Below, in pieces: positions 1 to 62,937 of a stretch of 62,937 nucleotides of DNA. Every line of letters starts with the position of its first letter. Position 1 is the first letter of the stretch. Under the pieces are notes generated by a model. The model was not told the DNA's origin and made no database searches. It saw only the letters and a list, made by a program, of their open reading frames with translations. Source of the stretch: an uncultured Anaerolineaceae bacterium (GTDB lineage: Bacteria; Chloroflexota; Anaerolineae; Anaerolineales; UBA4823); NCBI GenBank assembly GCA_964416175.1, contig CAYQDF010000007.1:1-62937 (forward strand), in the 5' to 3' direction. The position numbers and the translations under genes are program-made.

Positions 1-50
1 TCCGCTCAGCGCGCTGCGACTACACTCCGCTCTGAACAGCGCGTGGCTGG
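1..50. repeat. two tandem copies of the CTCCGCTC-AGCGCGCTGG motif at the window edge
   Basis: 1-16 is identical to 11259-11274. 23-50 is a variant (cactccgctcTGAAcagcgcgTggctgg). Confidence 0.5.
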
Positions 51-70
51 AAACCTGCTGTTTTCCCAGG

Positions 71-76
71 TATAAT
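71..76 (+). promoter_or_regulatory. -10 box upstream of ino1
   Basis: TATAAT 124 nt upstream of the ATG. Weak -35 (CTGGAA). Confidence 0.4.
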
Positions 77-199
77 GACCGGTGTCCGGCGGGCTTAGAA
101 GGTCGTCCATTACCGCTGGAATCCCGAGATACTCAGCAGAGCTCTGTCCCCTGGTGGCAGGGTTTTGCGTGTAGACAATTTTCCCATCTGGAGAGCATC

Positions 200-1282
200 A
201 TGGCAGAGAAGAACAAAGTACGTGTGGCTATCATCGGAGTCGGAAATTGCGCTTCAGCGCTGGTCCAGGGGGTCCAATTTTATCGGAAGGCAAAAGAAAA
301 AGACCTGGTTCCGGGACTGATGCACACGAACCTGGGCGGCTACCACGTCGGTGACATCGAGTTCACGGCAGCTTTCGACGTGGTGGACACCAAAGTCTGT
401 CGCGACCTTTCTGAGGCGATCTTCGCCTTCCCAAACAACACCATCAAATTCGCCGACGTCCCTCCTTTGAATGTGCCGGTCGCCCGCGGCATGACGCACG
501 ACGGATTGGGGAAATACCTCTCCCAGATCGTGAAAAAAGCTCCTGGCCCGACCGCAGATATCATCGGCATCCTGAAGGAAACCCATACCGACGTGGTGGT
601 GAATTTCCTGCCGGTCGGTTCCGAGATGGCGACCAAATGGTACGTCGAGCAGGTGCTGGAGGCTGGCTGCGCTTTCGTGAACGCCATCCCTGTGTTCATC
701 GCCAGTTCCGAGTACTGGTCACGCCGCTTCCGCGAGCGCGGGCTGCCTATCATCGGCGACGATGTCAAGAGCCAGGTCGGCGCGACGATCCTGCACCGTG
801 TGCTGACGAGCCTGTTCGTCGACCGCGGGGTGCGGCTCGACCACACCTACCAGCTGAACTTCGGCGGCAACACCGATTTTCTGAATATGCTCGAGCGCGA
901 GCGGTTGGAATCGAAGAAGATCTCCAAGACAGGCGCGGTGACCAGCATGCTGCCGTACGCACTATCCGAGGCAGACGTCCATGTCGGGCCGAGCGACCAC
1001 GTGCCGTGGCTCACCGACCGCAAGTGGTGCTACGTGCGCATGGAGGGGACGACCTTCGGGGATGTGCCCCTCAACCTGGAAGCCAAGCTCGAGGTCTGGG
1101 ATTCGCCGAATTCGGCAGGGGTGATCATCGACGCGGTCCGCTGTGCCAAGCTGGCTCTCGACCGCGGGATCTCCGGTCCTTTGATAGGTCCATCTGCCTA
1201 CTTAATGAAAACTCCTCCAACGCAGTTCCGGGACGACGTGGCCCGCGAGATGACCGAGGCGTTCATCAAAGGCGAGGGGTGA
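200..1282 (+). CDS. ino1: myo-inositol-1-phosphate (inositol-3-phosphate) synthase
   Basis: 360-aa ORF. N-terminal Rossmann motif [16 protein letters not shown] and the [11 protein letters not shown] block are typical of short bacterial/archaeal MIPS enzymes. Confidence 0.85.
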
Positions 1283-1288
1283 GACAAA

Positions 1289-1297
1289 TGGTATAAT
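1289..1297 (+). promoter_or_regulatory. extended -10 promoter of yebC-ruvC-ruvA
   Basis: TGGTATAAT, 30 nt upstream of the yebC ATG. Confidence 0.55.
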
Positions 1298-1326
1298 CAC
1301 CGTACTCAGGACCAGGAGAGGTATCC

Positions 1327-2082
1327 ATGTCAGGTCATTCCAAGTGGTCGACGATCAAGCGCAAGAAAGGCGCTGCGGATGCCAGGCGCGGCCAGCTGTT
1401 CACCCGCCTGGCGCGGGAGATCTCCATCGCTGCCCGGCAGGGCGGCGGGGACCCCGAAGCGAACTTTCGCTTGAGGCTGGCAATCGATCGGGCCCGGACG
1501 AACAACATGCCCAAAGACAACATCGAGCGGGCCATCACGCGCGGCACCGGAGAAGGCAAGGAAGGCGAAAGCCTGGAAGAAGTCTTCTACGAGGGCTACG
1601 GACCCCACGGCGTGGCCCTGATGATCGAATGCGTCACCGACAACCGCAAACGGGCTGTGGCGGAGATACGCCATGTCCTGACCCGCTTCGGCGGAAGCAT
1701 GGGCGAGACGGGGTCAGTCAGCTGGCAGTTCAACCGGATGGCGTATTTTTCCTTCCCGGATGACGGAGTCGACCAGGACAAGATCTTTGAGCTGGCAGTC
1801 GAGGCAGGCGCTGACGACGTCGCTTTTGAAGACGGCTATGTCGAGATCACCGGCTCCATCGAAAACTTTAAGGCGATCAGCGATTCGCTGGGATCGGCGA
1901 AGATCGAGCCGGAGGAGGCCGGGCTGCGCATGGTGCCGACCAATGAGATTGAACTGGACCCTGCGGAAACAGCCCAGGTGCTGCGGGTGATCGAAGCGCT
2001 CGAAGAGCTCGACGACGTCCAAAACGTTTACTCGAACCTCCGCATCACCGACGAAGCCCTGGCCCAGCTGGAGGCGGCGTGA
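1327..2082 (+). CDS. yebC: YebC/PmpR family DNA-binding transcriptional regulator
   Basis: N-terminus MSGHSKWSTIKRKKGAADARRGQLF is the family hallmark. 251 aa. RBS AGGAGAG lies upstream. Confidence 0.9.
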   Translation: MSGHSKWSTIKRKKGAADARRGQLFTRLAREISIAARQGGGDPEANFRLRLAIDRARTNNMPKDNIERAITRGTGEGKEGESLEEVFYEGYGPHGVALMIECVTDNRKRAVAEIRHVLTRFGGSMGETGSVSWQFNRMAYFSFPDDGVDQDKIFELAVEAGADDVAFEDGYVEITGSIENFKAISDSLGSAKIEPEEAGLRMVPTNEIELDPAETAQVLRVIEALEELDDVQNVYSNLRITDEALAQLEAA

Positions 2083-2089
2083 CCTCCGC

Positions 2090-2578
2090 ATGCTGGTCAT
2101 TGGCATCGATCCAGGAACGGCGATCACGGGATACGGGCTCGTCAGGGAAGAGGCGGATGGAAGCCTCGCCGTTGTAGATTACGGGGCGATCCTCACCCCG
2201 CCGGACCAGCCGATGTACCGGCGGCTGCGCCTGCTCTACCAGGACCTGCTTGAATTATTGCATCTCCACCATCCCGACTCGGGCGCGGTGGAGAAATTGT
2301 TTTTCGCCCGCAATGCACGCACAGCTTTGAGCGTGGGCCAGGCGCGTGGGGTGGCGCTGCTGGCGCTGGCAGAGCAGGAAGTTCCCCTGGTGGAATACAC
2401 GCCGCTGGAGGTCAAGCAGGCTGTGGTAGGCTATGGGGGAGCGGGTAAGAAGCAGGTACAGCAGATGGTGCGCGCTCTTCTGGGGCTTGAGGAGCTGCCC
2501 CAGCCGGACGATGCGGCGGATGCGCTGGCGATCGCGATCTGCCATGTGCACAGCGCGCGGATGCGCGCCCTGGAATGA
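2090..2578 (+). CDS. ruvC: crossover junction endodeoxyribonuclease RuvC
   Basis: MLVIGIDPGTAITGYG (RNase H-like fold with catalytic Asp) and C-terminal DAADALAIAICH. 162 aa. 7 nt after yebC. Confidence 0.9.
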   Translation: MLVIGIDPGTAITGYGLVREEADGSLAVVDYGAILTPPDQPMYRRLRLLYQDLLELLHLHHPDSGAVEKLFFARNARTALSVGQARGVALLALAEQEVPLVEYTPLEVKQAVVGYGGAGKKQVQQMVRALLGLEELPQPDDAADALAIAICHVHSARMRALE

Positions 2579-2588
2579 ACGGGGAGAG

Positions 2589-2780
2589 ATGCGCATAGCC
2601 AATAACCTGGCCAATATTGAGCGGTATTACCGTCGCCTGGCGGATGCGGACGGGCGGTGGCTGGCGTATCGGGGACCGAAAGGCCGGGAGTATTTCGAGC
2701 TCGAGCCAGCCGGCGAGCCGGGGCGCTGGAACACCCTGCGCGCCCTGCGTGTCCTGAAATGGTGGGAGGGCGAAGGGTGA
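2589..2780 (+). CDS. small hypothetical protein (63 aa) wedged between ruvC and ruvA
   Basis: ATG at 2589 is the first Met after the ruvC stop, in the frame of ORF 2433..2780. Its TGA overlaps the ruvA GTG (GTGA at 2777-2780). No recognised domain. Confidence 0.35.
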   Translation: MRIANNLANIERYYRRLADADGRWLAYRGPKGREYFELEPAGEPGRWNTLRALRVLKWWEGEG

Positions 2781-3352
2781 TCGCCACGTTGAGCGGCAAG
2801 GTTTTCCACGTCGAGCCAGGGAGCCTGGTTGTGGAGGTCGGCGGCGTGGGGCTGCTCGTGAACGTTCCGGCGCCGCTCGCCGACCAGATCGCGCCAGGGG
2901 ATCCGGTGTTCTTATTCACGCATCTGGTGGTGCGCCAGGATGCCCTGACTCTCTACGGCTTTGAGACGGCGGAGAGCCGGGAGCTGTTCACGCTGCTGCT
3001 GGGTGTGGAAGGCATTGGACCGCGGCTTGCGCTCGCGGTCCTTTCCACGCTGAGCCCCGACGCGATCCGCCGGGCGGTGTTCAACGAGCAGGCGGAGGTG
3101 TTCAGCCGGGTCCCGGGAGTGGGGAAGAAGACTGCGCAGAAGATCCTGCTCAGCCTGCAGGACAGGATCCCCGGCGTGGAGGGATTGGTGCCGCTGGCGG
3201 CGATGAGCGACGCCGATAGCGAGGTGCTAAGCGCGCTGATCGCGCTCGGGTACAGCGTGGTCGAAGCCCAGGCCGCACTGCAATCCATTCCACGCGACGC
3301 GCCGCAGGATGTCGAGACCCGGCTGAGACTTGCCCTGCAGTATTTCAGCTAA
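2777..3352 (+). CDS. ruvA: Holliday junction DNA helicase subunit RuvA
   Basis: From the GTG at 2777 the protein starts VIATLSGKV..., the canonical RuvA N-terminus. HhH motifs (GIGPRLALAVL, VPGVGKKTAQKI) are present. The upstream 40 codons of ORF 2657..3352 look like a spurious extension. Confidence 0.85.
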   Translation: MIATLSGKVFHVEPGSLVVEVGGVGLLVNVPAPLADQIAPGDPVFLFTHLVVRQDALTLYGFETAESRELFTLLLGVEGIGPRLALAVLSTLSPDAIRRAVFNEQAEVFSRVPGVGKKTAQKILLSLQDRIPGVEGLVPLAAMSDADSEVLSALIALGYSVVEAQAALQSIPRDAPQDVETRLRLALQYFS

Positions 3353-3358
3353 AAGGAG

Positions 3359-4234
3359 GTGGAAATCTTGTTCGAGAATCGCAAGATCGCATTTATTGGG
3401 CCGGGGGTCATGGCGGAGGCGATGATCGCTGGCCTTATTCGCCAGGGGGTCGCCAGCCCGGCTTCTTTGATCGCCTCGGGACCGCGGCCGGAACGCGGCG
3501 AGGAGCTCAAAGCGCGCTACGGGATCGAGGCCTGCACGGACAACGCCGCAGCTGCCCGCATGGCGGATATGGTCGTGCTGTCGGTGAAGCCGCAGCGGCT
3601 GGATGGGGTCCTGTCCGGGATGCGTGGGGCGATCCAGCCACACGCTCTGGTGCTTTCGATCGTCGCCGGGGCACCGATCAGCAAGATCGCCGGCATCCTG
3701 GAGCATGAGGCCGTGGTGCGCTCGATGCCCAACACCCCCGCTCAGATCGGGGAGGGGATCACGGTCTGGACAGCCGCCCCTGCGGTGTCTCCGGAGCAGA
3801 GGGAGATGGCGCGCCAGGTGCTCAGTGCGCTCGGACAGGAGATCTTCATGGAAGAGGAGACCTATTTGAACATGGCGACTGCGCTCTCTGGCACCGGGCC
3901 GGCTTACGTCTTCCTCTTCATGGAAGCGATGGTCGATGCCGGCGTGCACCTGGGGTTTCCCCGCCGGGTGGCCGAACAGCTCGTCGCCCAGACTGTGCGC
4001 GGCTCGGTGGATTTTTACTCACGGTCCGACAACCCGACCCACCTGGCTCACCTGCGCAACCAGGTTACTTCACCCGGCGGTACATCGGCCGCGGCCCTTT
4101 ATTACCTGGAGAAAGCTGGCTTCAGGACCGCCATTTCCCGGGCGATCTGGGCAGCATACGAACGCTCCCGGGAGCTGGGAAGGGACGCCAAAGCGCACTG
4201 GCCGGAGAAAATTGAGACAAAGGAGGAAGGGTGA
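3359..4234 (+). CDS. proC: pyrroline-5-carboxylate reductase
   Basis: IAFIGPGVMAEAMIAG NAD(P)-binding motif and the C-terminal VTSPGGTSAAAL signature. GTG start after AGGAGG. Confidence 0.85.
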   Translation: MEILFENRKIAFIGPGVMAEAMIAGLIRQGVASPASLIASGPRPERGEELKARYGIEACTDNAAAARMADMVVLSVKPQRLDGVLSGMRGAIQPHALVLSIVAGAPISKIAGILEHEAVVRSMPNTPAQIGEGITVWTAAPAVSPEQREMARQVLSALGQEIFMEEETYLNMATALSGTGPAYVFLFMEAMVDAGVHLGFPRRVAEQLVAQTVRGSVDFYSRSDNPTHLAHLRNQVTSPGGTSAAALYYLEKAGFRTAISRAIWAAYERSRELGRDAKAHWPEKIETKEEG

Positions 4235-4323
4235 GAGATGAAAAAAGATGGAGGGAGCACCCTGCTTGTGAATAACTGGACAATATGGACGCTTTCAGGT
4301 ATCATTCGACCGACATACGGGTG

Positions 4324-4404
4324 CTGTCAGGCGCGCAGACTGAGTACTGGCGATGCACCGTCTCAGGGCAGGGAGTCTGAACTCTTCCTGTCAGGCGCGC
4401 AAAC
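4324..4404 (+). repeat. direct repeat pair inside the proC/M42 gap
   Basis: ctgtcaggcgcgcagac (4324-4340) and ctgtcaggcgcgcaaac (4388-4404), 16 of 17 identical, 64 nt apart. Confidence 0.7.
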
Positions 4405-4594
4405 CCTGTGATCCCACTGAGATCGGTAATGCCGTTTCAGGTGAACCTCCCGCCGGGTCTAACCAGCTGAAAAGTTCCTGGGGCGAGCACCTGCGCCAAG
4501 AAGGATTGCTTCCTGAGGAATTGCCTGCGGGAGGTTTACAAGTGACCGGTTCTTAATTCTGGTCAAAGACCTAACAACAGGGACGATACTTATT

Positions 4595-5668
4595 ATGGCT
4601 GACGAAACACTCCAATTGCTTAAGGAATTGACGGAAGCGCATGGTGTTCCGGGCTACGAAGCGCCGGTCCGCGAGATTGTGCGGAGATACCTGGAACCCC
4701 TGGGGACGCTCACCCAGGATAAGATCGGCAGTGTGATCTGTGAGAAGCGCGGCGCGGCGAGCGCTCCGAAGGTCATGCTCGCCGGGCACATGGACGAGAT
4801 CGGTTTCATGGTCAAGTTCATCACCAAGGAAGGCTTCATCAACTTCCTGCCGCTCGGCGGCTGGTTCGACCAGGTTCTCCTGGGGCAGCGGGTGGTGATC
4901 AAGACCCGTAAAGGTGACGTGATCGGGGTCATCGGCGCCAAACCTCCCCACCTCCTCCCCCCAGACCAGCGGGACAAAGTCGTCAAGAAGCAGGACATGT
5001 ACATCGACATCGGCGCCACCAGCCAGGAAGAAGTCGAAGCGGTCGGCGTGCGCCCGGGTGACCCGGTGATCCCGCGTGCTGATTTCGTGCCGCTCCTGGA
5101 CGGGAAGACTTATCTCTCGAAAGCTTTCGACGACCGGGTAGGGACCGCCCTGGTCGTTTCGACTCTGCAAGGACTGCAGGGTGTTGAACACCCCAACACG
5201 ATCTACGGAGTCGCCACGGTCATGGAAGAAGTTGGAGTCCGTGGAGCCACAACCAGCGTGCGGGCCGTCGATCCGGACGTTGCCATCGTGCTCGAATCGG
5301 ATATTGCCGGGGATGTGCCGGGGATCAAGCCCGAGGAGTCCTCCATCAAGCTGGGCAAAGGGCCAACGGTGATGATCTACGACGCACGGATGATCCCCAA
5401 TCTGAGATTACGTGACCTGGCGATGGAGGTTGCCTCCCAGCTGGGAGTGCCTCTGCAAACGTCCTACGTCGAAGGCGGAGCGACGGATGGCGCTGCCATC
5501 CATCTGCACAGCACGGGAGTGCCGACCGTAGTGATCGGTGTGGCTGCGCGCCACATCCACTCGCACAGCTCGATTATCAACCGCCAGGATTACGATGGCG
5601 CGGTCAGGCTGCTCGTGGAGCTTGTCAGACGGCTGGACGCCAACACGGTTGCAGGCCTGACTGGCTGA
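4595..5668 (+). CDS. M42 family metallopeptidase (glutamyl aminopeptidase / FrvX-like)
   Basis: N-terminus [22 protein letters not shown] and DDRVG motifs are typical of the M42 family. 357 aa. Confidence 0.85.
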
Positions 5669-5685
5669 CGGACAATGGAGGATGG

Positions 5686-7347
5686 ATGTCGGACTTAATC
5701 GGTAATATCACAGCGGAACTCAAGAAGCAAATAGAAACCTTTGAGCCGCGCGTCGGGTTGGCTGACGTGGGGACAGTCGTGGAGGCTGGAGACGGCATTG
5801 CCCGGGTGGATGGCCTTTCAGCCGTGCGGGCGCAGGAGCTCGTCCAGTTCGCAAACGGGGTGATCGGCATCGCCTTCAACCTGGAAGAGGACAGCGTGGG
5901 CGTGATCATCATGGGTGAGTATTCCGGGATCCAGGAGGGGATGACTGTACGTTCCACCGGACGGATCGCTTCCGTCCCGGTCGGGGATGCGCTGATCGGG
6001 CGGGTGGTCAACGCCCTGGGACAGCCCGTGGATGGCAAAGGTCCGATCAAGACCGAACGCTACCGGCCTATCGAGCGCATCGCGCCGGGAGTGGTTGCCA
6101 GGAAGGATGTGGACACGCCCGTACTGACCGGACTGAAAGCGATCGACGCGATGACCCCGATCGGGCGTGGGCAGCGCGAGTTGATCATCGGAGACCGGCA
6201 GACTGGTAAGACAGCCATCGCCATCGATGCCATCATCAATCAAAAAGGTAAAGACCTGCTCTGCATCTACGTTGCGATCGGGCAGAAAAAAGCGGGCATC
6301 GCCCGCACGGTGGACATCCTCGCCCGCCACGGCGCGATGGATTACACGACCGTCGTGGTCGCTGCGGCGGACGAACCGGCTGCCTTGCAGTATATCGCCC
6401 CGTATGCCGGATGTGCCATGGGCGAGGAATTCATGGAGTCCGGGCGCGATGCGCTGGTGGTGTACGACGACCTGTCGAAGCATGCCTGGGCGTACCGGCA
6501 GGTGTCCCTTCTGCTGCGCCGGCCCCCGGGACGGGAAGCATATCCGGGCGACGTGTTCTACCTGCATTCACGCCTGCTCGAGCGGGCTGCCCGCCTGGCG
6601 GACAAATATGTCATCGTTAAGAAGGATTTTCCCGGCCAGCTCGCAGAAGAAAAAGACTCCGTCGACGGCAGGGTCTTCCTGGGACCGATTGCGCTGCACG
6701 AGGCTCAGCGAGCACTGAAGGAGATGCCGCAGGCCGAGGAGTACCGGATCGTCAATCTGGCCGGCTCCGGTGGGTCGCTGACCGCGCTCCCAATTATCGA
6801 GACTTTGCTCGGCGACGTGTCGGCGTACATCCCGACCAACGTGATCTCGATCACCGATGGCCAGATCTACCTCGAAGGCAACCTGTTCTATGCCGGCATC
6901 CGTCCGGCGATTAACGTCGGTCTCTCCGTCTCGCGGGTCGGCGGCGACGCCCAATACAAGGGTATGCGCCAGGTGGCCGGGCGGCTGAGACTGGACATGG
7001 CGGCCTTCCGAGAGCTGGCTGCTTTTGCCCAGTTTGGCTCTGACCTCGATAAAGCCACCCAGGCGCAGCTGAACCGCGGTTTGCACCTCCAGGAAATCCT
7101 GAAGCAGGCCCAGTATCGGCCGATGTCGTTTGAGGACCAGGTGATGGTCCTGTTTGCGGGGACGAACGGGTATGCCGATAATATCCCGCTGGACAGGATG
7201 CGCGGCTGGGAGACTGACCTGCTCAGGTACCTGGAGACGTCGCACCCCGAAATCGGCAGGGATATCGCCGAGAAGAAGCTCCTCACAGAGGAAAATCAGG
7301 CCGCCCTGCACGAGGCGATCAAAACTTTCAACTCGGCCTGGCGTTAA
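5686..7347 (+). CDS. atpA: F1 ATP synthase subunit alpha (with internal insertion)
   Basis: Walker [18 protein letters not shown] and [12 protein letters not shown] blocks. 553 aa, longer than usual because of an insert after LLERAARL. Confidence 0.95.
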
Positions 7348-7354
7348 GCTGCGT

Positions 7355-9677
<2,323 letters not shown>

Positions 9678-9685
9678 GACCCCGG

Positions 9686-10141
9686 ATGCCCATTCGCTGC
9701 GAAATCGTCTCACAGGACAGGATGGTATGGGAGGGGGACGCTGACATTATTATCGTCCCCGGCGTGGCCGGCGAGATGGGCATCCTGCCCAACCATGCCC
9801 CACTCCTCTCGACGCTGAAGTACGGCATCCTCACGATCCGGTCGAAAGGCCGGGAAGAGGTTTTCACCATCGCAGGAGGCGTCATCGAGGTTCAGCCGGA
9901 CCTGGTGACCGTTCTGGCGGATTCGGCTGAAAACGTGGCGGAGATTGACGTGGCGCGGGCGGAGGCTGCCCGGAGAAGGGCAGAGGAACTGCTCAAGCAA
10001 GGCCCGCCACCGGATACTGACGCTTATCTTAAACTCGAGGCCGCTCTGCGGCGGTCGAATCTGCGGCTGGAAGCAGTCCGGCGATTTCGAGGGGGGCAGG
10101 CCGGGCGGATGCCCAGGACCAGCGGTCCGGAAGCCGAATAG
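9686..10141 (+). CDS. atpC: F1 ATP synthase subunit epsilon
   Basis: Position after atpD. N-terminal beta-sandwich pattern (GEMGILPNHAPLLS) and a helical C-terminus. Confidence 0.85.
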   Translation: MPIRCEIVSQDRMVWEGDADIIIVPGVAGEMGILPNHAPLLSTLKYGILTIRSKGREEVFTIAGGVIEVQPDLVTVLADSAENVAEIDVARAEAARRRAEELLKQGPPPDTDAYLKLEAALRRSNLRLEAVRRFRGGQAGRMPRTSGPEAE

Positions 10142-10144
10142 ATT

Positions 10145-11158
10145 ATGGCGATCTTTTCCAAAGATCTCGGAATCGATCTCGGCACCATGTTCACCCGCAT
10201 CGCCGCCGGGAACAAGCTGGTGCTTGAAGAGCCGACAGTCGTCGCCATTGCACTTGAGGAACAGAAAATCGTCTCCATCGGCCAGGAAGCGCAGAACATG
10301 CTGGGCCGGGTGCCAGAATCGATCGAAGTCGCCCGCCCCATGCAGAACGGCGTGATCGCGGATTACGAGATCACCGAGAAGCTGCTGGAATATCTGATCC
10401 GGAAAGTCAGCGGCTCGGGGAGATTCTTCCGGCCGCGAGTGATGATCACGGTCCCGTATGGGGTGACCAGCGTTGAGAGCCGGGCGGTGCACGAAGCGGT
10501 CCTTCAGGCGGGAACCCGGGAGGGTTATCTGATCCAGCAGCCGCTTGCAGCGGCGCTTGGAATGGACCTCCCGATTGGGACGCCATCCGGCAACATGGTG
10601 CTCCTCCTCGGCGGCGGAACCACGCAGGCCGCCGTCCTGGCGATGTACGGAATCGTTGCGGCTGAATCGATCCGGGAAGGCGGACTGCAGCTGGATGAAG
10701 CTTTGATGGCGTATGTGCGGAAAAAATACGGGCTGATCATCGGCCAGCCGACCGCGGAACAGGTGAAGATCAAGATCGGATCGGCAATCCGCCAGGAGGA
10801 AGAGCGCAGCCTCGAGATCCAGGGGCAGGATCAGGTGACCGGCCTGCCCAAACCGCTCACGCTCACGAACGATGACATCGTCGATGCTTTCAAGGACACG
10901 TTGGAGGGATTTGTCGAAACAGCGCGCCGCGTCCTGGAGAAGACCCCGCCGGAACTGGTCTCTGACATCATCGACCGCGGCGTCGCCCTGTGCGGAGGGA
11001 CTTCTTTACTCCCAGGAATCGATCGCCTGATGACGAAGGAGCTGGGTGTGCCGGCTTACCTGGTGGATAACCCGCTCACCTGCGTTTCGGAGGGGGCGGT
11101 CCTCGCCCTGGATCCGACCATCTTCCCCAAAATCAGGCGTAATTTACCCCCCATGTGA
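10145..11158 (+). CDS. mreB: rod-shape determining actin homologue MreB
   Basis: DLGIDLGT phosphate-1 motif, GGGTTQ phosphate-2 motif, and GVALCGGTSLLPGID adenosine motif. 337 aa. Starts 3 nt after the atpC stop. Confidence 0.9.
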   Translation: MAIFSKDLGIDLGTMFTRIAAGNKLVLEEPTVVAIALEEQKIVSIGQEAQNMLGRVPESIEVARPMQNGVIADYEITEKLLEYLIRKVSGSGRFFRPRVMITVPYGVTSVESRAVHEAVLQAGTREGYLIQQPLAAALGMDLPIGTPSGNMVLLLGGGTTQAAVLAMYGIVAAESIREGGLQLDEALMAYVRKKYGLIIGQPTAEQVKIKIGSAIRQEEERSLEIQGQDQVTGLPKPLTLTNDDIVDAFKDTLEGFVETARRVLEKTPPELVSDIIDRGVALCGGTSLLPGIDRLMTKELGVPAYLVDNPLTCVSEGAVLALDPTIFPKIRRNLPPM

Positions 11159-11191
11159 ATTGTTTAATAGTTGCGCAGTTCAGGTGAAATT

Positions 11192-11275
11192 GGGGGTGTT
11201 TGAGCGGAACACGTCAAAGTCTCGAGTTTGCGAGGGAGTGGTCGCAGACGCCCGCCACTCCGCTCAGCGCGCTGG
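11192..11275. repeat. degenerate related element(s) in the mreB/rex gap
   Basis: GGGGGTGTTTGAGCGGAACAC (its reverse complement CCGCTCAAACACCCCC matches the core right half of copy B). Also GGAGTGG-N13-CCACTCC, and ACTCCGCTCAGCGCGCTGG. Confidence 0.5.
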
Positions 11276-11297
11276 TTTGTTTTATCCCGGATTCAAG

Positions 11298-11915
11298 TTA
11301 AAGATAATAAGTCATCCGCTGTAAGTGGATAACGGGATCGATGTATTGCACGTGAATCCCATCCGGCACGTTGATCGAGATAGGAGCGTAGTTGACGATT
11401 GCCCTGACACCCGCCTTAACCAGGCGATCTGCGACCCCCTGCGCTTCCGCACTGGGCACGGCGATCATGGCAATGACGATGTTGGCTTCGGTGATGAGCC
11501 TTTCGAGGTCTGCGGCATCCTGGATGATAAACTCGCCGATCTTCGTCCCGATCTTGGCCGGGTCGTTGTCGAAGATCATCGTGATCCGGAAGCCGCGGTT
11601 CTTCAGACCCTGATACCGAGCGACTGCGGATCCGATATCGCCCGCCCCCACGACGGCCACGTCCCACACCCGGTCGACTTTAAGGATGGCGCTTATCTGC
11701 TCGGAAAGATAATCTATGGAATAGCCAGTCCCCTGTTTCCCGAATTCACCGAACTGGGACAGATCTTTCCGGATCTGGGCTGCGGAAATACCGAGGCGCT
11801 CCCCGAGTTCCTGCGAGGAGGTCACCTTTCGCCCCTCCTCCAACATCCGCTGCAGCGCCCGCAAGTAAATCGGCAGGCGTCCGACGACGATGTCGGGAAT
11901 GATCTTAATCTCCAT
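11298..11915 (-). CDS. rex: redox-sensing transcriptional repressor Rex
   Basis: RLPIYLRAL, wHTH ISAAQIRKDLSQFGEFGKQGTGY, and Rossmann VAVVGAGDIGSA. Confidence 0.9.
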   Translation of the reverse strand: MEIKIIPDIVVGRLPIYLRALQRMLEEGRKVTSSQELGERLGISAAQIRKDLSQFGEFGKQGTGYSIDYLSEQISAILKVDRVWDVAVVGAGDIGSAVARYQGLKNRGFRITMIFDNDPAKIGTKIGEFIIQDAADLERLITEANIVIAMIAVPSAEAQGVADRLVKAGVRAIVNYAPISINVPDGIHVQYIDPVIHLQRMTYYL

Positions 11916-11979
11916 CTTTCCTCCTTGGCAGGTGAAAGCTGCGATCTGGAACGAAGAAATTTAACCACAAATTGTCCAT

Positions 11980-11997
11980 TTGTGCAAACCTCCACAA
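11980..11997. promoter_or_regulatory. candidate Rex operator
   Basis: TTGTG-caaacctc-CACAA, an inverted repeat with the TTGTG-N8-CACAA spacing of Rex boxes, in the rex/obg divergent region. Extra half-sites: CACAA 11966-11970, TTCACAA 12002-12008. Confidence 0.5.
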
Positions 11998-12060
11998 GAT
12001 TTTCACAAGGTAAAGGTGCGACTCGCTTGACCTGAGTCAAACAGGGCAGCCGGAGGTCAT

Positions 12061-12069
12061 TGGTATAAT
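12061..12069 (+). promoter_or_regulatory. extended -10 promoter of obg-nadD
   Basis: TGGTATAAT, 47 nt upstream of the obg ATG. Confidence 0.55.
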
Positions 12070-12115
12070 CGATCTCGGAGCTTTGATCTGGTAATTTTCG
12101 GATCCCGGACAGCAT

Positions 12116-13387
12116 ATGTTCATCGATCAGGTTGTTATTCAGGTAGCCTCGGGGAAAGGGGGGGATGGCGTGGTTCACTTCCGCCGGGAGAAATATGTCC
12201 CGTTCGGCGGTCCGGACGGGGGCGATGGCGGGCGAGGGGGGGATGTCATCTTGCAGGTCAATCCGAAGTTGAATACGCTGGCAGCTTTCCAGCACCAGCG
12301 GCAATTCAAAGCGGCAGACGGGCGGAACGGCGGCGGGAAGAATCAGACCGGGCGTTCTGGCGCAGACCTCATCATCCAGGTTCCACCGGGGACCGTGGTG
12401 TTCGACGAGGATACCGGCAATGTGCTGGGAGATCTCGTTGGGGAAGGACAGCAGCTGATTGTCTGCAAGGGAGGGCGTGGCGGGCGGGGGAACGCCCGTT
12501 TCGCAACCGCGCGAGACCAGGCGCCACGCCAGGCGGAAAAAGGAGAGCCTGGTCAGGCGCGCAGCTTGCGCCTCGAGCTCCGCTTGATAGCGGACGTCGG
12601 CATCGTTGGTGTGCCCAATGCCGGGAAATCCACCCTGCTGGCGAGGATCACGAATGCCCGCCCGAAGATCGCCCCCTATCCCTTCACCACCCTTGTTCCC
12701 AACCTGGGCGTGGCGTACCTGGATGATGAGGCGACCCTGATCCTGGCAGACATCCCCGGCTTGATCGAAGGCGCACACCTGGGGGTTGGGCTGGGCCATG
12801 AGTTCCTGCGCCACATCCAGCGGACCCGGGTGCTGATCCACTTGCTGGACGGGCTGGCAGACGACCCCCTCCTGGATTACGCCCAGATCAACAGCGAGCT
12901 GGCGCTTTTCGATCCTGATCTGGCCAGGAAACCGCAGGTTGTTGCGTTCAATAAGATCGACCTCCCGGAAGTCGAGTCCCGCTGGGAGGAGATAAAAACC
13001 CGCCTTAAGCAGCAGGGGGCGGATGTGTTTGCGGATCCCTTGCCGATCTCGGCCCTGACCGGTTCGAACGTGCGCCAGCTAATCCTTACGACTGCCAGGC
13101 TCCTGGCAGAGCTCCCGCCCCCTTCCAAGGCCGCAGCTGTTCCAGTTTACCGGTTCGAAAGCGATCCCAGGCAGTTCTCGGTCAAGAAGCTGCCGGATGG
13201 GTGGCGGGTGGTGGGAGAGGCCATCGAGCGCGCGGCCGCGATGACCTATTGGGAATACGAGCAATCGGTTCGCAGGTTCCAGAGGATCCTGGGTTCGCTC
13301 GGCGTCGAAGCGGCTCTGCGGGAAGCAGGCATCCAGGAAGGGGACACCGTTTACATTGGTGATTACGAACTGGAGTGGAAAGATTGA
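12116..13387 (+). CDS. obg: GTPase Obg/CgtA
   Basis: MFIDQV...GKGGDG glycine-rich Obg fold. G1 GVPNAGKST. G3 DIPGLIEGA. C-terminal OCT-like domain. Confidence 0.95.
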   Translation: MFIDQVVIQVASGKGGDGVVHFRREKYVPFGGPDGGDGGRGGDVILQVNPKLNTLAAFQHQRQFKAADGRNGGGKNQTGRSGADLIIQVPPGTVVFDEDTGNVLGDLVGEGQQLIVCKGGRGGRGNARFATARDQAPRQAEKGEPGQARSLRLELRLIADVGIVGVPNAGKSTLLARITNARPKIAPYPFTTLVPNLGVAYLDDEATLILADIPGLIEGAHLGVGLGHEFLRHIQRTRVLIHLLDGLADDPLLDYAQINSELALFDPDLARKPQVVAFNKIDLPEVESRWEEIKTRLKQQGADVFADPLPISALTGSNVRQLILTTARLLAELPPPSKAAAVPVYRFESDPRQFSVKKLPDGWRVVGEAIERAAAMTYWEYEQSVRRFQRILGSLGVEAALREAGIQEGDTVYIGDYELEWKD

Positions 13388-14013
13388 ACCGGCGGATTGG
13401 CGTTTTCGGCGGCACCTTCGACCCTCCCCATCTGGGGCATCTCATCCTCGCAGCAGAGGCGCGCTACCAGCTGGATCTGGTGCGGGTGCTATGGGTGCTG
13501 ACGCCAGACCCGCCCCACAAACAGGGAATCCGAATCACCGCCTGGACCATCCGCAGGGAGCTGGTGCGCGCTGCGATCGAGGAGGACGACAGTTTCGAGC
13601 TGTCGGAGGTCGATATCGCCCGACCACCGCCCCATTACGCCTACGAGACGCTCCACATCCTGCGCGCCCGGCACCCGGAAATGGAACTCGTGTTTTTAAT
13701 GGGCGGAGATTCCCTGCGTGATCTGCCGACCTGGGAGCAGCCCCTCGAATTCCTGTCCGCGTGCGACGCTGTCGGTGTGATGCGCCGCCCTGCAGACCAG
13801 GTCGATCTGCCCTCCCTGGAAGCCCGCTTGCCCGGGATCAGCAGCAAGGTGCGCTTCGTGGATGCGCCGCTGCTCGAGATCTCCGGTTCTGAAATCCGTC
13901 GGCGGGCGGCGGCAAACGAGCCGATCAGGTACTACCTACCTCAACCCGTTTACCGTTTGATCTGCGACTGGAATCTATATCGGCAAGCGGAGGATCCGAT
14001 CAGGTCCGGCTGA
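13375..14013 (+). CDS. nadD: nicotinate-nucleotide adenylyltransferase
   Basis: IGVFGGTFDPPHLGH (HxGH) motif and ISGSEIR. The start overlaps the obg stop (GTG 13375, or TTG 13384 within TTGA). Confidence 0.9.
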   Translation: MERLNRRIGVFGGTFDPPHLGHLILAAEARYQLDLVRVLWVLTPDPPHKQGIRITAWTIRRELVRAAIEEDDSFELSEVDIARPPPHYAYETLHILRARHPEMELVFLMGGDSLRDLPTWEQPLEFLSACDAVGVMRRPADQVDLPSLEARLPGISSKVRFVDAPLLEISGSEIRRRAAANEPIRYYLPQPVYRLICDWNLYRQAEDPIRSG

Positions 14014-14614
14014 TCAGATAGCGGCACGAGTTGTCCCCTTTCGCCGTGCAGCTGGTCTCACACACCTCAACGTCCTTCACGCGCGCCCATTCCACGGCCT
14101 GTTTGATCAGGCCGACCATGAAATGGCAAACCGATGCCTGGCTTGTGCGCTGGTGGCAGAAGCAGCAGTTGTAATCGATCAGGGTCCATTTTTTGAATTC
14201 TTCTTCCAAACGAAGGTCCATTTGGGGGTTCAGCCGGTTGAGCATATCCACCAGGCTTTCCAGGACAAACCGGGCGCGCTGATCCTCCGACCAAAAACCG
14301 AGCGCAGTTCGGGCCAGGTTGAACATCGCCGGCTGCTCACGGAGTAACAACTGGAAGTACGCCTTGCCGATGCGCTCCAGAATGCGGCTCCCGGACCGAC
14401 TGTAGGTCCGTTCGACAGCTTCCATCAGCTTTGCATACTCCACAGCGCTGACGGAACTGGCGAAGTTGTCTTCCGGCAACACATTGTTTCGATACTGCAT
14501 ACCAGCCTGGTTCGTTATCTCGTTGAAAGAGTTTTCGCTGAGCACCTCCAGCATGGCTGACATCGTCAGGCGGAGTTGTGCGTTCGCGATCGTGAAATCC
14601 GCATCCAGAGGCAT
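14000..14614 (-). CDS. V4R (4-vinyl reductase-like) domain protein
   Basis: C-terminal Cys pattern CCFCH..x9..CHFMVGLI...VEVCETSCTAKGDNSCRY resembles the V4R small-molecule-binding domain. N-terminal part unassigned. Confidence 0.55.
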   Translation of the reverse strand: MPLDADFTIANAQLRLTMSAMLEVLSENSFNEITNQAGMQYRNNVLPEDNFASSVSAVEYAKLMEAVERTYSRSGSRILERIGKAYFQLLLREQPAMFNLARTALGFWSEDQRARFVLESLVDMLNRLNPQMDLRLEEEFKKWTLIDYNCCFCHQRTSQASVCHFMVGLIKQAVEWARVKDVEVCETSCTAKGDNSCRYLISRT

Positions 14615-14691
14615 GAGATTACTCCAAGAATTTGGGTCAGGGCGCGGCAGGGATACGAGCCTGTCCTCGAAAGGAATAGCTCAGTTGAGGA

Positions 14692-15564
14692 TTACGGCTG
14701 ATATTGATAGACCGGGTAAGCCTCTCCTGTCTTTCTGAACCCGAACTGTTCGTACAAGGCGATTGACGCCTGGTTATCTCTCTGAGTGTTCACGGTCACG
14801 TGCATCGCGCCCCGGCGTGAGAACTGCGCCAGGAGGTCATCCAGCAAGGCCGACCCAATCCCCCTCCTTTGGAAATCGGGATCGACAGCCAGGCGGGCCA
14901 GATGCCCGCCTTTCTGGAGCGTCGTGCTGATCTGGTAGCCAACGACCTCTCCCTCGCTCTCAGCGACGGTCGCCAGGGCTGCCTGTCGGTACGCCAGCTC
15001 CAGCGTCTCTCTCGAATTGTGCCAGATTGGACCGAAAGAGCGCCGGTCGATCTCTTCAATCCTGGCCAGGTCGTCAAAGCTCATCGATCGAACGGACAGG
15101 CTGTCGATCCGCCGGCTGGCATGGTAGTCGCCCCGGTCCCAGCTCATCAAGATCACTTCGTTGATTTGTTTGAAACCCCCGGACCGCAAGAGGTTCTCGA
15201 ACCAGTTTTGGAGGGGAATTGCACCGATGAAGACATCCTTCTCCTCATGGATGGCGGCGAGGACTCTCAGCCAAAGCTTCTCCCAAACCTCTGCGGCTTC
15301 AACATTTGAAGCGACTGCAAACAGCCTGATCCAGCGGATGCCGGGGGGGTCTGCCGGACAGGCCAGCGCTCCCAAGAGCCGGTTGCCTCTTTCTGCTAAC
15401 AAAAAGGGTTTGCTCCCAATCCAATCGAGCGGAGCTCTCCAGTCCAGGTGACGATGGACGAAGGGTTCGAAGTGGATCAGGTTCGCCAGTCGTTGTCGAT
15501 CAGATTCCTGGACCTGGTGGCAGGCTACATCAAGATCAGTGATCACAGACCCACGGCTCCACAC
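14692..15564 (-). CDS. GNAT family N-acetyltransferase (two-lobed)
   Basis: C-terminal acetyl-CoA motif LAVDPDFQRRGIGSALL...FGF. The N-terminal half looks like a degenerate second GNAT lobe. Confidence 0.75.
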   Translation of the reverse strand: MWSRGSVITDLDVACHQVQESDRQRLANLIHFEPFVHRHLDWRAPLDWIGSKPFLLAERGNRLLGALACPADPPGIRWIRLFAVASNVEAAEVWEKLWLRVLAAIHEEKDVFIGAIPLQNWFENLLRSGGFKQINEVILMSWDRGDYHASRRIDSLSVRSMSFDDLARIEEIDRRSFGPIWHNSRETLELAYRQAALATVAESEGEVVGYQISTTLQKGGHLARLAVDPDFQRRGIGSALLDDLLAQFSRRGAMHVTVNTQRDNQASIALYEQFGFRKTGEAYPVYQYQP

Positions 15565-16113
15565 TCAGGATGACCTGCCCAGAAAATCGAGCGGCGCGCG
15601 GAGGATTTTTTTGACCAGCCGCTGCTTGATGGACGGATTGGGGATGTTCTCCAGACCGGCCTGCATGCTCGCCAGCGCTTCCAGCTGCCGGCCCAGGCGG
15701 AGCTGGACGGCTGAAAGGGACTGCATGACCGAAACCCTCAATTCGTTTTCTCCGCACTGTTTCAACAGTTCGGCGGATTTCTCGTATAACGAAACGGAAT
15801 CTTCCAGCTCCCCCAAGGCTTCGAGGGCTGCCGCCTGGTTCCCGAGGGAAATAGCCTGCCGTTGGATGTCGTCTGCGGCAGCGAAAGTCTCCTCGGTGCC
15901 GGCGGCAGTTCTGAGCGCCAGGCTGGGATCCCCAGACTGTAGGTACGCAACCGACGCGTTGTTGAGCTGTTCCGCAGCTGCCAGGTTGTTTCCGATTTCC
16001 GCATAGAGGCTGGCGGCGGCGTGAAATGCCTGAGCAGCTTTTCGAAATTCTTTCCGCGTATATGCTCTCTGGCCTTCTTTTGCAAGTTGTTCGGGGTCTG
16101 AGTCGTATCTCAT
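15565..16113 (-). CDS. TPR-like helical repeat protein
   Basis: Start set at ATG 16113 (MRYDSDPEQ...) because the longer ORF overlaps the upstream gene. Repeated A/L/Y-rich 34-aa-like helices. Confidence 0.55.
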   Translation of the reverse strand: MRYDSDPEQLAKEGQRAYTRKEFRKAAQAFHAAASLYAEIGNNLAAAEQLNNASVAYLQSGDPSLALRTAAGTEETFAAADDIQRQAISLGNQAAALEALGELEDSVSLYEKSAELLKQCGENELRVSVMQSLSAVQLRLGRQLEALASMQAGLENIPNPSIKQRLVKKILRAPLDFLGRSS

Positions 16114-16123
16114 CACAGCCTGG

Positions 16124-16804
16124 TTAGAGCGTAATTTCCAGCAAGCCTTCTGCGACGGATCGCAGCCTTTCGACGGACATCTCACTCAACCGTTGTGCGA
16201 GTTCGAGGTACGGCCGGTTGACCGGCTTGCTGATGAAATCCTGCAGCTCTGGAGATAATTCCGCGAAATGCTGCATCGCGCGCTGCTGTTTTATCCAGAT
16301 CCCAACCGGTCCCCGCGTGTCCTGGAAATCTTTTACCGTTCGTCTGAGCTCGTTCGCGAGGATCTCGAGCTCCGGAAGGGGGATGGGAGTCTCTCCGAAT
16401 TCATATGCTTTGAGCTGTTCTTCATCAATACCTGCTTTTCGGGCGAGTTCCGTGGTCGTCAACCCGGCTTGCAGGCGGGCTTGCCGGAGCATCACTCCAA
16501 TGATGCGGTTGCGCAGGGACAGGAGGCGGGTGACGGGAAGTTCGGCATGTTCTCCCGGCCGGGCGGAGATGATCTCCCGACCCCAAAAATGATCCAGCGG
16601 GATTTTCAGGTAATAAGCCAGGGTCTCCAGCTCAGGCAGGGAAGGGGACCTTTCTCCCTTCTCGTACCCCTGATATTCCGCCGGAGAAATGCCGAGGATC
16701 TCGGCGCATTCCTGGATCGATTTACCAGCGGTCTGGCGGGCGCTCTGCATCAAGACGCCCAGCTTCTTGGCTCTAATTAAGAACGTTAACGGGCGATTAT
16801 CCAT
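16124..16804 (-). CDS. XRE-family regulator with two tandem HTH domains
   Basis: Two HTH_3-like units (SIQECAEILGISPAEYQGYEKGERSPSLPELETLA and TTTELARKAGIDEEQLKAYEFGETPIPLPELEILA). Confidence 0.75.
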   Translation of the reverse strand: MDNRPLTFLIRAKKLGVLMQSARQTAGKSIQECAEILGISPAEYQGYEKGERSPSLPELETLAYYLKIPLDHFWGREIISARPGEHAELPVTRLLSLRNRIIGVMLRQARLQAGLTTTELARKAGIDEEQLKAYEFGETPIPLPELEILANELRRTVKDFQDTRGPVGIWIKQQRAMQHFAELSPELQDFISKPVNRPYLELAQRLSEMSVERLRSVAEGLLEITL

Positions 16805-16852
16805 ACACTTCTCCTACACCCTCGCAGGACAATTTACACAGGGCTTCATGAT

Positions 16853-17542
16853 TCATAACGGGGGCATGGTGTACCCAAGACCCGAGCGTGTGACGATGTG
16901 CTGGGGGTTGCGCGGGTCATCTTCCAGTTTTTGACGCAATCTCGAAATGCTCACCCACAAGATTTCCTTGTCATCCCGGTATTCCGGTCCCCACACATTG
17001 ACCAGCAGGTCCTCGGAAGTCAGGATGCTCCCCAGGTTGTGCACGAACTGGAGAAGTAGACGGTATTCGGTTGCGGAGAGGAAGACCATTTTGTCGTCTT
17101 TGAACACTTCCGCGCGGGCAAGGTCGATTTTCAGGTTGTTGTGGCTGAAGACAGCCTGCTCGAATGTGCTGCCGGATACCTGAGCCCGGCGGAGGACTGC
17201 CCGCACCCGGGCAAGCAGCTCGGTGGCTGAGAAAGGTTTCACGATGTAATCATCTGCGCCGACATCCAGACCGCGGACACGGTCCTGCTCTTCCCCTTTG
17301 GCGGTCACCATAATGATTGGGACGTTTGAGAATTCTCGAATCCGCTCGCAGGCAGCGAAACCGTTGATGATGGGCATCATCACGTCCAGGAGGACCAGGT
17401 CGGGCTGTTTGTCGGCAACGATCTCGACCGCGGATTGACCATCGTAAGCTTTCAGGACCTGGTATCCCTCTGCAACCAGGTTGGCTTCCATCAGCCGGAC
17501 GTAGCGCGGTTCATCATCTACTACGAGTATGCGAGTTGTCAT
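16853..17542 (-). CDS. OmpR/PhoB-family response regulator
   Basis: Receiver (ILVVDDE..DLVLLDVMMP..KPF) plus a winged-helix output (LSATEYRLLLQF...VTRSGLGY). Confidence 0.9.
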   Translation of the reverse strand: MTTRILVVDDEPRYVRLMEANLVAEGYQVLKAYDGQSAVEIVADKQPDLVLLDVMMPIINGFAACERIREFSNVPIIMVTAKGEEQDRVRGLDVGADDYIVKPFSATELLARVRAVLRRAQVSGSTFEQAVFSHNNLKIDLARAEVFKDDKMVFLSATEYRLLLQFVHNLGSILTSEDLLVNVWGPEYRDDKEILWVSISRLRQKLEDDPRNPQHIVTRSGLGYTMPPL

Positions 17543-18807
17543 TTGCTGGCCTCCTGAAGTGTTGGTTCTTGATGCAGGTCATGACCGGATGTCTCCATTA
17601 AGGGCAGGTCGATGCGGAAAGTCGTCCCTTCGCCGGGAGAGGATTCGGCAGTGATCTCTCCCCCGTGCGCATGGATTATCTGCCGGCAGATATACAAGCC
17701 GAGCCCTGTGCCCCGAATGGACCGGGTCTGGTCGGGGACCCGGTAAAACCGGGAGAAGATTTGCCCCAAATGATTCTGAGGAATGCCTGGGCCATTGTCA
17801 TGAAAAGAGATCCGGGCTGAATTATCCACCGCAGTCAGGTCAATGGTCAATTTAGAGCCCGGCGCGTATTTCACGGCGTTGCTGATCAGGTTGTCAAAGA
17901 CCTGGGCCAGACGGGTCGGATCACCCTGAACTTTCAGGTCCGGTTCGGCGATGTTGATTTCGACTTCCAGGTTCTCATCGAAAGAGCGCGCGCGCAGCGG
18001 CAGGTCTTTAATCATCGTGTCCAGCCTGAGGGGCTGGAATTCCATGTGTAGCGTACCGGACTGGAGGCGCGAGGAATCCAGAAGATTATCGATCAACTCT
18101 CTCAACCGGTCAGCTTCCTCGTCGATGATAGTCAGGAATTCCCGGGCTGTCTCATCATCCCAGCGGGTATCCTGGCGCAGAAGCGTCGTTGCGTAACCTT
18201 TGATGAAACCGAGGGGAGTCCGCAATTCATGGGATACAGTGGCAACGAAATCGTTCTGAAGGCGTTCCAGCTGACGTTCCGCTTCGAGCCTGGAAAGGCG
18301 CGTAACGAGCTGGCCGTGTTCGAACAAGCGCGCGATGTGTCCTGCGATGTATTCCGCCAGGTGGGTATGTTCGGGCGTGAAGGTCGGGCCGCCGTAGCGG
18401 ACGAACACCAGGGAACCAATCTTGTGGTCGCCGGCAGTCAGGGGTAATCCCAGGAAATAACGGGCGTTCATCCGGTCTTCCTCGACATCCCCGGTGATCT
18501 CCTGGTGGACGACGATCTGCCCGAATTCCCGGACCGCGTTGGCGATCGATTCTCCCCATGCCAGGTCCACTTCCGAATTCCGACCGCGGCCTATCGCCCG
18601 GGCGTAAGAAGGTTCCAGGCTGTCTTCTTCCTGGTGGATATACAGTACGACATTATCGAAAATAAAAACCTGCCGGGCGATGCTGATGATCTCATCGAGG
18701 CTGGCGTCCAGCTCGGTTGCCCGCGTGACCACCCTGTTGATGGCGTAGATCGCATCCAGTTCCTGGGAATTCAGGTTCTCCGGTTGGGGAGATTGTTCAT
18801 CCATCAT
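17539..18807 (-). CDS. GAF-domain sensor histidine kinase
   Basis: N-terminal GAF-like region. H-box SHELRTPLGFIKGY. N, G1 and G2 boxes (NAVKY, DNGPGI, GTGLGL). 4-nt overlap with the downstream RR. Confidence 0.85.
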   Translation of the reverse strand: MMDEQSPQPENLNSQELDAIYAINRVVTRATELDASLDEIISIARQVFIFDNVVLYIHQEEDSLEPSYARAIGRGRNSEVDLAWGESIANAVREFGQIVVHQEITGDVEEDRMNARYFLGLPLTAGDHKIGSLVFVRYGGPTFTPEHTHLAEYIAGHIARLFEHGQLVTRLSRLEAERQLERLQNDFVATVSHELRTPLGFIKGYATTLLRQDTRWDDETAREFLTIIDEEADRLRELIDNLLDSSRLQSGTLHMEFQPLRLDTMIKDLPLRARSFDENLEVEINIAEPDLKVQGDPTRLAQVFDNLISNAVKYAPGSKLTIDLTAVDNSARISFHDNGPGIPQNHLGQIFSRFYRVPDQTRSIRGTGLGLYICRQIIHAHGGEITAESSPGEGTTFRIDLPLMETSGHDLHQEPTLQEASK

Positions 18808-19975
18808 TGTGGTTCATCACAGAAAGTGAGAACTCAAATCGTGATCCTCGATCGACGTCCGAGTCGACCCTGATCTCCGAGCCGTGAGCATCCAGTATCC
18901 TGCGTACCATTGCAAGTCCCAGGCCAGTTCCCGGGTAATGGCGAGTTATGGAACTATCCAGTTGGTGGAAAGCTTCGAAGATCTCCGCCTGGCGTTCCGG
19001 CGGAATCCCAATCCCGTTGTCCTCCACAACGATGGTGACGATGCCCGGCGCCTGATTTACGGACAGCCGGACCTCGCCATCGCGGGGGGTAAACTTGATC
19101 GCATTGTCGAGCAACTGGCTGAGAACCCATCCGATTTTCTGACCGTCCATCAGCAAAAGTGGAAGATTCTGAGGGATATTGGAAATCAGGCGGATCCCCT
19201 TCAACTGGGCTTTCGTCCAGGCCTGGGCGAGCACTGGTTCAAGGAATTCCTGCAACGGTTGCAAGCGCAGCTGGACTTTGAGCTCGCCTTTTGCTGCCAG
19301 AGATAATTGTATCAAGTCTTCGATGAGTGTCTCCAGCCGGTTTTCCGCTCGCTTGAGCACTTCCACCGCATCCGCCTGGAGGGGGGTCAGGGGGCCGAGA
19401 CTCAAGTCTGAGAGGATCTCGAGGTATCCTTTGATGTGAGTCAATGGTGTTCGCAGTTCGTGGGAAATGTTCGAGATGAAATTCGATTTGAGCTGATTCA
19501 GTTCTGTCAAGCGGACAAGGGCGCGGTGGAGCTCCGCGGTGCGCTCCTGCACTCGCTGCTCGAGGAGGGCGTTTGCTTCCTGGACTTTCCTGTGCAATGC
19601 CAGGATCTGCCGGGTGATCGCTTCATCGAGGGTCGAGCGGTCGATCAATCCGAGCTCGACCAAAGCTTGGCCTAACAAGACTGGCTGTCCCGCTGCGTCT
19701 CTGCGCCGCTGGTATTCAAGCGCAGCTTCCAGGTTTGCCGGTTCAAGCAGCTTTTGCTCGATCAAATAATCCCCCAGCCGGGGTACGAGGGTTTCTGGTG
19801 CCAGCTTTACTCCTGCTGGCAGAGGCACAAGGGGGAAGTCCTTCGGTTCTACGACGATCGCGGCGAGGGAGACATCTGCTCCACAATACCCACAATACTG
19901 TACCTGAGAATCGAGAGGCTGGTGGCACTGCGGGCACGCGAGATCTTTCTTTTTATCCATATCCTGACCAATCAT
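18797..19975 (-). CDS. soluble histidine kinase with N-terminal zinc ribbon and MshEN/T2SSE_N-like domain
   Basis: CPQCHQPLDSQVQYCGYCGADV zinc ribbon. Two 24-aa RLGxxLIxx(G)LLxxxxLxxxLxxQ motifs. H-box SHELRTPLTHIKGY. HATPase boxes. No TM segment seen. Confidence 0.85.
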   Translation of the reverse strand: MIGQDMDKKKDLACPQCHQPLDSQVQYCGYCGADVSLAAIVVEPKDFPLVPLPAGVKLAPETLVPRLGDYLIEQKLLEPANLEAALEYQRRRDAAGQPVLLGQALVELGLIDRSTLDEAITRQILALHRKVQEANALLEQRVQERTAELHRALVRLTELNQLKSNFISNISHELRTPLTHIKGYLEILSDLSLGPLTPLQADAVEVLKRAENRLETLIEDLIQLSLAAKGELKVQLRLQPLQEFLEPVLAQAWTKAQLKGIRLISNIPQNLPLLLMDGQKIGWVLSQLLDNAIKFTPRDGEVRLSVNQAPGIVTIVVEDNGIGIPPERQAEIFEAFHQLDSSITRHYPGTGLGLAMVRRILDAHGSEIRVDSDVDRGSRFEFSLSVMNHNDG

Positions 19976-20120
19976 ATCCCTAAATTATCTCTTCTGCAAG
20001 TTCTTACCCCTGTACTTGTAAAGTGTTTGTAAGGTTAGCCCGGTCGATTATGGTGCATAATCAACTTCGGATGCTCTTCACGTGGAAGACATGCAGTCAT
20101 ATGGCACACGGCGTCGGGAA

Positions 20121-20136
20121 ATTCATTGCAATGAAT
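20121..20136. promoter_or_regulatory. perfect 16-bp palindrome (candidate operator)
   Basis: ATTCATTGCAATGAAT, 52 nt upstream of the orphan receiver gene in the divergent region shared with the HK operon. Confidence 0.35.
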
Positions 20137-20187
20137 CATTGCTCATTACGAGACAGAGGATTTCCTGGTTGAAGGAGGATTAGCAAG

Positions 20188-20589
20188 TTGTCCAGCGTTT
20201 TGATCATTGACGACGATGCCGCCATGACTGAAATGCTCAAGACGGTCTTAGAGCCCAAATCTTTTAATGTCTTCACTGCCCATCAGATCGCAGAAGGCCT
20301 GGAATCTGTCCGCACTCTGGGGCCAGATGTCGTGTTGTTGGACTTAAACATGGATGGCATCGATGGCTGGCAGGCCTGCCGGAAGATCCGCGAGTTCAGC
20401 CGCGTCCCGATATTGGTGCTCTCGGTGTTGAACAAGCCTGATGCGGTGGCAAAGGCTCTTGACGAAGGAGCGGATGATTATCTGATCAAACCTGTCTCAG
20501 GCGGCGTGTTGATTGCACACCTGAACAATTTGATCCGCAGGTCGCGCGCTGAGCGGAACGCAACCTCTGCCCGTCTGGATCTGCCATAG
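20188..20589 (+). CDS. single-domain (CheY-like) response regulator
   Basis: VLIIDDD...VVLLDLNMDG...KP receiver motifs. 133 aa with no output domain. TTG start after GAAGGAGG. Confidence 0.85.
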   Translation: MSSVLIIDDDAAMTEMLKTVLEPKSFNVFTAHQIAEGLESVRTLGPDVVLLDLNMDGIDGWQACRKIREFSRVPILVLSVLNKPDAVAKALDEGADDYLIKPVSGGVLIAHLNNLIRRSRAERNATSARLDLP

Positions 20590-20697
20590 CGTGAGGGATG
20601 CCAGGTGTGCGGCGCGCCAGGGGGAATCCATGCGCCGCACTGTGATTCAATTCTGAGTTCGATTAGAATAGGGGGAAAATCAACGAGGAGGCGGACT

Positions 20698-20994
20698 GTG
20701 CAAACCTGTTCTCAATGCAACGCCCAGTCAGCAGATGAAGCGGATTTTTGTGTAAATTGTGGGGCGGATTTGAGGAGATATTCAACCACAGCGGTTGCCA
20801 GGCAGAGATTTCAGACCAACCCCAGGGTGAAGCTGATCCGGGTGATCGTGGCTGAGGATGCCTGCCCGGCTTGCAGGCAGTTCGAAGGGTCTTTCGAAAA
20901 GGATGCTGTCCCCATTTTACCGGCGCCCGGGTGCTCCCACCCGCAGGGCTGCCGGTGTTTCTACCAGCCTTGTCTGGAAGAAATTTACCCGTAA
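20698..20994 (+). CDS. zinc-ribbon domain protein (98 aa)
   Basis: GTG 20698 preceded by GAGGAGG. CSQCNAQSADEADFCVNCGADL ribbon plus a second Cys cluster (CPAC...C..GCRC). The longer ORF from 20605 lacks an RBS. Confidence 0.5.
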   Translation: MQTCSQCNAQSADEADFCVNCGADLRRYSTTAVARQRFQTNPRVKLIRVIVAEDACPACRQFEGSFEKDAVPILPAPGCSHPQGCRCFYQPCLEEIYP

Positions 20995-21000
20995 AGAATT

Positions 21001-21071
21001 TAGAAGATATCTCAAAAGGAATGGGAGGGTGGTGTTTATCAGCCGCGGCTGGAAAACACCACAAGAACTTA
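21001..21071. repeat. palindromic intergenic element, copy A
   Basis: tagaagatatctcaaaaggaatggg + core hairpin GTGGTGTTT-[at-CAGCCGCGGCTG-ga]-AAACACCAC. Sits between convergent genes. Confidence 0.7.
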
Positions 21072-22571
21072 TGAGCCGTCCTTGCTGGCGAGCAATGCTG
21101 CTGCGTGGTCGAGCGCCTGATTGCGTGTAGTCACCTCCCCGGCAGCCTGCGCTTCACGGATCGCCTCCAGCAGCCGTCCGAGCTCCGGACCGGGTGCTAT
21201 TCCGAATTCCTTCATCAAATCATTTCCATCTACCAGGGATGGGGGTCGGACGATCTCCTTTGGACCTTCCCACCAGGTCTCCAGCAATGTTCGGATCACG
21301 CCGAGCAGGCGGGTCCAGTGTTCCACTGGCAGAGTCGGGCCATAGGTCGCGGCTACATCGGCCAGGGAGATGAGACAGACATCGACCCCGGCTACGCCTG
21401 TGGAACGAAAAAATCGATAAATCGACCGTCGGCTGATGGCTTCGCCGGCTTCCACCAGCCAGAGCGGCCGCATGTGATGCAGTACGGCCAGCTTCAATCG
21501 ATCGGTCTCAGCCTGGCTGAGGTGCAGGGCATGACCGCGCTGGCTGGCAAGCGCCGCGCCTGTTTTCTCATGCCCGAAGAATCGAATTCTCCCGTTTTCA
21601 TCAACGCTGCGAGTGGCCGGTTTCCCAACGTCATGGTACAGGCACTCCAAAAACAGCAACGGTCTCAAAGTGCGGTCCGGTGTGAAGCGGAATGTCAGGT
21701 GATCGCGAATCTGAGCCCGATACCTGCCCAGCTGCGCAGCTGCTGCTCCCAGGTGGAGGCTGGCGTAGTCCTCTGGATCAGGATCGATGCGGAGTACAGA
21801 GAGGATTCTCTCAAGGTGGTCCAAGGCACTGAGCGAATGTTCCCAGGCATCGAAGATGTGAGGGGGTGGCTGGCTCACGCCTTTCAATTCCTTGAGCTCA
21901 GGCAGTACGTAAGGCAGCGCAGTCAGGAGTTCCAATGATCGTATCGCCGCGGAGGGTCGTGGTCCTCCAAGGATGCGGAACAACTCATCCCGGATCCGCT
22001 CCGCCGAGGGGTGGGCAAGCTGGGGTGCGGCGGCGCGCATCTTCTCGCGGGTGTCCCTGGCGATCCTCAAATCGAGCCCTGTCGCCAGGCGGATCGCCCG
22101 GAGGATGCGGATGGGGTCAGCCTGGAATGTTTCCTCCGAACAGGCGCGGAGGGTTTTCCCGCGCAGGTCAGACAGCCCGCCGAGGGGGTCCAGAAGGCGG
22201 TCGGCGTTCCAAATCTCAATCGCCATTGCGTTGATTGTGAAATCCCGTCCACGCAGATCGGATTCCAACCCTTCACCCTGGTACGGTGTGAAATCAAGGA
22301 TTGTCCGCCCTTCATCCTTTTGGAGCAGAATGACCCGCCCGTAATCTCGATCCTTATCCAGTGGGTAGAAATAACCTCCCAATGCGTCGGCGACCTGGCG
22401 GGCGATTTCGATCCCCCCGGATGGAACGACGAAATCGAAGTCGTTTGATGGTTTTTTGAGCAGCATGTCTCGCACTGCCCCGCCGACGAGGTATACCTCT
22501 TTTTCCGGCGGAATGACCTTGGGCAGGAGCTGCAGAATTGGGTGGAAGGCTTGAAGCTGGGAAGTGAGCAC
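21069..22571 (-). CDS. cca: CCA-adding tRNA nucleotidyltransferase / poly(A) polymerase family with HD domain
   Basis: YLVGGAVRD..DFD nucleotidyltransferase head, RDFTINA motif, and C-terminal HD (YHDVGKP). Confidence 0.8.
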   Translation of the reverse strand: MLTSQLQAFHPILQLLPKVIPPEKEVYLVGGAVRDMLLKKPSNDFDFVVPSGGIEIARQVADALGGYFYPLDKDRDYGRVILLQKDEGRTILDFTPYQGEGLESDLRGRDFTINAMAIEIWNADRLLDPLGGLSDLRGKTLRACSEETFQADPIRILRAIRLATGLDLRIARDTREKMRAAAPQLAHPSAERIRDELFRILGGPRPSAAIRSLELLTALPYVLPELKELKGVSQPPPHIFDAWEHSLSALDHLERILSVLRIDPDPEDYASLHLGAAAAQLGRYRAQIRDHLTFRFTPDRTLRPLLFLECLYHDVGKPATRSVDENGRIRFFGHEKTGAALASQRGHALHLSQAETDRLKLAVLHHMRPLWLVEAGEAISRRSIYRFFRSTGVAGVDVCLISLADVAATYGPTLPVEHWTRLLGVIRTLLETWWEGPKEIVRPPSLVDGNDLMKEFGIAPGPELGRLLEAIREAQAAGEVTTRNQALDHAAALLASKDGS

Positions 22572-22620
22572 GGATTAATATTGAGAGCAGAGCGCTTTGG
22601 GAGCCGCGGGTGAGGGCGAG

Positions 22621-23178
22621 CTACATGGGTGGCCTGTATTTCTCTGGAGCCACAGTGCCAACGAACGGCAGGTTCCGGTAGTACTCATCCAGGTCAAGGC
22701 CGTATCCGAACACAAATTTATCCGGGATGGCGAAGCCACGATAATGGATGGGGACCTGGATCTCCCGGCGTTCGACTTTGTCGAGCAGGGTGCACACGCG
22801 CATCGTCTTTGGATGCCGCGTCGCCAGAAATTCCAGCACCGATGCGATTGTATACCCGCTGTCAACGATGTCCTCCACCAGCAGGACATCTCGTGCCAGG
22901 ATGTTTTCTTTAAGGTCCATGGTGATCCGAACCTGGCCGGTGCTCTTCCGCGCGCCGGCGCCGTACGATGATACAGCCATGAAGTCGATCGTGTGCGGGA
23001 TCGTGATCTGGCGCATCAGGTCTGCCAGGAACAGGACCCCGCCGCGCAGGATGCACACCAGGTGCAAGTCAGCCTCGCGATAATCCCTGCTGATCTGCTG
23101 CCCCAGCTCGGCGATCCTGCGCTGCAGATCTTCCGGCTGGATCAGGATCTCCCCCAGGAATTCATGGTAATCCTGCAT
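22621..23178 (-). CDS. hpt: hypoxanthine phosphoribosyltransferase
   Basis: Start set at ATG 23178 (MQDYHEFLGEILI...). PRPP motif VLLVEDIVDSGYT. 2 nt after the tdk stop. Confidence 0.9.
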   Translation of the reverse strand: MQDYHEFLGEILIQPEDLQRRIAELGQQISRDYREADLHLVCILRGGVLFLADLMRQITIPHTIDFMAVSSYGAGARKSTGQVRITMDLKENILARDVLLVEDIVDSGYTIASVLEFLATRHPKTMRVCTLLDKVERREIQVPIHYRGFAIPDKFVFGYGLDLDEYYRNLPFVGTVAPEKYRPPM

Positions 23179-23180
23179 CT

Positions 23181-23753
23181 TCAACCTTTTGGGACCTCGT
23201 GGTGACGGCGGCAACGCGCTTCGTACAGCTCGGAAGCTCCGATGATGACGACCGGGTCGTCGTACCGGGCAGGTTTACCGTTTACCAGGCGCTGCGTCCG
23301 GGAAGCTTCCTCTCCGCAGACCATGCAGATCGCATGGAGTTTATCTACCCGTTCAGCTTGCGCCATCAGGATCGGCATGGGACCGAAAGGTTCTCCTCGA
23401 AAATCTGTGTCCAGCCCAGCGACGATCACCCGCAGCCCCCTGTCCGCCAGGTTTTGCACGATGGGGATGATTGATGCGTCGAAGAACTGCGCTTCGTCGA
23501 TCGCGATGACGGTGGTGTCCGGCTCCAGGCGCGTGAGGATCTCTTCCACCGACTGGATGGGTTGAGCAGCGAAATCATTGCCGGCGTGCGAGGTCACCTT
23601 GCTATCGGAGTAGCGCACATCGATGGCTGGTTTGAACACCTGGACTTTCTGCCTGGCGATGGTCGCCCTTCTAAGCCTTCGGATTAACTCGTCCGTTTTT
23701 CCGCTGAACATTGAGCCAGCAATGACTTCGACGATGCCGGTATGATGTTTCAT
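23181..23753 (-). CDS. tdk: thymidine kinase
   Basis: P-loop [15 protein letters not shown], and the C-terminal zinc motif C..CG...C..H. Confidence 0.9.
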
Positions 23754-23910
23754 GGGCGCGCTTCCCCTTCAGGCCTCGGTGTTCGGTCGTTCGGTGAGTT
23801 CTGGTTGCTGGAGTTATGTTCACCGGTTGGGGAAAAGGCGCTCAGCCTGAGCCTTTCGTGCGATGGAGATCTTGCCATAATGGCATTTTACCTCGAATTG
23901 TTCTCCGGAA

Positions 23911-23944
23911 TAAAAAAAGGCAGGTGCGAAAATCACACCTGCCT
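23911..23944 (-). terminator. intrinsic terminator after rpmE
   Basis: Minus strand: GGCAGGUG-(9-nt loop)-CACCUGCC followed by UUUUUUUA. Confidence 0.7.
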
Positions 23945-23963
23945 CGAATCTGCAGGAGAGGGC

Positions 23964-24437
23964 CTACACCTTGATCTCTTCGGCAGCTTCCGGGAGCTGG
24001 TAACCGAACTGCCGCAGCCGTTTCTTGAGGTCAGCCAGGGATTTCCGGCCAAAGCCTTCGACTGAAAGCAGCGCCTGCTCGCCCAGGGCAAGCCGATCGA
24101 GGACCTGGCCAACCGTGGAGAGACCGGCCCTGGTCAGAGCTTCGGTCGCCCGATTGCCAAGATCCAGCTCGGAAACCGGCCTCGCCGGTGAGGTCCGGGC
24201 TGCTTCGCGGGCTTCCGCTTCTTCGATGAACTGCTGGCGAGCCTGCAGCTTCTTGAAGAACCGGTCGACCTGTCCTTCTGTATCGACGATCCGCTGCTCG
24301 CCAGTGTAGAACGGGTGGCAGTTCGAGCACACGTCGGTGTGGATGATCGGAATCGTCGAACCCGTCGTCCAGGTGTTTCCGCAAGCGCAGATGACCTGCG
24401 CTTCGGGATAAAAAGTCGGGTGAATATTTTGTTTCAT
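23964..24437 (-). CDS. rpmE: ribosomal protein L31 fused to an RNA polymerase alpha-CTD-like HhH domain
   Basis: [10 protein letters not shown]...[10 protein letters not shown] is canonical L31 (about 65 aa). An extra 90 aa ends in [22 protein letters not shown]...[16 protein letters not shown], which resembles the RpoA C-terminal domain. Confidence 0.85.
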
Positions 24438-24467
24438 ACCAGTCCAATATCCTCTGATCGCCTGCAC

Positions 24468-24728
24468 CTATTCAACCTGGGGGAGCACATTGACTCGTTT
24501 CCTTCCATCGCCCATGGTCTCGTACACCACGATACCATCTGAAGTGGCAAACAGGGTGTCATCGCTCCCGATGCCTACATTTCGTCCGGGCCGGATGCGC
24601 GTGCCGCGCTGGCGGACCAGGATATACCCGGAGAGTACCCGCTCCCCACCGTACACCTTCACGCCCAATCGCTTCGACTTGCTGTCACGCCCATTGCGGC
24701 TGGAACCGCCGCCCTTCTTATGCGCCAT
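24468..24728 (-). CDS. rpmA: ribosomal protein L27
   Basis: [16 protein letters not shown]... canonical N-terminus (ATG 24728). Confidence 0.95.
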
Positions 24729-25056
24729 TCTTACCTCCAGAACCATCGATGATCGAGTCGACTTTCACTCGAATGTACTTTTGGCGGTGACCGGTCTTCA
24801 CTCGATATCGCTGCTTCGGTTTGTACTTGAACACGGTTATTTTGGGTCCTTTGACTTTTTCCAGGACAGTTGCCTCGACTTTCGCCCCTTCGATATAAGG
24901 GGAACCGATGGATACATTCTGCCCGTCGGAGATCAGGAGCACCCGGTCGAGATCGACCTGTTCACCAACCTCGGCCTCGTAGAGATCGACGTCGATGGTT
25001 TCACCTTCGACTGCTTTATATTGCCTGCCGCCATCTTCGATTATGGCGTATTTCAT
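24718..25056 (-). CDS. rplU: ribosomal protein L21
   Basis: [18 protein letters not shown]... and [17 protein letters not shown]. Overlaps the rpmA start by 11 nt. Confidence 0.95.
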
Positions 25057-25176
25057 GAGAGACCTCCAATCTTCACTTCACCGCAAGTCCGGCAGAAGAT
25101 TTCCCAGGGTTGCAGAACTGCGGGGAAGTTGGGGGTGACAAGGTTATGCCCCAGCTATCTTCGCCGGGGCCAGATA

Positions 25177-25205
25177 ATTATACAGAGGATGCACATCCCT
25201 GTCAA
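25177..25205 (-). promoter_or_regulatory. consensus sigma70 promoter of rplU-rpmA-rpmE
   Basis: Perfect TTGACA (25200-25205) - 17 nt - TATAAT (25177-25182) on the minus strand. Leaves a leader of about 115 nt. Confidence 0.7.
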
Positions 25206-25362
25206 ATGGTTTTTCAAGAAAGTTTGGTGCCCCTCTCTTTCTCCCATCCCCTCGCACCCGAACTTACCGGATGGCAATTGACGAGTGGGGCAGATTTAAA
25301 CGCCCTGTACTCCCATATTGGACCGATGTAAAGCGATTGAAAGGTCGAGCAGGAGTTTCCCA

Positions 25363-25371
25363 TGGTATATT
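25363..25371 (+). promoter_or_regulatory. extended -10 promoter candidate of the cyclase-STAND gene
   Basis: TGGTATATT, 55 nt upstream of ATG 25426. Confidence 0.45.
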
Positions 25372-25425
25372 GATTCTGTTCACCCGGCTTACTCATCCCG
25401 ATCAAAGCCGGGAAGAGGCCAGACG

Positions 25426-28400
25426 ATGCAGTCTGAATGCTTCAAATGCGGATTCACAAATCCTCCCGGCTTAAGATTCTGCGGCAACTGCGGCGCGGCG
25501 CTGAGCGGCGCGCCCGGACAGCTCAGAACCGACAGTACCAGCCTTAGACCACAGGTTTCTTCCCAATTAGAAAAAGGGAGCCTGACCGCAGGTGACGTGA
25601 AGTTGGAGGGTGAGCGGAGAAACGTCACGGTGCTGTTTGCGGACCTGTCTGACTATACTGTGCTGGCAGGGAAAATGGAGGATGAAGCGCTTTACGAAAT
25701 GCTGGGTCTGTTTCTCCGCATGCTGGTCGAAAAGGTCAACCTGTACGAAGGGACCGTGGATAAGATCATCGGGGATGGCGTCATGGCGCTTTTTGGCGTC
25801 CCGGCCGCTCAGGAGAATGCTCCGGAACGGGCAGTCCGTTCTGCAATGGATATGCTCTCCGGGCTTCAGGCGCTGAACCGGGACCTGAGAGCCCGGTTCG
25901 GCGAAGAACTGCTGATGCACGTTGGGATACACACCGGATCAGTCATCCTGGGCGGCGTGGAGACAAAATCCCTGGTGGACTACACTGCCATCGGGGATAC
26001 AGTGAACATCGCCCGCCGATTGCAGGAATCCGCCGCGCCGGGGACGATCCTGGTCAGCGACCGGGTGTTCAGAGCGACGAAATCCATTTTCAATTACAGC
26101 CATCTCCCTTCGCTCCGGGTGAAAGGCATCCCTCAACCGCTCGACACTTACCGGCTCGAAGGTTTTAAAGAACTGCCGTCGAAAAGAAGGGGGATCGAAG
26201 GGCTGTACTCGCCGATGATCGGCCGGAGGGATGAGCTGGGATACCTGCTGCAATCGGTCGCGGACCTGCGAAAAGACCGGCGCGGCCGTTTGATTGTCGT
26301 CACCGGGGAAGCCGGGATTGGAAAGAGCCGGTTGATCGAAGAATTCAAAGAACGGATAACGGGTTTGGATATAACCCTGCTCGAAGGACACAGTCTGACG
26401 TACCGCCGGTCTGCGTCATACTGGATGTTTCAGGACCTGGTGAGAAATATTCTCAAAGTCACATACAACACACCGAAAGCACAGATCAAAGAACGACTGG
26501 CAGCGAAGACCGTGGAGCTGTTCGGAGAATCGGATACGGATTCCCTGCCATTCTTGGAAAACCTGCTCTCTCTTGAGCTGGATGAATCGCGTGGCGCGCA
26601 GCGCCTTATGCTCCTCGAAGCCGAACAGCTCCGCCAGCACACATTCCTGGCGGTCCGCGATCTGCTTAAAATGGAAGCTCGGCGTAAGCCGTTGGTTGTG
26701 ATCCTGGAGGACCTGCATTGGGCGGATGAAGTCTCTCTTGACCTTCTCCGATTCCTGATCCAGGAGATAGACGACACCCCAATATTGTTGCTGAGTGTCT
26801 CACGACCCCTCGAAGAGGGACGCCTGGCAGCGATCGTTGACCTGGGCAGGAAACGCCTCGGCGATCGATGTTCGGTGCTGGAACTATCAGGATTGGACGA
26901 GGATCAGTGTGCGGAGCTGCTCGGACATTTATTAGGGACGGACGCATTGTCCAGTCGATTGAGAGGACCGATAGTTTCCAGGTCAGCTGGTATACCTTTC
27001 TATATAGAAGAAATCCTCCGCATGCTCATCGATCGGCAGCTGCTTTATCAGAGCGAGGGGCAGTGGCGCCTCGCGAACGATTTCGAAAGAGCGGGCCTGT
27101 CTATCCCGGAGACCTTGCAGGACCTGATGATGGCCCGGATCGATCGCCTCGATCCAGATCAGCGGCTGGTGCTCCAGATTGCTTCGGTGATAGGGAGGCA
27201 GTTCAACCTCGACCTGCTCGAATTAGCCCTGAAGAATTTTGAGATCAAACAACTGGATCTGGTGGTTGCCGGACTGGTCGAAAAAGCTTTCATCCTTCCC
27301 CTCTCCAGCGATGACCGTGAATACATCTTCCGCCACGTCCTGACCTCTGACGCCATTTACCGCACGCTGCTCCGGCGAGACCTGTCGAAGTTTCACACGC
27401 TGGTCGGAGAGGCGCTCGAATCATTGTACTCGGACGAACTGGAAAACCACGTCGAGATCCTTGCTTCGCATTTCTTGCGGTCATCGCGGCTCGATAAAGC
27501 TCTGCACTACCTGATCCTCGCCGGGGAGAAATCGGCCGGGGATTACGCCAATGATCAGGCAAACCGGCATTTCTCCGAAGCCAGGCATCTGCTTTCCCTG
27601 GTCGAACACACTCCGGAGCAAGCCCTGCGCGTCCTGGTTGGCCTGGGAGATGTGTTCACTTTTACTGGAGAATACGAAGCGGCGCGAGAGAGCTACCGTG
27701 AAGCTTTGCAGGTGATCGAGTCAACGCAGCCGTTCGCAGATGTGAAGAGGCACAGCGCAGTCCACCGCAAGATTGGGACGACCTATGAGCGCCAGGGTGA
27801 TTTTGACCGGGCGCTCGAGCACCTCGTGGAAGCGAGCAAAGCGCTGGGGAAAACAGCCTTCCTCGCTCCTGGTTCAAAAGCAGAAATATTGAATGATCTG
27901 GGATGGATCTACTTCCTGCGCGGCAATTTCGAAGAAGCGCAGAAAAACCTGATGATCGGATTAAGCCTCGTCGAGGGGACCAGCGATTATAGAATCGTTG
28001 CCTCTATCCACAATCGCCTGGGAGCTGTGGCCTACCAGAAGCGGGATTACGAGGAGGCTGCCAGCCACGTCCGGAAGAGTCTGGCGCTCCGGGAAATGAT
28101 TGGAGATCTGTCCGGGGTGGCGCGCCTTTACAACAATTTAGGCCTGTTGAGCCTGATGGCGGGGGATCTGCGCGAAGCGGAAGAGAATTTCCACAGGAGC
28201 AGCGAACTCCTGGAGAAGCTGGGAGATGCTGAAGGGATCGCCCTCACGAACATCAATATCGGCCTGGTGAAATGCGATCGGGGTCATTTCGAAGCAGCCA
28301 GGATGTTCTTGGAGAAAGCGCGGGCGGTGGCTGACCAGATTGGCCACCGGTTCTATCTGGCCCTCTCCAGCCTGTATTTAGGGCGATTGAATACGTGTTC

Positions 28401-28923
28401 GCAGCAATATGCGGAAGCAGCCAGGTTGTTGAGCGCCAGCCTGGCCCTCTTCGACGAACTCGGTGCACTGGATCACCGAATTGACGGGATGGGATACCTG
28501 GCTGAGAACTGCCTCGCATGGGGAGACTCTGAAGGCGCCCTCCGGTGGAGTCAGACCATGACGGAGGCCATCGCAAACGCTCAAGGGGTGTCTTCGATCA
28601 CCTCCCTCCAAAAAGGACGCCTGCTCCGTACCCAGGGGCGGATCGCTCGTCTCAGGAGAGATTATGAGCTGGCTCAACAGCTCCTTACTGAAGCTTTCGA
28701 GATGTTCCATACTTCCAAGGAGAAACTCGAATCTGGACGGACGTTCTATGAATTGGGGCTTCTGGCGAGAGACCAGGGGAAGCACCATCAATCTCAGCAG
28801 ATGTTGCTTGAAGCCCGTCTGCTGTTCCAGGAGATCGGCGCGGAACACGACCTGAGTATCACCGAGGAGGCGCTCAACACGCCAGCTCTGGCAGGCAGCT
28901 CTGCTGTTTACAAAGCTGCGTAG
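25426..28923 (+). CDS. zinc-ribbon / class III adenylate-guanylate cyclase / AAA(STAND) NTPase / TPR multidomain protein
   Basis: Start at ATG 25426 (MQSECFKCG...FCGNCGAAL). Cyclase core VTVLFADLSDYT...KIIGDGVMALFG. Walker A GEAGIGKSRL. Long TPR C-terminus. Confidence 0.85.
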   Translation: MQSECFKCGFTNPPGLRFCGNCGAALSGAPGQLRTDSTSLRPQVSSQLEKGSLTAGDVKLEGERRNVTVLFADLSDYTVLAGKMEDEALYEMLGLFLRMLVEKVNLYEGTVDKIIGDGVMALFGVPAAQENAPERAVRSAMDMLSGLQALNRDLRARFGEELLMHVGIHTGSVILGGVETKSLVDYTAIGDTVNIARRLQESAAPGTILVSDRVFRATKSIFNYSHLPSLRVKGIPQPLDTYRLEGFKELPSKRRGIEGLYSPMIGRRDELGYLLQSVADLRKDRRGRLIVVTGEAGIGKSRLIEEFKERITGLDITLLEGHSLTYRRSASYWMFQDLVRNILKVTYNTPKAQIKERLAAKTVELFGESDTDSLPFLENLLSLELDESRGAQRLMLLEAEQLRQHTFLAVRDLLKMEARRKPLVVILEDLHWADEVSLDLLRFLIQEIDDTPILLLSVSRPLEEGRLAAIVDLGRKRLGDRCSVLELSGLDEDQCAELLGHLLGTDALSSRLRGPIVSRSAGIPFYIEEILRMLIDRQLLYQSEGQWRLANDFERAGLSIPETLQDLMMARIDRLDPDQRLVLQIASVIGRQFNLDLLELALKNFEIKQLDLVVAGLVEKAFILPLSSDDREYIFRHVLTSDAIYRTLLRRDLSKFHTLVGEALESLYSDELENHVEILASHFLRSSRLDKALHYLILAGEKSAGDYANDQANRHFSEARHLLSLVEHTPEQALRVLVGLGDVFTFTGEYEAARESYREALQVIESTQPFADVKRHSAVHRKIGTTYERQGDFDRALEHLVEASKALGKTAFLAPGSKAEILNDLGWIYFLRGNFEEAQKNLMIGLSLVEGTSDYRIVASIHNRLGAVAYQKRDYEEAASHVRKSLALREMIGDLSGVARLYNNLGLLSLMAGDLREAEENFHRSSELLEKLGDAEGIALTNINIGLVKCDRGHFEAARMFLEKARAVADQIGHRFYLALSSLYLGRLNTCSQQYAEAARLLSASLALFDELGALDHRIDGMGYLAENCLAWGDSEGALRWSQTMTEAIANAQGVSSITSLQKGRLLRTQGRIARLRRDYELAQQLLTEAFEMFHTSKEKLESGRTFYELGLLARDQGKHHQSQQMLLEARLLFQEIGAEHDLSITEEALNTPALAGSSAVYKAA

Positions 28924-28927
28924 ATTC

Positions 28928-29023
28928 TAGAAGCTATCTCAAGAAAAATGGGCGGGGGGTGTTTTTCGGCGGAGCCGCCGCTCAAAAACACCCCAACAAC
29001 CCATTTCTGAGATATCCTCTGCT
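28928..29023. repeat. palindromic intergenic element, copy B (complete)
   Basis: tagaagctatctcaagaaaaatggg ... GGGGTGTTTTT-CGGCGG-ag-CCGCCG-ctc-AAAAACACCCC ... cccatttctgagatatcctct. The left arm matches copy A at 21 of 25 positions. Confidence 0.75.
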
Positions 29024-29072
29024 TCAAGTCAAGGTGGTTGAGACTGGAGCATCGTATTTCCAGTCCTGATCA

Positions 29073-30899
29073 TCACCCGTCGAAATTGTTCCAGTTCCCC
29101 ACCCAGGGGATGCTGCTCGACCAGGCGCCAAATTCATCTTGCCAGGTAGTGAACTTCTCAGCGAAATCGGCATCTCCGTAAGAACCCGCCCAGGCCCCGT
29201 AACCGCCGGCCCAGGCGCCGTAGCCGCCCGCCCAGGCGCCGTAGCCGCCCGCCCAGACGCCGTAACCCCCAGCCCAGGCGCCGTAGCCCCCGGCCCAGGC
29301 GTCGTAACCCCCGGCCCAGGCTCCATAGCCGCCCGCCCAGGCTCCATCGCCGCCCGCCCAGGCTCCATAACCGCCGGCCCAGGCTCCAGAACCGCCGGCC
29401 CAGGCCCCGTAACCGCCGGCCCAGGCCCCGTAGCCCCCAGCCCAGGCTCCGTAGCCCCCGGCCCAGCTCTCAAAGTCCCCGCGGAGCCTGAACTCACCGG
29501 TCGTTGGGTCGTAATAGGAATACCCCTCGAAGTGCTGCGCCCCGGAAAGGTCTGATCGTACGTCCAGGCCAGCGTTTGCGGCGCCGGCAATATCCGCGTA
29601 AACAGCATCGGGAGCATTGACACGCCCTGATCCTTGCTGCCACATACTGTAGAGCGCATTGGTCGATCCCAGGTCGATCCATGGGAAGGCGGTGACCTGG
29701 AGACGGTGTTTGATTTCGTCTGGGGTGAGGTCAGGGTTCTGCGACAGGGTGAGCGCGGCGAGCCCGGTCACGACCGCCGCGGCCTGGGATGTCCCTGCCA
29801 TCCAGAGGTATTGGCCCGGGTACCGGTTCTCGGCATGTTCTCGGGCGATCTTGCTCTGGCTCAGCATCGTGGATACCATATGCGCCCCCGGAGCGACCAC
29901 ATCCGGCTTGACGAATCCGTCCAGAGTTGGACCGGCTGCGGAAAATGGCGTGATGTAATCATCGCTCCAATCATTGGGAGTGTAGTTGTCTGTGAATGCG
30001 CCTACCGTGATGACGTACGGGTTGTTTCCTGGAACGCCGATGCTCATCGCTCCCGGACCTGTGTTGCCAGCTGCCACCACGACCGTCAGCCCCTGCGCCC
30101 ATGCCTGCATGACTGCCTGGTTCAGGGGGTCTGCCCAATAGGGAGACTGCACAGTGGCGACGAGGGACATGTTAATGACATCGATTCCGTACCTGTCTTT
30201 GTTCTCGATCACCCACTGGATGCCTTTGATCACCTGTTCGTAGGTTCCATAGCCGTCGGCGTTCAACACCCGCACCCCGACGAGGTCGACGCCTGGCGCG
30301 ACGCCATTCCATTCACCATCCGCGCCGACCTGGGAATTGGCGATGATCCCTGTGATGTGTGTTCCGTGTCCATTCGGGTCGTGGGGTGAGCGCTTCCGGT
30401 CGACGATATCTATCCAGCCAATGATCCGGTTCTTCTGCTTTCCATCGATCCCCTTGACGAGTCCCGGGTGCCTGGCGATGCCTGTATCGATGACAGCCAC
30501 GGTCACCCCCTGCCCGGTTGCCCCGCGCTCCCAGGCGACGTCAGCCCCGATGACATCGGGGTAGTCTGTGCTGGGTAACCTGGACTGCTTCCCTTCGCCG
30601 GCTGCACGGACGGGCGCGTTTGGGACGGCAGAGAGGCTGCCGGCAGCTTGAGAAAGATCCGGGATTGCGCTGACGGGCACGACCGCAGCCACGCCGTTGA
30701 TGATGTCTAACCGCGAGGTGACGCGCCCTCCGTGAGACAGGACCCAATTCTCGGCAGTCTGCACGTCAGCCCCCTGGATGATGAGGGAGGCAACCCGATG
30801 GTCGACTCGTGAGGGAACCAGAGGCAGCGCAGCCAGCAGCATGATCGCTGCCAGCACAGTGCTCAACCGGTCAATCCGCAAGAACGATTTTGCGCTCAT
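29073..30899 (-). CDS. secreted subtilisin-like (S8) serine protease with C-terminal (WAGGYGA)14 repeat region
   Basis: Signal peptide. Catalytic D (VAVIDTGI), H (HGTHITG) and S (GTSQAAA). 14 tandem heptads near the C-terminus. Confidence 0.9.
   Translation of the reverse strand: MSAKSFLRIDRLSTVLAAIMLLAALPLVPSRVDHRVASLIIQGADVQTAENWVLSHGGRVTSRLDIINGVAAVVPVSAIPDLSQAAGSLSAVPNAPVRAAGEGKQSRLPSTDYPDVIGADVAWERGATGQGVTVAVIDTGIARHPGLVKGIDGKQKNRIIGWIDIVDRKRSPHDPNGHGTHITGIIANSQVGADGEWNGVAPGVDLVGVRVLNADGYGTYEQVIKGIQWVIENKDRYGIDVINMSLVATVQSPYWADPLNQAVMQAWAQGLTVVVAAGNTGPGAMSIGVPGNNPYVITVGAFTDNYTPNDWSDDYITPFSAAGPTLDGFVKPDVVAPGAHMVSTMLSQSKIAREHAENRYPGQYLWMAGTSQAAAVVTGLAALTLSQNPDLTPDEIKHRLQVTAFPWIDLGSTNALYSMWQQGSGRVNAPDAVYADIAGAANAGLDVRSDLSGAQHFEGYSYYDPTTGEFRLRGDFESWAGGYGAWAGGYGAWAGGYGAWAGGSGAWAGGYGAWAGGDGAWAGGYGAWAGGYDAWAGGYGAWAGGYGVWAGGYGAWAGGYGAWAGGYGAWAGSYGDADFAEKFTTWQDEFGAWSSSIPWVGNWNNFDG
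29172..29465. repeat. 14 x 21-bp in-frame tandem repeat
   Basis: Unit ccaggc(g/c)ccgta(g/a)cc(g/c)cc(c/g)g(c/g) on the plus strand encodes WAGGYGA on the minus strand. Units differ by 0-3 nt. Confidence 0.95.
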
Positions 30900-30938
30900 A
30901 TGTTCACTCCTTCGCGAGCAATCCGGCTAATGAGCGAC

Positions 30939-30962
30939 AAAGGCCTGGGAAAACCAGGCCTT
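30939..30962 (-). terminator. expression-platform hairpin (possible attenuator) downstream of the candidate aptamer
   Basis: AAGGCCUGG-UUUUC-CCAGGCCUU followed by UGU. Its 5' arm is also complementary to CCAGGCC at the aptamer 3' end (30998-31004). The U-tract is weak. Confidence 0.4.
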
Positions 30963-30989
30963 CGATGCGAAGTTAAGCGAACATCGTTG

Positions 30990-31085
30990 ATCTCGGCGGC
31001 CTGGCGATCATAACCATCTTGGGATGGTCTTAGACCCATGGCTTTGCGCCCCCGGTTTTCACCGGGTTAGCCTTTTTCGGATCTC
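30990..31085 (-). ncRNA. candidate c-di-GMP-I (GEMM-I, tetraloop/receptor type) riboswitch aptamer in the S8 protease leader
   Basis: Minus-strand read, in order: AAAAAGGCUAA; CCCGGU-GAAA-ACCGGG hairpin; GGCGCAAAGCC; hairpin ACCAUC-CCAA-GAUGGU flanked by UCUAAG...UAUGA (11-nt receptor-like). No covariance model was run. Confidence 0.5.
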
Positions 31086-31091
31086 GAACTC

Positions 31092-31121
31092 ATTTTAGCA
31101 TAGTACTTAAGGGGGAGTCAA
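31092..31121 (-). promoter_or_regulatory. sigma70-type promoter of the S8 protease
   Basis: TTGACT (31116-31121) - 18 nt - TAAAAT (31092-31097) on the minus strand. An AT-rich UP-like tract lies at 31122-31175. Confidence 0.6.
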
Positions 31122-31301
31122 CCAGTATAGCTGACATTCTTGTTAGTTCATTACCTGTTTATTACATATTTCTTACTTACGTCCCGGGTCGATTTGACAC
31201 AATGACCAGCCGGTGAAGCATGGTCGAGAAGCCAGCAGCTTTGAGCTCGCATGACGCAGGACTTGTATGAGCATAGTCACCCCCACAGGTGATGAATTGC
31301 A

Positions 31302-31331
31302 TTGTGAGAATAACCCCCGGAGTGGTAAACT
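31302..31331 (+). promoter_or_regulatory. promoter candidate of ppdK
   Basis: TTGTGA - 18 nt (ending TGG) - TAAACT. Would give a leader of about 135 nt. Confidence 0.45.
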
Positions 31332-31470
31332 ATACCCCTGGTATCCGGGGTACGCTCCGAAAAATAACCCTTGGGTTGAGAATGTGATGGATCGTGACGA
31401 ACAAAATACCGCGTGGAGATCATCTGCGCAGGTTTTTAACACCATTTTCCTGTGAGTCTAGGAGGTCGTT

Positions 31471-34239
31471 ATGTCTGAAAAGAAATGGGTTTATCTATTT
31501 AGCGAGGTGGAGGAGGCAGAGCGAGCAGTTGGAGGGAACTGGGACGACGTGCGGGCGCTGTTAGGCGGGAAAGGTTCTGGCCTGGCAGACATGACTCGCG
31601 CCGGCGTTCCGGTGCCCCCTGGTTTCACCGTCACGACTGAGGCCTGCAATGCCTACCTGGAAGCGGGTCAGAAATTTCCCCCGGGGATGTGGGAACAGGA
31701 ATTGGAGGCATTGCGCAAGATCGAACAGGCTACCGGGAAGAAGTTCGGTGACCCGCGCAATCCACTACTGGTCTCTTGCCGGTCGGGCGCCAAATTCTCC
31801 ATGCCGGGCATGATGGACACGGTGCTGAACATCGGTATGAACGAGGAAACAGCAGCCGGCATGGTCAAGCTGACAGGCGATGAGCGATTTGTTTACGATG
31901 CTTACCGCCGCCTGGTTGAGATGTTCGGCGAAGTCGTCCTTGGGATCCCGGATGAGGCTTTTGAAGGACCGCTCCACGATTACAAGGCACAGAAAGGTGT
32001 TCAGACCGATCCTGAGCTGACTGCAGAAGACTGGAAGCACCTTGTCGAGACGTTCAAGAAAGTCGTTCGGGACCAGAAAGGGTTTGACTTCCCCCAGGAC
32101 CCGTACGAACAGCTTCGCCTCGCTACGGAAGCAGTGTTCAGATCCTGGAACGGAAAGCGCGCGGTGGATTACCGCAACGCGGCTGGGATACCGCACAACC
32201 TGGGTACAGCCGTCAATATTCAGACCATGGTGTTCGGGAACATGGGTTGGGATTCTGGCACGGGGGTGGCGTTCACCCGCGATCCTGCCACCGGCGAGAA
32301 AGAGATGTACGGCGATTACTTGATGAATGCCCAGGGGGAAGATGTGGTCGCCGGGATTCGCAACACGCAGAAAATCGCCCACCTCAAGGAAGAGATGCCG
32401 GAGGTATACCAGCAGTTCCTGGAGATCTGCGACAGGCTGGAGCGCCACTACCGGGATATGCAGGATGTCGAGTTCACCATCGAAAAAGGGAAGCTCTGGA
32501 TGCTCCAAACCAGGACCGGCAAGCGGACCGCGAAGGCAGCCGTCAAGATCGCGGTCGATATGGCTGACGAGGGGCTGATAACGAAGGAAGAGGCGCTGCT
32601 CCGGGTCCGCTCTGATGACGTGGACACGCTTCTTCACCCGCAATTTGATCTGCGGGCGAAGCAGGCGGCCCAGCAAGAAGGCAAGTTGTATGCCAGCGGC
32701 GTGAACGCTTCGCCCGGCGCGGCCGTCGGTCAGGTCTATTTCGATGCGGATACGTCGGAGCGCATGGCGAAGGAATCTGGTCAGGAGGTCATCATGGTGC
32801 GCCCGTTTACCAAGCCGGATGACGTGCATGGGATGCTGGCAGCCAAGGGCATCCTCACCAGTGAAGGGGGCGCTACTTCCCACGCAGCAGTCGTCGCCCG
32901 TCAGTTCGGGGTGCCGTGCGTGGTCGGCGCTGCGATGATCCGGATCGACCTGGAAAGACGACAGATGTCGGTCGACGGGAAGATCGTCAGAGAGGGCGAC
33001 TGGATTTCGGTCGACGGGACGAGCGGCGAGGTGTTTCTGGGAAAGATCCCGACCATCGCGCCGTCGCTCGAAGAGCAGACTGACCTGCTGACCTTACTTG
33101 AATGGGCAGATGAGATATGCGCAACCCCAGGCATCCGCAAAGCCCCTCCTGGCTGGCCGACCACCGGGCTGCAAGTCTGGGCGAACGCGGACTACCCGGC
33201 AGATGCCCGTCGAGCCAGGTCTTACGGTGCAGTTGGGATCGGGCTCTGCAGGACCGAGCACATGTTCTTCGAACCGGAACGGTTGCCCGTCGTCCAGCGC
33301 ATGATCCTGGCAGAAAGTTCTGCGGACCGCCGGGCTGCTTTGAATGAGCTGCTCCCCCACCAGCGGTCCGATTTTGAAGGCCTGTTCGAGGCGATGGACG
33401 GCTACCCGGTGATCATCCGCCTGATCGACCCGCCTCTTCACGAGTTCTTGCCATCGGAGGAATCTCTGCTTGAGGAAGTCATCACCATGCGGGTGAGGGG
33501 CGAAACGGAGGGGCTTGCTGAAAAGGAAAACCTGCTCCGCAAAGTCCAGAGCATGCACGAAAGCAACCCGATGATGGGGCTGCGCGGCATCCGCCTGAGC
33601 ATCGTCATGCCGGAGATCGTTGAGATGCAGGTGCGGGCGATCTTCGAAGCAGCAGCCAATGTCACCCTGCGCGGCGTTCACGCCAAGCCGGAGGTGATGA
33701 TTCCGCTCACCGGCACCGTCAATGAACTCAATGTCATCCAGCCGCGATTGGTCGAGATCGCCCGGCAGGTCATGCAGGAAAAGGGAGTGGATTTCCCATA
33801 TAAATTTGGGACGATGATCGAGATCCCGCGCGCGGCGCTCACCGCCGAGGAGATCGCCGAAGTGGCGGAATTCTTCTCCTTTGGCACGAACGATCTGACC
33901 CAGATGACGTATGGATACAGCCGGGATGACGCGGAGCGGAATTTCCTGCTCAAGTACGTCGAAGATGGAATCCTGCCGAAGAACCCCTTCCAAACCATCG
34001 ATCGCGAGGGCGTTGGACGATTAATGAAGATGTGCGTCGAGGAGGGGCGCAGCTCGCGGATCGACCTCGAGGTGGGTATCTGCGGCGAGCACGGCGGCGA
34101 CCCCGAATCCATCGAATTCTGCCACACGATCGGGCAGAACTACGTGAGCTGTTCGCCGTTCCGGGTGCCGATCGCCCGTCTCTCAGCTGCGCACGCCGCG
34201 TTGAAACACCAGGGCGTTTCGATACTGGAAGATAAATAA
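31471..34239 (+). CDS. ppdK: pyruvate, phosphate dikinase
   Basis: 922 aa. N-terminal ATP-grasp (GGKGSGLADM), phospho-His domain (GGATSHAAVVAR), and PEP-utilising C-terminus (GICGEHGGDP). Confidence 0.95.
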   Translation: MSEKKWVYLFSEVEEAERAVGGNWDDVRALLGGKGSGLADMTRAGVPVPPGFTVTTEACNAYLEAGQKFPPGMWEQELEALRKIEQATGKKFGDPRNPLLVSCRSGAKFSMPGMMDTVLNIGMNEETAAGMVKLTGDERFVYDAYRRLVEMFGEVVLGIPDEAFEGPLHDYKAQKGVQTDPELTAEDWKHLVETFKKVVRDQKGFDFPQDPYEQLRLATEAVFRSWNGKRAVDYRNAAGIPHNLGTAVNIQTMVFGNMGWDSGTGVAFTRDPATGEKEMYGDYLMNAQGEDVVAGIRNTQKIAHLKEEMPEVYQQFLEICDRLERHYRDMQDVEFTIEKGKLWMLQTRTGKRTAKAAVKIAVDMADEGLITKEEALLRVRSDDVDTLLHPQFDLRAKQAAQQEGKLYASGVNASPGAAVGQVYFDADTSERMAKESGQEVIMVRPFTKPDDVHGMLAAKGILTSEGGATSHAAVVARQFGVPCVVGAAMIRIDLERRQMSVDGKIVREGDWISVDGTSGEVFLGKIPTIAPSLEEQTDLLTLLEWADEICATPGIRKAPPGWPTTGLQVWANADYPADARRARSYGAVGIGLCRTEHMFFEPERLPVVQRMILAESSADRRAALNELLPHQRSDFEGLFEAMDGYPVIIRLIDPPLHEFLPSEESLLEEVITMRVRGETEGLAEKENLLRKVQSMHESNPMMGLRGIRLSIVMPEIVEMQVRAIFEAAANVTLRGVHAKPEVMIPLTGTVNELNVIQPRLVEIARQVMQEKGVDFPYKFGTMIEIPRAALTAEEIAEVAEFFSFGTNDLTQMTYGYSRDDAERNFLLKYVEDGILPKNPFQTIDREGVGRLMKMCVEEGRSSRIDLEVGICGEHGGDPESIEFCHTIGQNYVSCSPFRVPIARLSAAHAALKHQGVSILEDK

Positions 34240-34260
34240 AGGCTAACTGCTGCACGCGAC

Positions 34261-34302
34261 AGACCCTGGGGTCCATAAGGGACTCCCAGGGTCTTTTCGT
34301 TT
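34261..34302 (+). terminator. intrinsic terminator after ppdK
   Basis: AGACCCUGGG-(14 nt)-CCCAGGGUCU followed by UUUCGUUU. Confidence 0.7.
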
Positions 34303-34364
34303 GGGTGGGATGCCAATGCAGGCGGGGTTCCTGACCCGGCGGCGGATCAGCAAGCCGCCTGGTT

Positions 34365-34925
34365 TCAGGCGGATTCTTTCAGGGATTCCTGGATGACGAA
34401 CTTCTCACCGACTCGCAGGGCTTCGATATTGATCGAAAGCAGCTTTTTGTGGCGCTCTGGCAGATGATCGGCGAGCGCTTTTTCGACGGTTTCGATTGAA
34501 AGTACCGGCAGCATCGCCAGCAGCGCGCCGACCATCACCACGTTCGTGAGACGCCTGTCGCCGATAGATTCCGCGATCTCGTTGGCCGGGATGAGGATGG
34601 ACCGGATATCCTTCCGTTCGACAGGTCGATTGACCAGGGACGCGTTCACGACCAGCACGCCACCCTCGGCGACCAATGGTTCGTATTTGTCGAACGACGG
34701 GAGGTTCAGCGCAAGCACCGCGCGAGGGTTTCGGACGAGAGGTGAGCCGATCTCCTCGTCAGAGATGATGACCGTGCAATTCGCTGTCCCGCCGCGCATT
34801 TCCGGCCCATAGGAGGGGATCCAGGTCACGATTTGACCCGCGTCCATCGCGGCATAGGCCAGCATCTGACCGGCGAAGAGGACCCCCTGGCCGCCGAACC
34901 CGGCAATTACGATCTCAGTCTGCAT
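34365..34925 (-). CDS. 2-oxoacid:ferredoxin oxidoreductase, gamma subunit
   Basis: IAGFGGQGV...motif. 186 aa. Last gene of the four-gene OFOR cluster. Confidence 0.85.
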   Translation of the reverse strand: MQTEIVIAGFGGQGVLFAGQMLAYAAMDAGQIVTWIPSYGPEMRGGTANCTVIISDEEIGSPLVRNPRAVLALNLPSFDKYEPLVAEGGVLVVNASLVNRPVERKDIRSILIPANEIAESIGDRRLTNVVMVGALLAMLPVLSIETVEKALADHLPERHKKLLSINIEALRVGEKFVIQESLKESA

Positions 34926-34944
34926 GCGGATTGCCTCCCAAGCT

Positions 34945-35712
34945 TCAGGTCTGTTTCAACCCGGGCGATACTTTGAAATCGCCCAGGGGAAAGGCAGGGA
35001 TCATGCGCTCTTCAACCCATTTCAGGGCTTCAGCGGGGCTCAATCCCCAATTGGTCGGGCAGGTAGAGAGCAGCTCAACCATCGAAAACCCGAGGCCGCG
35101 CACCTGCGTTTCGAACGCCTGGCGGATGGCTTTCTTGGCCAGGCGGATATTCTTCGGGTCGTGAAGACTCCGCCGGGCGATGTACCCTGCGCCTTCCAGT
35201 GTCGCCAGCAGTTCGGCAGTCCGGATGGGAAAGCCCATCTGTTCAACATCGCGGCCATACGGAGAAGAGGTTGTTTTTTGACCGGGAAGGGTCGTCGGCG
35301 CCATCTGCCCCCCGGTCATCCCGTAGTTGGCGTTGTTAATGAAGATAACCGTGATGTTTTCTCCGCGGGCGGCGGCGTGCACGATCTCTCCCATCCCAAT
35401 GGATGCCAGATCTCCGTCGCCCTGGTAAGTGAACACGATCCGATCCGGCAGGACGCGTTTGATGCCGGTCGCCATCGCCGGCGCTCGCCCGTGAGCTGCT
35501 TCAACAAAGTCGCAGTCGAAGTAATTGTACGCAAACACCGAACAGCCGACGGATGCAACCCCGATGGTCCTATCCTGCAAGTCCAGCTCTTCGAGGACCT
35601 CGGCGACCAGGCGGTGGGCGACACCGTGTGTACAACCCGGGCAATAGTGAGTGGTAGCGTCGGTAAAGGTCCTGGGCCGACGGTAAACCGTTTCGATAGT
35701 TGGCGTGACCAT
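34945..35712 (-). CDS. 2-oxoacid:ferredoxin oxidoreductase, beta (TPP-binding) subunit
   Basis: YCPGCTHG cluster-ligand motif and the GDGD...NN TPP motif. Confidence 0.88.
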
Positions 35713-35721
35713 GCTGCCTTC

Positions 35722-36837
35722 CTAATTCCTGGATAGCTCCAGCTGCTTCAACCAGCTGCGGCGAGTATCCCCGTTCTCGCCAGCCGGGGTGGAGATCATG
35801 TGGTGGATCTCAGTCAGGATCTCGTCCGGGAAGGGAACGACGCCTCCCATGCGTCCGTAGAAGCGCACGGGGACTTTCCCGCGAACGGCCAGTTCCACGT
35901 CGTGCAGCATTTGCCCGGCGTTCATTTCGACGACTTCCATCGCCTGGACTTTTTCTGCAAGTTGAGCCAGGCGGCGGTAAGGGAAGGGACTGAGAGATAT
36001 GGGGCGGAAGAGACCAACGGGGATGCCCTCAGCCCGGGCAGACCGGACCGCCGAGAGCGCTACCCTGCCAGCGGTGCCGAACCCAACCACGAGCACTTCG
36101 GCATCTTCGATATAATATTCCTTGTAGCGGACTTCGTTCGCTTCAATTTGCTCCCAGCGTTTGAGCAGGCGCAGATTGGTGGCCTCTTCTTCGTCCGGGT
36201 TGAGGTAAATCGAGCTCAAGATTCTGCGCTCACGTCCTGCCGCGCCGGTCACGGCCCATGCGGGTCGCTCCTTCTTAAGAGGCTGCATGGGGGGGAGCTC
36301 CGCCGGTTCCATCATCTGCCCCAGGCTGCCGTCTACTAACACAATGGTGATTGCCCGGTATTTCTCCGCTAGATCGAATGCCTCCACTGTCAGGTCGATC
36401 GCTTCCTGGATGCTGGCTGGAGCGAGGACGATTGGCTGGTAGTCTCCATGGCCGCCGCCGTGGACGATCTGGTTATAATCTCCCTGCGCCGGCGCGATGT
36501 TCCCAAGGCCTGGTCCACCGCGCATCACGTCAACCAGGACGGCTGGCACTTCGGTTCCCGCGATGTAAGACAGGCCTTCCATCATGAGACTGACACCCGG
36601 GCTGGAGGAGGATGTCATCACCCGGGCGCCGGTGCAGGCCGCGCCGTACACCATGTTGATCGCGGCTAATTCGCTTTCGGCCTGCAGGAAGGTCCGGCCC
36701 AGCTGAGGCATGCGCTCCGAAAACCACTCGAGCAGCTCAGTCTGGGGGGTGATGGGATAGCCGAAATACGCTTCTAAGCCAGCGCGGATGGCCGCCTCCG
36801 CGATCGCCACGTTCCCTTTTAGCAGTTCAATCGCCAT
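35722..36837 (-). CDS. 2-oxoacid:ferredoxin oxidoreductase, alpha subunit
   Basis: [15 protein letters not shown]...YPITPQTE is the typical POR/KOR alpha N-terminus. Confidence 0.88.
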
Positions 36838-36846
36838 ATCCTTCTC

Positions 36847-37110
36847 CTACGTGACCACCGACTCCCGCCGGGACTCGCGCGCTTGTCGGACCGGGGTCTC
36901 GCGGAAGACAGTCAAAGCCGCTTCCGGGCAGACGACTGCACAGATGGCGCAGCCAGTGCATCCCTCGGAAGCGAGCTGCACTGGGTGGTAGCCCTTTGGG
37001 GTCAGGCGGTCAAGATCCAGCCTTAAGACGTGCTGAGGACATGCCTGAACGCACAGTTCACAGCCTTTGCAATATTTATCATCGACTTCTATCCAACCCC
37101 GGATGGGCAT
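36847..37110 (-). CDS. 2-oxoacid:ferredoxin oxidoreductase, delta subunit (2x[4Fe-4S] ferredoxin)
   Basis: Two CxxCxxCxxxCP motifs (CKGCELCVQACP, CTGCAICAVVCP). 87 aa. Confidence 0.85.
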   Translation of the reverse strand: MPIRGWIEVDDKYCKGCELCVQACPQHVLRLDLDRLTPKGYHPVQLASEGCTGCAICAVVCPEAALTVFRETPVRQARESRRESVVT

Positions 37111-37234
37111 CGAGAGTCCTCCTTTCGATATTTTCTACCTTCATTATCTACATACCCGGCTGGTCAGGATAGTGTAAACTGTCACTGATCTGTTGTACAA
37201 AAGTACTGATTCCAGGCGCTTGATCAGGGATCTC

Positions 37235-38011
37235 TTAGAGATCGATGTATCGGGAATCGTCCAGCGCGCTTTCGATGTCTTCCACTCTGCTCTCGCCGCC
37301 GCTCGAGCGGTTCAAGCCGGCAGCTTTCAACTCAGCTTCCTCGGCAGCTTTGAGGGTATTCAGGTCAACCCGCTTTTGCAGGCCCCATTTCCCGCAGTAA
37401 GGGCAGCGGTCGAATTTCTGCAATCCCGCGTTCAGGCCATAGATGTGAAGGCTGAATGGACGGCCGCAGTTCTTGCAGACTGCGCCGCCGAATACCCCAT
37501 ATTTGCGCGGAGTGCCAGCCGGCAATTCCACTTTCTTACCGCGTAAGGATAAGAGAGGGATGACCATCGCGAGGAGGATCGCCCCGGCAACGACGACCAG
37601 GAGCGGAACGATGATCCTGAGGCCGGCGCGCCAGCCTTCCTCCGCGGTTACAAAGCGGACGTGGAGGCTGTCGGATTGAAGCTGTTTACCGCCCCGGGTG
37701 ATCCCGATCGCGTGCAAAGTGTGGTCCCCCAGGGGGAAATTATCGGTATTGAAGCGAAGCTGAAAAGGCGGTTCTTCGACCTCCCCGATCGCCCGGTCGT
37801 CGATGTAAAAGGCCACCACTTCCAGGTCCTCTGGTCCGGAAGCTGTCAGCGTGAAGGTGCCCTGGATTGAACCAGTGCCCGACGAATATCCGAAAGTCCT
37901 TCGGAGCCGTAAGGTCAATTCCGGTTCGGGGGGAGGCGTCTGCTGGAAGCCGGAGAAGAGCCCTCCGGACCAGAGAAGGATTAAGATGGTCAGTGAATTG
38001 AGTGAAAGCAT
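37235..38011 (-). CDS. single-pass membrane protein: exported Ig-like domain + TM + cytoplasmic zinc ribbon
   Basis: N-terminal signal/anchor, a beta-rich domain of about 110 aa, TM IIVPLLVVVAGAILLAMVIPLL, then CKNCGRPF...CPYCGKW. No family recognised. Confidence 0.55.
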   Translation of the reverse strand: MLSLNSLTILILLWSGGLFSGFQQTPPPEPELTLRLRRTFGYSSGTGSIQGTFTLTASGPEDLEVVAFYIDDRAIGEVEEPPFQLRFNTDNFPLGDHTLHAIGITRGGKQLQSDSLHVRFVTAEEGWRAGLRIIVPLLVVVAGAILLAMVIPLLSLRGKKVELPAGTPRKYGVFGGAVCKNCGRPFSLHIYGLNAGLQKFDRCPYCGKWGLQKRVDLNTLKAAEEAELKAAGLNRSSGGESRVEDIESALDDSRYIDL

Positions 38012-38024
38012 ACTCCGGTCATGA

Positions 38025-38816
38025 TCACTTCCAGCGGGTGAGTATCGTCTCGCGCTGAAACAGCCGCACTGCCAGAAACACCATGATAGCGTCGACCACA
38101 GTCAATACAAGCGCAGCCACCAGGATGAAGGCGCGGTTGATGACGAATACCCCCGCCATCTGGCCAAAGAATACTCCGAGGATTGGCAGGATGATGATCA
38201 TCGAGACCTGCTCAGCGACGCGCGGATCATTCACCCGTGAGGAGACCATGACGCTGAAGGTCACGGCAAGCAACGCCATCAACGGCCCCACCAGGAAGAT
38301 GGCGACGAGCCACCTGGCATCCACGAACAGGAAGAAAATCGCTCGGTCCGTCACGAGGAGCCATGCTCCAAGGAGGAACAGCAAGAAGCCAGCCCACGTT
38401 GCGAGCAGGGCGGGGATGATCCCGGCCAGGCTCTTCCCAACCAGCAATTCGACGGTTGTCAGGGGAGTCGCCAGGAGTGGTTCGAGGCTGCGGTTGACCT
38501 TTTCGCCCACGATCGAATACGCGGCGATGGAAGCAGGGATCGCCAGCGGGATGATCATGAACATGATCATGAACTGGCTGACGAGGAACACCTGGAAACA
38601 TTCACCGCCAGAGAGGCCTGCCGGGCAAAGGGCGTCGAACTGGGTCGGCATATCCGTCGCAGCGCCAGCGAAATCCTCGCTCGATCTCATCCCATATAAC
38701 ACGCCGATTGGGATGGCGGTCAGGATGAGCGGCAAGAAAGCGACGGTAAACAACACATACCGGTTCTTGAACACCTCTGCCCATTCTTTGAGAATGATAG
38801 TCTGGATTTTTTTCAT
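38025..38816 (-). CDS. ABC-2 type transporter permease
   Basis: About six predicted TM helices. N-terminus ILKEWAEVFKNR is typical of ABC-2 permeases. Follows the ATPase gene. Confidence 0.75.
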   Translation of the reverse strand: MKKIQTIILKEWAEVFKNRYVLFTVAFLPLILTAIPIGVLYGMRSSEDFAGAATDMPTQFDALCPAGLSGGECFQVFLVSQFMIMFMIIPLAIPASIAAYSIVGEKVNRSLEPLLATPLTTVELLVGKSLAGIIPALLATWAGFLLFLLGAWLLVTDRAIFFLFVDARWLVAIFLVGPLMALLAVTFSVMVSSRVNDPRVAEQVSMIIILPILGVFFGQMAGVFVINRAFILVAALVLTVVDAIMVFLAVRLFQRETILTRWK

Positions 38817-38842
38817 GTTCGCGGTCTGCGGATTCGAGCGAG

Positions 38843-39751
38843 TCAGGCGTTCTTGACCAGCTGAAGGTAGACGTCTTCGAGAGATCGCCGCAGTTCACCG
38901 ACGAACTGGATCTCGGCGCCGTTTTCTACCAAAAGCTGGACCAGCCTTGGATTTTGATTTTCTGGGTCGTCGAGCGTGACCACAATCTTTCGATCGATAA
39001 GCTGGGCATCTTTCACGAATGGCTCTTTCTTGAACAGATCCAGGTATTCTGCTGCAGCCCGGCTGAGGTGGAAAACGACTTTCCTCCCAAAAACCTGAGC
39101 GCGGAGCCGGGCGGGAGAATCAACCACCAGAAGGCGGGACTTGAACACGCCAATCCGGTCGCAGATCCGGTCTGCCTCGTCCAGATTGTGGGTGCAGAGA
39201 AAAATCGTCCTCCCCTGCTTTTTGATTTCCAAAATGAATTCCCGCACCAGATGGGCAGCCTCGGGGTCCAGGGCAGCTGTGGGCTCGTCGAGAAATACCG
39301 TCCGTGGTTCGTGCAGCAGGGCGCGAGCTATCGCCAGCTTTTGCTTCATCCCTTTCGAGAAAGAGCCGGCCGGGTCGTTTCGGCGGTCCCACAGGTCAAG
39401 AAACCGGAGGTACTTTTCAACTTGCCCTTTTGGGTCCTTTACATCATAAAGGATCGCATAGATTTCCAGGTTGCGCCATGCACTGAGGTTGTCGTACATG
39501 CCTGGTGTCTCTGTGAGCAGTCCCACGCTTCGGCGGATGTTGGTGTCATCTTTGCCAATGGTATAGCCATTGACCTGGGCAGCACCCCGTGTCGGCGCGA
39601 TCAGGCTGGTGAGCATCCGGACCGTGGTCGTTTTTCCCGCTCCGTTAGGTCCGAGGAACCCGAAGACTTCCCCTTCTGGAATCTCCAGGTTCAACCCATC
39701 TACCGCGATGATCTCCCCGAAGTGTTTCGTCAGGTTCTCAGTTTTGATCAT
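38843..39751 (-). CDS. ABC transporter ATP-binding protein
   Basis: Walker A GPNGAGKTT, signature FSKGMKQK, Walker B VFLDEPT. Confidence 0.9.
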   Translation of the reverse strand: MIKTENLTKHFGEIIAVDGLNLEIPEGEVFGFLGPNGAGKTTTVRMLTSLIAPTRGAAQVNGYTIGKDDTNIRRSVGLLTETPGMYDNLSAWRNLEIYAILYDVKDPKGQVEKYLRFLDLWDRRNDPAGSFSKGMKQKLAIARALLHEPRTVFLDEPTAALDPEAAHLVREFILEIKKQGRTIFLCTHNLDEADRICDRIGVFKSRLLVVDSPARLRAQVFGRKVVFHLSRAAAEYLDLFKKEPFVKDAQLIDRKIVVTLDDPENQNPRLVQLLVENGAEIQFVGELRRSLEDVYLQLVKNA

Positions 39752-39754
39752 GCC

Positions 39755-40633
39755 TTAATCCGTGTAGCGGGTCTCTTCCAGGTTCTCTTCTGTGACTTCC
39801 GCAGGGGTTAATGAGATCGGAGGCGGTTGTTTGGAGATTGGCAGTTCGCCTTCAATCTCCTCTTTCGGTTCTCCCTTGTAGAGCATGGCAATAATCCCCG
39901 CGCTGGCCAGGCCGAATAGAGCGACGATCCCTTCGACGAGATAGATGGTCAAATTCCCGGCGGAGAACACGACGCCTGCATCGATCAGGGCGTGCCACAG
40001 GATCGCGATGAACAGCCAGCGCATCCGGCCTCGCACGAATGCCTGGAGCACTAGGATCGAGAGGCTGAGCTGCACGGGGAGCGCAAAGGCGCGTTCTGCG
40101 AATCCCAGCAGCGAATCGTACCAGTTTACCGACCAGTAAGCCTGTTGCTGGCTGCGAAGAAGATCTTGCTGCTCAGGAGAAAGCACTGCTGGTATCTCCG
40201 AGCCCTGAAGGGCGATCATCACCAGAAAGCTCAACAGGATCAGTCCTCCGACGATGATGGCTTCAAAACCTCCGTGCCCGGCGCCGTAGAGCAGGCCTTT
40301 TGACCAGGTGCGCGCCTCTTTTGCCCACCACCGGTAGCCCAGGTAGCGGGCTGTCTCTTCGAAGATCCCGGCGCTCAATCCGAGGAAGGCGGCGTTGAAT
40401 GCCAGCTGCCACCTTGCCGCCGGTGCTGGAAGCACCCCCTCCCGGAAAAGCAGGCTGACACCTGCGTTGAAGGGAATGTGGAAGACTTGTGACAGCAGGA
40501 ATACCGCCCCTCCAATCCAAAAGAGCCGCCAGCTCAGGTGGAACCGACGAGTCAGGAACGCGCCGGCCCCAACCGCAAGGCAGATGCAGAGTAAACCGCT
40601 CAAAAGGTAGGTTAAATAGAGAATGTTATTCAT
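39755..40633 (-). CDS. polytopic membrane protein, YhfC/CPBP-like intramembrane protease candidate
   Basis: Start set at ATG 40633 (MNNILYL...). Multiple TMs. FEETARY (EExxR-like) and WHALID (His) motifs. The family call is tentative. Confidence 0.5.
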   Translation of the reverse strand: MNNILYLTYLLSGLLCICLAVGAGAFLTRRFHLSWRLFWIGGAVFLLSQVFHIPFNAGVSLLFREGVLPAPAARWQLAFNAAFLGLSAGIFEETARYLGYRWWAKEARTWSKGLLYGAGHGGFEAIIVGGLILLSFLVMIALQGSEIPAVLSPEQQDLLRSQQQAYWSVNWYDSLLGFAERAFALPVQLSLSILVLQAFVRGRMRWLFIAILWHALIDAGVVFSAGNLTIYLVEGIVALFGLASAGIIAMLYKGEPKEEIEGELPISKQPPPISLTPAEVTEENLEETRYTD

Positions 40634-40735
40634 CCGGCCATCCTCATTGTACAGCAATGGGCATGCCTTGGGAAGGCGGTTGAAACTCGTCGTGCAACCA
40701 GCGGGAATTGAGGATCTCTTAAACATGGGTCGCTA

Positions 40736-40744
40736 TGGTAATAT
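40736..40744 (+). promoter_or_regulatory. extended -10 promoter of the CBS gene
   Basis: TGGTAATAT, 37 nt upstream of ATG 40781. Confidence 0.5.
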
Positions 40745-40780
40745 TACGGCGCGCAAGCAACCCACGCCGAGGAGGTCGAA

Positions 40781-41182
40781 ATGCCCTATAAAGTCCGTGA
40801 TTGGATGAGCAGTCCGGTGCTGGTGGTGGACCCGGACTCCACGGTTTCCTTCGCCCTCACCCTGATGCGCCGCAGGAATGTCCACAGCCTGGTCGTCAAC
40901 ATCACCGAAGATAAGCTCACTTACGGGATCATTACCACCACCGACATCCGGGATAAAATCATTGCCGCCGATCGCAATCCATCCGAAACGCTCGTCCGGG
41001 AGATCATGACAGCCCCGGTTTACACAGCCAGGCCAGACTGGACTCTGAAGGAGTGTTCCGTCAAGATGCAGCAATACAACATCCACCATATGCCGGTCGT
41101 CGATCAGAATGGCGTCTTGATCGGCTTGATTTCCGCTACGGATATCTTCACAGCCGCGGAGGAGATCGGCTGGGGGAGATAA
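40781..41182 (+). CDS. CBS domain pair protein
   Basis: Two CBS repeats (VRDWMSSPVLVVDP...HSLVV; VREIMTAPVYTARP...HHMPVVD). 133 aa. Confidence 0.85.
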   Translation: MPYKVRDWMSSPVLVVDPDSTVSFALTLMRRRNVHSLVVNITEDKLTYGIITTTDIRDKIIAADRNPSETLVREIMTAPVYTARPDWTLKECSVKMQQYNIHHMPVVDQNGVLIGLISATDIFTAAEEIGWGR

Positions 41183-41193
41183 CAGGAGTGATC

Positions 41194-41202
41194 TGGTATA
41201 AT
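41194..41202 (+). promoter_or_regulatory. extended -10 promoter candidate of pdhABC
   Basis: TGGTATAAT, 12 nt after the CBS stop and about 100 nt before pdhA. Confidence 0.5.
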
Positions 41203-41241
41203 TTTTCGATTGATTGCGGTTCTGGATCGCTTGATTTAAGG

Positions 41242-41272
41242 ATAACGCCGGGAGCATCCCGGTGTTATTTTG
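41242..41272 (+). terminator. terminator-like hairpin between the CBS gene and pdhA (possible leader attenuator)
   Basis: AUAACGCCGGG-AGCAU-CCCGGUGUUAU followed by UUUG. It lies downstream of TGGTATAAT (41194-41202) and upstream of the pdhA start. Confidence 0.45.
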
Positions 41273-41304
41273 AATGAACTGATATCTTGGAGGCCCATAT
41301 TCAT

Positions 41305-42264
41305 ATGGAGAAAAAAGAATATCTGGACCTTTACCACCAGATGGTATTGATCCGTCGGTTGGAGGAGCGCGCCGCAGAGCTTTACCAGCAGGGAAAGATC
41401 GGCGGTTTCCTTCACCTGTATATCGGACAGGAAGCCGTGAGCACCGGGATCCTCTCTGCTCGCCAGCCTCAAGACAACGTGATCACCGCTTATCGGGACC
41501 ACGGAGTGGCAATCAACGTTGGGATCCCGGCCCGGGAGGTCATGGCTGAACTACTCGGGAAGGCGACGGGCACCTCGAAAGGGAAGGGCGGCTCGATGCA
41601 CATGGCGGACGTGGGACGCAGGTTCTGGGGTGGGCACGCGGTCGTCGGCGCACACCTGCCGATCGCCGATGGGCTTGCCCTCGCCGACCAGTACCTGGGC
41701 AGAGACGCCATCACCCTGTGCTTGTTTGGGGACGGGGCAACTAACATAGGCTTTTTCCATGAAGCGCTGAATTTATCCAGGGTCTGGGATCTGCCGGTCC
41801 TGTGGATCTGTGAGAACAATCAATACGGGATGGGAACATCCGTCGAGCGGGCTTCCGCCGTGGTCGAGATCCGCCAGAAAGCGGAGGGCTATGACATCCC
41901 CAATGCCCGCGTGGATGGGATGAACATTATAGAAGTCCGCAAAGCTGCGGAGGAGCACATCGCCCATGTCCGTTCCGGAAAAGGGCCGTTCTTCCTGGAG
42001 GTCGTAACCTACCGCTATCGCGGCCATTCAATGGGCGACCCCGAACGTTACCGTCAGAAAGACGAGGTGGAGAAATGGCAGGCGGACGATCCGATCGGGA
42101 TTTACCAGCGCTACCTTCGCGATGAGAAAATAGCGACAAAAGTGGAGCTGGAAGACCTGGAGACCAGCGTCGAAGCGGAAGTGCAGGATGCCGTGGAATA
42201 CGCGGAATCAAGCCCGGAGCCGGCTCCCGATGAATTGTTCACGGATATCTACGCAGAGAGTTGA
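41305..42264 (+). CDS. pdhA: pyruvate (2-oxoacid) dehydrogenase E1 alpha subunit
   Basis: YRDHG, the TPP motif GDGATNIGFFHEALN..., and YRYRGHSMGDP. ATG 41305 is preferred over TTG 41287 (GGAGG 11 nt upstream). Confidence 0.9.
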   Translation: MEKKEYLDLYHQMVLIRRLEERAAELYQQGKIGGFLHLYIGQEAVSTGILSARQPQDNVITAYRDHGVAINVGIPAREVMAELLGKATGTSKGKGGSMHMADVGRRFWGGHAVVGAHLPIADGLALADQYLGRDAITLCLFGDGATNIGFFHEALNLSRVWDLPVLWICENNQYGMGTSVERASAVVEIRQKAEGYDIPNARVDGMNIIEVRKAAEEHIAHVRSGKGPFFLEVVTYRYRGHSMGDPERYRQKDEVEKWQADDPIGIYQRYLRDEKIATKVELEDLETSVEAEVQDAVEYAESSPEPAPDELFTDIYAES

Positions 42265-42274
42265 GGAAGCGAGC

Positions 42275-43246
42275 ATGGCAAAGATCACAATGCGGGAGGC
42301 GATCTCACAGGCCTTATGGGAAGAAATGGAGCGGGACGACCGGGTGTTCATCCTGGGGGAAGAGGTCGGGGTTTGGGGTGGTACATACGCAGTGACGAAG
42401 GGTTTTTATGACCACTTCGGCGAGCGGCGAGTACGGGACACACCGATTGCGGAATCGACCATTATCGGGGCTGCGATCGGGGCTGCCATGAACGGGCTGC
42501 GTCCGGTCGCGGAGCTGATGACGATCAACTTCGCCTTCGCAGCCATGGACCACATCGTAAACCAGGCTGCAAAGCTGCGCTATATGTTCGGCGGACAATT
42601 CACTCTGCCGCTGGTGATCCGGGCGCCAGGCGGCGGGGGGCGGCAGCTCGCGGCGACGCATTCCCAGACTCCGGATGCGATCTTCGCCCATTTTCCCGGC
42701 TTGAAAGTTGTCGCGCCCGGTACACCAGAAGACGCCAAGGGCATGCTGAAGGCTGCTATCCGCTCGGATGACCCCGTCCTCTTCATCGAACACGCCACGC
42801 TGTACCAGGTGCGGGGAGAAGTCCCGGATGGCGATTATACGGTTCCACTCGACACGGCAAAAGTGCAGAAACCGGGCAGCGATGTGACCATCGTTACTTA
42901 CAGCAAGATGCTGGAGGTGTCGCTGAAAGCAGCGGAGGTACTCGCGAGGGAGGGCATCGAAGTAGAGATTGTCGATCTCCGTTGCCTGCGTCCCCTGGAT
43001 ATGCAGCCTGTGCTGGAATCGTTCAAGAAAACCAATCGCGCGGTGATCGTCGAAGAGGGCTGGCGATCTTACGGGGTTGGCGCGGAAGTGGCGGCGCGCA
43101 TCTATGAGGAAGCTTTCGACTACGTCGATGCTCCGATCCGGCGCGTGGCGCAAAAAGAGGTCCCCCTGCCCTATAACCGGGCGCTCGAACAGATGGCCCT
43201 GCCTCAGGTGCAGGATGTGGTTGATGCAGTGAAGGAGGTGGTTTGA
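42275..43246 (+). CDS. pdhB: pyruvate (2-oxoacid) dehydrogenase E1 beta subunit
   Basis: Start at ATG 42275 (MAKITMREAISQAL...). Transketolase-like pyrimidine-binding domain (DTPIAES). Confidence 0.9.
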   Translation: MAKITMREAISQALWEEMERDDRVFILGEEVGVWGGTYAVTKGFYDHFGERRVRDTPIAESTIIGAAIGAAMNGLRPVAELMTINFAFAAMDHIVNQAAKLRYMFGGQFTLPLVIRAPGGGGRQLAATHSQTPDAIFAHFPGLKVVAPGTPEDAKGMLKAAIRSDDPVLFIEHATLYQVRGEVPDGDYTVPLDTAKVQKPGSDVTIVTYSKMLEVSLKAAEVLAREGIEVEIVDLRCLRPLDMQPVLESFKKTNRAVIVEEGWRSYGVGAEVAARIYEEAFDYVDAPIRRVAQKEVPLPYNRALEQMALPQVQDVVDAVKEVV

Positions 43247-44535
43247 TGGCGGAAGTGGTCATCATGCCGAAATTGGGTTTCGACATGGCGGAAGGGACGC
43301 TTGTCCGCTGGGTCGTTGCTGAAAACGCGCCCGTAGAAAAAGGTCAGGTCCTCGCTGAGATCGAGACCGATAAAGCCACAGTAGAGGTCGAGTCTTCATA
43401 CTCGGGATACGTTCGGCGCCATCTGGTCTCGGAAGGCGCCATCGTTCCGGTGAACACCCCCATCGCGGTCATTGGCGGCGAAAAGGAGGCGATCGATTTC
43501 CAGGCGCTCCTCCAGGGGACAGGGGTGGCGGAAGAAGCCATGCGCATAGAAGGCGCGGAGAAAGCTGCGCCTGCTGCTGAACCGGAAGCGCCGCGCGAGC
43601 GTGGGGACGGCAAGGCCCGGGAGCGGGGTGTGGAAGAAGAGATTGGGCGGCTGCCTGAAGGCGTGCGCGCCTCTCCCCTGGCGCGGCGCATGGCGGAGGA
43701 ATTGGGAATCGACCTGGCAGCTGTGGCCGGCACCGGACCAGGGGGTCGGATCATCAAGGCTGATATCGAAGCGTTCAAAAAGACCGCCCCTGCCGTCGCA
43801 GAGGAGGCAGTTGCCCCGCCGCCAGTAGTGGTAAGGGAAGTCCCTCCCGACAGGCGGGTGCCGCTCAGCAGGCTGCGGGCAGCGGTTGGTCGGCGAATGG
43901 TCGTCGCCAAGCAGCAGTACCCGCAGTTCTACATCACTCACGAGTATGACGTGGGCGCCCTGATGGCGCTGCGCGCGCAAGTAAACGCCATGCTGCCGGA
44001 CGAGGAGAAAACTTCGGTGAACGATTACGTCCTCAAAGGGGTTGCGCTGGCCTTGCGTGAATTTCCCAATTTAAACGCTTCCCTCGATGAGGAAAAACAA
44101 GAGGTCGTTCAGTTTGGGCACATTAACCTTGGGGTGGCAGTCGCGGTCGAGAACGGACTGCTGACCGTCGTCTGCCGGGATGCCGACCAGAAATCAGTTC
44201 GCCAGATTTCCCGCGAGGTGCGGATGATGGCAGCCCGGGCGCGCGAAGGTAAAGTACGCCCGGAAGATATCGAGGGTTCGACGTTTTCTGTGAGTAACCT
44301 GGGCATGTTCGATGTCGCTGAATTCATCGCCATCCTCAACCCGCCAGAAGCTGCTATCCTGGCAGTCGGTTCGGCAGTGGAAGTGCCTGTTGTAATCAAT
44401 GGAGAGATCCAGCCCGGTCTGCGCATGAAAGCCACCATCTCCGTCGATCACCGGGTCAGCGATGGTGCCGAAGCTGCCCGCTTCCTGCAAGCCCTTGAGA
44501 AATACCTGGAAGAGCCGCTTCGGCTCCTGGTCTAG
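43243..44535 (+). CDS. pdhC: dihydrolipoamide acyltransferase E2
   Basis: Lipoyl domain (EIETDKATVEV), peripheral subunit-binding domain (SPLARRMAEELGIDL), and catalytic DHRVSDGA. 4-nt overlap with pdhB. Confidence 0.9.
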   Translation: MMAEVVIMPKLGFDMAEGTLVRWVVAENAPVEKGQVLAEIETDKATVEVESSYSGYVRRHLVSEGAIVPVNTPIAVIGGEKEAIDFQALLQGTGVAEEAMRIEGAEKAAPAAEPEAPRERGDGKARERGVEEEIGRLPEGVRASPLARRMAEELGIDLAAVAGTGPGGRIIKADIEAFKKTAPAVAEEAVAPPPVVVREVPPDRRVPLSRLRAAVGRRMVVAKQQYPQFYITHEYDVGALMALRAQVNAMLPDEEKTSVNDYVLKGVALALREFPNLNASLDEEKQEVVQFGHINLGVAVAVENGLLTVVCRDADQKSVRQISREVRMMAARAREGKVRPEDIEGSTFSVSNLGMFDVAEFIAILNPPEAAILAVGSAVEVPVVINGEIQPGLRMKATISVDHRVSDGAEAARFLQALEKYLEEPLRLLV

Positions 44536-44587
44536 ATCGGGCAGCGCACGACCTTACCACAGATTCAGATAGAATACAAAAGCGACC

Positions 44588-45124
44588 ATGGATGAAGACC
44601 TTTCCCACCTGAAAAAGCGCCTGAGGGAAGAAGGCGAGAAGACCCTTGCGTATTTCTCAACGCTTTCCCATGACCGGTGGGAGATCCCGGTGTACACCGC
44701 GGGCTCTCGCTGGCGGATACGCCAGATCCTGGCGCACTTCATCTCGACTGAGCGGATCTACCAGCATTATCTGGAGGATGTCCTCCGGGGGGGCCGCGGC
44801 GCGCCGATGGACATGGACATCGACCAGTTCAACGAGGCAGAAGTCGCTAAAATTGGATCGCAAGCGGTCACAGACCTCCTCGAGAGCTTCCGCGAAGCAC
44901 GCGAGGAGACGCTCCAGATGACTGACGCCATGGACGCGGGGGATCTCCTGAAAACTGCACTCCATCCCTGGTTTGGCGAGCGGACGCTCGGCTGGTACTT
45001 GAAGCTGATCTACCGGCACAACAACCTCCACCTCCAGGACATTCGCCGGGCAATCCAGGCTGGTGAACCCGTCCCGCACACGGACGCCCACCGTGTTGGC
45101 CGAGATGTCAACCCTCCGAAATAA
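44588..45124 (+). CDS. DinB-family protein
   Basis: Four-helix-bundle pattern with a conserved His (ILAHFISTE ... HNNLHLQDI). 178 aa. Confidence 0.75.
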   Translation: MDEDLSHLKKRLREEGEKTLAYFSTLSHDRWEIPVYTAGSRWRIRQILAHFISTERIYQHYLEDVLRGGRGAPMDMDIDQFNEAEVAKIGSQAVTDLLESFREAREETLQMTDAMDAGDLLKTALHPWFGERTLGWYLKLIYRHNNLHLQDIRRAIQAGEPVPHTDAHRVGRDVNPPK

Positions 45125-45158
45125 TGCCCGCCCTCCTGGAGGTTGATTCCTTCAGAAA

Positions 45159-45728
45159 ATGCCCTCGGCGCAATCCGACCTCCGGTATCTCGAAGCTGCA
45201 ACCGGGCTGCTGGAAGACTATTTACTCTCGAAGGATGTTTACTGGCAGCTGGGAGCAGACGCCCCGGCTGGCGATCCGCCTTTCCCAAGTCTGACGCTCG
45301 GGGGGGTTCTATTAGCGCAGGCCCGGCTCAATGCGCGGGCGCTCGAGGGCGATCTCCGATCACGGCGAGACCGGATCAATTTCCAGATCGAAGCTCTCCG
45401 GATGAAATGGCGCGTAGCCTGGGAAAGAAAAGCCAGGGAGGAATTCTCAGCCAGGCTGGTTCTTTGGAGGAATTTCCTGGAGGATTACCGCCTGGACCCG
45501 GATTCGAATGCCGACCGTTATCCCTACGAGGTCGGCCGGAGGGTCATGCTCGACCTGCTGGAGGGGGAGGCAGGGCAGCTCCGAAATGCTGAACGGGAGA
45601 TGTTCTCTGGTCTCGATCTCATTTTGAACGCATATTTTCAGCCCGGTGATTTCGTTTGGGAACCGGAACTGGTGGGGGGATTTCCAAAGAACCGGTACAG
45701 CTACCTTTATGGCCGGTTGAAGGGATGA
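45159..45728 (+). CDS. hypothetical protein (189 aa)
   Basis: Codon usage resembles the neighbouring genes. No recognised motif. The 3' end overlaps the convergent gene by 22 nt. Confidence 0.5.
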   Translation: MPSAQSDLRYLEAATGLLEDYLLSKDVYWQLGADAPAGDPPFPSLTLGGVLLAQARLNARALEGDLRSRRDRINFQIEALRMKWRVAWERKAREEFSARLVLWRNFLEDYRLDPDSNADRYPYEVGRRVMLDLLEGEAGQLRNAEREMFSGLDLILNAYFQPGDFVWEPELVGGFPKNRYSYLYGRLKG

Positions 45729-46483
45729 TCGCCGCCGCGTTGTCCGTCCAGGGCAGAGTAGCGCTCCAGCAGTAAGTCCAACCCTTCCCGGTTTTGGAGA
45801 CAGGACGCGAAAGCTCTCACATTTCCTTGCGGTTCCTTACCCGCCAGAAGCAGGACCGGCATGTGAAGAGAGACTCCGGCGACCTGCACCTGGCGGACTG
45901 TGTCGTCAAGCCAGGCTCCCGGCATGAATCCAATCGCGGCCGGATCTGCAGCGACTGCTTCCAGCATGGCTTCTACTCCTGGCGCCAGGTTTGCGAATGA
46001 AGTCAGCCGGGACCCTCCGAGAATGGTCCCTGAGAACAAGGCTTGAAGTTCGTTTCCTTCAGGGTAGACCCAGACTGACACCCGGCTGTCTACCTCAACG
46101 AATCCTGCCCAGTTATCCTCCCGACCGGAGAAGATCGCCCTGAGATCGCCGATTTCGAGGCTCTCCACCGGATTGGTCCGGTTGACAACCACTGCTAATT
46201 CGTCCAGCACGAGGGGCGCGGCAAACCCGGTATTTCCCGGCGGGTTCCCCAACCACAAGGTGAGATCTGCAGACCTGCTGGCGACAGCGCTGGCTGGCAC
46301 CCGCTCCACGAACAGCACCGTGTCTGGCAGGGACTGGCTGCATTTCACCAGTGCCGGCACTGCGGGTTCCAACGAAGGGAGGATGGAGATTGTAATGGCA
46401 TCAGGTGTCGGGGGAATAATGCGGGGAGGAGGGGCGCCGCAGGCTACGAGCAGGAGGACTGCTCCAAGAAAAATCTTGTTCAC
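45707..46483 (-). CDS. PstS-like (PBP type 2) substrate-binding lipoprotein
   Basis: Lipobox LLLVACG. FSGREDNWAGF resembles the phosphate-binding-protein-like fold motif. Confidence 0.55.
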   Translation of the reverse strand: MNKIFLGAVLLLVACGAPPPRIIPPTPDAITISILPSLEPAVPALVKCSQSLPDTVLFVERVPASAVASRSADLTLWLGNPPGNTGFAAPLVLDELAVVVNRTNPVESLEIGDLRAIFSGREDNWAGFVEVDSRVSVWVYPEGNELQALFSGTILGGSRLTSFANLAPGVEAMLEAVAADPAAIGFMPGAWLDDTVRQVQVAGVSLHMPVLLLAGKEPQGNVRAFASCLQNREGLDLLLERYSALDGQRGGDHPFNRP

Positions 46484-46516
46484 GGTATCGGGAGTTGGTA
46501 AAGGTTCTGCGTGGGT

Positions 46517-47341
46517 TCAATTGCGAAAAAAATAGGTCGCCAGAGTAATCAGGCCCATCAGGACGCAGTAAGCAGAAAAGTAGTACAGCGGTTGCTTGTT
46601 CAGTACTTTCAACAACCAGCCGATTGACAGGTACCCCACGATCCCTGCCGACAGGAAACCAGGTATGAATCGCGGCAAGACAAGGCTGAGATCCTCGAAT
46701 TGTAACAGGTCCACCGTGGAAACAAGGCCGGCAGCGAACAGGACCGGTGCCGACATCAGAAAAGAAAATCGTGCAGCTGCGCGGCGCTCCAGGTCCCGGG
46801 TCATTCCTCCGGTGATGGTCGCGCCTGAGCGTGAAATACCCGGCAGGAGGGCAAAAACCTGGAACAACCCAACCACCAGCCCGTCGAGCCAGGTCATGTC
46901 TTCCAGTGGGCGGTTTCGCCTGCCAAACCGCTCCGCCAGCGCCAGCAATCCTGCTGTGAACAGCAGGGCGATGCCCGCGAGCAGGGGGTTAGAAAAGGAG
47001 TTTTCGATGCCGTCCAGGAAGGCCAGCCCGACTACGCTCGCCGGAATGGTCGCAAGGACGATGTACCAGCCCAGACGGGATGGCTGGGATGAGAAGGGGC
47101 GGCGATTCCGGAGATCGCAGATCATCGCTCGAGCGATCTGGATAAAATCTTGCCAGAAAAATGCGAAAACCCCCGCCAGGGTTGCAACCTGGACCAGCAC
47201 ATCGAACACGAAGGTCTCCTGGGGAAGGAGTTCCCATTGGAGGAGGAACGGCACGATTACCAGGTGGCCTGAGCTGGACACCGGCAGGAATTCCGTCAAT
47301 CCCTGAACGACGCCGAGAAGGACGGCCTGGAAAATAGTCAT
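46517..47341 (-). CDS. uppP: undecaprenyl-diphosphate phosphatase
   Basis: GLTEFLPVSSSGH and PGISRSGATI are BacA/UppP signatures. Confidence 0.9.
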   Translation of the reverse strand: MTIFQAVLLGVVQGLTEFLPVSSSGHLVIVPFLLQWELLPQETFVFDVLVQVATLAGVFAFFWQDFIQIARAMICDLRNRRPFSSQPSRLGWYIVLATIPASVVGLAFLDGIENSFSNPLLAGIALLFTAGLLALAERFGRRNRPLEDMTWLDGLVVGLFQVFALLPGISRSGATITGGMTRDLERRAAARFSFLMSAPVLFAAGLVSTVDLLQFEDLSLVLPRFIPGFLSAGIVGYLSIGWLLKVLNKQPLYYFSAYCVLMGLITLATYFFRN

Positions 47342-47351
47342 CAGTTTGCGA

Positions 47352-48506
47352 TCATCCCTCAGTCTTTTGGTTGTGATGTCCAGCGCCGGGGCGGCTCCGC
47401 AGGGATTGGCTCACAACTGGGGCATACGGATCAAATTCCCCGGCCAGGATCGAATTGCGGATATCCCGGGTGAGGCGCAATAAGGTGAACAGGTTATGAA
47501 TCGACAGCAGGGTTGCTGCCAGCATTTCCTTTGCGATGATCAGGTGCCGCAGGTAGCCGCGTGTGAAATTCGAACAGGTATAACAGGAACAAGTCTCATC
47601 GATGGGCCGCTCGTCCCGGGCGTAGGCGGCGTTGACCAGGTTAAGGCGTTCGCCGGTGCCGATCATGGCAGCATTGTGACGGGCAAGGCGGGTCGGCAGG
47701 ACGCAGTCGAAGATGTCAATACCCCTTTGAATGCCCTGGAGAATGTCTGCGGGAGTGCCGACCCCCATCAAGTAACGGGGTTTGTCTTCTGGAAGGATTC
47801 GATCGATTATCTCCAACATGGCGAGCATTTCTTCCTTCGACTCGCCGACGGAGAGGCCGCCGATCGCGTGCCCGGGGAAACCAAGACTCGAGATAAATTC
47901 TGCTGATCGGGCGCGCAGATCTGCGAAAACGCCCCCCTGGACGATCCCAAACAGTGCCTGGTCGGACCGGCTCTTGGCAATTAAGCAGCGCTCTGCCCAG
48001 GCGTGGGTTCTTGCCAGGGCCTGTTCATTGTAGGTCCGGTCATACGGCGCAGCACATTCATCGAGAGCCATGATGATGTCTGCGCCGAGATTTTCCTGGA
48101 TCTTTACCGCCATTTCCGGGGTGAGATGGTGCGTGGATCCATCGATATGGCTCTTAAAGGTCACGCCATCTTCGCTGACGACCCGGCTGTTTGCGAGAGA
48201 AAATATCTGGAAGCCGCCCGAATCGGTCAGGATTGGCCTCTCCCATGCCATGAAACGATGCAGACCACCCAGAGAGGCGACAACCTCATCTCCTGGGCGA
48301 AGATATAGGTGGTAGGTGTTGGCGAGGATTAACGCTGCGCCGAGATCAACCAGGTGTGTTGGTGTAAGCGCTTTGACCGTGGCCTGTGTTCCGACGGGTG
48401 CAAAAACTGGCGTCTGTATTTCGCCGTGGGGCGTAGTAATTACCCCGGCCCTGGCGCGCCCCTGGCGAGCTTCGATCCGAAATGCGAATGGAGGGGGCGT
48501 GACCAC
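47352..48506 (-). CDS. tgt: tRNA-guanine (queuine) transglycosylase
   Basis: TDSGGFQ, GLSVGE, and the zinc motif CSCYTC...H. Confidence 0.92.
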   Translation of the reverse strand: MVTPPPFAFRIEARQGRARAGVITTPHGEIQTPVFAPVGTQATVKALTPTHLVDLGAALILANTYHLYLRPGDEVVASLGGLHRFMAWERPILTDSGGFQIFSLANSRVVSEDGVTFKSHIDGSTHHLTPEMAVKIQENLGADIIMALDECAAPYDRTYNEQALARTHAWAERCLIAKSRSDQALFGIVQGGVFADLRARSAEFISSLGFPGHAIGGLSVGESKEEMLAMLEIIDRILPEDKPRYLMGVGTPADILQGIQRGIDIFDCVLPTRLARHNAAMIGTGERLNLVNAAYARDERPIDETCSCYTCSNFTRGYLRHLIIAKEMLAATLLSIHNLFTLLRLTRDIRNSILAGEFDPYAPVVSQSLRSRPGAGHHNQKTEG

Positions 48507-48511
48507 AGCGG

Positions 48512-48541
48512 TTGATTATACCCTCTTTCCGATGATATAAT
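48512..48541 (+). promoter_or_regulatory. promoter of the aminotransferase-HK operon
   Basis: TTGATT - 18 nt - TGATATAAT (extended -10). Confidence 0.6.
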
Positions 48542-48596
48542 CCGATTTGTCTAACAATTAACCCGTATAACCAAGCAAAACCAAGGAGATTGGAAC

Positions 48597-49937
48597 ATGG
48601 AACCGCCAATGAAGCTGCCCGGCCCTAAAGCCAGGGCGATCATCGAACGGGATCGAATGGTGATCTCTCCATCTTACCCGCGGAGCTATCCTTTTGTCAT
48701 GGACCACGGGCGGGGGTCTGAGGTCTGGGACGTGGACGGGAACCGGTTTCTCGACTTCGCTGCAGGGATTGCAGTTACTTCCACCGGTCACAGCCACCCA
48801 AAAGTTGTCAAGGCGATCCAGGAACAGGCAGAAAAGTTCATCCACATCTCGGCCGATTTCTACCACGAGACCTGGGTGCAGCTTGGAGAAAAGCTGGACG
48901 AAATCGCTCCGTTCAAAGAGGATGCGGTCTCTTTTATGACCAATTCCGGGACGGAAAGCGTCGAGGCGGCGATCAAGCTGGCGCGCTACCACAACGGCTG
49001 CACGCAGTTCATCGGTTTCCTGGGGGCTTTTCACGGCCGGACGTTTGGTTCGCTGTCGTTCACGGCCAGCAAGCCGGCGTACCGGGAAGGCTTCTACCCC
49101 TTGATGAACGGTGTCACTCACGTGCCGTTCCCCAACCCGTACCGACCCGTGCTGCGTTCGCGGCCGGGTGAGGACTATGGCGAGACCGTCGTTCGGTATA
49201 TCGAGGAACAGATTCTGGGTAAACTGCTTCCCCACGAGGACGTCGCAGCTGTTCTGGTCGAGACGATCCAGGGGGAGGGTGGTTACATCGTCCCGGCGCC
49301 GGGATTCTTCCCCGCTCTGCGAGAATTGTGCAATAAATTTGACATCTTGTTGATCGTGGACGAAGTGCAATCCGGCATGGGGCGGACTGGCAAGTGGTGG
49401 GCAATCGAACACTTCGGCGTCGAACCCGATATCGTGTGCGTGGGGAAAGGTATCGCATCCGGGATACCCCTCGGCGCTATCATTGCCCGGCAGAGCGTGG
49501 TGACCTGGCCTTACGGGTCCCACGGCAACACCTATGGCGGCAACCCGGTCGCCTGCGCCGCAGGGTTGGCGACCATCGACCTGATTGAACAAGAATATAT
49601 GGTCAATGCGGCTGAAGTCGGCGAGTATGCACTGGACGCGCTGGAAGAAATCAAAGCCCGCCATCCCAGCGTGGGTGATGTGCGTGGGATCGGTTTGATG
49701 ATCGGTGTCGAATTTGTCAAGGATCGCGAGACGAAGGAGGCTGACCACGATCTGCGGGACAGGATTGTCCAGCTCGCTTTCGAGCGTAGTCTGCTGACGC
49801 TGGGCTGCGGAAGGAGCACCGTGCGCATTGCGCCGCCTTTGAGCATCACGCGTTCCGAGATGGACGATGGGCTGAAGATCCTGGAAGAAGCTATCACGCT
49901 TGCTGAGAGAGAGAAAATGAGCAGTTATGTTGCCTGA
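48597..49937 (+). CDS. class-III PLP aminotransferase (4-aminobutyrate / acetylornithine type)
   Basis: SGTESVEAAIKLAR, DEVQSGMGRTG, and the PLP-Lys region VCVGKGIASG. Substrate cannot be assigned from sequence. Confidence 0.85.
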   Translation: MEPPMKLPGPKARAIIERDRMVISPSYPRSYPFVMDHGRGSEVWDVDGNRFLDFAAGIAVTSTGHSHPKVVKAIQEQAEKFIHISADFYHETWVQLGEKLDEIAPFKEDAVSFMTNSGTESVEAAIKLARYHNGCTQFIGFLGAFHGRTFGSLSFTASKPAYREGFYPLMNGVTHVPFPNPYRPVLRSRPGEDYGETVVRYIEEQILGKLLPHEDVAAVLVETIQGEGGYIVPAPGFFPALRELCNKFDILLIVDEVQSGMGRTGKWWAIEHFGVEPDIVCVGKGIASGIPLGAIIARQSVVTWPYGSHGNTYGGNPVACAAGLATIDLIEQEYMVNAAEVGEYALDALEEIKARHPSVGDVRGIGLMIGVEFVKDRETKEADHDLRDRIVQLAFERSLLTLGCGRSTVRIAPPLSITRSEMDDGLKILEEAITLAEREKMSSYVA

Positions 49938-51477
49938 TTTTCGCGTCCGCCAGCGGGATTACCTGCTCGAGATCGGGAGGGCGATCACCCAGGAACTGAA
50001 CCTGGATAAACTTCTCGCCCGGATCCTGAATATCGCAGTTGAAATGCTGGCAGGCCAGGCAGGCTTAATCGCTCTGCGCGGTGAAGAGGGGGGATGGTCC
50101 GTAGCGGCGTCACACGGCATCCCTCCCAATTTCTTGAATTACATCGATCCCCTTTTAAAAGCAGTACCGCTGGCGGAAGAACCGGTCGATTACGAAATTC
50201 CGCAGGTGAACTCATTGCTCCAGGAAGTGACCCGCATCGCCAGCCTGGGATTGTTGGGGGGCGTGGGACTGCCGCTGCTCTTTCGCGACCGGGTCGTTGG
50301 GATGATCTTTATCTTCCGCAACTATACGACCAGGTTTTCATCGAACGACCGGTTGGTGCTGCAAAGCTTTGCCGATCAGGCCGCGATCGCAGTTCGCAAT
50401 GCCCAGTTCTACACCCAGATCCGCCGCGAGAAACAACGCATGGATACGCTGCTCGATTCGGTCGCAGACGGGATCCTGATCCTGACCTCAGAACAGAGGA
50501 TCGAGCGGTGCAATCCGGCGTTCTCACGCCTTTGGGGTGTTCCGATGAACCAGATCATCGGACGCCCTCACAGCGAGGTGATCCGCTGGCAACGCGTGGA
50601 AACCGGGCTAACCCTCGAGCAGGCCGAAGCTGGCGGATGGCCGTTAACTCCGAATGCGACTTTGTATGTCGAAGGGGATCTTGTTCGACCTGGGCTGTAT
50701 CCTCTCCCGGTCGGGATCACCTATGCCCCCATGATCTCGCAGGAAGGGCAGCTCTTAAACATCATCGCCACAGTCAGGGATATCACCCATTTCCGTGAAG
50801 CGGATGAAATTAAACGCACCTTCATTTCGGTCATCAGCCATGAACTGAAAACACCGATCGCGTTAATTAAAGGCTACGTCGGGACGTTGCGCCGGGAAGA
50901 CGCAACCTGGGATCGAGAAGTGATCCAGGACAGCCTGGCGGTTATTGAAGATGAAGCTGACCGCCTTACAGAGTTGATCGAAAATCTCCTCGATGCAACT
51001 CGTTTACAGAGCGGAACCCTCTCCTTGAGCCGGTCCGATGTGGCGCTGAAACACACCGTGGAACGCGTTGCGGAGCGGTTCCGCACCCAGTTGACCCGCC
51101 ACCACATCGAGCTGGAGTTTCCCGAGGATTTCCCAGTGATCCTCTGCGATGAAGACCGCATCGAGCAGGTCTTTTACAACTTGATCTCGAACGCAATTAA
51201 ATACTCACCCGAGGGTGGAGAGATCCGCATCAGGGGACAGGTTTTTCCTGAACAAGTCGTGCTGTGCGTGTCTGATCAGGGTCCCGGGATTGCTCCCGGG
51301 GATATTCCGCATATCTTTGACCGGTTTTACCGCTCCACTGAGGCCAGTCGGAACACCAAAGGGGCTGGTCTGGGACTCTTCCTGGCGCGTGCCGTAGTGG
51401 AAGCACATGGGGGACGCATCTGGGTGGACCCACAACCAGGGCAGGGCGCCAGGATCTGTTTTTCGCTCCCTCGCTGA
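49927..51477 (+). CDS. GAF-PAS sensor histidine kinase
   Basis: N-terminal GAF. PAS (LDSVADGILILTSEQRIERCNPAF). H-box SHELKTPIALIKGY. HATPase boxes. Overlaps the aminotransferase stop by 11 nt. Confidence 0.85.
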   Translation: MLPDFRVRQRDYLLEIGRAITQELNLDKLLARILNIAVEMLAGQAGLIALRGEEGGWSVAASHGIPPNFLNYIDPLLKAVPLAEEPVDYEIPQVNSLLQEVTRIASLGLLGGVGLPLLFRDRVVGMIFIFRNYTTRFSSNDRLVLQSFADQAAIAVRNAQFYTQIRREKQRMDTLLDSVADGILILTSEQRIERCNPAFSRLWGVPMNQIIGRPHSEVIRWQRVETGLTLEQAEAGGWPLTPNATLYVEGDLVRPGLYPLPVGITYAPMISQEGQLLNIIATVRDITHFREADEIKRTFISVISHELKTPIALIKGYVGTLRREDATWDREVIQDSLAVIEDEADRLTELIENLLDATRLQSGTLSLSRSDVALKHTVERVAERFRTQLTRHHIELEFPEDFPVILCDEDRIEQVFYNLISNAIKYSPEGGEIRIRGQVFPEQVVLCVSDQGPGIAPGDIPHIFDRFYRSTEASRNTKGAGLGLFLARAVVEAHGGRIWVDPQPGQGARICFSLPR

Positions 51478-51485
51478 GCTGTTCG

Positions 51486-51495
51486 TGGGTATAAT
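51486..51495 (+). promoter_or_regulatory. -10 box upstream of the CpXC gene
   Basis: TGGGTATAAT, 55 nt upstream of ATG 51550. AGGAGA RBS. Confidence 0.4.
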
Positions 51496-51549
51496 CAACC
51501 GGATATCTTCCCCCGTCACTGAACGCGGGGTTTATCTCAGGAGATTTGA

Positions 51550-52902
51550 ATGGCAAGAGCGCGCATTAATTGTCCGAACTGCCGGCAGCCGATCCTGGCA
51601 GATATTCAGCAGATCTTCGACATTGGCGAAGACCCCGGCCTGAAACCCAGGCTGCTTTCCGGGATGTTTAATTTCGTTCAATGTCCGGTCTGCGGCTACC
51701 AGGGCAACCTGGCATCGCCGATCGTTTACCATGATCCGGGAAAAGAACTTCTTTTGACTTACATCCCCCCGGAGCTGGGGCTGCCTCAGCACGAACAGGA
51801 AAGAATCATCGGATCCTTGATCAATCAGGTCATCAACCGTCTGCCGGCCGAGCAGCGTAAAGGCTACCTGCTGCGTCCCCAGGCGCACCTGACGATACAA
51901 GGCCTTGTCGAACGAGTACTTGAGGCGGATGGGATCACTAAAGAGATGATTCAGGCTCAGCAGAAACGTTCTGAGTTGCTCCAGCGCCTGGTCACTGCGA
52001 CTGATGATGACGTCAGGCTGGAAATCCTGAGACAAGAGGCAGCTTTGGTCGATGCGGAACTGTTCAGCTTGCTTTCTAGATTGCTGGAGATGGCTTCCGC
52101 AACGCAAGACCAGGAATCTGCCGCGCAGCTGGCAGCTGTCCACGCCTTGCTGCTCGAACATACAGAGGTGGGGCGCAACATTAAACAGCAGTCTCTGGAG
52201 ATCCAGGAGGCTATTAAATCTCTCCAGACTGTGGGCAGGGAGCTGACTCGTGAAAAACTGCTGGATATGATCCTTGATGCTCCGAACGAGGTTCGGTTAA
52301 GTGCTCTGGTGAGCCTGGCGCGGCCCGGTCTGGACTACCAGTTTTTTCAGTTGTTGAGCGAACGGATTGAAAAAGAGAGCGGAGCCGAGAAGGAAAGACT
52401 CCTGAAGCTGAGGGAAAATTTACTCGAGATCACCCGGCAGATCGATCTCCAGCTGGAAGCCAGGGCGAGCCAGGCGCGGAAATTGCTCGAAGACATTCTG
52501 GCGGCTAAAGACATAACCGCCGCGACTCAAGAGAGCCTGGATCGGGTGGATGATTTCTTCATCAGAGCGTTGAATGAAAAGCTGGAAGCCAGCCGGAAAA
52601 GTGGAGACCTGGATTTGATCGGGAAACTCCAGCAGATCAATGGGCTGATCCAAAGGGCGACCACGCCGCCCCCCGAGATTCAATTCATCGAAGACCTGCT
52701 CGATGCCCCGGATGAGGAATCCCGCCAGAGTCTGCTGGAGAAGAACGAGGATAAAATAACGGACGAGTTCTTACAGGTTCTTTCTGGACTCGCCTCCCAG
52801 ATCATGGAAACACAACAGGATCCCGAGCTGGTCGAAAGGTTCAAGGCGGTTAACCGCCATGTCCTTCGATTTTCTATGCAAGCGAACCTGCGGGGAGGGT
52901 GA
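51550..52902 (+). CDS. CpXC-domain protein with long helical C-terminus
   Basis: N-terminal CPNC...x36...CPVCG is the CpXC arrangement. The remaining 370 aa or so are predicted helical. Confidence 0.55.
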   Translation: MARARINCPNCRQPILADIQQIFDIGEDPGLKPRLLSGMFNFVQCPVCGYQGNLASPIVYHDPGKELLLTYIPPELGLPQHEQERIIGSLINQVINRLPAEQRKGYLLRPQAHLTIQGLVERVLEADGITKEMIQAQQKRSELLQRLVTATDDDVRLEILRQEAALVDAELFSLLSRLLEMASATQDQESAAQLAAVHALLLEHTEVGRNIKQQSLEIQEAIKSLQTVGRELTREKLLDMILDAPNEVRLSALVSLARPGLDYQFFQLLSERIEKESGAEKERLLKLRENLLEITRQIDLQLEARASQARKLLEDILAAKDITAATQESLDRVDDFFIRALNEKLEASRKSGDLDLIGKLQQINGLIQRATTPPPEIQFIEDLLDAPDEESRQSLLEKNEDKITDEFLQVLSGLASQIMETQQDPELVERFKAVNRHVLRFSMQANLRGG

Positions 52903-53987
52903 GATTGCGGGTCCTTCATGTTGTGGGGGCCAGACCTAACTTCATCAAGATCGCGCCGCTGATGCAGGAAATGACCCGGCAGGGAGATCGCTTTACCCAG
53001 CTTTTGGTGCATACCGGACAGCATTACGATCCGGGCATGTCGGACATCTTCTTCGAGGAGCTCGAGCTCCCCAGGCCGGATGTAAACCTGGAAGTAGGCT
53101 CTGGCACCCACGCCTGGCAAACGGGCCAGGTGATGATCCATTTCGAACCCATTCTCCTCAAATTTAAACCGGACGTGGTATTCGTCGTTGGCGATGTGAA
53201 TTCCACCCTCGCGTGCGCACTCGTGGCAGTCAAAACCGGGTTTCCCCTGGCGCACGTCGAGGCCGGTCTGAGATCCCATGACCGGAGTATGCCCGAGGAG
53301 ATCAATCGCCTGCTTACCGATCAGATTGCCTGGATGCTATTCACCCCGTCTGAGGAAGCCAATGAGAATCTCTTGAGGGAGGGTATCCAGCCAGAGCGAA
53401 TATTTTTCGTCGGCAACATCATGATTGACACGCTCGTGCGTTTGCAGCCCAAAGCTTTAAGCCGATGGGCAGGGCTCCAGCAGAAATATCGGGTTGATGA
53501 ATACATCCTGGTGACTCTTCACCGTCCATCCAACGTCGACGATCCTGTCGTCCTGGGAGAAATCCTGGCTGCACTGGATGAGATCAGCCTGGACCTGGAG
53601 GTCATTTTCCCCCTGCATCCACGTACTCGGAATGCTATGGAGAGGTTCGGGCTTTCTCCTTCCTCAAGCCGGGTCAGGCTCATCGACCCGCTGGGTTACC
53701 TGGATTTTCTCGCCATGCAAAGCCATGCCAGGCTGGTGATCACCGATTCGGGCGGCGTTCAGGAAGAGACAACCTTCCTTGGCGTCCCCTGCCTGACAGT
53801 GCGACCGAACACCGAACGACCGGTGACGATCAAGCTGGGGACGAACCGGCTCGTCGAGAACAGAACCGGACCTCTGATCGCTGCGATTCGGTCACGTCTG
53901 GAGGAGAAACCGGGGACACCACAGATTCCGCCTTTGTGGGACGGCCGCACTGCACAAAGGATTGTCCAGAGTTTATCGCATCTCTGA
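52899..53987 (+). CDS. wecB: UDP-N-acetylglucosamine 2-epimerase (non-hydrolysing)
   Basis: GARPNFIKIAPL, HVEAGLRS, DSGGVQEE motifs. Confidence 0.9.
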   Translation: MRLRVLHVVGARPNFIKIAPLMQEMTRQGDRFTQLLVHTGQHYDPGMSDIFFEELELPRPDVNLEVGSGTHAWQTGQVMIHFEPILLKFKPDVVFVVGDVNSTLACALVAVKTGFPLAHVEAGLRSHDRSMPEEINRLLTDQIAWMLFTPSEEANENLLREGIQPERIFFVGNIMIDTLVRLQPKALSRWAGLQQKYRVDEYILVTLHRPSNVDDPVVLGEILAALDEISLDLEVIFPLHPRTRNAMERFGLSPSSSRVRLIDPLGYLDFLAMQSHARLVITDSGGVQEETTFLGVPCLTVRPNTERPVTIKLGTNRLVENRTGPLIAAIRSRLEEKPGTPQIPPLWDGRTAQRIVQSLSHL

Positions 53988-54118
53988 ACAGGCTGCTCAT
54001 CCAGCGGCTGGCGCCCCCGAACACCCCCAATTTCTTCCGAACTGCGGGACTCCTAAGTGACTAAAACGAATTTGCCTTTGGGAGCATCGCAATGTTGAAA
54101 ACAGCTCGGGGATGCGAG

Positions 54119-54787
54119 TCAATGGGGGTTGTCCAGCCGCAGACCGTGCCCGCGCACCGTGACGATATATTGATGCGCCGGATCGACAGCAGCCAGCCGA
54201 TCTCTCAACCGCCTGACTAGGGCATCCAGAGCCTGTTCTGACACTTCGATCGCATTTTCAGCACCCCAGATGCGGGCAATGACTTCTTTGCGGGGGATCA
54301 CCTGACCTGTTTGGTCGTAGAGTATTTCAAGCAATTGAAATTGGGATGCAGACAGGGGCGGCTCAATTTCCACCTGATCGATCCAGACCTGTCTGGATTT
54401 TCTCTCCAGGCGCAGGCGGCCGGGAAGGGCAGTGTGGGCCAGGATGTCTCCGCCTGGTTCCAGAGGCAGTGTGGCATCGGAGCTCATAAAGATGAACTGC
54501 TGAGCAAAAGCGATCTGCACAAGATCGCCGTCTTTCAGCTGCGTGGGTCCGACGATGCGGACACCGTTAAGATGGGTCCCGTTCTTGCTGTTGAGGTCTT
54601 CCAGGAACACTCCCGCTTTTGTAACTTTGAATCTGGCGTGGTGCCTCGAGACCTGGCGGCTTGGGATCATGATCCCGCACCCCTCGTCCCTGCCGATGAC
54701 GATTTCCCCCCGCAGCATCCAGCGCTGGCCGCTTAGAGGCCCTGCCTGGCCAACCAGGACAGGCACATCATCCCCGAGCTGTACCAT
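54119..54787 (-). CDS. FHA domain + OmpR/PhoB-type winged-helix DNA-binding regulator
   Basis: Start at ATG 54787 (MVQLGDD, GGAGGA upstream). FHA (IGRDEGCGIMIPSRQVSRHHARF...SKNGTHLNG). C-terminal wHTH (LSASQFQLLEIL...VTVRGHGLRL). Confidence 0.8.
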   Translation of the reverse strand: MVQLGDDVPVLVGQAGPLSGQRWMLRGEIVIGRDEGCGIMIPSRQVSRHHARFKVTKAGVFLEDLNSKNGTHLNGVRIVGPTQLKDGDLVQIAFAQQFIFMSSDATLPLEPGGDILAHTALPGRLRLERKSRQVWIDQVEIEPPLSASQFQLLEILYDQTGQVIPRKEVIARIWGAENAIEVSEQALDALVRRLRDRLAAVDPAHQYIVTVRGHGLRLDNPH

Positions 54788-54804
54788 CCGCATTCCTCCG
54801 CGAG

Positions 54805-54810
54805 TATAAT
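54805..54810 (+). promoter_or_regulatory. -10 box of the Ser/Thr kinase gene
   Basis: TATAAT within the 52-bp divergent spacer, 30 nt upstream of ATG 54840. Confidence 0.45.
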
Positions 54811-54839
54811 ACCACCGAGTTGAATAGAGAAGAAGAGAA

Positions 54840-55829
54840 ATGCCCACTCCACTCAAATCCGGAGTCGTTCTACGCGAGCGCTACAAGATCAGCCGGATCA
54901 TCGGTCAGGGAGGCATGGGATGTATCTACCTGGCAAATGATCTCCGGCTGGAGGGGAGAAATTGCGCTGTTAAGGAGGTGGAGCACGAGAGCTCCTTGCC
55001 TGAAGATGTGATTCGCCAGGCTCGTGAGCAGTTCTTGCGTGAAGCAACCATCCTGGCGCGCCTCGATCATCCCAATCTTCCCAAAGTGTCGGATTTCTTT
55101 TCCGAAGGCAACCGTGAATACCTGGTGATGGATTTCGTCCCAGGGAAGGATTTACGAACTTTAATGGCTGAAGCCCGCCAGAATAACTCTTTCCTTTCCG
55201 AGCGCGACGTGCTGGAATGGTCAGTCCAGCTGGCTGACGCGTTATCCTACATGCATAGCCAGTCACCGCCAATCCTGCACCGGGATATCAAGCCCAGCAA
55301 TATCAAGTTGACTCCAAGCGGATTAATCAAACTCGTCGATTTTGGTCTGGTCAAGCTCCTGGCTTCGGAAGAAATGACGATCACCATCTTACAAGGCCGG
55401 GGTACTGCGCTCTACACGCCTCTTGAACAGTATGGCGGCGACAGCGGGCATACCGATGTCAGAAGCGACATCTATGCCTTTGGAGCCACACTCTACCACC
55501 TCCTGACGAATCATTCTCCAGTTGAAGCCCGCGAAAGGTTCCTGCACCCGGATGCCCTGGTGCCTCCGCGCCAGTTCAACCCGGAGCTGTCCTTGCGGAC
55601 TGAACGCGCCATCCTTTGGGCAATGGAACTCCACCCGGATGATCGCCCCCATGACATCGAAGAATTCCGTAAAGCGCTGTTCGGGAAATTGATCCCGAAT
55701 GCCAGGGTGAAGCAACCGCTGCCGAGACTTACCCTGGGTGATCTGATGGCTTCTCCAACGGAAAGAATCCTGGCTGCCATTTCCGTGAGTCTGTTGATTT
55801 TGACCTTCATTTTCACGCTAATGCGCTGA
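54840..55829 (+). CDS. Hanks-type Ser/Thr protein kinase with C-terminal TM anchor
   Basis: GQGGMGCIY...[19 protein letters not shown], and a terminal hydrophobic helix. Confidence 0.9.
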
Positions 55830-58649
55830 TCCTTTTTTCTTCGAGGCAATTTGGTATTTCTGCCAGGCCAATGAGATCGCCAGTCCTGTTGCAGCTCCTA
55901 AAACCGTGATACCCACTACGCCCCAGGTTCCAGAAGAGATAAGAAGATCCCTGCTCCCGGGCAGGCTCATTGAAAGATACCCATAGCCGATCAGACCACC
56001 GATTGCGGCAAGCAGAGCTGACCGGATCCCCCAGCGCATCGATCCGAGATTTGTAAACACTAAATATATTGTGGCCGCCAGCCCGATCGTAACCAGAGAG
56101 GAGAGCAGCCAGTCATTCAGATCAATCGATCCTGGGGGCGGCGGGGTGGGAGTTGCCTCAAGGGGCGGCGTCAGACTTGGTTCCGGCTCAAGGGTGGCGG
56201 TATCTGTTGGTTGAATCGGCGGTTCCGTTTCGGTCAGGATCGGGCTTTCCTCAGGCGGCACGTCCACACGGATGACGGTTGAGGTTACTGCCGGATCGCT
56301 CCTGGCTTGGATCTCGTAAACCCCGGATTGTTCGATCAAAATTGAGACTCGGGCGATCCCTGCCGTGGTCACTTGTGTCTGGCTGGACACCGCTGTGCCA
56401 CCGATGTTTATGATAAACTCGACTGGCGTCCCATCTGGAACGCTGTGTCGGTTGTGGTCGAGGATAGTTCCTGTCTTGACCGGGACAACATCGCCGATTT
56501 TGAACTGCCGTCCTTCAGGCGGGGACGCAGTTCCAGTGCTCTCTTGCGGATAGTCGAAGAACAGCTCGATTACCTGTTCCGGATCCGGCGCCATGGCGGA
56601 TATCAGGTCGTAATCCACTCCCGAGACAGAGACCGGCAGTCTTCCGGGGGGAGCCGGGATCTCTCCAAACAGCAGTCTTGCAGCCACTTCCACAGATTGC
56701 GGGGTCTTGCTGTACAGGCCGTAGTAGGCGTTCAGCTTGGAAATCTCCGTGGCATCCAGATAATACGGTGCATCGAAAGCGAAAACGACGATTTTCTTCT
56801 GCCGGAACAGATCGGGGCGCTCCGAGAGAAATCGCGAGAGTGCCTGGGAGGGAGGATCGTTGCTCCGGACGGTGAGCAGAGCAAACACGATCCACTCGGC
56901 TTCCTGAATGTCTGAGCTCAGCTCAGTCACATCCGTTTCTGGAACCCTGTCCAGCAGGGCGAGCAAGTCGTTGAACGAGTACGAGCTCAGATTCCGCTGC
57001 AAAACTTGCCCGCCAGCGAGCGGACCATAGAGATGCATGACAGCTTCTTCGAGGGCCGAGATGGAGAACACCTGTTGAACATTACAGGATGAACACTGCT
57101 GCGCTTCGCTCAACTCACTGATGAACAAAAGGCGGTCGTTGATATTCGGCGGCTCTGGCAGGGTCTCGGCCAGATCGGCGAGCGATGGGCTGATCAGCGT
57201 GGCGGATTGCTGCGCCACCTGAAACACGACCTGGCTGGATGTGCCCAGGAGGTCCAGACTGTCCTGGAGGGGGAGGACCTGGCCCAAGGTGAAATTTCCA
57301 TCATAGAGCTTGAACTTCAAAGCCAGGATGCGCAGCGTCGAACGGTCCACCTGTTCTTTGAAAGCTGGATCGTCCCGGTATTTCTGGGCGAAGAACTCAA
57401 GAGTGCTCACGATCGAGGTGTATTGATCGGGGTCTGCGGTTCCAATGAACTGGTTCCCAAGGAAAAGCAGGTCATTCCCGGCAAGAAATGCATCCCTGGC
57501 GGTGAAGCGAGCCTGAAAATTCTGTCCGGAGGGGTCGGCAAACCGGCGGAAGGCAGAGCTCCCGAGATTGTCGGTGACCATTACCCCGCCAGCTTCATTC
57601 CATGCGGCCAGCTGCGGCAGGCTCATCAGCTGATCGAACGCCTGGCGGTCCAGGCTGACCGGGCGGGTCGTTTCGCGGATGTTTCCCTGGAAGCCTTGAT
57701 AGCGGATGTGAGATGCGAGCAGCCCATCCGCCGTGGAGAGTTCGTCTGGCGCGCCGCCGGTCACGGCGTAGAACGGAGGCAGTTCAATCTGCTTAAGCTG
57801 TTCGAGGGATTTCCGGACTGTCGCGACTTCCTCTTCCGGGAGGCGATCGGAACTCCCGTGCCCTGGAAAATGCTTCGCGATCACGGCGATCCTGCCTGCG
57901 CTTCCATCGTGGACGCCATTGATATATGCCCGGCCCAGCTCTCCGACCCAGTAAGGATCACCGCTGAAAGTGCGCACCCCGAGATCGCCGGTCCCTACTT
58001 CCCGCGGCGATTCGAGGACGTCCAGCGATGGTCCGAGCAAGAGGTTTATTCCCAGGGCGGAGAGCTCCACGCCGGCGATCGATCCCACCTGGCGGGCAAG
58101 CTCGGGCTGCCATGTGGCACCGATTGCCATCAGCGACGGTAATTTTGTCAGGCCGTTGAAGATCTGGTCATATGGAGGGCCATTCCCCTCCTGAGAGAGA
58201 CCGACGAACAGGGGGATGAAGGCGGGAGTGAATTCTTGATTCGTCGAGAGATCGATTTGATTTGACTGCGAGGCGGCCCATTCGACCGATTGCAGCGATC
58301 GCGTGAGCTGCCAGGTCCCGACCGCTGTTTGAGGGGGCGCCAGGAAGTTATCGTTCTCCCGCTGGAGGATGACCCCGCCGATGTGGTGGTTGACAATCAG
58401 GTCGAATATCTGGGATTCAGTATCAACGCCCGTCCCGTTGAATGTCACCAGGAAGAGCTGTCCTACCCGTTCTTCAGGAGTTAGCGTGTCCAGGAGCGCT
58501 TGCGCGCGCTCACGATAGTCATCAGCCTGTTGTGCGGATGATCGCTTCGCATCGAACGCCGAGAAAACTACACTCAGCAGGAGGAGGAATGCAAGTATAC
58601 GCCCCAAGAAACCATTGGCTTTGTTGAGATGGAGAGAAAAATCAGCCAT
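55818..58649 (-). CDS. glycoside hydrolase family 3 (NagZ-like) large exported protein with C-terminal multi-TM anchor
   Basis: [13 protein letters not shown]3 motif. N-terminal signal anchor, P/T-rich linker, and three or four C-terminal TM helices. Confidence 0.8.
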
Positions 58650-59487
58650 TAAAGAGTGAGGCGGTCTTCGATTCTTGGAGGATGATCTGCCTGAGGAAAG
58701 CCCGGCGCTCCGAGCCGCTGAGGAGCTCCAGCTTGCGGATTCCCATGGGATCGATCTCGGCGCGGAGGAGATCGATTTCGGTTTCCGACGGCAGGGGCGT
58801 CATCGATACATCTGGAGCAACCGTCAAATCAAAACCGGTCTTCTTCTGGATTAATTCTACACTCGCTCCAGGGTGATATGAAACCAGGCGCATTACTGGT
58901 TTACCATCGGCAAGGCCCTGGAAATCGAATTCCCCCAGATCCGATACGAGGTATCGAGGACCTTGCCCCCTTGTTCTTGAGGGGTGATGTCCAAGTCCGG
59001 AAAGGTAATCCAGTTCTGCGACAAATGTGATCCGAGAATGTCGCGGGACATATAAACAGATGTCATCGATGAAAGTCGTTACATCCGGAATCCCCCCAGT
59101 TCCAGGGAGTCGGAGGCGAGGCATCCTGTAGTTTTTCCCAAAGGCAATGTTATTGAAGTTCCCATGGGGGTCGACCTGTCCGGGGCGGAAGAATTCCTTC
59201 GGCCTCAAACTTGGCAGGACATCTGCGACGGCACGGATGAATCCGGCATTGTTGAGGGCGTTATCCAGCCAGAGGCGCTCGATCTGAAGCAGGCTCATGG
59301 GAGCCGGTTGGCGGCAGATCCCTTGGCCAATTGCCGAAGAGAAATATAAATCCGGAGCGTGGGTGTGGCGGGCGAGCAAATACGCGGCGGCCACCAGCGG
59401 GGTCGCGATTCCCTGGGCGACGACTTCGCCATTAATCAGCTGGCGGGACATGGAGACCACCATCATCTCATCCGGGGTTACTTTCAT
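58642..59487 (-). CDS. CoA-transferase family I, subunit B-like protein
   Basis: Resembles glutaconate/3-oxoacid CoA-transferase beta subunits (N-terminus MVVSMSRQL..., GIATPLVAA). No A subunit is adjacent. Confidence 0.65.
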   Translation of the reverse strand: MKVTPDEMMVVSMSRQLINGEVVAQGIATPLVAAAYLLARHTHAPDLYFSSAIGQGICRQPAPMSLLQIERLWLDNALNNAGFIRAVADVLPSLRPKEFFRPGQVDPHGNFNNIAFGKNYRMPRLRLPGTGGIPDVTTFIDDICLYVPRHSRITFVAELDYLSGLGHHPSRTRGQGPRYLVSDLGEFDFQGLADGKPVMRLVSYHPGASVELIQKKTGFDLTVAPDVSMTPLPSETEIDLLRAEIDPMGIRKLELLSGSERRAFLRQIILQESKTASLFNG

Positions 59488-60440
59488 GCGGCGGTTCCTC
59501 CATATTTTTGGATGATCGCCTGGTGGCTCTCAGGCTGAATGTTTCCACCAGACAGGATCAGCACAGCTGGCCGATGGCTGATTCTCCCGCTCACAATGGC
59601 AGCCAGGGGCGCCGCGGCAGAACCTTCGATCACCTCCTTATACCGGTGCCAGGCGAAGGCGATGGCTCGTTCGATCTCTTCTTCGCTGACCAGGATGAAC
59701 TCGTCAACCAGGGATTTCACCAGGGGGATGGTTAGGGAACCCTCTTCGACAGGTCCGGCGAGACCATCAGCGATGGATGGGAGTTCAACTGCCGCCTCCT
59801 GGGTGCCTTTGGTGTAAAGGTCGTGGAGAAATGGAGAGGCGGCAGATTGGACGGCTACCAGCCGGGCTTTGGAAGAACGATCCTTCAGGACAGAACCAAT
59901 CCCCGAGATCAATCCTCCGCCGCTGGCCGGGACGATCCAGGTTGCCTCAGCCAGCTCTGGTCTGGAATCAAGGATTTCGATTGCAACCGTGCCCTGGCCG
60001 GCGATGACATGGCTGTCGTTGTAGGGGGAAATCCAGATGCACCCTTCCGATTTCGCATAGTCTATCCCGGCTTTTTCTGCCTCTCCATAACCCCCTGGGA
60101 CCAACTTGACTTGAGCGCCCAGGTCCCGCATGGCCTGGATTTTAGTGGGCACAGCGTGCTCCGAGCAGAAGACGGTTACCCGCGCCTTGACGATCCTCCC
60201 AGCGTATGCCACGCCCTGACCGTGGTTCCCGGCGGAAGCAGCGACGATCCCCCTGGCGAGCTCCCAGTCACTCAGCGATAGGACTTTGTTTAGCGCGCCG
60301 CGTGCTTTGAAGGAGCCGGTTACCTGGCGATTCTCCAATTTTAGGTGGATTTGCTGCTCAGGGTCGGAGAGGAGGTCGGTATGGTAAAGGTAGGGTTTGA
60401 TCCGTATTTCGGCCTGCCTGAGCCAGTCTTTCGGGAACAT
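59484..60440 (-). CDS. PLP-dependent threonine/serine dehydratase family enzyme
   Basis: PLP-Lys motif TGSFKARGA, the ASAGNHGQG loop, and the GGGLISG phosphate loop. Confidence 0.8.
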   Translation of the reverse strand: MFPKDWLRQAEIRIKPYLYHTDLLSDPEQQIHLKLENRQVTGSFKARGALNKVLSLSDWELARGIVAASAGNHGQGVAYAGRIVKARVTVFCSEHAVPTKIQAMRDLGAQVKLVPGGYGEAEKAGIDYAKSEGCIWISPYNDSHVIAGQGTVAIEILDSRPELAEATWIVPASGGGLISGIGSVLKDRSSKARLVAVQSAASPFLHDLYTKGTQEAAVELPSIADGLAGPVEEGSLTIPLVKSLVDEFILVSEEEIERAIAFAWHRYKEVIEGSAAAPLAAIVSGRISHRPAVLILSGGNIQPESHQAIIQKYGGTAA

Positions 60441-60443
60441 ACG

Positions 60444-61217
60444 CTAGCTCGCATTCATGATCGGCGTCATAGAACGGACAACCCGCTTCGCCATAAGGGG
60501 GTCGTCTGTGATGATTCCGTCGATTCCCAGGTTGATCAACCAGACCATATCGTCCGGAGTATTCACCGTATAGGCGTTCAAACGGCGCCCCGTGTTCCGG
60601 ATCCATTTTACGAACCCGGGAGTTACATCCCGGAAATCGGGGTGGATCGCCTGATGGGGGGCGATGATCTCGCCAAACCAGCTGCGCAAGAGCGCGCCCT
60701 TGATGCCGTGCAAAGTGAGGAGCGCCAGGGCCACGTCAGGAAGGATCTTTCGAAGACTGCGCAAGATCGCCGGATAAAACGATGACACGATGACCGAACC
60801 GATCAAACTGTGCCTGAGGATCGAAATCGCAACTTTTTCTGTCAGCTTCTCCACCGGTACGGCGGGTTGCTTGAGCTCGAGGTTGATCACCACTCGCTTG
60901 CCGAGCAGTTCGAAGACTTCATCCAGGGTAGGTATGGGTTCACCCTTGAACGCGATATCGAAATGAGAGCCAGCATCCAGCTCTTTGAGTGCAGACAGCG
61001 GCATGTCCCTGACGAATCCAGAACCTTCTGTCGTCCGGTTGACGGACCTGTCGTGGATGACAATCAAATGCCCATCCTGGCACAGGTCGACATCCATCTC
61101 GATGGCATCCGCGCCTTGCTTGAGAGCGAGCTCGAAGGCTGCGAGCGTATTTTCTGGCGCGTGGGCACTGGCTCCCCGGTGAGCAATCACAGCCGGTCTC
61201 GGGAGGGGCGGGTACAT
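60444..61217 (-). CDS. glycerophosphodiester phosphodiesterase
   Basis: VIAHRGASAHAPENTLAAF and E.D..L..DG..V..HD are GDPD signatures. Confidence 0.9.
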   Translation of the reverse strand: MYPPLPRPAVIAHRGASAHAPENTLAAFELALKQGADAIEMDVDLCQDGHLIVIHDRSVNRTTEGSGFVRDMPLSALKELDAGSHFDIAFKGEPIPTLDEVFELLGKRVVINLELKQPAVPVEKLTEKVAISILRHSLIGSVIVSSFYPAILRSLRKILPDVALALLTLHGIKGALLRSWFGEIIAPHQAIHPDFRDVTPGFVKWIRNTGRRLNAYTVNTPDDMVWLINLGIDGIITDDPLMAKRVVRSMTPIMNAS

Positions 61218-61223
61218 GCGGAA

Positions 61224-62567
61224 CTACAGGTCAACAAAATACGAGATCGCAGCCTGGTCGATCAGCTCTCGGGACAGTTCTGGCTCGATCGAAAAATACC
61301 GGGCGATATCGACGATCTGATCGCACAGATCACGCGGGTGGGAGGCGCGCAATTTGCGGCCGGGTTTGATGTACCATTCCTGAAGAAGGTAAGCCAGGCC
61401 CTGGTTGCTGAACTTTATCCCTTTTTGATCGGCGACCCGACGGAAAATCTCGCGATATTCATCGTAGCTCGGATCGTTGATCTCGATTTTATGCCTCAAG
61501 CGGCGAAGAAAGGCTTCATCGACCAGGTCTTTCGGCGGGAGGTTTGTGGAGAAAACCACCAACACATCGAACGGCACTTCGACCTTGCGGCCTGTGTGGA
61601 GGGTGAGGTAGTCGATCCGGTTCTCGAGGGGCACGATCCAGCGGTTGAGCAGGTCCCTTGGCCGGACGAGCTGCCGACCAAAATCATCGATGAGCAGGAT
61701 CCCGCCATTCGCTTTGATCTGGAATGGCGCTTCGTAGTACTTGTTCACATCATCGAATACCAGGTCGAGTCCGGCCAGAGTCAGCTCCCCACCCGTAACG
61801 ACGAATGGCCGGTGGATGTGCACCCATCGGGGATCCCGCCGCGTTGAAGTTCGCAAAGCTCCCCCAGAAGCGGGACCCGCCTCGTCCGCGGTCGACAGCT
61901 TGTGGTTGACGGAATCGTAAATTTTCACCACCTGACCGTCAATGTAGACTGCATAGGGGATGTACATGCTTTCTTTCAGGATCATGTCCCCGATCGCCCG
62001 GGCGATGCTTGTCTTCCCATTGCCTGGCGGCCCATAGAGAAAAATCGAAGTCCCTGAATTTACCGCCGGGCCAATTCTGTGGAAAGTCTTTTCGGAGAGC
62101 ACCAGGTGCGCCAGAGCATGCCTCACATTCCGGCTGGTGATATGCGTCCGCACCCTGCTCTGTCGCCGGATCGCATCGTTGTAGATCTCCAGCGGGACCG
62201 GCGCCGGGCCAGCGTACTGGCTGCGTTCGAGAGCCTCCCGTGCTCTGGCGATCCCGAGCCCGGTGATCGCGTACAGGTAAGCTCCCTCTCCCAGTCCGAT
62301 CTGCGATGACTTGACTTCGATAAATTTCTCGCGCTTCAAGGTTTCGACCACCTGGTCAATCACACCGGTGAAAGGCAAAGCCATTTCTTCTGCGATCCGA
62401 AATCCAGTCAGATACCCCTGGAAATAGAGTATTTTTAATGCCAGGTCCTGTAACCAGAGGGGTGAAAGCCCCGTATCTTCGAGCTGGTTGATCTGAGGCG
62501 GGAGGTATGAATCCCTCTTAATCGTTCCAGCAGTTGCAGCTTGTTCTAGCTGGCCTGTTTCGTCCAT
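61224..62567 (-). CDS. AAA+ ATPase with N-terminal wHTH-like region
   Basis: Walker A GPPGNGKTS and Walker B ILLIDDFGRQ. ATG 62567 (GGTGGAG RBS) is preferred over TTG 62609. Confidence 0.7.
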   Translation of the reverse strand: MDETGQLEQAATAGTIKRDSYLPPQINQLEDTGLSPLWLQDLALKILYFQGYLTGFRIAEEMALPFTGVIDQVVETLKREKFIEVKSSQIGLGEGAYLYAITGLGIARAREALERSQYAGPAPVPLEIYNDAIRRQSRVRTHITSRNVRHALAHLVLSEKTFHRIGPAVNSGTSIFLYGPPGNGKTSIARAIGDMILKESMYIPYAVYIDGQVVKIYDSVNHKLSTADEAGPASGGALRTSTRRDPRWVHIHRPFVVTGGELTLAGLDLVFDDVNKYYEAPFQIKANGGILLIDDFGRQLVRPRDLLNRWIVPLENRIDYLTLHTGRKVEVPFDVLVVFSTNLPPKDLVDEAFLRRLRHKIEINDPSYDEYREIFRRVADQKGIKFSNQGLAYLLQEWYIKPGRKLRASHPRDLCDQIVDIARYFSIEPELSRELIDQAAISYFVDL

Positions 62568-62663
62568 GTTCAGATCTCCACCTGGTTCAGGATCATAAGA
62601 TTCATGCAAGATTATAGCATGGGGGGATTTACGTGCATAAGGCCAAACCTGCCAAATGTGAGT

Positions 62664-62672
62664 TGGTATAAT
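62664..62672 (+). promoter_or_regulatory. extended -10 promoter giving a (near-)leaderless GT2 mRNA
   Basis: TGGTATAAT ends 8 nt before ATG 62681. No room for an RBS. Confidence 0.55.
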
Positions 62673-62680
62673 TCACAAAG

Positions 62681-62937
62681 ATGAAAGTAACGATCGTGAT
62701 CCCGACCTATAACGAAGTCAATACCATCCGGGAAATCCTTCATCGGGTGGAACAGCAGGGTATTGCGGAGGAGATCCTCGTGGTGGATGATGGTTCGTCG
62801 GATGGAACCCGTGAGATCCTGGAATCATTGAACGGCTCGGGTCCCATCCGGGCGATCTTCCACGAGAGCAACATTGGAAAAGGCGCTGCCGTCCGCACTG
62901 GCATTCAGGCTGCACGCGGGGATGTCATTGTGATCCA
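62681..62937 (+). CDS. family 2 glycosyltransferase (dolichyl-phosphate-sugar synthase-like), 5' partial at window edge
   Basis: Not in the ORF track because it has no stop in the window. My translation: MKVTIVIPTYNEVNTIREIL...VVDDGSSDGT...GKGAAVRTG, a classic GT2 N-terminus. Confidence 0.8.
   Translation, partial: MKVTIVIPTYNEVNTIREILHRVEQQGIAEEILVVDDGSSDGTREILESLNGSGPIRAIFHESNIGKGAAVRTGIQAARGDVIVI

Follow-up and report, generated by a model that had tools for sequence, protein, structure and literature searches.

A candidate class-I c-di-GMP riboswitch ahead of a gene for a secreted subtilase in an uncultured Anaerolineaceae bacterium

The leader of a secreted serine protease gene, located on the minus strand of the 62,937-nucleotide stretch of DNA from an uncultured Anaerolineaceae bacterium that is analysed here (the window), carries an element which, by its sequence and its conservation, is a canonical class-I c-di-GMP (GEMM-I) aptamer (30989-31083), followed by a hairpin able to form a fold that excludes the base of the aptamer. 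The best explanation of these features, to which we assign a probability of roughly 0.65, is that of a canonical c-di-GMP-I riboswitch in the leader of a monocistronic secreted-subtilase gene, predicted to turn the gene OFF at high c-di-GMP; it is built on the identity of the aptamer, the covariation of its helices, the conservation of the alternative pairing and the terminators of the related leaders.

The regulated gene (29073-30899, minus strand) encodes a protein of 608 aa belonging to the Peptidase_S8 (subtilase) family (Pfam PF00082, E 2.9e-55), whose translation begins with an N-terminus resembling a signal peptide and ends with a C-terminal array of GAWAGGY heptads; both the domain match and the signal-peptide-like N-terminus agree with the secreted S8 protease that a first-pass annotation of the window had placed downstream of the leader. 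The gene is monocistronic, since in the ORF map the next downstream gene is convergent. At JGI, the product is named 'serine protease AprX'.

Transcription of the leader is attributed to a sigma-70-type promoter (31092-31121, minus strand), composed of TTGACT (31121-31116), an 18-nt spacer and a TGcTAAAAT extended -10 element (31100-31092), in which TAAAAT occupies 31097-31092 and the TG that makes it an extended -10 occupies 31100-31099. The match to the consensus amounts to 10 of 12 positions plus the TG and, in a consensus scan of 30500-31600, this is the only sigma-70-like site; given that 0.7 sites are expected by chance, the scan alone is not significant. The block from the -35 to the -10 is identical in the related leaders L063, a near-identical strain of the window, and L032 and L064, whose proteases share 86% protein identity with that of the window, and differs by one base in the outgroup L065. 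The latter is syntenic and 68% identical, and its promoter is near-unchanged in otherwise diverged spacers; a TGCTAnAAT-form extended -10 is also found directly 5' of the aptamer in L039, L040, L044 and L061. From a transcription start predicted near 31085, the leader extends for about 186 nt up to the ATG at 30899, and its fold has a z-score of -4.35 with respect to dinucleotide shuffles. The near-consensus promoter (TTGACT-18-TAAAAT) and the leader of about 185 nt of the first-pass annotation are therefore present, and all of the elements that it listed lie on the minus strand within 1 nt of where it had placed them; the core of the switch hairpin is at 30962-30940, the earlier figure being 30939-30962.

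The aptamer displays the complete set of class-I elements on the minus strand, including AAAAAGGCUAA and GGCGCAAAGCC. P1 is formed by GAUCCG (31083-31078) and CG-A-GAUC (30995-30989), with A30993 bulged like Vc2 A95; P2 (31071-31046) comprises the stem-loop CCCGGU-GAAA-ACCGGG (31066-31051), whose GAAA tetraloop lies at 31060-31057; P3 (31042-30998) comprises the hairpin ACCAUC-CCAA-GAUGGU (31028-31013) and a tetraloop receptor, made of UCUAAG (31034-31029) and UAUGA (31012-31008), which align to the RF01051 columns CUAAg and uAuGa, respectively. Both hallmarks of c-di-GMP-I membership, the GNRA tetraloop on P2 and its receptor in P3, are thus found, and the earlier tetraloop/receptor reading, including the replacement UC:GA, was right. 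In a scan of the whole window, a single Rfam match exceeds its gathering score, namely that to c-di-GMP-I-GGC (RF03167) at 30991-31081 of the minus strand (68.7 bits, gathering score 59, E 3.7e-14). The match to RF01051 is masked by clan competition, also in an E-value-threshold cmscan of the untrimmed leader, and becomes visible when P1 is trimmed: on 30996-31076, the score of this model is 60.6 bits, the cut-off being 35, and the receptor columns align. The GEMM-I call is confirmed, and the comparison with RF01051 that the first-pass annotation had proposed yields, with P1 trimmed, a score above the cut-off. The other Rfam matches in the leader (mir-9412, cHP and rydB) are sub-threshold, with E-values of about 3-7, and are ascribed to chance.

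Orthologues of the protease, 54-86% identical, come from MAGs and metagenomes of Chloroflexota, for the most part assigned to Anaerolineae or Anaerolineales, and at 22 of these other loci the aptamer occupies the equivalent position of the leader (19 by Rfam, 3 by direct reading of the sequence); at 4 orthologous protease loci the aptamer is absent. Eighteen distinct leaders were aligned for the analysis of covariation, and 19 were scored for terminators. In the alignment, 92.9% of the cells of the P2/P3 structure are paired, and in 14 of the 24 pairs both partners have changed; the observed values were not attained in any of 500 shuffles, and partner columns slid out of register are paired in 17-43% of cases. 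The comparison of orthologous leaders that had been suggested as a check thus supports both P2 and P3, with compensatory changes at these 14 pairs. Between the window and L032, the aptamer differs at 4 positions in about 96 nt.

The positions that contact the ligand can be assigned by alignment to the Rfam models and to Vc2. In the latter, G20 recognises G-alpha of the ligand (PMC6140456), A47 intercalates and is stacked between both ligand guanines (PMC4744006, PMC3764141), C92 forms a Watson-Crick pair with G-beta (PMC4744006, PMC6140456), and the interhelical pair C44-G83 keeps P2 and P3 parallel (PMC3764141, PMC4744006). On the minus strand of the window, the RF01051/RF03167 consensus alignment places G20 at G31072; A47 corresponds to A31045 (window GCGCAAAGC, compared with ACGCGAAgC in RF03167 and ACGCAAAgC in RF01051); the model alignment places C92 at C30996; and C31048 and G31005, the ends of the segment 31005-31048, are the counterparts of C44 and G83 and would form the interhelical pair. 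All five are invariant in the 18 aligned leaders. That G20, A47, C92, C44 and G83 are all canonical argues that the ligand should be c-di-GMP and not 3'3'-cGAMP. A caveat on the predicted selective and high-affinity binding of c-di-GMP comes from the replacement by U (U31069), in the window aptamer, of A23, which is highly conserved in class-I aptamers (PMC3764141).

Two alternative identities of the aptamer deserve consideration. The possibility of a 3'3'-cGAMP (GEMM-Ib) riboswitch, which would share the same fold, had been left open by the first-pass annotation, in which position 20 could not be placed; however, cGAMP riboswitches have an A at this position (PMC6140456), whereas a G is found in the window (at 31072) and in 18 of 18 leaders, and a C occupies position 92 (30996), by which the question is settled at the level of sequence. 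Moreover, the affinity of wild-type Vc2, with its G20, for cGAMP is only about 10 uM, several orders of magnitude below its picomolar affinity for c-di-GMP (PMC6140456), so that a cGAMP riboswitch appears extremely improbable.

Hardly any more credible is a true c-di-GMP-I-GGC variant, which would respond to a different, as yet unknown ligand, despite that RF03167 is the best match of the window and that eight related leaders bear the identical Rfam label. Indeed, the resemblance to this model is close: P1, J1/2 and P2 of the window are very near its consensus, and the L040 leader corresponds to it almost letter for letter. The variant, which is said to have been defined in the study of Weinberg et al. 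2017, can be recognised by comparing the consensus lines of the two models, which differ in two respects: RF03167 has ACGC-G-AAgC where RF01051 has ACGC-A-AAgC, and RF03167 is devoid of conserved tetraloop-receptor columns. At the column so inferred to define the variant, equivalent to A47, G is absent, A being found in the window (A31045) and in 18 of 18 aligned leaders; all eight of the related leaders labelled RF03167 have, as read, A47, and the binding pocket is canonical in every GGC-labelled relative whose sequence was read. Furthermore, the tetraloop receptor is present in the window, outside the columns conserved in RF03167, and the RF01051 score of 60.6 bits is far over the cut-off. 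RF03167, in which P1 is modelled as paired (it is not in RF01051), prevails in the clan competition solely through a more lenient calibration of its E-values: with this model 68.7 bits correspond to 3.7e-14, whereas with RF01051 76 bits correspond to only 5.8e-13. Since the defining G is absent, the GGC label is, as far as sequence can tell, an artefact of clan competition, and annotations that copy it for the window aptamer and at least eight relatives would wrongly imply an unknown ligand.

The link between the aptamer and the expression platform is provided by a putative switching box, GCCAGGCC (30998-31005, minus strand), which forms the 3' side of the P3 base. The core of the box, CCAGGCC (31004-30998), has the same sequence as the 3' arm of the hairpin that follows, and the box is complementary over 8 bp to the 5' arm of the same hairpin, GGCCUGGU (30960-30953; shuffle p = 0.009). 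Of 18 leaders, at least 12 show this complementarity when tested automatically, and about 15 when judged by eye; in two leaders, box and 5' arm covary, with GCCAGGUC facing GACCUGGC in L006 and CCAAGC facing GCUUGG in L012. The proposal that CCAGGCC and the 5' arm of the hairpin give rise to mutually exclusive folds is thus strengthened by its recurrence in most leaders and by these changes in step.

The switch hairpin itself, CGAAGGCCUGG-UUUUC-CCAGGCCUUUG (30938-30964, minus strand), whose core AAGGCCUGG-UUUUC-CCAGGCCUU lies at 30962-30940, has as its homologues the intrinsic terminators found in related leaders. Its predicted energy is -12.8 kcal/mol for GGCCUGG-UUUUC-CCAGGCC and -18.5 kcal/mol for the extended stem; the stable G+C-rich hairpin of an intrinsic terminator is thus present. 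The tail that follows, UUUGUCGCU (30941-30933), is U-poor (5 U in 9); a simple terminator scan does not call the window hairpin, and a d'Aubenton-Carafa-type discriminant gives a borderline d = +1.9. The mismatched terminators of L002, L004, L006, L010 and L012, missed by a perfect-stem picker, were read by eye, and all were then scored by the discriminant: values among the relatives range from -43 to +53, and 11 of the 19 leaders, including the syntenic outgroup L065, which shares the promoter of the window, have a clear terminator (d > 15). In L032 and L064, the tail is UUCGCCGCU and d = -19.4. The term attenuator, used in the first-pass annotation, is therefore apt for the relatives, 11 of 19 of which score clearly; for the window it is less certain, its hairpin being without a good U-tract. 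The presence of terminators with good U-tracts in 11 of 19 leaders, L065 among them, argues that the ancestral design was the usual OFF switch by intrinsic termination. In addition, the comparison of the window with L032 reveals no substitution in the 27 nt of the hairpin, loop included, against 15 in the 43 nt of the flanking spacers (Fisher p = 2.4e-4), which indicates that the window hairpin is still under selection.

A further structure, centred on the ribosome-binding site, complicates the analysis of the read-out. The translation start region (30897-30915, minus strand), as read from the sequence, consists of GCGAAG-GAGUGAACAU (30915-30900) and of the AUG (30899-30897), and includes the Shine-Dalgarno (SD) sequence GAAGGAG at 30913-30907. 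In the minimum-free-energy fold, 30915-30900 pairs with a lineage-specific anti-SD strand, AUGUUCGCUU-aa-CUUCGC (30967-30984, minus strand), forming around the hairpin a helix of 16 bp that sequesters the SD together with the nucleotides leading to the AUG; the energy of this duplex is -22.4 kcal/mol, compared with -13.5 +/- 3.0 for shuffles (p = 0.006), and the computed probability that the SD is unpaired is 0.04-0.06 in the window where the helix can form. Constrained folding of the window raises this probability from 0.06 with the hairpin to 0.45 when the antiterminator is enforced, and in L037, an independent leader without U-tract, SD accessibility rises from 0.00 to 0.31 (p = 0.04). The freeing of the SD under the enforced antiterminator depends on an algorithm that does not allow a pseudoknot, and this pseudoknot may be sterically possible according to a rough estimate of loop lengths. 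When only the 5' arm of the hairpin is blocked, the SD of the window stays buried (0.04 in both states), and in L032 neither folding constraint has any effect on SD accessibility. The helix is kept in the strain L063 and is absent from L032 and L064. In the translation start region, L032 shares an unchanged 18-nt block, GCUCGCGAAGGAGUGAAC, with the window; the spacer that holds the anti-SD strand evolves fast, having diverged by about 33%, and compensatory changes are absent. Because the helix is missing from L032 and L064, its 5' strand evolves fast and the SD remains buried with the 5' arm blocked, no translational switch is claimed here.

The mechanism proposed for the favoured reading would begin with transcription from the conserved promoter (31121-31092) and with the binding of c-di-GMP by the aptamer (30989-31083) through the equivalents of G20, A47 and C92 (31072, 31045 and 30996). 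In the ligand-bound state, GCCAGGCC (31005-30998) would be locked in P3, and the downstream sequence would fold as the hairpin 30964-30938, which in most orthologous leaders is expected to act as a standard intrinsic terminator, so that the protease would be off at high c-di-GMP; without ligand, GCCAGGCC would instead pair as an antiterminator with the 5' arm GGCCUGGU, and the mRNA would be completed and translated. In the lineage of the window, where the U-tract is eroded, the OFF output would probably result from weak termination combined with occlusion of the ribosome-binding site by the lineage-specific 16-bp helix around the hairpin; ligand binding, the direction of regulation in the window leader and the dominant step of the read-out (termination and/or translation) are all put forward here as predictions. 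Against this explanation, no single read-out mechanism fits both the window and L032, since the latter scores -19.4 and lacks the anti-SD helix. A more tentative reading, which we hold to be possible though doubtful, is that of a turnover of the expression platform: aptamer and hairpin would have remained fixed, the ancestral terminator, intact in L065, would have lost its U-tract, and a new 16-bp helix burying the SD and the start codon would have been acquired, shifting the read-out from transcription to translation. L037 may represent an independent conversion of the same type.

Different read-outs of the same aptamer have also to be weighed. It could be imagined that the OFF logic and the aptamer are unchanged and that the read-out is purely translational, transcription not being terminated at all: the hairpin would nucleate the 16-bp helix that buries SD and AUG, and the antiterminator-like pairing would prevent this helix. 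Consistent with such a scheme are the eroded U-tract of the window, the energy of the anti-SD duplex relative to its shuffles, the increase in SD accessibility under the enforced antiterminator, the equivalent topology of the U-tract-less L037 and the retention of the helix in L063; nevertheless, L032 and L064 have no such helix in spite of their eroded U-tract and identical hairpin, the anti-SD strand has diverged by about 33% without compensatory changes, and the coupling to the ligand is called into question by the model in which blocking the 5' arm alone leaves the SD buried. On balance, this account seems unlikely.

Considerably less probable is an ON switch, in which, without ligand, the freed 3' arm of the hairpin (CCUUUG in the window, CCUUCGC in L032) would pair with the SD region GCGAAGG and block translation, and c-di-GMP would re-form the hairpin, whose 5' arm CGAAGG would act as an SD mimic, and thereby free the SD. 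This arrangement would account for the conservation of a hairpin without U-tract in both the window and L032; the 5' arm CGAAGG does coincide with the SD core, the 3' arm is complementary to both, and positive regulation is known for one class-I riboswitch of C. difficile (PMC6200980). However, constrained folding gives no pairing between the 3' arm and the SD, the freed arm pairing instead with the freed 5' strand of P3; in the ligand-bound fold of the window the SD is buried rather than free; and the homologous hairpins of the relatives are clear terminators, that is, OFF elements. Even less probability is given to a relic, with the aptamer intact and the expression platform decayed by loss of the U-tract, such that the protease is no longer regulated: the borderline and negative terminator scores of the window and L032, and the inconsistency of the SD-sequestration features between these two close relatives, would be expected of decay, but the hairpin and its loop are identical in the two while 15 of 43 spacer positions differ (p = 2.4e-4), and the aptamer is nearly unchanged, with its 4 differences in about 96 nt. 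An OFF switch controlled by c-di-GMP therefore remains the preferred reading of the leader.

Anaerolineae-type Chloroflexota are mostly uncultured and are common in sediments and in wastewater sludge. To this group, the leader described here adds a well-supported c-di-GMP effector, which ties the signal to a conserved secreted subtilase; a literature search for c-di-GMP riboswitches in Chloroflexota found no dedicated paper, and one for c-di-GMP off-switches controlling proteases found nothing specific beyond the C. difficile zmpI case. The approximately 20 orthologous leaders, in which one aptamer is combined with terminators of graded quality, constitute a natural series for the evolution of expression platforms.

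In comparison with Vc2 and the RF01051 family, the window aptamer has the same three-helix fold, the P2 GAAA tetraloop expected to dock into the P3 receptor, the location in a 5' leader, the contacts G20, A47 and C92, the pair C44-G83 and the bulged A in P1. It differs from them in having U in place of the conserved A23, together with G43; in the closing pairs of the receptor, where U-A and C-G take the place of two C-G pairs; in the pair A49-U90 of the Rfam model, replaced by an A/C mismatch both in the window and in 15 of its 18 relatives; and in the switching strand, which is the 3' strand of P3 and not that of P1. U23 and G43, in the internal loop of P2, form a derived pair.

As for expression platforms, Bc1 of Bacillus thuringiensis is reported to be a class-I riboswitch whose long expression platform regulates in a dual manner and contains two typical rho-independent terminators (PMC11218506); Bc1 and the window have in common a class-I aptamer and, behind it, an extended platform whose output may be shaped by several structural elements, and they differ in that the two terminators of Bc1 are replaced in the window by one hairpin with a weak U-tract and an SD-sequestering helix. 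The closest functional precedent is Cdi-1-12/zmpI of Clostridioides difficile, a species in which class-I c-di-GMP riboswitches are OFF switches, Cdi-1-12 repressing the secreted-protease gene zmpI 62-fold at high c-di-GMP (PMC6200980). In both cases, a class-I aptamer is found directly upstream of a single secreted protease gene, with an OFF logic that is predicted for the window; the C. difficile enzyme is a zinc metalloprotease from Firmicutes, whereas that of the window is an S8 serine subtilase from Chloroflexota, preceded by a platform with an eroded U-tract. The class of the riboswitch, its logic and its pairing with a protease are therefore already known, and the window provides a further example rather than a new kind; as for ZmpI, the logic would be to keep the protease off in the sessile, high-c-di-GMP state.

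The order of genes around the riboswitch, in which pyruvate phosphate dikinase (PPDK) and the riboswitch with its protease are followed by a convergently encoded protein of 1201 aa, is common to the window, the near-identical strain (L063), the locus L064, whose protease is 86% identical, and the syntenic outgroup L065 (68% identity). In the window the genes of this block lie at 31471-34239 (+) for PPDK, 29073-30899 (-) for the protease and 25318-28923 (+) for the convergent protein, which carries adenylate/guanylate cyclase and AAA_16 ATPase domains and TPR repeats, together with a weak N-terminal match to a zinc ribbon. The stretch that separates PPDK from the promoter of the riboswitch holds an open reading frame of 90 aa at 31173-31445 (-). 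No Pfam family matches it, the corresponding site in L063-L065 has no called gene, and it probably does not represent a real gene.

At Rfam gathering scores, no c-di-GMP aptamer was found within 3 kb upstream of the protease in L005, L007, L009 and L013, four loci of orthologues at 56-65% identity, and in these lineages the riboswitch has either been lost or was never gained. The leader of L010 and L048, which are one contig present in two collections, exceeds the others in length by about 200 nt; between its aptamer and the protease start there is a possible short upstream open reading frame with a Shine-Dalgarno sequence of its own (GGAGGCAGCUAUGGGC...), and some 430 nt upstream of the aptamer the other strand carries a tRNA gene.

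The window protease carries at its C-terminus an array of GAWAGGY heptads (residues about 478-572), encoded by 13.4 copies of a 21-nt tandem repeat at 29185-29466 (-), within the coding sequence. The length of this array is variable, since P0001, the orthologue from the near-identical strain, has exactly two heptads fewer (594 aa versus 608 aa in the window); most matches to the closer orthologues are reported as aligned only up to residue 488, just past the start of the array.

The aptamers of the window (30991-31081) and of L032, L033, L035, L039, L040, L041, L044 and L061 are labelled by Rfam clan competition as RF03167 (c-di-GMP-I-GGC), an orphan variant family, because the E-value calibration of RF03167 is the more generous. 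This label stands in contrast to the sequences: in every aptamer so labelled that was read, the column which defines the variant holds the canonical A, and a tetraloop receptor is present.

In the numbering of the Vibrio cholerae class-I aptamer Vc2, the P2 internal loop of the window departs from the usual sequence: A23, reported to be highly conserved in class-I c-di-GMP aptamers (PMC3764141), is replaced by U at 31069 (-) and A43 by G at 31049 (-); U23 occurs together with G43 in the window, L032, L063 and L064, while A23, combined with either A43 or G43, is the state in the outgroup L065 and in most relatives. The U23/G43 combination is derived; the two bases might form a U-G wobble, and the change could affect ligand affinity. 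The outermost P3 pair of the Rfam models, A49-U90 (columns 42 and 91 of the alignment of orthologous leaders; 31043 and 30998 (-) in the window), has A opposite C in 15 of the 18 leaders, that of the window among them; the mismatch is consistent with the role of A49 in the crystal structure description (PMC3764141), namely that of a junction A-minor nucleotide and not of a paired base.
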